Shown: positions 1-64,000 of the stretch, piece by piece
How the letters are laid out: each line of letters opens with the position of its first letter
How positions within the stretch are numbered: position 1 is the stretch's first letter
Notes under the pieces: generated by a model
Database searches by the model: none
What the model was told of the DNA's origin: nothing
Seen by the model: the letters and a program-made list of their open reading frames with translations, nothing else
Made by a program: the position numbers and the translations under genes
NCBI RefSeq assembly: GCF_902652985.1
Contig: NC_047015.1
Location: 55,304,001 to 55,368,000, forward strand
Source: Pecten maximus
Taxonomy: Eukaryota
DNA: 64,000 bases
Direction: 5' to 3'

Positions 1-12510: not shown

Positions 12511-15212
12511 TGGGTAACCTCTAGCTTGTTGTGGATGGCCCACATAGTGAGCAAGTGATTTTGTTTTATCATTACTGATGTATAACTGTAAACCATTTGT
12601 CACCTTTACTTAAAATTCTCCACATTTTATGCAATATTCTGAATTCTTTTTCATTTACTTTTTCAATATTTTTGGGGGTAACTATTTATAATTGAATCAC
12701 TTTATTTGGATCCTGTATATTATTGATGTACTGCGGCAGTGTCATTGAGATTTACATCAGCTGTTGTTGCTTTGTTTTATGATACAATATATATACAGAT
12801 AATATGTCAGCATCATCTGCACTGTGTAATCAAAACATTTAACACATATTCGTCCTGGCTTTACTGTATTGTGGCTTGCCGATTGGTTTACACAATGTTC
12901 AGACAGAAGTATTGGTTATGTGCTAAGTGCAATTTTATGTGAGAACATATTAGTGTATCACACAATCTTCATTTTGACCTATTTTCATGTATATGTTTTT
13001 GAACGTTTTGTGCTAAAAACATGTCTCTACTTTGTCTTTTGTGCGGGAGTATTGACTGCTACCTCTATTTCTAGTTTTAAATGGCAGGTTTTCTAGTGAA
13101 TGTTATCCAGAACGTTCCTTGACAGATCCTCTCCTTTTGTTAATGAGTGAACAAAGTACACATACACTGACATAGCCAGTCTTGCCTTGTGTCATTCAGT
13201 CAACGAGAACTTATATAACATTAATATATTCTAAGTAGACTGCTTATCTGCAAGTAATTCTGAATTCCTGTTTACAATAGTTGCACAGAGCGCTTTCATC
13301 AACTAATTATCAAAATTGAATACATAATGATACATTCCAATCTGAAAACATGCAAATCATCTGGCTTAGCATTCTTGGTTTGGGAAAGAACAGAAATATT
13401 CAGAACTCATATAAAAAAAACTGCTGCTTGCAGTAAGGATTTTTACCCATTTTGAAATAAAAATGAGACAATTTATAATGCAGGGAATGATTTTATTTTC
13501 ATAATGAACATAGTTGTAATGCTGCCATGACAGAAATAAGCATAATGACTGGAGTTATCTCCCTTGCCGATTGCTGGTGGTTCTGTGATGACAAGGGGAT
13601 TTTGATGCCACATCTCTACTCTGATAATGTGCCTTAAATCATTTGTATGTCATTCCAGACTGTTTTAGATCATTATACTTCAGAATGTAAATGTATTCTC
13701 GTTCAACTTAAGGGTGTATGGTACGTTTTGTGCTAGAGTTAAAGAATTCATTCCAAAGTATAACAGTGACATACAAGCATACCAGTGATTTGTGTCGGAG
13801 TTAAATTGAAGAATCTCCTGATTAAGGTTATATGCTACCTTTCACATTATCCCTGTCACTTGTATTCAGAGTTATCTCTCTTGAAGATTTGTTTTACACA
13901 GAAAGTAGCATACATCCTTAAACATTTTCCTTTTCTTGTAAGGAAATAAGAACTTTTTCATCTGTTGTAGTTTGTTTTAATAAATGTACAATGTTAGATA
14001 TACATATTAATGTTTTTTAGATTAAATAAAGCATTACATTGTGTTTGAAATTGTATCTGTTGGTATATGTTTTGGAAAGCAAGAATTTCATACTTGTAAG
14101 GACTAAATCAATGCCATTATTATTAGTCTCCATAGATAACTTTTTGATGCTTTCTAGGGGTATGGGAATATTTTTTTCAATATTTCTGTTTAATCTGTCT
14201 CTCATTATGAAATATCATGTTTAATTATGATTGCTTGATGAACGTTGCTTTATATTGTTGGATATTTTGTATAAACTTGAAAGTTAAATACCAATAATAA
14301 TGTGATACTAAGTTCTATCTTATTGACATTCAAGTAAGTTATTTTCACTTCTTTGAGGAAACCAAATAAAGATATAATAGATTGAATATGTCTGTCAGTG
14401 TTTTCATTACATCTAAAGCAAACACAGTCAAGTTAAACTATGTGATGTGTATTGGCTGCAGTCAGTTAAAAAGGAGTACCTCTTAGGTAAGGTCTATATC
14501 AATGCCATTATCATTATCAGGGATATGAGATTAATTTTCCAATATTTTTTTGATAATCTGTCTATATGAAGTATATGTTTGATTAAGCAATATATATAGC
14601 TTAAAACATTTCATAGACAATCTGGTGAAAAACACCACTCATCCAAAACGAGCGAAAATGCCAAAAATGGGGGAGGGGCAATGACTTTTGCTTCTCTGAA
14701 AAGATTAGCTACATGTCATTATTGTAAAGCCTACTAAAATCAAAAGAAATCTGTTGGAAACTTAGGAGATTTTGGTCAATGGAATAGAGTGGACGACAGC
14801 AGTAGTGTAATTTTGATAGGCCTTCATTGTTGCATGATACTTCTAGTCGTTTGGAGACCATTGCCGTGTCCCTCCCTCTGATTTGGAAATTTCTAAAAAG
14901 TCTTGCATATTTACCCCTGAAGTCAAGACATTACCATTTAACAAGTTTGATAGTTCTTACTGCTAACAATATGCTTTGTCTACCGTTGTGATTTTGCATT
15001 TTGTATGTGTCTTATGATTGAAGAATCCTGAATCATGTGCCTGGACAATGGTGGAGAGGGCTTATGTAGGTATTATCTTGGTCTAATACCCACTAAATTA
15101 ATTCAACAAAACATTGTGAAATGAGACAATGGCAGTGCGAAAGCCAGAGAGGGACTGCTTTGGAATGTGGTACACAATTGTATCATACAACGGTAGTTAG
15201 TATCAGAATGGC

Positions 15213-15380
15213 AAGTTTGTTTATTTGACCAGATTATCATCCACTGGACATACAAGGTCATTTGGGACATGGTGTTACTTGTTGTAGTTGGTGGCTACAT
15301 CATTGAGCAACATATTCGAGGCTACCCAGAATAATTTGTGTAAAGTGTATTGCCAGGGACACAACCACAACACACAACAG
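15213..15380 (-). mobile_element. Old CORE-type SINE fragment
   Basis: TTGTAGTTGGTGGCTACATCA...GTAAAGTGTATTGCCAGGGACACAACCAC; homologous to the copies at 12146 and 60130. Confidence 0.55.
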
Positions 15381-15694
15381 CATAGGCCTAGACATCTATT
15401 TGACGACATGTCGAGTCATTGTGTTCCGTTTCAGTTATAACTATTACATTAGTGTAAAGTACAAATGAAATATATAAGCACGATAGTCGTTAGAAAACAT
15501 ATACATTATGATATTTAAAAAGCGACGGTGTGATTTTCACCAAGGGTCAATGATGGTGTTATCCACAGCCGGTAAGTCGGTCGACAAATTTAGTTCATGT
15601 AGTACACTTTGGCCATTAGTAAATTGATATCTTACTAAAACATCTTATTTCTCTTGATCTGTTCTGAACCTGGTCTAGATTAAAATACCGAATT

Positions 15695-15726
<32 letters not shown>

Positions 15727-16718
15727 ATTTCATAAGACGTCTCTAAATGTGCTACCCCACTGTCATTTTTACTTATTTTTAATATATCCCCCCCCCCCCC
15801 CCCCCAAAAAAACAAACAAATGAAAAGACGTCTCAAAATGTGCTATACACAATAGGGAAGGTCCAAATACACGTAGACTGTAACAAACCCTCAAGTCCCT
15901 GTGGCCGCGATGGACGTATGTCATTACTCCGAGATTGTCGCAGTCCATTACAACAATATCAACATATCAGTACGAATTCCTCCTCAATCTACCATGGAAG
16001 ACAGTAAGTAGTTTAATCGGCCAACAATTGTGAACATCTACGAGGGTTTAAAGTACTTATATGTCCATTGAGAGGGCCTACTTATCTTTGTCATATAAAC
16101 GGTTACTTGTTTGTGGTCGACGGCGATTAATAGACGAGGACAAAGCAATTGAAACCTGACCCACAAATACTTCGCCGTAAATAAACCGGGCCAGATATTC
16201 TTTAGATCTACAGCATTTGGAATGTATTTTTTCTCCAATTGTTCGATAAAACAAGCTAAGTAAACAATTTGATATACCTGACTTATGTTCAATTGAGGAC
16301 TCCCTGTGGATTTATCGAATACGATCCATGTCGTGCTCTTAGTACATGTACGGAACGAAGCATTGGCCACAAATGTTCTAAAACACAGATTTGGATCACA
16401 ACCTAATCTACAACGTAATACGTTCTTAAAGACAAAGCTAACTAGAGAGTCGGAGATATATTATCCGGAGAAATGATATTTAAGCATTGAACGGCTTTCA
16501 GTTGGCATTCATAGTCGATATGAATGCCAACTGGACAGAGGCAAATTCCATGAAGCGCGCTATTATATTTACCATCTGCGATTTTTTATTTGTCGTGCGA
16601 TTTTTTTTTGAAATTTTCAAATTCAAATTTCAGTTGGCAGTTCATAAGCTGGTGAACTCGCAACTGAATTGGTAGGGTTATATAGTGGCAGTGCCATACA
16701 ATGGTAAATATCACGTAA

Positions 16719-16936
16719 TGGGGCCGAGTGGTTAAGGTGACCCGACACTTTAACACTAGCCTTCCACCTCTGGGTTGCGAGTTCGAAACCTACGTGGATC
16801 AGTTGCCAGGTACTGACTGTACATGTAGGCTGGTGGTTTTTCTCCGGGTACTCCGGCTTTCCTCCACCTCCAAAACCTGGCACGTCCTTAAATGACCCTG
16901 GTTGTTAATAGGACGTTAAACAAAAACAAACCAAAG
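16719..16936 (+). mobile_element. tRNA-derived V-domain SINE with target-site duplication
   Basis: A box GGCCGAGTGGTTAAGG, B box GTTCGAAAC, V-domain TTTTCTCCGGGTACTCCGGCTTTCCTCCAC and an A/C-rich tail. TSD ATATCACGTAA at 16708-16718 and 16937-16947. Confidence 0.9.
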
Positions 16937-18982
16937 ATATCACGTAAATAATCTGCTTGTACTAAACTCCAAAAACAAAAAGATTGGCTCACTCCGAGTT
17001 TACATGCTTCAGCAAACTGGCGGTCAAAATGTGATTTGTCAATCGTATCACCCTCGTTTGTTTGAATGATGTCAATGTTACTGTATGCGTAATTTTTACT
17101 TTGAGAAATTTCGAATGAGAGAATTTCAAATTCAACAATAAGCACTGTTTCGGAGTTAGACGGAATATAAGCTTAGTAGCTATCGGAAAATAAACGTGAA
17201 ATGTAGTTGAATAATTCATTCATTCATTCATTTCATCCATTCATTTCATCCATTCATTTCCCTTTAAGAGATTCAGGAAAATCCAAGGAATGATAGACCT
17301 TACAAATTGAATTTCCATGTCGCATTACAGTTTTCATCAAACATGAAAAAAAGGCATATTTAACTGACGAAGCTGTTAGGTAATGCTCCAAGAATGGCTT
17401 CTTCCTGAAATTTCTCGACTATTGACTGACCATTCCCTCTATAACTACGGGTATAATGATAAATGATCGCGTTTCTTAACGTCTTTAGCGTATGACGTCA
17501 GATAAGAGACCATTATGTAACTCTGACGTCAACAGTGCAGGCTTTGTCCGCGCTGGGCGACCGTATCGCCACCACAGGTGTGTTGGATATCATCGATATA
17601 TACAGGTAGGTGTATAGCTACATAACATCAAGTTTGAAGTTCAATAAAGTCGCGTGCCATTTCTGTCAATTAAATCAGAATAAAGGGAAGAAATCGGAAA
17701 CGTACGAGATAAAAGGAGATGAATGTCGCCCTGTCCTGCCGTTCCGGAGACCGAGTATTTAACAAACCATTATGTATATGTCGTACATACAGGTGTATGT
17801 GTTCTTGTGTTCTATATGTAAACTGAACATCTCGATGCAAGCCAGTCAACCGTTGCCAATTAAATTAGATATGCGCAATATTTTGATTCGTTTTGTTGAT
17901 AATGTTTATGTAGATAAGCTATTGACAATAACAACCACGCGTTTACGTAAGAGTTACATCAATTTCGACTTAATAAATCTGACAGACAACCTACGAGGTA
18001 AATATATGTATTGCTATATTCATACAAAATTCAATGGATGTGCATATTGACCACTTAACCACTCAATAAATATTACGTCAGAAATTTACATACACAAAGC
18101 TTATTTGAAAGGAGTATAATCTTTTGAATTATTTTCGTAAAGATTTTTGAAATGTTTTTTAAATTTAATCCGTAAAAAATCTTCCCCAACAGGCCATATT
18201 TGTATCTGAAATTCAATGTGTTTCACCCTTAGTTTGAATATGCAAATCAAAATATCTTGAAAGGAAAAATCTAACATAATGTATAAGAATTTCGCATCTT
18301 TTGCATAAAAATTATACCAGAACATGTTTGCCTAAAGCAGTGCCATTATGATGATTTCCTAATTGTGAATTAATCATTTTTTTTACAGTTTTAAAACTTA
18401 GCTAGATAATAAGTCAACCTAACTGATCTGACACGGGACGAAAATTAATAATGTATGTGAATGACGTCATCACAACAATTTCTCATTTCTTCTATTATTC
18501 CATACACAGAGCAAACAAATAAATGGCAGAGAAGGAAATGAAATAAATATGTTATACATGTATAAGGAAACGTGTGATTTTAAAATCAATGACCCACCAA
18601 AGAATTAAAATATAGCGACATAAATAAATTAAGGCCATACACTACCTAGCTGTGACGTGCACCTTCATTCTAAAGAGTTCCAAATTAAATCTGTGAGGTC
18701 AGTAAATATGGATATTGTCAAATGACTGTTGAAGGGAGATGGAAATAAGAGTGATTTATTTCGTGAGAAATTGTTCTCAATTTTCCACAAGATCGCGATT
18801 ACCCCTTAATACTGCATATGAGCAAATTATGTCGAGACTTGAGGTATGTCTCCGGGAGAGTTACGGTCGTAAATTCGCGGTTAATTTCCTCTCTGTCATT
18901 TTCTTTACATAACTCATTAACGGGACTGTTTGATGTGCTGGACGTTATGTAAATGTCGTCACAGCACTAGTTATAAGTCGAT

Positions 18983-19217
18983 AGCGACATCTAGCGGATA
19001 ATAACGACGAAAGTTTAACAATACCGACAGCGCCACCTTATGGTGACCAATGGCGTTAAGACATTTTCGATTACTTGTAGTTAGAAAGTGCAACACAGTA
19101 AGCTTTTGAAGATAAAAGAAATTCCCACAAAGGTGTTTGATCGCTATCACAGGTTCCGATACCCCAAGCTAAGAAACATTGATAGACATGTACTTTTACG
19201 ACAGCGACACCTACCGG
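18983..19217 (-). promoter_or_regulatory. Cluster of three co-oriented CTCF-like motifs
   Basis: AGCGACATCTAGCGG (18983), AGCGCCACCTTATGG (19029) and AGCGACACCTACCGG (19203); reverse complements resemble the CTCF core CCRSYAGRTGGCGCT. Confidence 0.5.
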
Positions 19218-19609
19218 ACACATATCGACATTTTGTTAATCGTCAGACAATATAATCACACCTTAGGTAGTGACAGTTCAGTATAAATGTAAACGAGACA
19301 GGGGTACACTTTAAACAACATTGGTCTTCTGTCAATCCTATTAGTGTTAAAGCCCGGAATAGTTTAAGGGCACAATGGAGGTTATATTCCGTTTTCTGTG
19401 CCATTATTTCTACTCAAACCAAAATGTAGTATTCCACGATATGGTTATTCATGGATCAAGTTAAACAAGGATAAGAAACTGTCCATGTTTATAGATTATA
19501 GGCTATGTGTCTTACCTAAAATTATATACTTGTACCGTAATATAACATTGTATTGGAATCAAACAAGCTTTAAAGACAAACGATGTAACTGGAGCATTAT
19601 CTAATTTGA

Positions 19610-19804
19610 TACTGTAATATACTTATTTTGGAGAGCTAAAATTTTAGTCTGAATTATTGGCACACACAAGTAAGGTACTTGCTGTAGAAAATATTATGTA
19701 ATATATAATATATATATATAAAATATAATACAATTAGCGTAATTGGAATTCAGTGAAAAGACTGCTAAAATAATTCCACCGCTAAAATAGGTAAGTTTAC
19801 AGTA
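19610..19804. mobile_element. Small MITE with TACTGTAA...TTACAGTA termini
   Basis: Imperfect terminal inverted repeats: TACTGTAATATACTTATTTT versus the reverse complement of the right end, TACTGTAAACTTACCTATTTT. Confidence 0.5.
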
Positions 19805-21061
19805 TCAAGAATCTTTTGTTACTAAACAAATGTCATTAATCCAAGATTCAAGTAGACACGGTTTTAATATGTCATCAACCTAATGATAATTCGTTCAAAC
19901 GGGTACAAAATTAAAGAATAATGTAGGATATATGCTTTTCCTTAATGAAATCCATTAATATTTTGCATCAGGGACGTGAGTTTTATACTAATAGAAACTT
20001 GTCTGATTTTGTTGTAAATCCAATATTCATATAAGCATGTATAAAATTTAAATGCATAATATATTTACCTTTCTAACGAAAATCTGTTTATTTTTTTAAT
20101 TTTGTAACTTGCGTTCTAGATTTAAGCAATGCTTCTTATAGCGGCCGCATACTTTTAAAATTTGCAATCAATGGCTTCTTGTCTGTTATCCCTGTAACGT
20201 CAATAGAAAACGGATCTACTATCGAAACACAAACTTCCACCTCAATGAATTCAAGACACAAATGGGGCGAGATGATTCAATGTATTTAATACGACAGTTA
20301 GAGCCCATACAGAAATCTGATCTTATACCTGTTTACACATCTTTACTATACTAACCCGAGAAACAGTATTTACCTGTGACGTTATCCACAGAGATCTGAA
20401 ATGAGAACTTCACAGGGGACTCTTTATCTTCCCATTCATCGAATACTTTAACAATTAGGTACGGCGAATTTAACTCCATAGTAAATATTTGCACACGAAT
20501 TTTACTCGATAGTTGCACAATATATCATCACAAATTAATTATTGTTTCCAACTGAAGAATACCGTAAGTCAAGTTTATCAGGGGGAGCCTCGCGAAGAAA
20601 GTCGTCTCCCTAAATGCCATGAAAGCTAAACTGATATAAAAAATATTATAACAATAATAGTGAATTTGGTTGCGTTCTCTAATTTCGTGTTGTTAAAACA
20701 TATATTTGTGTCTTTACAAGTGTAATACCAATTCTTGGCTCATTTTAAAGCGTCATAAATTCTTGTGTATCCTCCAAATGTCTCGACAAAGATATCCAAG
20801 TTCAAACTGTAATTCTTAAACGTTACTGTATAATAGATATACTGTATGCTTCACGTCAGAGTAGCATGTAGCCTTAAGTCGTCGCGAAAATCAATATAAC
20901 TCTTTATACTGGATCCAATCTGCCTTGATTAACGAGGATTAACGAGATTGCATTATTGGTAAGCATACCATTAACATCCAAACACTTGGCTTTGTCACAT
21001 GATTACACCATTACACAGAATAAATGCAGCCCGAATATTATCCATACAGCCAAATCACGAG

Positions 21062-22369
21062 TCACGTTTCGTTTTTATCAGATTGAATGTCACTAGCTAC
21101 AGTTTCAAATTCTTTACTACATTTCACTTTGATACTCTTTCTTTGAAAACACATAGCTTGTCTCCGTGCACTCGGAACTGGTGACCTTAAACGGGGGAGA
21201 TGAACCTGCCAGCTGGATGTTAGATTTCCCTCCCTCGTCTCTCCGAACGTAGGGGAAGGCGAAAGAGATGGCGGCAGACCGTCCAAAACATCATCGTATT
21301 TTTTCAAAATTGATTTCGGTTTTTTGTAAAGTTTTGTTTCCTTCTTTGATTGTATGGGTGGTAATCTCACTGGTCGTTTTGGCTTTAGATTAAATTCAAC
21401 CTTTCTCCTTTTCGGGATGTACCTTTTATCGAGGTTTTCTTTGCACAAGAAGTTTACATTCATTTTTGTGGACTTGCTACTTCCCGTTGTATGACTTGAC
21501 CAACTGCCGTCCCTACTCCGTTGCTCCTCGTCATGAATTGGAATTGTTGGTAAAAATCCTGCTTTCTTTAACTTCGGATTTTTCTTTTTCGAATGTTTGA
21601 TTTTGATGGTGTCAGGTGAAGTACTATTAACGTCGAATCGTGGCGCGAGATCTGATTCACTGACGTCACTTTTGACGTCACTTTTGCTGTCAGCTTTATC
21701 ACGGCGCATAGACGTAATAAAGTCACTGCTATCGGCGTAACGTTCCTTTATTTCGTCTAGTTTATCGCCCCATAAAGAATCGTCCGTATACCAACTTGTA
21801 TATGAAGTAGGTCTGCTTCTAGAGGCAATGCTACTCGTCTCCGAATCTATCCTGTCCTTCCGGTACGGTAGTCTTGTCCGTATGGCCTTGACCTTGGACT
21901 GTTTTGATTCCGTACTCCGGACAGAAGAACCACCTTCTGATCCTAGCCGGGTTCGTGACGGTTGCCTCCCGGTTGTAAGCACATCACTGATGATTTGTTT
22001 TGCCGAAATTCTGTTATACGTGATTGTCTCTGTCCGTCGTTTTTGAAGTTTTAAAATGGATCCAAGCTCTGCTGTTGAAGTGTTATTTGAGCGTTGAAGT
22101 GCTCTAAGGGTGTCCAGTCCTTTCTCATAAGGAACTGTTAGGCTTGTAGAACTGATTTTCTGCCTGATATTGGCGTAAGCTGTGGTATCCTTGGCAACGT
22201 CTGCTTTTATGGTTTCTCTGCGAGCGTACCGCAGGTAACTAGGCAACGTAGCAAAGGCATAATTACGTTGCATGGTGCTCGAGTGGGGAAGCTGGACAGG
22301 TGAGCGAAGAGGATGAGTAGGCGATGGGTGTGATAATGAATCGGGCGCGCTAGGAAGCACTGCCGACAT
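21062..22369 (-). CDS. Uncharacterised intronless 435-aa basic, Ser/Lys/Arg-rich, probably disordered protein
   Basis: 1308-nt uninterrupted ORF in AT-rich DNA with raised GC; first ATG at 22369 (the ORF track starts at a GTG, 22378). No recognisable domain. Confidence 0.75.
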   Translation of the reverse strand: MSAVLPSAPDSLSHPSPTHPLRSPVQLPHSSTMQRNYAFATLPSYLRYARRETIKADVAKDTTAYANIRQKISSTSLTVPYEKGLDTLRALQRSNNTSTAELGSILKLQKRRTETITYNRISAKQIISDVLTTGRQPSRTRLGSEGGSSVRSTESKQSKVKAIRTRLPYRKDRIDSETSSIASRSRPTSYTSWYTDDSLWGDKLDEIKERYADSSDFITSMRRDKADSKSDVKSDVSESDLAPRFDVNSTSPDTIKIKHSKKKNPKLKKAGFLPTIPIHDEEQRSRDGSWSSHTTGSSKSTKMNVNFLCKENLDKRYIPKRRKVEFNLKPKRPVRLPPIQSKKETKLYKKPKSILKKYDDVLDGLPPSLSPSPTFGETREGNLTSSWQVHLPRLRSPVPSARRQAMCFQRKSIKVKCSKEFETVASDIQSDKNET

Positions 22370-24625
22370 CTGTAACACCTGGGCGTACCTGACACCTAGT
22401 TCAGGTATTCAAATTCGCACATCAGTGTAGATATAGCCTACTTCTTTTCAGTAGTCCGTGTCTGTAATCGTACAAATTGACACTAACGTCTCCTCCTAAT
22501 CGTAAATACACAGTTATATTAGTACACCTGTACACGTGTTTCGCACCTGGATATTATCATGTAAACACACTTGTTGATATACATATCCGAGATTAAGTCT
22601 ATGCCGTAATACCCGTTAACTGCACCTGATCATGCTATCTATGCACCAATGTATCCTCATCCTATCCTCCCAAAACATACGACACATGCGCGCTGTTTAT
22701 TTCATACATCCACACAACAACACTCATGGAACATAGAATTTGTCCTCCTCGTACACAATCGTACACATATAATTCCGTCCAAAATAGGCACAGCCATTAG
22801 ATACTGGTCATATCCTTGTCAATTCATCTAAACTCCAAATACTGTTAGTTACATTTTTTTCATGTCCGACAGAAATGGAATAACTCCAATCGCGTTCGTG
22901 TATGTTCCCTGGGGGAGCTTCCCTTCGTATAAAATACACAACCTTTCGTGTGATCAAAACAATTTATGTAAAGTAGATGGTAAGACGATTTTGATTCCGT
23001 CACATCAAATCAACGCTAACATTCTTCTACCTCGACACATGACGAGAACCGAGCACTATGTGGCCGCCATAAGTGATTCTGAACATTCTGTGCCCAATCT
23101 TACGATCGCCTTCCCTTTACAGGTAGCTCAACGCTGTACATATTTTTTGTCAAAACGGACCATTGGTCCAATACGCAGACGACCGAATACATAGAACCCG
23201 ATACCGCCGCGGACAGGATAGGAACGGTCTCTATTGACAGACAGCTGATCAGAAGCGATCTATTAAAGGTCGTCACTGCTCGATAGCCGGATTAACCGCA
23301 TGTCAAATGTGTTTTTTACGATTGAAAAAACGAAGACAGCAACGTGAATACGAGAGGATTTACCTTGTATAGTGAATATATATATATTGTGAATTTCTTT
23401 TTTCAATGGCTTTTTATGTATTTCTGACGTGACTGTTATGAACAGGAATTAACATCTTTTGAATATTGAATTTGTGATTTAATAACGAGTGTTGACGCTA
23501 ACAACATAAAGGCCAGACACATCTAACGGTTATATCCTCGAGATTACCTATAGAATTCAAAGAATTGTATGAAGCACATTGGATATCATTTACGTCGAAT
23601 TTACTCATGATACTAATATGAAGAAAATAGACAATTTGGGGTAAATTTAAAGCGTAATCTCGCTGAAATGTCGGAACTAGGACGCGGCAAAACATCGCCC
23701 AAATGATCACTAAGTTTACAGCTAATTACAGTATATCTTATTTTGATGTAAATGAAAGTCAAACGAGTCTTTGTTAACTGACATGCACTGCATATAAATA
23801 ACGAATGGGGAAACATAAATTTCCTCTTAAATGTTAAGTCTTCCCATGGAACATTTTAAGCTAATGCACGCTGATGGAACCAGGGTCAGGGCTGACTGTC
23901 CCGTTGGCTAATTTGTTACTGTAAACGTCGGTATTTTCTTGGATAAAATATAACAGTATAAACAGTCATTCCCTTTTCCTTTAACTTTTCACAAGCAAAA
24001 CCCAATATATTACCCATCTGAAGAGACACCTATTGGTCTACACTATCTTTCGCCTCGCAACAGTCCTACATGGTTCACAGATTGCTAAACAATGGCCATT
24101 TTATTGAGATAATTTTTTAGTTTATAAAAGAAGAAAAGTTCATGAAGATGGAAAAGCATATTTTGCTCTTGTCTGTTTCCCCAAGAATAAGGCATGCATT
24201 TAAACAGATTAGTACAAAACGATGAAGGACACTTATACCATGCACAGAAACTACTATTATTGGTCAAGTCACAATTTAGCGTAAACCGCTAAAACATCAT
24301 TACCACTTACATACATATACATTAACACATGTTGCTCTCGTCGTTTCCAAAAGAATAGGACATGTTTTAGGCATTGATGTGGTATGTGGAGCAATGTTTT
24401 TATACATACAGGAATACCATACGTATTGATATGTATTAATCAATAATTAGAGACCTCGTGGTGATAAGTAAGGTATTGTAATGAGCTGGTGTTCGCTGGA
24501 CACCTGTTGTTGAAATAAATGTACATACAGAGACGTGACATTCAAAGAGTATTCATAAATAATGATGCAATACCATAATAAAACATACAACTTAAACTGT
24601 ATATTAACAGTTCATCAGTATTACA

Positions 24626-24705
24626 TACAGTGGAACTTCGTTAACTCGAACTCGACGGGACCACGAGAAAGCTTCGAGTTATCCGAGTGTTCGAATTAAG
24701 CAGAG
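24626..24705 (+). mobile_element. pogo/Tigger-like terminal fragment
   Basis: TA-CAGTGGAACTTCGTTAACTCGAACTCG followed by an internal inverted repeat (TTCGAGTTATCCGAG); no matching right end seen. Confidence 0.5.
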
Positions 24706-25233
24706 TTGTCATTTTTGGTGCAAAGTTTGGTCAATATTTGTCAACATTATATAATCATTATAACTCCGCTCTGTCGCTCATCAGTTAAGTATAAAGACTG
24801 TACATAGAAAGAACAGTTATATCTTATCTGGGTATGGATATAAGTGGTAACGATTAGAGACATATTCAGTACGGCATGTATTCAGCCCGAATAAAATGGG
24901 AGGAGAAGGGGGTGTTTCAATGATAATTTAATTTCATTATATTATATAATACATTGTATACAGAAACCTTTGTATATCGATGATATCATTATCATTTCAC
25001 ACGATATTAAAATTGTCAGGGCTACTAGGATTCACCACTTCACTATTTTTTGTGTCGTTCAGAGATGCACGTGCAATACGATCTGAGTGGTCGATACTCG
25101 ACATTCCACAACACTTAACAGTCAACATTCTGTCCGCCCATAACACAATCTTAACCAGCTGAGTGAAAACAACCTTTTCTACGTTTGCTTTTTGACAAAA
25201 TCCTACACGTCCTTCCCAATCCTACCGACAACG

Positions 25234-27109
25234 ATGCGTTTTCTACAATTTGTCCCTGTGATAGTTTCACTTCTTCAACTTCAGGCTCAAAGCTTGTGTC
25301 GCGATGCGGATTTGAAAAGTGCAATCACAGAACAAAAAGTAATGGACAATATCAGACCATTCATCGTAGATTTGATGAGAACCCAGCACCAAAAAACTGT
25401 GGATGAGTGCGTGAGAGTGTGTGGCAGAACAGAGAACAGCAGCACGCCATTCCTACAAGACGTTAAGCTGGAACATGAAGATCTTTCAAAAAGAGTGGAA
25501 GAAAATGAGAAGATTGTGAGACAAATAAAGAGAACGAATTCAGATAATACTCTACTGGAAGGTAAGAATGTTTTCTCTAATTTCATGGGTTTTTTTGTTT
25601 TTGTTTAAAACACTTAATCTTTTCAGGTAAAGATTTAGGAATATTGTGCGTGACGTCAGTATGTCAAATAAGGTGACGCCATGAACGGAACAGGGAAATG
25701 TTCAAAACAAAACTGTGAAACAGCAAACTTATTAAACGGTGAACAAAGATAATTTACATGTATGTAATTTATATGTCATAAAACTAGATTTTTTCTGTTT
25801 GGCAAATTGTTCGGGCACTGCCAAACAGTTTAAAATCACGTGGTTTTTTCCCAATAGTCATAAAGTAATTATAATACTATTACGAAATATAAAGTTTATG
25901 TTTTGTCAACCGATGCATTATTTAACGATATTGGGATTTATATTGTTAACCTTGAATTGTATTGAAAAAAACCCTCTTTACATACATGTTCTCGACATTC
26001 TCAACTTCTTTTCTCTTGTACATGTATGACGCGTGTCTTTTCCTATGCTCCAAAGTGCTTATCAAATATATCATCAAAGATAATATTGAAGATTTGTATT
26101 GCTTTTGTCTCATTGTATGATAAAAAGGTAATTTGTGGAAGGCATTGGTGTTAGGAAATTTATTCCTACACTTGTTTTCGGCATTTTTTTTTTATATTAA
26201 TCGTCATGTTGTTCTTACGAATAATCAATAATAAAAACAGTTATTATTAAAAGACACAGTTAAAGTGCAATCCTGTCTTGTTACCAAAATATTTTCACGT
26301 TAAAATATAAAAAGAAAATACTACATTATTATTAATCACAAAATGGGAATAAATACAGTTTGATTATATAAATGTATTCAATTAGTACATGTAGTTAAAC
26401 CTAATAGCACACTCTGTTAAATTATTTCCATTTCGTTTTAGATTTCCCCATCTACATGAGCGAGGCATCGCTGAACCCAAGAACGTTTCTGTCATTTAAC
26501 AGGAAATCCCTTTTCAACTCCCAGAAACCATGGGAAAATCTCACAAATGACTTCCCCTTCGATTGGCCGACGGGAGGTAAAGACACCCTTCAAACATATT
26601 ACGGTGTGAAGGGTTCCCTTCCTTTAAGAAATCCGGACACTGTCTGTTTCGAAGTGGACGCATTCTATAGCATATACTTTAATTTGACTGGACGAAACTT
26701 GTTATTCGAGATCGGAATAGGGAGGGACTGGGTTATTGATAATTCCCATTACATTGGATGGGAGCCCGACTCCACATGGTCGTTTGTTGTTTCTCGTGAT
26801 GACGTCACTGGTCGGGTCATAAGTGCATGTCAATCACACCAAATGAACCATGGTGAATTGACGGATATAAGTAACAGTACGGCCGGTACACGACAGAAAA
26901 TGTCTCTGGGAATTCGAGTCAACATGGCAGATGGCATAATGACGGTTGTGGACAGATCTTCATTAGCCGTCCTCTGTAATTTCACAGATATTGACGTCAC
27001 GCAAGAGCTTTGGCCTATGTTCGGTGTCTATGCAAAGAGTAGTAGTGACGTGGTGATGGCGTTACGTCATAGTTTTCTGGTGTCATCGAGGACATGGATT
27101 GATGTCTGA
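25234..27109 (+). CDS. Secreted protein: signal peptide, coiled coil and SPRY/B30.2-like domain (331 aa)
   Basis: Exon 1 25234-25561 (G|GTAAG) and exon 2 26442-27109 (TTTTAG|AT) join in phase 1 to give 996 nt. N-terminus MRFLQFVPVIVSLLQLQAQS is signal-peptide-like; LQDVKLEHEDLSKRVEENEKIVRQI is heptad-like. The C-terminal motif order (VCFEVD, LFEIGIG, SLGIRVNMADGIMTVVD, CNFTDI, ELWPMFGV) follows the SPRY pattern. Confidence 0.8.
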
Positions 27110-30100
27110 GGGAGTGATACATATACAAGAATACATTTTTATTGCCAACTATGTCTCCATTGGCAAATTGGTGGGGAATAAACAAATGGGTTCCGTCCAT
27201 CCATCCGTTCGATAATGTGTCAAAAGCATACTGTATATAAAAACAACTTCAATATAACTTTATGCGAGTCAAGTTTTTTTGTCTAGTATTGTCCTTTAAG
27301 TAATCTGGTATGGGTTAGTCGGGCCATATCGGATTTTTTAAACGGTTGATAAAACACCAGAAACCGCTGGATAGGCCTTTCATTTGCAACAACGGGAAAA
27401 CACAAGGAAACCCAGCCATTTTCGAAGTATATCTCATCAATAGATTTATTTGAATTTTACCAAATAGATATCGAAAAATATTCAATAAATAAAAGTGATT
27501 TTTTTCACTTGTGAATACACTGTTAGATATCCTCAATATCTTCCCAAGTGACCTATAATATTGCTTTTTTTTTTTGTAGTGACATTTCTCGTCTTTAACA
27601 GTTCCTTGTTATTTCGAATTTCATAAGTATACACATGTTTTATTTGCAATAGTTCCGGCTGAATACTGAATAGTACATACACCACTTACAATTCACGTTC
27701 GAATTTCATCATCTTCGACGACGCCCTCTGCCGGTGATGAGAATGAATGGCATATAATATCTGGATTCTGGTAAATTAAATGACGTCGACACGGTGGTAA
27801 CTAAATTACAAACTATTGATTATTAATTGGATAAAAATATGAAGTTTAATATCAGTAAAAATATGTCGTATGAAATAATGAATACAAGCGTGAAATTCGA
27901 ACAATAATGTGTAATTATTGAATATTACAACACGCCATAACCATAACCACTATATGGAGATATAGACGTTAAAATCGAGAGCACGAGAGGTCGCCGCGGT
28001 GACAAGGGAAATAACTCGCACAAACCAACCCGACACAACCTCATAGGGTTGGGAGGTTAAATATCAATATACAAAACAAAACATTGGATTCCACTTTACT
28101 TACCAGATATCTTGGAGGTCCTCCGACTTCAAGCTTCATAAACCTTCTGAAAAAAACATACCGATTTTATGGGAAATGAAATATAATTTCACTCGTTTGA
28201 ATGGAATGAATAAGAATGACAATGTTTTCTCCTATTTCGGAGAGGGTCTCTGTATGGCGGAAAGTGCCGAGCGTTTCCTAGTGGGAAAGCGGGTAGGATA
28301 CACGCGTATGTCTCATTTAGCGAGCCACGTTGACAGGTTAACACCTATGCTGGTATTCGTAGACATATATCTTCGTCAAATTTTGAATACGATGAAATAT
28401 TCAAGAAAGAATAGGAGGAGGATGTTAAGGTCACGGATATTCTGGCGAGTGAAGGGTGTGATTTTGAGCATTGTTAATCTTGTTGATGTTGTAAAGAAAT
28501 AAAACTAGCACTCGGTGTGGTCGAGCCATTGCAATTTATTTGAAATTTTGTGTTATATCTTGCCATGGGTTGTTGAAGGCGAATGCACGATACAGTGTTA
28601 TAGGATAATTACAGTCACGTAATTTAATGTTACTTTTCGGTCAAGAAATATTAAATAATTCATTTTCGATAAACGCTGGTCATATGAAAGCTCTCTTGTG
28701 CACGTACAACATATCTTTTCTTTCTCCACTACATTCTTCAATTTTACATCAAGAAATAACACAATCTCAAATAAATTGCAAGGTCACGACACAGGGGCTT
28801 GTAAAATCGTGCCAAGCCTCTGTGTACGCGGGTACATGTACACGGGTACCACTCTCAAAGCGGTTACCCATCCAAAAGCTGACTACGCTCGACGTTGCTT
28901 ACCTTCGGTACACCGACACGATACTCAACCGCACAGCTGCACATGCTAGCTATTGGACTATGCTTAGAAATGCCCATATCCACGAACCACGAACCATCAC
29001 ATAGTCTCTATATGTAAAGGGTATACTGCCTATTGGCCTATTTCGACTTAACGGTGACCGTTTTCAAAGTCAAAATTAAAATAAAAAACTGTGTTCTTAA
29101 AAAATACCCTTAAATCTATAAAATATAAATATTCTTATTTGCGAAAAATGTATTTGTAATTTCAATGGATGTTTTATCAAATGACCTTAAAATTGCATCA
29201 TCGGGCTATTTGCAACTTTCGAGGGAGGTTCTCCCGCTTTCAAATAATTTGCTCCTCTTTATTTTATGCATTTAAAAAAATCTTTGGATTTTCTGAATTT
29301 GAACAGTATTTTCACATTTGTAGAAAATTGTTTCTCCTTTCAGCTCATAATGCTGGCATCATTTCCAGCTGTTTTATTTCAAAATATAATCATGTATCTG
29401 CACCAAGAACCTTTTTATAACGTTGTTTTTATACCATTTCCTTCTTTGTACTTACCCCAATTTGTTTCCAAAATGCTCGCCAGTAAAACAATGATTTCGC
29501 AAAACGGAAAACGATGCCATTATTATAAGCTGAAAGAAGGGACAATTTTTGATCAGTGTGCAGACTTTTGGACAAGTCAATTGAAAAATCAAATCAGGAA
29601 AATTCAAATAAAAAGATGGAAAAAAGAAGAGAACAAATAACAAAAGTTGACATAATTTTAGTAGTACCTCAGCTATCTCTTACCATAGTCGCGAAACATG
29701 ATATCGCCGGTAATTTTGAAAAAAAAAAATTAGTAATTAATTTAAAATTTTGACTTATGAAACAAAGATGTTCAGATTTTAACTACATTGTAATTATTTC
29801 AAGCGATATGAATGTCACTATTATAGAACGATGTAGGGTCACATCACACATCATATAATCCAAAAATGTCGACCTGTTAAATATTGAAGTGAGGGCATTT
29901 TTCTTTTTCTTTTTTCCCCTTTTTTTGAAAGGCTCGCATGGGATTATTATTAATTCTTATCCGAATCATATATATATTAATCAAGGGATGGGGATTGGGT
30001 TGGAGGTTTTGAACTAAAAAGTCGAAATCTGCTTTACAGAATTTCACTTTAACACTTACTATCTTCCATATTATTGTCTTCATTGTAAACCATCAGAGTT

Positions 30101-30554
30101 CCCGACGTCCGTTCTTTTTTCTTCCATTCCTTTCAGATTTTTCTTCTTTCAAAGGTCGAACAAACAGCAAGCAACTTCCAAACTTTCCAATATGTCTGCT
30201 TCTGCTTTGCAGACGACACTTCGATTTCTTAAACGCGCGCGTGCTCTGCTTTAATTGACAAGAGATGTCCATTTCGGGGCGTGGTTTAATCGTGGAATGA
30301 ACGGAATCGATTTAAATACCACTGGTTAGGGTGATTGACATCGATGTTGCATTTCAAAAATGGTGAAATGAGATAAGATATTACAATTACAACTGTACTT
30401 GTATGAAATACTCTTTCCAAGCCGCCTGATGCCTTTTTTGATTATTTTTTCATTGAAAACATACTTAAGTGTTATTTTGGTGTCCGATCACTAACTTATG
30501 GTAAGCATTTGAGAGGAGACCTCTTCAGTTAAAAAATAAGTTTAATATACAGTG

Positions 30555-30625
30555 TACAGTAAAACCTCACTATTAAGACCATCTGGGGGTCCGGGTCAAA
30601 GTGGTCTTAATAGCGAGGTGGACCA
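30555..30625 (+). mobile_element. Tc1/pogo-type MITE terminal fragment
   Basis: TA-CAGTAAAACCTCACTATTAAGACCA...TGGTCTTAATAGCGAGG internal inverted repeat. Confidence 0.5.
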
Positions 30626-30869
30626 AATTGAGCTAGACCATCAGCTAGGAACCGTAACTCTTAATTGACTGAACTCAGGTGCAAGTTGTATAGATTTGAC
30701 TAAATACATGCCATATTCTTAACTTTAAATAAAAACAAAGACAATTGTTTGTTTCTTACAATTTAATTAATAATAATCTTCATTTAATAAATAATATTTC
30801 AATATATGCTCTTAAATCATTACAAGTTTGAAATTAATATCTATTTTACGTATCCTTTGTGTTGATTAC

Positions 30870-31400
30870 ACACTTAATGTTGATAAATACCCAACATTTT
30901 ATAATTTTGGTGACAGAAAGACAAATATTATCCATACTAAATTACGACATAGATGCAGTGCATTGAATTATGATTTGGTCCGTGTAAATCTCATAAATAG
31001 TCCAGATTGTAGTTGTGGAAATCGTTGCGAGAGTGCCTATCATTATTTCTTTGAATGTGAAAAGTATGTAAATTGCAGAGGCATTTTATTTGACAATTTA
31101 AGAAACTTAAATATTAATATAACATTGAATACTTTATTGTATGGTAACAATCTGTATGCCGATAATGTAAATCTAAATATTTTCAGACATGTGCATTATT
31201 TTATAAAGTCCAGCAAAAGATTTTAAGATATACATTCGTACTATATATACATGTATATAATGTGTTATATTTCATTAATATTGTCTAGGCCAATAGATAT
31301 TATATTGTATTTAGGAGAGGGCGTCAATAAGTTGACATAACTTGTGCCTTATCCTTTTGTTCACTTAATTGACAATAAAATATGTTTAAACTAACTAAAA
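30870..31400 (+). mobile_element. 5'-truncated LINE (CR1/L2-group-like) 3' end
   Basis: ORF2 C-terminal Cys/His motif IIHTKLR...CSCG...ESAYHYFFEC ends at 31226; the 3' UTR carries AATAAA and a short AACT-repeat tail. Confidence 0.75.
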
Positions 31401-31792
31401 AACTTAGTCCATTTTCACACAGTAAACTAAAGTCTCTCGATTGAATTATGGTTTTGATTTTCAAGAACACATACACGTGTATTTATCCAATGAATGTTTT
31501 AAACAGTCACTTGCACAAAAATGAGTCCAGTGTACACTGTCTAGCTGAAGCACGATCAGCAAAGGCCTGCTCCTCCAAAAGGTCCTCTGCTGTGTTGATC
31601 ATTCTAAGAAGATCATGCATACCTTTCTTGACCGAGAACCCACGGAGTTGTCTGATGACCTTGAGGGCGTCCTGTGATGATGTACAAGTATATTAAATGA
31701 TTTGCTAATAGAATGTAAAACTGACCTCGGACCTTAGTTAGTTTGTTTAGATAGTTATTGGTTTACCACCTACAAATCTGCTACTACTACTC

Positions 31793-31897
31793 ACAGGGGC
31801 CTGAAAATTTGTTACAGTCTATATGTAATTAAACCTTTGCTCATGTGTATAACATAGTCCAATAACACAGACTGTAACAGATTCTCAGGTCCCTGTG
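31793..31897. mobile_element. ~105-bp MITE with CACAGGG termini
   Basis: CACAGGGGCCTGAAAATTTGTTACAGTCT ... AGACTGTAACAGATTCTCAGGTCCCTGTG, an imperfect ~30-bp inverted repeat. Confidence 0.6.
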
Positions 31898-32351
31898 TTA
31901 TTTCTAGGTTCTGTCGCCGAAAGGGAGTATCTCTCTGCATTAGAACCCCTTTAACCTTGACCAATAGCTACCAATATCGGACGCACGCACGCTCTCATCA
32001 TAGATAATTCTGTCTTGACCAATCCAATTTCCCGATAAAAAAATTAGTTTCATAATTATCAACATATAGAATCAAATGTATCTTACGTATAATGCACATT
32101 TTCACGGGCCGTGGGGTTTCAATTTTCCGACAAATCACTGTGATTTAGAATATTTTGTATACATTGGCTGTTCCCGAGAACAAACCCACGCCATCGTATT
32201 GCATGGTACGGAGATTTATTTTAAATCAAAGTGTCTCGGACGGATACTCTCAGAGGTCACACAAACTACAGAGGACGATTCATTAAAAAATGAACGCGAC
32301 AATGCGACATAAAAACTCGCCATGTTATAGTGGCTCGTTAGGGCCAAGTAT

Positions 32352-32600
32352 CAAATCTCGCATTCTCGCACTCTCGACCTTAGGTCGAAAACGCGAGAAT
32401 GCGAAAACGCGAGAATGCGAGAATGCGAAAGAGCGAAAACGCGAGAATGCGAAAACTCGAAGGCGAGAATGCGAAAACGCGACGGCGAAAACGCGAGATT
32501 AATCTCGCACTTTCGCCGCCGCGATTTCGCATTCTCACCGTCGAGTTTTCGCATTCTCGCGTTTTTGACCTTAGGCCGAAAACGCGAGAACGCTAGATTG
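32352..32600. repeat. Foldback/palindromic element built from GCGAGAATGCGAAAAC units
   Basis: Imperfect palindrome centred at 32500/32501 (GCGAGATT|AATCTCGC) with ~65-bp arms. Confidence 0.75.
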
Positions 32601-33286
32601 GGTTTAAACGGCCGTCCTCGCACTCTCGCTTCCACGCATACATATATATATATATATATAGCCAACGTAATGTATATCCCTATATATGTATGTTTCTCAA
32701 GAAAATAAGCGAACTTCCTTACGCGAGGGAGCGAGAGTGCGAGGGCGGCCGTTACTCGTTGCTCCTGAAATACATAAATGTCATTGGAAGCGTGTTCTTT
32801 CATGACTCATCCTAAGGGTTTTCATCAATCCGATCATCAAACATACATATTGGAGATTTATAAGTCGCAGGTCAAAAGTTATTTTAAAGAAGAACTGGAT
32901 TTAGCGGAGCGCGGCATTGTTGGAAGTAAGTATCTGAGTAAAGGTGTGAATCATGGAGAAGGGAGAATTGGTTTGGCTTTAGCCTGAAGCGGAGACGGGG
33001 TGGTGGTGAGAACATGGATGAATTGGGTGGTTGTCTCTTATCCAACGCATACCCCTTCTGTCTCATTTTACACAAGGGGTAGGTGAAGAATATCTCCATT
33101 CCGCTTGATGATGGAGCAACCCTCAGACGAAAATACTTCTTTCCAAAGGGTTTTGCGGTTCCATACCTTCCATTGCTTCTTCAGTAATTAACGGGTGGAA
33201 TTTTGGCTTTCTCCGGCATTTCAGACACAATTAAAACCGTCCAATGCTTAATTAAGTTAATTAATTCAGCCATCAGAGATACATAT

Positions 33287-33500
33287 CGGGTGGTACAGTG
33301 GTAACAGACTTGCCTTTCACCTAGGTGACCGGGGTTCGATTCCCCGTTCGGACGTGAAAAGGTATGGGGTAACCTGCCCGACCACATGTTGGTTTTCCCC
33401 GGGTACTCCGGTTTCCTCCCACAGTAAGACCCCTCGTACACTTCCATCCGGGCCAACAAGCGTGGTTACTATAAATTGTTCCACAATTGTTGTAAAATAA
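33287..33500 (+). mobile_element. Second tRNA-derived V-domain SINE family copy
   Basis: A box GGTGGTACAGTGGTAA, B box GGTTCGATTCCC and V-domain GGTTTTCCCCGGGTACTCCGGTTTCCTCCCAC; head and tail differ from the 16719 family. Confidence 0.8.
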
Positions 33501-33927
33501 ATAAAGTTTTCAATAAATATCGCGCATGTATCTGCTGATTTCAAATATATTATTGTGACGTCATATCTGCTTCGATACACAATATATTATGTTACATTAT
33601 AAATTACATCCGATCTAATATCCACGTGTTTTTGATGGCATTTAGTAAATGAATTTAAAGCTTTTTTGATGCGACAGAATTTCACTTTAAGCTAACGTTT
33701 CTGTTCAGTTTTACAAATCCATTTAAAACATGAAAGATTGTCAAGGTTTCACTGTGTATGAACGTACGTACCTCTATACAGCAGCCAGGTAGTGTATGTT
33801 AAGGTCGCTATAGACAGGGTAATTGTTTACAACGTTCTATATGTATATACGCAAAATAGTTTCACTGATATCAACATTTTTTAAAGTCCGCATATTACAT
33901 TAATTTATTAATTATGAACTTCATGTT

Positions 33928-34040
33928 GCACAGGGACCATGCATCTAACTTTACATACATGTATTTACAAAAATCAATAAATATACGGCTATAGAATTAA
34001 CCAGTATACAATGATAGTAATATAAATTTGGTCCCTGTGC
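33928..34040. mobile_element. ~113-bp MITE with GCACAGGGACCA termini
   Basis: Perfect 12-bp TIR GCACAGGGACCA / TGGTCCCTGTGC. Confidence 0.55.
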
Positions 34041-34162
34041 TAGATCGACAACGTAATTTGCGAATTAAAGAGAATAGAATTATTGCCATTGTCAGAAACT
34101 TGATACGCCATCAATATGTTTCATTTCATATGTATCTATCATTACCAAGGCGGGGTTTTCTA

Positions 34163-34176
34163 ATCACCATGGCAAC
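34163..34176 (+). promoter_or_regulatory. RFX X-box-like motif upstream of the actin gene
   Basis: ATCACCATGGCAAC, one mismatch from GTCACCATGGCAAC, 210 bp upstream of the ATG. Confidence 0.45.
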
Positions 34177-34385
34177 TTACCTACGAAACTAGCTGCTAAG
34201 CTCACCAAAGCAGTATGTAGCAGGATTAGGCACAAACTTGTGACGACAAACGGGTGTCACATTCCGACATCACCAGACCATCAGTACAAAACACCATTTT
34301 GTTTTCTCTCCTATCTAAACCAGAATCTCTGCAAATATTTCTAAGTCGTGCACTTCGTTTCCTAGAAGAGTGACGCTGACCGGGA

Positions 34386-37023
34386 ATGGCTTCAATGAGC
34401 GAGGATTTGAGCGCTGTGGTTCTGGACAATGGATCAGGGATGTGCAAGGCTGGATTCGCAGGGGACGACGCCCCTCGTAGTGTATTTCCGTCTATTGTCG
34501 GAAGGCCGAGACATCAGGTATGATTTCTCTCAAATCCCGAAATTGCATACAAACATGATTTGCTTTGAAATCCAATATTCTTCATATGAAGTCGTACTTT
34601 TAGTACATTGTAATTAAGTATCTACAGTAGAGATATCCCGTCTGTTAATTAGATGCACAAGAAAAGTTGTTGCTATTTTCCTTAAAAAAAAATTTATCAC
34701 ACAAAATATTTTCATTCTGTAGATTTTCACTTGTTTTCTCCGACGAAAGAAATTGTCACAGAAGCTAAAGCTTCCATTGTAACTGACAAAATCGTTTTAT
34801 TGATTTACGCGGTATATTTTCCCCTCCTTTTTGAGAAAATGTCGTTTGTCTGACCCTGCATTTTCTCGTTTCTCGTCAAATTTCTTTTCTCACGGAGATT
34901 TTATCTTTGTGTATGTTGTCTGTTTTACCAAATTTTTCTTCATTGTCGCATCTAACAAGCCAATATCTGAACACGCGCCGGCCTTTTTTGCCAAGTGTAA
35001 TGGACTATTGCTTATTCGTTTATTGTTGCCCGTGTTTTTTACAGTTGTGATAAATTGTACCAGTGTACTCGAATTTTATTCACATGCTCTTGTCAGCGTG
35101 CGCAGGTTCGTATTCAAGCCCAAAATCGTAACGAATGCAATCATAATGTGCAAGAAGTGCCTAGACCGCATGTGATGGAATAAGTACGGACGAACAGACA
35201 GATGGTTTGATTTATTTTGTTTAGCGTCCTATTAACAGCCAGGGTCATTTAAAGACGTGCCAGGTGTTGGAGGTGGAGGAACGCCGGAGTACCTGGAGAA
35301 AAACCTCCGACCTACGGTCAGTACCTGGCAACTGCCCCACATTAGGTTTCGAACTCGTAATCCAGAGGTGGAGGGCTAGAGATAACGTGTCGATACACCT
35401 TAACCACTCGGCCACCGCGGCGCCTCAGATGGACATGCGGCCATACAGACAGACACGACATAGCAGTCCTATATTAGCACACTGATCGTTTAATCCGGGC
35501 GTGGCTGATACCCGATATAACCATATCGATTTATATAGCATCCAAGGCAAAGCGATAACTTCTGGCATTGTGTTTCTCCGTAAGCTGTAGTATCATTCAT
35601 TGTAAGCTGAAGCTCTTTAACGACAAACATCACTCTAATTGCAATATCTCGGGGAAATTCACGGCAATCCACGGAAAACAACTTGATTTCCGAGGATTGC
35701 CGGAATCGCAACATTTCGGTAAAATTACCGGCAATCCTCCGATATCAACTTGATCTGCGAGTCGGATTGCCGGTTTCCCCGAGATGCTGCGATTGAAATT
35801 CACTCATCACCTATCGACAGATTCCGGACCTTATATAAAACAACGAAGGGTACGGGAATCAGTCGAGATTAGCCGAATGACCACAAAGTATTTAAGACGG
35901 TTCTCAGATTCCTGACGTTTGTATATTTCCGTATATTTTACTGGATTTGGGGTAGGGGATGGAGCAAATTTCAGGCAATTTAAAAATATAACTGTATTCT
36001 ATTCCTGGTGTGTTTCAGGGCGTCATGATCGGGATGGGCCAAAAGGACTCTTACGTCGGAGACGAGGCTCAGAGCAAAAGAGGCGTCCTCACTCTAAAGT
36101 ACCCTATAGAGCACGGAATCGTCACGAATTGGGACGACATGGAAAAAGTTTGGCACCACACTTTCTATAACGAACTCCGTGTGTCCCCAGATGAACACCC
36201 CATACTCATGACGGAAGCACCGTTAAATCCAAAAGCCAATCGCGAGAAGATGACGCAGATTATGTTCGAGACCTTCAACACACCGGCGTTTTACGTAGCC
36301 ATCCAGGCCGTGTTGTCCCTGTACGCCTCGGGACGCACCACAGGAATAGTGATGGATTCCGGGGACGGTGTAACTCATACCGTTCCCATATACGAAGGAT
36401 ACGCCTTGCCTCACGCCATCTTGAGGATTGACCTCGCAGGTAGGGACCTCACTGATTATTTGATGAAAATCATGACGGAGAGGGGATACTCCTTCACCAC
36501 AACGGCCGAAAGAGAAATAGTCCGAGACATCAAGGAGAAACTCTGCTACATAGCGCTCGATTTTGATGATGATATGGTGTCGTCTGCCACTTCTAAAGAT
36601 ATGGAAAAGACATATGAACTACCAGACGGACAGATCATCAGCATCGGTAACGAGAGGTTCCGGTGTCCAGAGGCGATGTTCCAACCTTCATTCATAGGTA
36701 TGGAAATGGCGGGAATGCACGAATCTACCTTCAATTCAATCCTAAAATGCGATGTGGACATCCGGAAAGATTTATACTCGAATATTGTATTATCTGGCGG
36801 TTCCACAATGTTCCCGGGTGTTGCGGATCGCATGAGTAAAGAGGTCGCGTCCTTGGCACCAGAACTCATCAAGGTGAAGGTCGTGGCGCCACCTGAGCGG
36901 AAGTACTCGGTTTGGATCGGAGGGTCGATCCTGGCGTCATTGTCGACATTTGAACAGATGTGGATAAGTCGACAAGAGTACAACGAGGCAGGGGCCGGCA
37001 TCATTCATAGAAAATGTTTTTAG
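34386..37023 (+). CDS. Divergent actin (378 aa)
   Basis: Exon 1 34386-34517 ([44 protein letters not shown]|GT) and exon 2 36019-37023 ([22 protein letters not shown]...IIHRKCF). The intron is at the conserved RHQ/GVM position and the frame is intact. AATAAA at about 37098. Confidence 0.95.
35206..35425 (-). mobile_element. V-domain SINE (same family as 16719 and 53061) in the actin intron
   Basis: Reverse complement of the 53061 copy; TSD CAGATGG at 35199-35205 and 35426-35432. Confidence 0.85.
35636..35796. mobile_element. Hairpin MITE in the actin intron
   Basis: ATTGCAATATCTCGGGGAAA ... TTTCCCCGAGATGCTGCGAT inverted ends, with internal CGGCAATCC/GGATTGCCG inverted pairs. Confidence 0.55.
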
Positions 37024-37845
37024 TGTCTTAATTATTGTTCAGTTAATTTGTATTTTTGTATCTGAAAAAAAAAGTTCGTACAAATAGATTGTTTAAAAAT
37101 AAACCTATGGTTTTATTAAGATTTTCCAGTTTTCCCCTTTGTTTATAACTCCCAATATCTCTCTCTCTGACTCACAATAGTTGTTTTGTATAAAGGCAGC
37201 ATATCAGACAAAGCTGATGGTTGAGTTGTCATCACTTCTATTATCAATTTGAAAACGTGACGTCACATGGACGTAGTCTAGGAAACAGAGGGCGCTTACT
37301 CTTTCGGAATACAGTGTGGTCATTCGATCTCTTGAGAAACGTTAAACGATCGCAGCATATCGACTAATGCCGTCATTAGCCGTAGTCAATTCGTAAAAAG
37401 CTTGGCCAATTTCGTCAAATTTCGGAATTTGCCAAAATGCTGTGATTAAAAACACATCTTTATTTCATATTTCTGAAGAACGTAAATTTCAAAGCATCAG
37501 AAGGATTTGTTGAAAGGGAAAACATATGACAGTTTTCTCCATTAGCCGAGGTATAAGACAAGGTGCTCTATTAAGCTTATCAGCTTTACCTTTAAAAAAA
37601 CCCCAAAAACAACAACAATAACAACAAACAAAAACAAACAAAAACCCAGATTAAATGAGAACAAAATACGAAAAAATAATAAACGTTAAAAGAAAATGAT
37701 AGAAGAAAAGATATTTCGGAAGGGAAGAATTTCTAATTCTCGATAGAGATCAGCAATTAAAATCTAAGTCAAATCCAATTAATGTAATGTTCGAACAAGA
37801 AACCCCGACAATGCATATTAATGAGTACCAAATACCTCATCATAT

Positions 37846-53000: not shown

Positions 53001-56000
53001 AATATGGATACATGTAGTCATGATCCAGAACCATGTTGGTCTGTGACACCAAGACACAGCAGGGGCCGCGGTGGCCGAGTGGTTAAGGTGTACCGACACT
53101 TTATCACTAGCCCTCCACCTCTGGGTTGCGAGTTGGAAACCTACGTGGGGCAGTTGCCAGGTACTGATCGTAGGCCGGTGGTTTTTCTCTGAGTACTCCG
53201 GCTTTCCTCCGGGGATCCACCTCCTAAAACTGGCACGTCCTTAAATGACCCTGGCTGTTAATAGGACGTTAAACAAAAACAAACCAAACCAAGACACAAC
53301 AGAGCAGCGTATTGAAATATAAAGGGGGAGATAACTCATTTTTTTGTGACGAAAAGAGAAAACAAAAATTTGTTGCATTATTTTTATTTTTATGGTAAGG
53401 TCAGGATTGTATTTTTGTTTTTACATAATCTAGTATTTATAAAAAGTATAATAATGTATTATTCAATTAACATATCTATATGGTAAACAATTTATGCAAT
53501 ACAATGTAGTTACTATATTATATAGTGTGTCAAAGTTCAAATGTTGTGTGTCTAGGCTTTAGTGTTATGAGACATTAAAAGAAAAATTATACATTTTTTT
53601 TGAGAATGAATAATACATATATAGATCCATTAAATAAACAGTCATGACAGATCCAGTATTCTTTTTCGTTCCTAATTTTAAGGTCAAAGGTTATAATTTA
53701 CTATCAGTTAGTTTTGATCAGAGGTACATGTGATTGTGCTTTTCTTTCTTTCAGATACAGTGAATCGTTATACGTGTACATGTATATCATATTCATATTT
53801 TTTTTATTTATTCTATTTTTCATACTTTCTATTAAAATTTGGATTCAAGGTCAAAGTGCCTTCAAGGTCAAAATGCCAAATCTTAACCTCAGTGTTAACG
53901 TTTCTGTTTGTAGGAATTGTGAATAGACTTCATGATTCTTAATAGGTGTGGTTTGCATTGTTGATATTCATGCATGATTAATTGTACATGTCATTTGTTA
54001 TATGTGTGGTTGTTATTGTTGTTTACTGTACAACAATAATACAAATAATTGTCTGGTCCAGAAGAACACATGTATACATGTGTGGTTCGTTTATATATAC
54101 TGGACTTGCTGCATTCTGAGGTAATTGTCAGTCTGCTTTGAACTATTGGTAATATACATATGTACACTTACTGCTAACAGGGAGATTCCTGGGCTTCGGA
54201 TCTGGCAGAAGGCCAAATATAGCCTATCTGAAGCATTCCTCACAGGTTTCATCTTCCTATCAAATCACAACAATTACATAAACATCTCCATCTTTTAGGG
54301 TCATGGCCATGTCACAGCCAAGGTCAGAGGTCAATTAGACAAGCTTTAAGTCAGATCCAAGTTTAAAGGTTATCCTGAATAGAGAAAAATAGTAGATCTA
54401 GAGTGCATGGATGTTTTCAATCAAAAGTGAAGGCTAGAGCCTTTGTATTTTTTGTCTGGGTCAAGGGTCAAAGATCAAATTAATCTCAGAACAAAGTATA
54501 TGATTTTTGTGATATCATTTATATATATATACTTCATATTTTTATTTTTACTTTGTTAACAAATAAAAAAAAATAAAATAAAAATATGGAGAAATGGTGA
54601 AAAAAAAAAAGTTGATAAGTAATTTGATTAATTTATTTGGACAACTATTCTTTTTAGTTTTTGTATGTTTATATACATGTATATATTGATTTGAAAACCG
54701 AAGAAAAAAATTCTTAAAAAAAAAACAAAAAAAATCATTATAGCAATTAATACCAATTTTAGTTCCACAAACCGACAAATATATCTTAAAGTGTGTCTAA
54801 TCAGTTAAGGTATATATCAATTATCTCTCAGATCTGGAATAGAAAGAAAATTTAAAATGGAATGTGTCTGTTAGCTTGTATGATTTTATTTGTGCATCAG
54901 CTGATCATGTATTGTTTTCACACCCACAGAAGGAAACGCTGTTCTTCCAGTTCGATGCCTCCTCTGTACCAGATGAGATGGCAGAGGTGATGAAATCAAT
55001 CAAGGAGGTGAGATCTTTAATTAAAGTTTCTCATTTAAATTGTCATGCAGTCACATTTTTATGCTCAAATCACTTCCCTAGTGGATAGTGTAAAAAAATT
55101 AGCATTCAAGTTTGGGGAGGACTCACTATTTTAAAATTTATGATTCTGCAAAAACAAGGAAGTGGGCATATAATTATGGACACAGACTTATTTGCAGGTA
55201 GATATAGTGATTTCAGTTTAAACACTTCCAGCTTTCTCACAAAAAGAAAAATTGAAAAATTATTTGTTCAGCATTTAATTTTTTTACAGGTTTATTACAA
55301 ATTTAGAAAAATGGACATGTAATATATTACTTAAATATATAAATACCAAGGCAGGAAACAAGTTTTAAATTTTTCTTTTTTGTTATATTATTTATAAAAT
55401 TATTGAATATTTTTGTTAGCAATATACAATGTATGGTGTTCTCCCAGCTGTCTGTCCTTTCATCTGCTCATCATACTTTGTCTGCACTTTGATTGATTTA
55501 GATACATTTCTCAGTCAACAAATTGTTTACATGATATCTGTAACATGAGAGTTCATTAATGCTATAGAGTTACATTGTGAGAGGGTTTGAAAGGGTAAAA
55601 ATTCCATCGAGGCTGGAAAATACATGTACCAATAAAGTGGTGCATTTATTTTTCAAGTATTTTCAAGTATGATATATTTTGTACTAATTTACATCTTGCT
55701 TGTGTGATAGATATAATACAAAAATAGAATTTGAAAGAATGAGTCAATTTTGTTTTTTTTCACAGTTGGCAGAAAGCATGTTGTTTCACTGGAAGACTTT
55801 TCCTATAATCCTGCCTTCGTCTATTACGGAAATAGTTGAGGAAACTGCTGTACCTTCTGCAGAAGGGGAAAAGGAGGAAAAAGAAAGCAAACATAGGGTA
55901 AATATTAGTCTGAGTTTCCTCTGACCCTGACACCATGTCTGGTGTAGGGCCAGAGTGCACTACTATATGAAAACGTGGAAATTCTCTGACACCAAACGGT

Positions 56001-59000
56001 GTCACTAAGATTTTGGTGCAAATCCAATGAAAATCACCTATCTCACATATATGGATAAAGGAGATATTTATTTACCCCCAAACACCCATTTAGTCCCGTA
56101 TAGGTGTTCTATTCTGCCCGTATAGACCCTCGCTTTACGATGATTAGGTAAATATATGCTCAAGATTTTAATTTAATTAAAGATTCTTTATCAGAAATTA
56201 ATCTAACTTCAATTTACACACATGTGGTAACTATAAAATTAATCATAAAGTATTTTTACTTGATATCAATGTAGATTGGTAACTCTGGAGAAACTCTTCA
56301 TTCAGATATGTATGACCTTGACCTACTTTCAAGGTCATAGGGGTCAGTTATATCAAAATCTTTAAAAGATTAATTTTAAATTACTGAGAGGCCCATGGTC
56401 ATAATATTGGGCCAGTATAGACTGCTGGAATGGAAAGCTATCAAGTTTCTTGAAATAAAAGACCTTGACCTACTTTTTAGTTACACAGAGATGTGATGTC
56501 ATATCATGTTAAATTCTCAAAACGTTAAATCACTGAGTGGATGAAGAGAGCTCAACCAATGTGAGACCTAAAGCCTTAAATCATTAATTAGTGCATCACA
56601 TGACAGAATACTGATTTCCTATTGGCTACAAAAATGGATATATGAGACGCCACTGCCCGCTCTTCTAGGCACTATCAAATATGATGTGAAATTAAATGTG
56701 TATCTAAAGTGACATCACTGTTGTAATTGATGCAGAAGGAAAAAATGGCAGACACCAACTGGCTCTCAGATAGTGAAATATTAAGTTGAATGTTGAAATT
56801 AGCAAAGTAAATGTATGTGTGGTGTACTTAAAAAAAATCAGTGCCTTCTCCAGTTCTACAATGCTATCCCTCGACAACACTGTCTGACCAAAGTGTCTTC
56901 TTCGGCTTGGGAACTGTGCCATCCCTCGAGAACACTGTCAAACCATGATGCCTTCTTTGGTTTGGGTAGCTCCTGTAAGCAAAAATTACTTAAATTTCAT
57001 GTGGGATTCATTTTGGAGTTAATACGTGATGAGAGTCTATCACAAATTCAAATCCTTCGCAAACATTAAAAATAACACCTTTTGGTGGCAGCCAAGTTAT
57101 CGGTAACCAATATATAGGAGTGTTACAAGTTATCGGTAACCGATATATAGGAGTGTTACAAGAAAGCAGGACTCTAATAGGTCATCATTTGCGAAATTGT
57201 AGTAATTTTATATTAATGCTTATGGAACCATGTATTCTGGAATATGTCTGAAGAAGGAAGTTCGCAAAAATAAAGTACAGAGGAGCCCACTTATTTGCAT
57301 ATCGGTTATTTGAATATCCCGCTTATTTGCATAAAATTCTCAGGTCCCGATTTTCTTCTTCTTTATCTTTGTATTTTAATCCCGTGTATTTGCATCGACT
57401 AAAACACCGACTACCGCTTATATGCATATAAAAATTCCAAAAAATCGAAAATTTTTAATTGACTTTAGGGTATTTTTGTGATTTTCTCGTAATAAAAGTT
57501 TTAAGAAAAGTGTCTTAACTTACATATTGATTCGACACGATGTACAACGTTATCTTATCATTGGTTCCCACTTCGTCAAAACAGGTTATGTTCGATGCAT
57601 CGATATCGACATTTAGTTATTATCCAGACCATATCAGTAGCATTGTGAAGAAGAATTACTGAATAAAATATTTATATGCCTCATCTTTTGATGAGATTTG
57701 TTTATTTATTATAGCATCGATCCAAACCTGTGTTCTGTGCACTTGAACACTCGCTGAGGCAGGTTGCGATCGCCATGATTGTTTACTAGGCGCGTTGCAT
57801 TGTGGGGGCATATGTGTAATGAACGACAACTCTTTGTGTGTGTGCGCCATTTTCCAAAACAAACCCAAACGACAATACACATCTCACGGTCATTTAAGAC
57901 AGTCTATTGCTTAAGCAGTTCATCATCTATGATCAAACAACTAATATACTCATAGCAGGAACAAAACGCATCTCGAGACGATAATGAATGTTAATTGAAA
58001 CCATCACATTGTACATCGTAGTGCCAACCCACGCGTGTATGACCGATATCGGACCCACAGACTCGGAGTGACAAGTAGTAAACGATGAAGTATATGCAAA
58101 TATTTGTACATTTACAAAGAATAACAACCCATTTATTTCGTATTTACTCTTATATTTTAAATAATGTTTTTTTAATTATATTTTTAATGCAAATAACGTA
58201 AACAATCATATAGCGCCCGTTTTGAGTACCTACCTGACGATCTACATAGTGTATAAGAGGGGCCAAAACCCAACTCCGCCTATACGAATACTCCGGTTAT
58301 TTGCATATTTTGTCATTGAAAAAGGGCTATGCAAATAAGCGGGTTGCTCTGTATTTGCGAAATCTAAATGATTTACAACATACCACCCCTCGACAACACT
58401 ATCAGACCGTCACCATATAGTACCCTTGAAATAAGGTACTGATATACAAAAAGAATTCCTGTTGACAAAGTTAATTACATTTACATTTACAGGGGAAGAT
58501 CAACTTTAATGACTTGTTCAAAGCGCCAACATTTGATGAACTAGACCAGGTGGCCATTAATTCGGCAGGCGTACTGAAGAAACTAACTGATAGACAGCTA
58601 CAAGATGTCTGGAATTATGGGTAATTTGTTAAACTTAGACAGCTACAAGATATCTGGAATTATGGGTAATTTGTTAAACTTAGACAGCAACAAGATGTCT
58701 GGAATTATGGGTAATTTGTTACTGCAATAGTGAATTATCTACATTGCATACTTAAATATTTTGTAAAAGCGATTCATTGGTTATTGTGGTTATAGGTATT
58801 ATAGCTTATTGCATTCATGCTGTCATGGTTGAAATTGTAACCAGAATTGTGGAACTTTGAAAGAAATAACATCAATTTATCAAAACATGTCTTCATATTG
58901 GAACAAAGTAAGTCAAAACTATTTATAGAAACCACTTGAGTACCAATACAAAATTGTTGCTGTGTGTAGTAGTTTTACAGAGATGTAATCTAGCTCTGGT

Positions 59001-62000
59001 ACCAGGTATTGAATATTAGTTCAAACGATTCATTGATCTGCTCAGTAATGATTTCATCTTTCAAGGAAAGACTAAACTGTGTAATCCTTGTAATCTTATA
59101 TACAATAATGTATATCAGGTTATTCTTGCAAAGGGTCATTTTTGTGATGTATCATTTTTTAGAAAATCATTGAAATGTATTGTTTGCAAATTTTGCTATT
59201 TTATTCATTGTAAATATTCTCATGAAGTGCACACTTTTTTCAAAATTTGACAAGTGAAAAAGTCCACTGCGCACTATACGCAGGTACAAGCCTTTGCCGT
59301 TCAGATGCATGAATGTGATGCGAAATTATTCATTCAAATTTTGCATTATCAGTGCTTGAGAAGTAATTTAAAAAAAAAAGAAGATAAAAATATTGACCTA
59401 AAATTACCATTGGTACATTTGTATGATGTCATAATATCATTGAATGATGTCATGACATAATCAACATCAAAATCCCTGGAAGAATCGATTAAGGGCTCCC
59501 TGAAGATTTTAGAAGCCTTTTTTTGACGATAGGTGTGGTACATGGTTTAAAATTGAAGTTTAAATGTTTACAGACAATTTGAGGTGGACAGTATCAACTT
59601 CCCTGGACAAGTACACAAGTGGAGACTGACCCGCCTGTTACAAAAAGGTTCCCTGACCGCACAGGACTCACTGCTGAATGTAGGTCTCTCACCAAGTCGT
59701 AGATCATCTAAGAATTTAAACATTACATGCCTTTAATATTACTTTAATCTGCCAGACAGAATAATGCAGGAAAATTTGTGTCTTTTGGCATAGTCCAGTG
59801 CTAACCTGTAAAAACTGAATTTGTACTGCTTTGTAGAATGTTTGTACCTGCCAGATCTGTCCAGTGTTGATTTCACCTCGAGTTAGCAGATTTTATCTTG
59901 TGTGGTAACGCTCACAGCCATAGTGAATTTTGCACCTGTTGCAGAAGGACTAAAATTAATTAAGCTTTAGCAAGGCAGGAAGAAGTAATGCAGGAATATA
60001 TTTACTTGGATCTTGGCTGAAAATTGAACTGTTTCCCTTTGTGTTTGTCTAAAACATATATTACTGCACTTATCCACCCCTGATAAGTGAAATATGTTAC
60101 CTTACTGACAATATAAGAACTTTGATGATTTATTTGTTTTCTGGGTTTATCGCCCACGTGAACAGCCAGGGTCTTTTCAAGGCAGAGTCTCCTTGTAGTA
60201 GTTGGTGACTACCTCACTGAACAACATACCAGATGCCTGTCGTATGCCATCCAGAGCAATTAGGGTAAAGTTTATTTCCTGAGGACACAATCACAGCAGC
60301 ACAGACCAGTCTGTTCCTCAGCTTTCTGAGAAACAATACTGACATTGGAATTCGAAGGGAGTGGCGAACCTGGCACCTCGCACCTTAGATCTTCACCAGA
60401 GGTTACGTGGATGAGCTCTAACCAACTGAGCTTCCACGGATAACTTGTTTAGATAGCAAAATTTTGTTTACTGACGACAAGAAGGATTCAGTCAATTGGT
60501 CAAATATAATAATGTGTGCTTACTGTTATAATTTTGCGACAAAAGAAAACGTGCCGGATCGCAGGATGTCAGTACAGTTATATAAATTTTCAGTATTTCT
60601 ATGTTTCAGGATATGGCTTTAGTGTTGCGGCTGCTGATCATCACCGCCCGTAACAGATTTGTCTCGCACTTCTTCAGTGTGTCCAACTCTTTCAGGGGTC
60701 TAGGTTTAGGCTTTATGAAGATCTTAGGTAGGTTCCCAAGTGTTAGATAGTAGACCCTTCCAGGGTTTTCTCGGACTCTCCAAATCCTTCATTTTGACCC
60801 CTTAATTTGAAAAACTCCCAAAATTGATAAAATCATTTAGGATTTGAGTCCATGAAAACCCTGAATTGCATAAATTATTTATTATGATGCAATATTTTGT
60901 TCAAAGTTTTAGAATGGAATTTTGAATAGCTGTCATCAGGGTGGATATTGGGAAAGTTTTCATGTGACAAATAGATTACTGGATTTTGTGTCCTTGCATG
61001 AAAAAAAAAATGACTTCATTCGGAACTAGATTATCTAAAACCCAAATATATTTATACACAGGAAGGTTCAGGTGGTTCTATGATTGTGATTTGATAAAAA
61101 ACCAGTATGAAAGTTCATAAAATAATTTAAGACCTTAAAAAGTGTTACAGTATGATGTTATACATTCCTACTTCAGGCCATGATAATAAAGTATGTTTAT
61201 AAAGAATTTGACACTATCTGGTCAGTGTGATAATAATAATTCCAAAAAAATTTAAGACATTACTGACAATATTTCATATAATATGGTTAGAAGTAACCGT
61301 ATGTGTGTCAGCGAAAATCATTTAGAAGAACAAAAAGGATTCAGATTACAGAATTTCTACATTAACCCATATAATTACACTTAATTATAATTATAATTCC
61401 TCGTTTTAGATAAATTACACTAAAGATTGTACATGTTCCTCGTTTTAGATATAAATTACACAAGAGATTTGTACATGTTCCTCGTTTTAGAAAAATTACA
61501 CAAGAGATTTGTACATGCTCCTCCTTTTAGATAAATTACACTAGAGATTTGTACATGCTCCCTGTTTTAGATAAATTACACTAGAGATTTGTACATGTTC
61601 CTCGTTTTAGATAAATTACACTAGAGATTTGTACATGTTCCTCGTTTTAGATAAATTACACTAGAGATTTGTACATGTTCCTCGTTTTAGATAAATTACA
61701 CTAGAGATTTGTACATGCTCCTCGTTTTAGATCAATTACACTAGAGATTTGTACATGTTCCTCGTTTTAGAAAAATTACACAAGAGATTTGTACATGCTC
61801 CTCCTTTTAGATAAATTACACTAGAGATTTGTACATGCTCCCTGTTTTAGATAAATTACACTAGAGATTTGTACATGTTCCTCGTTTTAGATAAATTACA
61901 CTAGAGATTTGTACATGTTCCTCGTTTTAGATAAATTACACTAGAGATTTGTACATGTTCCTCGTTTTAGATAAATTACACTAGAGATTTGTACATGCTC

Positions 62001-62188
62001 CTCGTTTTAGATCAATTACACAAGAGATTTGTACATGCTCCTCGTTTTAGATAAATTACACAAGAGATTTGTACGTGCTTCTCGTTTTAGATATCCTGAT
62101 TGGCGTTCCCTCCACAACCTCCGGTGACCTAGATGGTAAGATCCAAGACGAACACATGAGGTACTTGGTGGCAGAACTGGACATCAAG
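50055..62188 (+). CDS. Uncharacterised protein, N-terminal 236 aa; the gene continues beyond the window
   Basis: Seven phase-consistent GT-AG exons: 50055-50102, 54930-55007, 55766-55897, 58493-58620, 59574-59679, 60610-60727, 62091-62188. They give a stop-free MTEMMEDLTLKEMDPE-KETLFFQF...LAESMLFHWKTFPIILP...APTFDELDQVA...FEVDSINFPGQVHKWRL...IITARNRFVSHFFSVS...DILIGVPS...YLVAELDIK. Family not identified with confidence. Confidence 0.85.
50367..51603. repeat. 103-bp satellite array, 12 copies, intronic
   Basis: Period 103 (GAGGCC at 50461, 50564, ...). Inner copies are nearly identical and the edge copies more diverged. Confidence 0.95.
53061..53290 (+). mobile_element. Full-length V-domain SINE
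   Basis: GGGGCCGCGGTGGCCGAGTGGTTAAGG head, V-domain, CAAA tail; TSD ACCAAGACACA at 53048-53058 and 53288-53298. Confidence 0.9.
57093..57162. repeat. 33-bp tandem duplication
   Basis: CAAGTTATCGGTAACCRATATATAGGAGTGTTA, two copies. Confidence 0.8.
57278..58351. mobile_element. pogo/Tigger-type non-autonomous DNA transposon (~1.07 kb)
   Basis: TIRs CAGAGGAGCCCACTTATTTGCATA and TATGCAAATAAGCGGGTTGCTCTG, each flanked by TA; no transposase ORF. Confidence 0.85.
58591..58720 (+). repeat. 45-bp triple repeat spanning an exon end and its 5' splice site
   Basis: TAGACAGCTACAAGATGTCTGGAATTATGG|GTAATTTGTTAAACT at 58591, 58636 and 58681. Confidence 0.9.
60130..60438 (-). mobile_element. Near full-length tRNA-derived CORE-type SINE
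   Basis: Minus-strand head AGCTCAGTTGGTTAGAG (A box) and GGTTCGCCACTCC (B-box-like), a CORE-like GTGTCCTCAGGAAATAAACTTTACCC and a tail ending GACCCTGGCTGTTCACGTGGGCGATAAACCC. Confidence 0.75.
61397..62092 (+). repeat. 40-bp minisatellite made of repeated 3' splice acceptors, with a 280-bp higher-order repeat
   Basis: Unit ATAAATTACACTAGAGATTTGTACATGTTCCTCGTTTTAG; 18 TTTTAG ends from 61409 to 62090, the last being the acceptor of exon 62091-62188. Confidence 0.95.
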
Positions 62189-62715
62189 GTATAAACTTTT
62201 AATTACACAATTATCTCCCTTTGCATGATTTAAAAATAAAAATCATTTGAGAAGAACAAATTTTTCAATATTTTACTTGTTTATGTAAAATACAGAACAA
62301 TTAAATTTCAAATGTAAGATTTTTTTGTTTATTTGGTCATCTTTTTTTTTAAGTGTCGTATTTCTGTTTTTTTCAGCCTCATTGCAAGAAAGATTTTCAG
62401 ACATTTTGTACCTATGTAAAGGAAAAATGTGAACAGCTACAAGCTGACAGCTCAAAGGTCTGTATTTATAGTTGTCATGTATTAGTGTGAATGCACTGAC
62501 AGTCTGATACATGCGTCTATTTTTGTGTTCTGTCCGTCCGTCCTTCTGTCTGTCCTTCAGCTAACTTGTCCAAGCTTTATCTTACACACTACTTGTCACT
62601 AGAGCTTCATACTTGGAGGTATGGGTTCACCAGATTCTTTTATTACCGTACATTCTTGGTATATAATTTAACAACCGATGAGAGACCTTCCTTTGCTGAA
62701 TTGTTGTGTTTGTTT

Positions 62716-64000
62716 TTAGGTCATCTGACCCGAAGGGTCAGGATGACCTATAGTCATCATGCTTCGTCCGTCGTCGTGCGCCGTGCGCCGTCCGCCGTGC
62801 GTAAACTTTTCACATTTCAATCTTCTTCTCAAGTTCCACCAGTGGGATTAAGCTGAAACTTGCCTGAAATGATCCTGAGATGGTCCTGACCAAGTGTTGT
62901 TATTTTTCGGGTCAGTCCGAAATCCAAGATGGCCGCCATAGCCGCCATTTTGAAAAACACATTTTAAACTTCTTCTCAAGTTCCACTGGTGCCATTGAGC
63001 TGAAACTTGCCTGAAATAATCCTGAGATGATCCCGACCAAGTGTTGTTATTTTTCGGGTCGGTCCGAAATCCAAGATGGCCGCCATAGCCGCCATCTTGA
63101 AAAACACATTTTAAACTTCTTCTCAAGTTCCACTGGTGCCATTGAGCTGAAACTTGCCTGAAATGATCCTGAGATGATCCCGACCAAGTGTTGTTATTTT
63201 TCGGGTCGGTCCGAAATCCAAGATGGCCGCCATAGCCGCCATCTTGAAAAACACATTTTAAACTTCTTCTCAAGTTCCACTGGTGCCATTGAGCTGAAAC
63301 TTGCCTGAAATGATCCTGAGATGATCCCGACCAAGTGTTGTTATTTTTCGGGTCGGTCCGAAATCCAAGATGGCCGCCATAGCCGCCATCTTGAAAAACA
63401 CATTTTAAACTTCTTCTCAAGTTCCACTGGTGCCATTGAGCTGAAACTTGCCTGAAATGATCCCGACCAAGTGTTGTTATTTTTCGGGTCGGTCCGAAAT
63501 CCAAGATGGCCGCCATAGCCGCCATCTTGAAAAACACATTTTAAACTTCTTCTCAAGTTCCACTGGTGCCATTGAGCTGAAACTTGCCAGAAATGATCCT
63601 GAGATGATCCCCACCAAGTGTTGTTATTTTTCGGGCCAATTCGAAATCCAAGATGGCAGCCATAGCCGCCATCTTGAAAAACACATTTTAAACTTCTTCC
63701 CAAGTTCCACCAGTGCTATTGAGCTAAAAATTGCCTGAAATGATCCTGAGATGGTCCTGACCAAGTGTTGTTATTTTTCGGGTCGGTCCGAAATCCAAGA
63801 TGGCCGCCATAGCCGCCATCTTGAAAAACACATTTTAAACTTCTTCTCAAGTTCCACTGGTGCCATTGAGCTGAAACTTGCCTGAAATGATCCTGAGATG
63901 ATCCCGACCAAGTGTTGTTATTTTTCGGGTCGGTCCGAAATCCAAGATGGCCGCCATAGCCGCCATCTTGAAAAACACATTTTAAACTTCTTCTCAAGTT
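62716..64000 (+). mobile_element. Non-autonomous Helentron (HINE) with a 147-bp tandem array, running off the window
   Basis: 5' hairpin TTAGGTCATCTGACCCGAAGGGTCAGGATGACCTA and a (CGTC/CGTG)n microsatellite. Units start at 62822, 62969, 63116, 63263, 63410, 63546 (preceding unit 11 bp short), 63693, 63840 and 63987. Confidence 0.9.

What the first reader, a model, noticed from the sequence alone, without database searches (positions are those of the whole stretch)
25234..27109. Secreted coiled-coil + SPRY/B30.2-like protein: a candidate new class of soluble recognition or effector molecule
Seen: signal peptide, Cys-containing N-terminal segment (LC...ECVRVC), coiled coil, a phase-1 intron, then a ~220-aa beta-rich domain with SPRY-like motif order and several N-glycosylation sequons (NLT twice, NST, NFT) consistent with secretion. 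Established: SPRY/B30.2 domains are normally cytosolic (TRIMs); secreted examples are snake vespryns and nematode SPRYSECs; signal + coiled coil + globular head is the layout of bivalve C1q-domain and fibrinogen-domain pattern-recognition proteins. Inference: exon shuffling placed a SPRY head on an oligomerising lectin-type stalk, possibly an undescribed immune, mucus or shell-matrix family.
Basis: partly seen in the sequence, partly recalled or inferred. Interest (0 to 1): 0.7.

Follow-up and report, generated by a model that had tools for sequence, protein, structure and literature searches.

The report
Secreted TRIM-type SPRY protein of scallops
A spliced scallop gene joins the target-binding B30.2/SPRY domain of cytosolic TRIM proteins to a likely signal peptide and a stalk predicted to form trimers, so it is likely a secreted, multivalent binding protein of a bivalve family that we did not find described, and its partner is untested.

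Summary
The gene is real. Two exons (25234-25561, 26442-27109) are joined across an 880-nt GT..AG intron in 6 of 7 runs laid, giving a 331-aa protein with single orthologues in three other scallop genera. Exon 2 has no Pfam hit, but is a B30.2/PRYSPRY domain by profile (MID1, E 3e-10) and by fold (Z 20.3 to TRIM25). It belongs to a mollusc-type subfamily that usually ends TRIM proteins: 5 of the 9 such exons in this genome follow RING/B-box exons and all 9 open at the same phase-1 acceptor. Four have a signal-peptide-like start and a homologous stalk instead; mussel relatives are type II membrane proteins. The stalk is predicted to form a parallel trimer (0.53 against 0.01 for controls). Secretion is inferred, not shown; no SignalP was available. 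The stalk was not traced to C1q or fibrinogen-domain genes, and the focal gene is single-copy and conserved, which does not favour an arms-race immune receptor. Verdict: a new variant of a known kind, function open.

The parts
25184..25233 (+). 5' untranslated region (at least this far)
   Evidence: contigs start at 25184 (X1), 25204 (X4) and 25222 (X15); first in-frame stop upstream in the genome at 25141
25234..25561 (+). coding exon 1, 328 nt, ends in phase 1
25234..25293 (+). likely signal peptide, residues 1-20; (A/V)-Q-(S/G) before the likely cleavage site in 4 of 4 orthologues
   Evidence: hydropathy; alignment; inferred, no predictor run
25294..25422 (+). conserved helix, residues 21-63, with Cys22, Cys59, Cys63 and the EQxVxxxIRP motif shared with the C14 paralogues
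   Evidence: 21 of 43 columns invariant in 4 orthologues; hhalign probability 51%, E 1.5e-4 to C14 stalks; helix
25450..25536 (+). coiled coil, residues 73-101 (core 74, 77, 81, 84, 88, 91, 95, 98)
   Evidence: helix 72-100; these positions form the predicted three-chain interface
25562..26441 (+). 880-nt phase-1 GT..AG intron
   Evidence: joint in 6 of 7 runs
26442..27109 (+). coding exon 2: whole B30.2/PRYSPRY domain, residues 110-331, and stop
27110..27600 (+). 3' untranslated region; AATAAA at 27177 and 27484
   Evidence: contigs to 27583 (X1) and past 27600 (X3); motifs
15929..16003 (+). rare upstream exon spliced to a cryptic acceptor at 25285, inside the signal-peptide codons; its ATGs are out of frame, first in-frame ATG is Met37 (25342)
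   Evidence: one contig of one run (X3, depth 4.9), GT..AG, 9281 nt skipped

Best explanation
This gene encodes a B30.2/PRYSPRY domain behind a likely cleaved signal peptide and a helical stalk predicted to form a parallel trimer, so the protein is likely secreted and likely binds a conserved protein or glycoprotein partner outside the cell with three heads at once. Shown: the exons are spliced, the head is a B30.2 fold, and its exon opens at the same phase-1 position as the last exon of the five TRIM genes of this subfamily in the genome. Inferred: the last exon of a TRIM gene was duplicated and came under a new first exon (signal peptide + stalk); RING and B-box were left behind, so the protein cannot ubiquitinate and would act by binding, cross-linking or coating its target; Cys59 and Cys63 would link the chains. 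The strongly conserved loops and single copy point to a fixed partner (host matrix, mucus, cell surface, or an invariant microbial structure) more than to a fast-changing pathogen.
For: Splicing. Fold: AlphaFold2 mean pLDDT 81; Foldseek top rows are butyrophilin and TRIM B30.2 domains (E about 1e-8); VIA-align Z 20.3, rmsd 3.8 A over 186 residues to TRIM25 PRYSPRY, best lectin Z 13.7; family profile hits MID1 over positions 17-206, E 3.1e-10. TRIM link: 18 of 35 relatives scanned carry B-boxes; 5 of 9 genomic exons lie behind RING/B-box exons; 9 of 9 have a phase-1 acceptor at one position (predicted from sequence except for the focal gene). Secretory pathway: hydrophobic N-terminus in 4 of 4 orthologues at only 48% identity; three C14 paralogues with clearer signal peptides share the stalk motif; relatives put the same head behind PAN or thrombospondin-1 domains or a type II membrane anchor; six Cys invariant in 4 of 4 and each head sequon kept in 3 or 4 of 4 orthologues; sequons 1.1-1.25 per 100 aa in 12 signal/membrane-borne heads against 0.52 in 24 TRIM-borne heads, p = 0.013. 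Oligomer: three copies of residues 21-104 scored 0.53, best of 3 controls 0.01, runs agree in at least 94% of contacts, pLDDT at least 79, in-register contacts including Cys59-Cys59; the mark was reached by 21 of 30 solved pairs and 0 of 23 single chains (microbes), 17 of 29 and 0 of 30 (eukaryotes). Fixed partner: loops 186-196, 222-241 and 303-312 are 86-93% identical among four genera; one copy per species found.
Against: No signal-peptide predictor, proteomic or tissue data. The hydrophobic core is short and holds Gln and Pro; one orthologue model (P0003) has 26 extra residues before it. The sequon contrast is not phylogenetically independent, and the extracellular heads also have more Asn and Ser/Thr. 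Only three copies were modelled, the calibration used two, and on eukaryotes only 1 of 7 proteins without an older solved relative passed, so the pass may be from memory of coiled coils; the RhxxhE trimer motif (recalled from the literature) is in 5 of 5 C14 first exons but in 0 of 4 focal orthologues. The tree does not resolve which TRIM gave the head, nor whether the two scallop secreted groups share one origin (2 changes in all 200 bootstrap trees). A rare splice form removes the signal peptide.
Confidence: 0.6

Rival explanations
1. It is a diversifying immune pattern-recognition protein (an opsonin) that works like bivalve C1q-domain and fibrinogen-domain proteins, with a B30.2 head in place of the lectin head.
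For: Same layout (signal, trimer-predicted stalk, globular head). A relative in another scallop (P0015, a predicted model, not verified here) carries the head behind a signal + PAN-like exon, and in this genome the best matches of that exon are followed by fibrinogen-C exons in 3 of the 4 loci examined, so the two heads appear exchangeable. The C14 paralogues are a tandem array of three genes plus two orphan first exons, with a separate triplication in another scallop.
Against: The focal gene is single-copy with conserved loops; the whole secreted set is 4 intact genes in the genome, not a large expansion; the stalk matches no C1q or fibrinogen-domain gene; lectins score clearly below B30.2 in the fold search. 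This reading fits the C14 trio better than the focal gene.
Confidence: 0.2
2. The hydrophobic start is an uncleaved signal anchor, so the protein is a type II membrane or ER-lumenal protein with stalk and head on the outer side, like the mussel relatives.
For: Mussel relatives P0013, P0029, P0036, P0057, P0076 have a membrane helix before the head; P0013's starts at residue 3.
Against: Best 19-residue hydropathy is only 1.38; a small-x-small cleavage motif follows in 4 of 4 orthologues; the C-terminus (TWIDV) is not a KDEL-type signal (sequence).
Confidence: 0.11
3. It is a cytosolic truncated TRIM (coiled coil + PRYSPRY without RING) that acts as an adaptor or dominant-negative regulator; the hydrophobic start is incidental.
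For: B30.2 domains are normally cytosolic; one contig shows a form without the signal peptide whose first in-frame ATG is Met37.
Against: Hydrophobic N-termini in all orthologues and C14 paralogues, none as high in 18 TRIMs; the stalk profile ranks C14 stalks above every TRIM; predicted contacts are parallel and in register, unlike the antiparallel TRIM dimer (recalled); the signal-less form was seen in 1 of 7 runs and carries out-of-frame upstream ATGs.
Confidence: 0.06
4. It is a defensive toxin-like protein akin to snake vespryns or the B30.2 part of stonefish toxin.
For: Vespryns are secreted B30.2 proteins (recalled; search listing only); stonustoxin's B30.2 appears among the fold matches (Z 17.9).
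Against: The match covers only the head, as for any B30.2; no pore-forming domain is present in 331 aa; no sequence relative among the 58 hits was named as a toxin (20 hits looked up).
Confidence: 0.03

Closest known systems
Molluscan TRIM proteins with RING, B-boxes, coiled coil, filamin repeat and a C-terminal divergent PRYSPRY (e.g. P0008, named TRIM3-like; Atlas clusters named TRIM33-like and TRIM56-like)
   Same: Head domain (25-32% identity), same phase-1 exon start, same fold
   Different: No RING, B-box or filamin repeat; signal-peptide-like start; unrelated short stalk predicted parallel
Vertebrate B30.2/PRYSPRY domains (TRIM25, MID1, TRIM21, butyrophilins)
   Same: Fold and profile homology
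   Different: 11-18% identity, longer loops, no Pfam SPRY/PRY hit on its own; in butyrophilins the domain is intracellular (entry titles)
SPRYSEC effectors of cyst nematodes (PMC5071358, passages read)
   Same: Signal peptide and a single SPRY domain, no catalytic part
   Different: SPRYSECs lack PRY similarity and are a hypervariable expanded parasite family; this protein has a PRY-like part, a coiled-coil stalk, and is single-copy and conserved in a free-living bivalve
Snake vespryns (ohanin, thaicobrin; recalled, search listing only)
   Same: Secreted B30.2-domain protein
   Different: Vespryns are short venom proteins without a coiled-coil stalk (recalled); no sequence link found in the searches
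Bivalve C1q-domain and fibrinogen-related proteins (layout recalled)
   Same: Signal + coiled coil + C-terminal globular head; predicted trimer; a PAN first exon appears shared between fibrinogen heads and a SPRY head in scallops
   Different: Head is B30.2, not C1q or fibrinogen-C; stalk not homologous by search; few copies

Membership tests
B30.2/PRYSPRY domain | Two-sheet beta-sandwich superimposable on solved PRYSPRY domains | tested here: met
   Z 20.3, rmsd 3.8, 186 aligned (TRIM25); Z 19.6, rmsd 2.7, 170 aligned; 18 top rows all B30.2; Foldseek
B30.2/PRYSPRY domain | Sequence homology over both PRY and SPRY parts | tested here: met
   42-sequence profile hits MID1 PRYSPRY at positions 17-206, E 3.1e-10, and 48 further B30.2 chains; relatives hit Pfam SPRY and PRY, P0006 above the cut-off
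B30.2/PRYSPRY domain | LDP, YFEVE and LDLE motifs (PMC5071358) | tested here: inconclusive
   diverged forms MSE115, CFEVD178, VNMA269; paralogues keep MDP and YFE; the protein alone has no Pfam hit
TRIM (RBCC) proteins | RING and B-box domains | tested here: not met
   none in the 331-aa product; transcripts cover the ATG from 25184
TRIM (RBCC) proteins | Long antiparallel coiled-coil dimer | not tested
   only three copies were modelled; contacts were parallel
C1q-domain / fibrinogen-related recognition proteins | C1q or fibrinogen-C head | tested here: not met
   head is B30.2
C1q-domain / fibrinogen-related recognition proteins | Signal peptide and trimer-forming coiled-coil stalk | tested here: inconclusive
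   hydropathy and conservation and a predicted trimer fit; neither is shown
C1q-domain / fibrinogen-related recognition proteins | Binding of microbial glycans or surfaces | not testable with these tools
   needs binding assays
SPRYSEC effectors | Signal peptide plus single SPRY domain whose N-terminal extension has no PRY similarity, in cyst nematodes | tested here: not met
   profile matches PRY regions of TRIM21/MID1; protein has an added stalk; scallop gene
Vespryns | Signal/propeptide plus B30.2 alone, venom-gland product (recalled) | tested here: not met
   80-residue stalk present; no vespryn among the named relatives
Butyrophilins | Ig ectodomain, membrane helix, cytosolic B30.2 | tested here: not met
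   no Ig domain and no membrane helix

The most novel reading that the evidence does not exclude
Bivalves have repeatedly moved the TRIM target-recognition domain to the outside of the cell and use it as an exchangeable recognition head, alongside fibrinogen and C1q heads: secreted trimers (scallop stalk type), secreted PAN fusions, and type II membrane receptors with thrombospondin-1 repeats (mussels). This would be an overlooked extracellular recognition family, invisible to Pfam, in which an intracellular antiviral-type binder became a humoral and cell-surface one.
Probability: 0.3. Interest if true: 0.75.

Novelty: new variant of a known kind. Interest (0 to 1): 0.52.

Why it matters
B30.2 domains are textbook cytosolic target selectors. 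A conserved, expressed scallop gene and its scallop and mussel relatives that place this domain in the secretory pathway add a candidate class to the bivalve secretome that Pfam-based immune and shell surveys would miss (all named relatives are 'uncharacterized' or misnamed). The shared phase-1 exon start makes it a clean case of exon shuffling across cell compartments. It matters less if the partner is a routine matrix protein; secreted SPRY proteins as such are not new.

Tried and rejected
Pfam on both exons and on the whole protein: no SPRY/PRY hit. Single-sequence search of solved structures: only RNF135 at E 0.18. Word-indexed protein searches found only the four scallop orthologues and, with the family profile, 19 proteins; longer or shorter forms were not searched there. 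Stalk origin from C1q or fibrinogen-domain genes: exon 1 found only itself and the C14 first exon found only five C14 copies; these genome searches score only the best candidates, so a distant link is not excluded. A different head behind the two orphan C14 first exons: none found on the + strand within about 15 kb. A ConA-type lectin fold as the better match: rejected, Z at most 13.7. First sequon count used envelopes that ran beyond the domain and was replaced, which left out 10 near-duplicates or orthologues and all unclassified fragments. Nearest TRIM: the quick tree (51 rows) grouped the secreted heads with L003/P0008 at 93, unstarred; the careful tree (47 rows, six long-branch rows dropped, two outgroup rows added) left it open. 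Tissue or level of expression: contigs cannot give it, and library descriptions were mostly absent. Literature: eight searches of main texts (listings and abstract starts only) found no paper on these genes or on secreted or membrane B30.2 proteins of bivalves; the three gene identifiers had 0 hits; subscription journals and supplementary tables of scallop proteomes or transcriptomes were not searched and may list the gene. Passages read: PMC5071358 and PMC4202326 (not relevant). Earlier findings of this scan: nothing.

Full report
Observation. The window holds an ATG at 25234, a phase-1 donor after 25561, an acceptor before 26442 and a stop at 27107-27109; the spliced frame is 331 aa with Cys22, 59, 63, 178, 239, 288 and sequons at 68, 142, 190, 254, 289. 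Contigs of public runs skip exactly this 880-nt GT..AG intron in 6 of 7 runs laid, from 5 studies; one run (X4) had no contig across it, and only X8 is on record as RNA. Contigs cover the start codon from 25184 onward. Exon 2 matches a 331-aa scallop protein at 100% (P0001, uncharacterized), and single orthologues of 65-71% identity occur in three other scallop genera.

The head. Exon 2 has no Pfam hit and only RNF135 PRYSPRY at E 0.18 among solved structures. A search of 1.84 billion representatives gave 58 hits at E up to 0.001. A 42-sequence profile built from these and from the genomic paralogues hits MID1 PRYSPRY over profile positions 17-206 at E 3.1e-10, then TRIM21 and butyrophilins (49 sequences). 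The AlphaFold2 model (38 sequences, mean pLDDT 81, pTM 0.69) matches B30.2 domains by Foldseek (E about 1e-8) and VIA-align (Z 20.3, rmsd 3.8 A, 186 residues to TRIM25; the first 18 rows are B30.2; best lectin Z 13.7). The Atlas puts it nearest the C-terminal domains of molluscan TRIM clusters. It is therefore a divergent, mollusc-type B30.2/PRYSPRY domain.

Where the head comes from. Three queries found the same 9 exons of this subfamily in the genome (a lower bound). Five lie 3-10 kb behind RING/B-box/coiled-coil exons and are TRIM last exons; three form a tandem array on C14, each behind a first exon with a clear hydrophobic start and a short coiled coil; the ninth is the focal gene. All 9 have a phase-1 acceptor at the same position (predicted from sequence except the focal one). 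Of 35 database relatives scanned, 18 carry B-boxes; named ones include scallop, mussel, ark shell and Solemya TRIMs and an abalone fragment. Duplication of a TRIM last exon under a new first exon is the simplest reading (inference). The trees give three well-supported non-TRIM groups: the four focal orthologues (99/96), the C14/PAN group (100/99) and a mussel membrane group (100/99), with their relations and the donor TRIM unresolved.

Secretion. No predictor was available. Residues 1-20 are hydrophobic in 4 of 4 orthologues at only 48% identity and end in (A/V)-Q-(S/G); best 10-mer hydropathy is 1.80-2.98 in six signal-bearing proteins against at most 1.64 in 18 TRIM starts. The best 19-mer is 1.38, short for a membrane anchor. 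Context agrees: the C14 paralogues share the stalk motif EQxVxxxIRP (hhalign 51%, E 1.5e-4; three C14 exons rank above all other stored proteins); five named mussel relatives and two unnamed ones put the head behind a type II membrane helix, several with a thrombospondin-1 repeat between; and one scallop model puts it behind a signal and a PAN-like domain (P0015). Sequons are about twice as dense in 12 such heads as in 24 TRIM heads (p = 0.013; 0 of 24 TRIM heads have four), but the samples are related and Asn and Ser/Thr content also differ, so this is weak support. Against: one orthologue model has a 26-residue extension, and one contig in one run splices an exon at 15929-16003 into the signal-peptide codons at 25285; its ATGs are out of frame, so it is likely unproductive or gives a minor signal-less form from Met37.

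The stalk. Three copies of residues 21-104 scored 0.53 against 0.01 for the best of three controls; runs agreed in at least 94% of contacts, pLDDT at least 79; contacts are parallel and in register, with core positions 74-98 and Cys59 against Cys59. The mark was reached by 21 of 30 solved pairs and 0 of 23 single chains in microbes, 17 of 29 and 0 of 30 in eukaryotes, but by only 1 of 7 eukaryotic proteins without an older solved relative; the calibration used two copies, and two or four copies were not tried. So self-association is supported by the model, not shown, and the number three was my choice. The stalk was not traced to C1q or fibrinogen-domain genes. Head exchange does appear in the family: the PAN-like first exon of P0015 has many matches in this genome, and in 3 of the 4 loci examined fibrinogen-C exons follow; P0015 itself is an unverified model.

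How it likely works. B30.2 domains bind proteins through loops on one face of the sandwich (PMC5071358, passages; established). Without RING or B-box this protein can only bind. Secreted and trimeric, it would hold a repeated target with three heads, as collectin-like proteins do (inference). Several head loops are 86-93% identical across four genera and the gene is single-copy, which suggests a fixed partner; the duplicated, more divergent C14 trio fits an immune role better. I put 0.6 on a secreted multivalent binder of a conserved partner, 0.2 on a diversifying pattern-recognition role, 0.11 on a membrane-anchored form, 0.06 on a cytosolic form and 0.03 on a toxin-like role.

Novelty. Secreted SPRY proteins are known (nematode SPRYSECs, with others predicted across eukaryotes; vespryns, recalled), so this is not a new category. 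The signal + stalk + B30.2 layout and the bivalve set of extracellular B30.2 proteins were not found in eight searches of open papers (listings only; supplements and subscription journals unseen) nor in earlier findings of this scan. Verdict: real gene, new variant of a known kind, interest 0.52.

Noticed in passing
G000:C14:18952000-18966000 (L011, L012): Tandem trio of three-exon genes: signal peptide + RhxxhE-type coiled coil, a small Cys exon (CPxxxxCxxxGLxC), and the B30.2 exon; 50-56% identical to relatives in another scallop that has its own triplication.
   Followed up: partly
L056:1574-1831 and 4607-4963 (G000:C14:18971582, 18974615): Two further copies of the C14 first exon with no Cys exon or B30.2 exon found downstream; likely relics of tandem duplication.
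   Followed up: partly
P0013, P0029, P0036, P0057, P0076, P0094, P0011: Type II membrane proteins (five named from mussels) with an extracellular-side B30.2 head, some with a thrombospondin-1 repeat and Tyr-rich cytosolic tails that could be signalling motifs; many single-exon variants in read assemblies.
   Followed up: partly
L059, L060, L062 (G000:C17:27308000-27328000; C12:24734700-24744700): Signal + PAN-like exon followed by fibrinogen-C exons; the same first exon type carries a B30.2 head in P0015.
   Followed up: partly
window 15929-16003 to 25285: Rare 9.3-kb splice into the signal-peptide codons, spanning a minus-strand gene; one contig, one run.
   Followed up: yes
window 21062-22408 (-): 448-aa Ser/Arg/Lys-rich open frame with no Pfam hit, covered by long contigs in X3, X7, X10.
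   Followed up: no
window 809-9400 (+), 3' region to about 14360: Spliced multi-exon gene upstream (three GT..AG joints at 7882-9124); its first exons look like the neck and stalk of a KIF19-type kinesin (recalled; Pfam gave only weak coiled-coil hits).
   Followed up: no
window 35992-37020 (+): Actin coding exon (Pfam Actin E 1.6e-127).
   Followed up: no
window 16476-16936 and 24640-24730: Very high-depth interspersed repeats in the run contigs, with many loose ends; likely mobile-element copies.
   Followed up: no
window 5670-6680, 50367-51604, 61397-62093, 62811-64000: Tandem arrays with periods 324, 103, 40 and 147; no tRNA genes in the window.
   Followed up: no
P0006: Mussel TRIM of 1258 aa with two B30.2 heads of this subfamily.
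   Followed up: no

What the first reader, a model, noticed from the sequence alone, without database searches (positions are those of the whole stretch)
61397..62092. An 18-fold tandem array of 3' splice acceptors in front of a coding exon
Seen: the 40-bp unit ends in pyrimidine tract + TTTTAG|AT, the same junction as the real acceptor at 62090/62091, so 17 near-identical decoys precede it. Entering most decoys reads G|AT AAA TTA CAC TAG (stop). Only the last unit has the variant GTACGTGCTTCTCG. Variants repeat as a 7-unit, 280-bp higher-order block (61491-61770 and 61771-62050). Each unit also splits into 20 nt + GT...AG 20 nt. With the donor triplication at 58591, this one gene has both kinds of splice site amplified. 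Inference: a natural test of exon definition, and possibly a VNTR-tuned splicing/NMD rheostat or a mutational process that targets exon-intron junctions.
Basis: partly seen in the sequence, partly recalled or inferred. Interest (0 to 1): 0.7.

Follow-up and report, generated by a model that had tools for sequence, protein, structure and literature searches.

The report
Repeated splice acceptor in scallop gene
The last 40 bases of an intron in a scallop gene, splice signal included, are repeated about 18 times in a row; only the last copy keeps the protein intact and is likely the one used, so this is likely a harmless repeat of a kind already described in lancelets and common in this genome.

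Summary
61397-62093 is a locus-unique 40-bp minisatellite ending at the exon-7 acceptor of a scallop Lips-family gene (PF25228). It has 18 TTTTAG ends and one 280-bp internal duplication. All 17 upstream AGs give premature stops. Ten score above the real site; only the real site is followed by exon-like sequence, so exon definition likely picks it. The RefSeq model uses 62091 and five relatives have no insertion there; no RNA joint at this acceptor was seen directly, and copy-number variation is untested. This is a known kind: amphioxus 'mirages', human F7 VNTR. The scan noted similar arrays before, in this and other genomes. In a sample of kinesin and kinase exons, 9 of 337 acceptors and 31 of 328 donors carry such arrays, so a 24-exon stretch has both kinds about 42% of the time. 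Acceptor arrays are not enriched (1.1x, CI 0.4-2.0). Donor arrays are (3.6x GC-matched, CI 2.4-5.0). That asymmetry, not this array, is the lead worth following. A splicing or NMD rheostat has no support here.

The parts
61397..62093 (+). 40-bp minisatellite built from the 3' end of intron 6 (possible branch A, pyrimidine tract, AG) plus at most 3 exon bases; 17 upstream AGs and the real acceptor
   Evidence: core motif found 16 times in the genome, all inside this array
61370..61409 (+). degenerate first unit (unit 0), middle replaced by AT-rich sequence
   Evidence: 25 of 40 identical to the commonest unit, in register
61491..62050 (+). one 280-bp (7-unit) internal duplication, likely a single unequal exchange
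   Evidence: 2 mismatches in 280; permutation p=0.001; unit 9 looks like a hybrid of units 16 and 2 except at one base
62051..62090 (+). last unit, holding the acceptor that keeps the frame; two private changes
   Evidence: 6.3 bits in an acceptor model trained on other genes
62091..62188 (+). coding exon 7 of the Lips-family gene (98 nt)
   Evidence: exact spliced match to P0001; Pfam PF25228
60610..60727 (+). coding exon 6; its donor 60727/60728 opens the 1363-nt intron that holds the array
   Evidence: joint 59679 to 60610 in 3 of 4 RNA-like runs
58591..58721 (+). 45-bp triplication of the exon-4 end plus donor; second and third donors give an in-frame stop
   Evidence: first donor (58620) joined to 59574 in 4 of 4 RNA-like runs
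50055..62457 (+). first 8 coding exons of a Lips-family gene (P0001, 1112 aa; continues past the window)

Best explanation
The last 40 bases of intron 6 of a scallop Lips-family gene are repeated in tandem about 18 times, likely through a local duplication amplified by slippage and unequal exchange, and the array is likely neutral clutter that splicing skips because only the last AG is followed by exon sequence. Shown: the array is unique to this locus; it has divergent end units and one 280-bp internal duplication; only the last AG keeps the frame; the decoys match the real site in acceptor score and predicted accessibility but are followed by intron-like sequence. Inferred: exon definition (exonic enhancers plus the donor at 62188) selects 62091; any rare decoy use would give a premature stop and would be removed by NMD; the array persists because a duplication that leaves the last copy intact costs little.
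For: Locus-unique: 1 match by DNA search; 16 pattern hits, all in the array, 0 in the reversed control. Only 62091 gives an open frame. The RefSeq model maps exactly through 60727/62091, and 5 of 5 related proteins, one from a 3490-base Logan contig, have no insertion at that point. Real site 6.3 bits, 10 of 17 decoys higher, and an AG outside the array (61176) scores 8.7. The next 40 nt score +0.65 for exon-like 5-mers after the real AG and -0.06 to -0.51 after the 17 decoys. Such arrays are common here: 9 of 337 sampled acceptors against 8.4 expected GC-matched, including one with 15 identical 13.1-bit copies. Run X7 holds one 3631-nt contig across exons 3-5 without a break, a length that fits the whole mRNA. 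Amphioxus mirages are reported not to disturb splicing (PMC3087553, PMC3902484; passages).
Against: The joint from 60727 to the acceptor was not seen directly in RNA: one search covered only 54500-61448, showed 15 of 21 joints and a small part of the pieces, and contigs drop rare variants; NMD would also hide decoy use. Exon length alone cannot exclude the nearest decoys: 138- and 178-nt exons are ordinary (62% and 37% of 320 sampled exons are as long or longer). 4 of 22 true exons of this gene also score below zero on the exon-likeness measure, so it is a weak predictor. The decoys are transcribed first, and a paper read here calls scanning widely accepted for 3' site choice (PMC1557585, discussion).
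Confidence: 0.8

Rival explanations
1. Leaky but unregulated: the nearest decoys (62051, 62011) take a real share of splicing, NMD removes those transcripts, and the gene pays a small cost in expression.
For: Decoys score as well as the real, rather weak site (4th lowest of 23 in the gene); decoy exons of 138 or 178 nt are normal sizes; all decoy stops lie at least 61 nt before a junction.
Against: No joint to the first decoy among the rows shown (weak: 6 joints hidden, contigs only). Reported mirages give no aberrant mRNA (PMC3902484 passage).
Confidence: 0.11
2. Selected VNTR rheostat: copy number tunes the share of productive splicing and so the dose of the protein.
For: Tandem repeats that shift splicing are known in human: ABCA7 VNTR (PMC5954066, search listing only) and 9537 spl-TRs (PMC10078293, passages). 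The 280-bp duplication shows the array has changed length recently.
Against: Acceptor arrays occur at about the background rate, so no selection is needed to explain one. Nothing in the array looks tuned: no in-frame product, ragged end units. Length variation and expression were not measured.
Confidence: 0.05
3. Recursive or stepwise splicing through the array, using the AG ends or the 20-nt GT...AG halves.
For: Each unit holds a GT and ends in AG.
Against: AG is followed by AT or AA, so no donor is regenerated; the internal GT scores at most 2.2 bits; 20 nt is below the minimum size of a spliceosomal intron and a 1.4-kb intron needs no stepwise removal (own knowledge).
Confidence: 0.02
4. 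Part of the array, the 280-bp duplication, is an assembly artefact.
For: Six consecutive units are letter-identical at lag 7.
Against: Two differences and a hybrid-like unit at the seam fit a real unequal exchange. A contig of run X6, another sample, runs from one unit back into the next, so a multi-unit array exists outside the assembly; its length there is unknown.
Confidence: 0.07

Closest known systems
Amphioxus 'mirage' minisatellites: globin BflGb6 (acceptor side), BflGb9, Adh3, troponin C, PGBD5 (PMC3087553, PMC3902484; passages read)
   Same: Tandem copies of an intron-exon boundary with intact splice signals; unit size inside the reported 10-160 bp; end units left out of homogenisation; normal protein apparently kept.
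   Different: Here the unit holds at most 3 exon bases, whereas BflGb6 carries a real piece of exon 2; more copies (18 against 3-6 in BflGb6); mollusc; length polymorphism and splicing not directly shown here.
Human F7 intron-7 37-bp VNTR (PMC1557585; abstract and discussion read)
   Same: Identical, functional-looking pseudo-sites next to the true site; the copy next to the exon is used. The 45-bp donor triplication at 58591 is the same arrangement, and its first donor is the one in RNA contigs.
   Different: F7 is a donor array, where the true site is transcribed first; in this acceptor array 17 decoys are transcribed before the true site.
Splicing-associated tandem repeats in human: ABCA7 intronic VNTR (PMC5954066, listing only), spl-TR catalogue (PMC10078293, passages), repeats at exon-intron boundaries of duplicated genes (PMC2812944, passages)
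   Same: A repeat at or near a splice site that could in principle shift splicing with length.
   Different: Those have measured length-splicing links or alternative transcripts; none is shown here.

Membership tests
Mirage-type splice-junction minisatellite | Head-to-tail minisatellite-like copies, unit about 10-160 bp | tested here: met
   40 bp x 17.4, 93%
Mirage-type splice-junction minisatellite | Unit derived from the gene's own splice boundary, not a dispersed repeat | tested here: met
   Array ends at the real acceptor; core found nowhere else in 918 Mb
Mirage-type splice-junction minisatellite | Unit includes exon sequence as well as intron | tested here: inconclusive
   Only 2-3 exon bases are shared (array ends at 62093); with unit 0 the phase could end exactly at the AG. 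Sampled acceptor arrays carry 2-61 exon bases.
Mirage-type splice-junction minisatellite | Many copies keep intact splice signals | tested here: met
   17 of 17 keep TTTTAG and score 5.3-7.6 bits against 6.3 for the real site
Mirage-type splice-junction minisatellite | Normal splicing is not disturbed | tested here: inconclusive
   Indirect only: RefSeq model, related proteins, one long RNA-like contig; the joint at 62091 was not seen
Mirage-type splice-junction minisatellite | Length instability among haplotypes | not tested
   No DNA run was laid over the array; the internal duplication is only a sign of past change
Mirage-type splice-junction minisatellite | Boundary units excluded from homogenisation | tested here: met
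   Units 0, 1, 2 and 17 are each private; inner types repeat
Splicing-regulatory VNTR (ABCA7 or spl-TR type) | Repeat length correlates with splicing or expression among individuals | not testable with these tools
   Needs matched genotype and RNA
Recursive splice sites | AG directly followed by a GT that regenerates a donor (definition recalled) | tested here: not met
   All 18 AGs are followed by AT or AA

The most novel reading that the evidence does not exclude
In this scallop genome the birth or survival of minisatellites follows the direction of transcription. About 1 in 10 splice donors seeds an array (3.6x the GC-matched background), more arrays start just inside intron 5' ends, and acceptors sit at background. 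Either a transcription- or splicing-coupled process duplicates DNA at intron starts, or both junctions are hit and most acceptor arrays are purged because their decoys are transcribed before the true site. Surviving acceptor arrays like this one would then form a large natural panel for reading the rules of 3' splice-site choice.
Probability: 0.35. Interest if true: 0.55.

Novelty: new member of a known kind. Interest (0 to 1): 0.22.

Why it matters
The array itself matters little: it is one of roughly 3 in 100 sampled acceptors in this genome with such a repeat, in a gene of unknown function, and the kind is in print. It is still a clean test piece for exon definition, since 17 equal-strength acceptors with almost no exon sequence precede the true one. 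My searches found no report of this asymmetry, but they cover only open-licence PMC papers and bioRxiv. If it holds on the full annotation it would point to a link between transcription or splicing and where minisatellites arise or survive.

Tried and rejected
RNA: the run search listed no holder on record as RNA; this says nothing either way. The four runs laid (X6, X7, X12, X13, of 24 listed) are contigs guessed to be RNA, laid on 54500-61448 only. In X12 a 456-nt contig goes on for 77 letters past exon 6; their identity was not shown. Contig depth over the first unit in X6 (15.4 against 2-3.7 on intron contigs) is no copy number and is not used as one. Rejected: stronger splice score of the last unit; RNA structure hiding the decoys (real AG no more accessible, 0.036 against 0.033-0.275); exon size as the sole rule; origin from a dispersed repeat; 20-nt mini-introns and recursive sites. 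Acceptor enrichment depends on the control: 0.93x against shifted intron positions, odds ratio 1.4 against pseudo-acceptors (p=0.39), 1.5-2.8x against flat baselines (p=0.13 to 0.0035), 1.1-1.8x GC-matched with all three intervals spanning 1; I treat it as not shown. A first exon-mapping script failed and was replaced; residues 848-1112 of P0001 were not found in the next 60 kb. The protein atlas gave no usable hit, so the gene's function is left at the Pfam name. The original Adh3 mirage paper (PMC117041) is not held; I know it only as cited in PMC3087553. No supplements were read; those of PMC3087553 show mirage alignments and could sharpen the comparison. The in vitro work on duplicated splice sites and adjacent exon sequence (Reed and Maniatis 1986) is recalled, not read. 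Look-ups of earlier notes near this place and for a donor/acceptor asymmetry returned nothing.

Full report
Observation. The array is there as described. TRF gives period 40, 17.4 copies, 93% matches at 61397-62093. Eighteen TTTTAG ends run from 61409 to 62090; 16 are followed by AT, 2 by AA. Unit types read ABCDEEEFGCDEEEFHI, so units 3-9 and 10-16 form a 280-bp duplication with 2 mismatches (permutation p=0.001). Unit 9 matches unit 16 at its start and unit 2 at its end, apart from one base, which fits one unequal exchange that took the array from about 11 to 18 units (inference). A degenerate unit lies in register at 61370-61409 (25 of 40). The core motif occurs 16 times in the 918-Mb genome, all in this array, and 0 times in the reversed control, so the array arose here.

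The gene. Each of four exons around the array hits Pfam PF25228 'Lips'. The exon search returned a 100% identical 1112-aa RefSeq protein named for Pecten maximus, P0001. Its first 847 residues map letter for letter onto 24 exons with GT-AG introns, among them 60610-60727 and 62091-62188. Five related proteins from other scallops, 76-93% identical, have no insertion at this junction. Four RNA-like contig sets laid on 54500-61448 show the joints of exons 2-3 (2 of 4 runs), 3-4 (2 of 4), 4-5 (4 of 4) and 5-6 (3 of 4). The 4-5 joint uses the first of the three repeated donors at 58591-58721; the other two would give an in-frame stop. One 3631-nt contig of run X7 crosses exons 3-5 unbroken and is long enough for the whole 3339-nt reading frame. 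The joint from exon 6 to the acceptor lay outside the stretch examined and was not seen.

What the decoys would do. All 17 give a premature stop, 12 of them after four codons, and every stop lies at least 61 nt before the next junction, so each product would be an NMD target by the usual rule (rule from own knowledge). I trained splice-site weight matrices on kinesin and kinase exons of the same genome, leaving this gene out; on this gene the calling method placed 19 of 21 acceptors and 21 of 21 donors exactly. The real acceptor scores 6.3 bits, 4th lowest of the gene's 23; ten of the 17 decoys score higher, and an AG outside the array at 61176 scores 8.7. The private variant of the last unit therefore does not make it stronger, and pseudo-acceptors of this quality exist without any array. 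Predicted accessibility does not favour the real site either. What differs is the sequence after the AG: +0.65 in exon-versus-intron 5-mer log-odds for the real site, -0.06 to -0.51 for the decoys; 4 of 22 true exons of the gene also score below zero, so this is suggestive only. Exon size does not exclude the nearest decoys. The GT inside each unit scores at most 2.2 bits, below all 24 mapped donors, and no AG is followed by GT, which rules against mini-introns and recursive sites.

How common is this? Pfam searches of the genome gave 134 kinesin and 136 kinase matches. I used 126 and 92 of them: I dropped 8 kinesin matches on small contigs as likely duplicates, and 44 kinase matches, mostly long single-exon ones and near-identical neighbours. 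In 136 fetched loci (1.17 Mb) tblastn raised this to 368 candidate exons; after removing exon fragments that lay wholly inside arrays, 337 acceptors and 328 donors remained. Tandem repeats cover about 21% of these loci. Nine of 337 acceptors lie in the last unit of an array and 31 of 328 donors in the first unit of one (Fisher p=0.0002 between the two). Against intronic positions matched for GC, 8.4 and 8.7 are expected: ratio 1.08 for acceptors (locus bootstrap 0.41-1.96) and 3.56 for donors (2.40-4.97); with stricter array filters donors give 4.5 and 6.2, acceptors 1.6 and 1.8 with intervals spanning 1. The donor excess holds in each family (17 of 164, 14 of 164), in the Pfam-anchored exons alone (20 of 209 against 7 of 218 acceptors) and against pseudo-donor motifs (72 of 2247, p=2e-6; antisense 62 of 1819). 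A further 22 arrays start 1-60 bases after a donor, most without junction sequence, against 9 that end 1-60 bases before an acceptor. Flat baselines give acceptors 1.5-2.8x, some with p below 0.05, so a mild acceptor excess is not excluded. Limits: two gene families, predicted sites, unannotated exons in the background, one genome. At the sampled rates a 24-exon stretch has at least one array of each kind 42% of the time, and 4 of 136 loci do. Other acceptor arrays match or exceed this one: L125 has 15 identical 13.1-bit copies, L126 has 13 strong copies, and L048, in the kinesin gene just before the window, has at least 21 copies.

Mechanism. Best reading (0.8): a 40-bp duplication of the intron end, amplified by slippage and unequal exchange, tolerated because the last copy keeps the exon intact and is chosen through exon definition, with NMD as a backstop. 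The anatomy and the background rate are shown; the choice of site and the neutrality are inferred. Rivals: an unregulated leak to the nearest decoys (0.11), partial assembly artefact (0.07), a selected rheostat (0.05), stepwise splicing (0.02).

Comparison with known cases. Earlier notes of this scan pointed me to the name and the papers, which I then checked. Ebner et al. [quoted passage not shown] PMC3902484 (passage) adds PGBD5 and troponin C. The human F7 VNTR (PMC1557585, abstract and discussion) is the donor-side case tested by mutation. This array works like a mirage and meets the features I could test, except that its exon part is only 2-3 bases (inconclusive); splicing outcome is indirect and length variation untested. 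Human repeats that do shift splicing exist (PMC10078293, passages; PMC2812944, passages; PMC5954066, listing), so the rheostat idea is not impossible, only unsupported. The scan has noted at least four other junction arrays in this genome and eight in other genomes; these are unchecked notes, and my own sample, not they, carries the frequency claim. One of them read the arrays as mere background; my test agrees for acceptors and disagrees for donors.

Verdict. Real, correctly described, and ordinary: a new member of a known kind.

Noticed in passing
L048-L187 (kinesin and kinase loci of G000): Minisatellites start at or just after splice donors far more often than background (31 of 328 donors in a first unit, 3.6x GC-matched; 22 more arrays start within 60 bases after a donor), while acceptors are at background (9 of 337).
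   Followed up: partly
L126:4153-5783 in gene orientation (G000:C12, exon near 28894309-28894635, minus strand): One kinase exon is flanked by an acceptor array (51 bp x 13.6) and a donor array (45 bp x 14.1) at once; L072, L125 and L132 also carry both kinds.
   Followed up: no
L125 (G000:C11 near 33327116) and L050 (G000:C10 near 5199005): Very long donor arrays: 44 bp x 84 (3.7 kb) and 49 bp x 54 (2.6 kb, 46 exact junction copies).
   Followed up: no
L048:1-1049 (G000:C1:55295223-55296272, about 8 kb before the window): The neighbouring kinesin gene has its own acceptor array, 49 bp x at least 21.5, 98% alike, with exon sequence in the unit.
   Followed up: partly
L002:7404-7571, L003:2952-3166, L003:5173-5226, L003:7785-8058; window 50367-51604: Other introns of the same Lips gene hold arrays close to, but not over, splice sites (24 bp x 7 starting 13 bases after a donor; 17 bp x 3.2 ending about 20 bases before an acceptor; 103 bp x 12 in the first coding intron).
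   Followed up: no
window 62811-64000, continuing into L002:1-2949; again at L004:2307-3230 and L005:3852-5217: 147-bp and 155-bp arrays that recur at several places; by recall they resemble the internal tandem repeats of bivalve Helitron-like elements (not tested).
   Followed up: no
beyond L003:7603: Residues 848-1112 of P0001 have no match in the next 42 kb fetched, and the Argopecten model P0002 turns into repeat-derived sequence at the same point: likely a very long, repeat-rich intron.
   Followed up: no
window 36019-36873 (+), 45621-47230 (-), 830-7884 (+): Other genes: an actin-family reading frame with a long uninterrupted stretch (PF00022), a ribosomal S5-family gene (PF00333, PF03719; likely rpS2 by recall), and predicted exons that likely form the 3' part of the kinesin gene that begins before the window.
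   Followed up: partly
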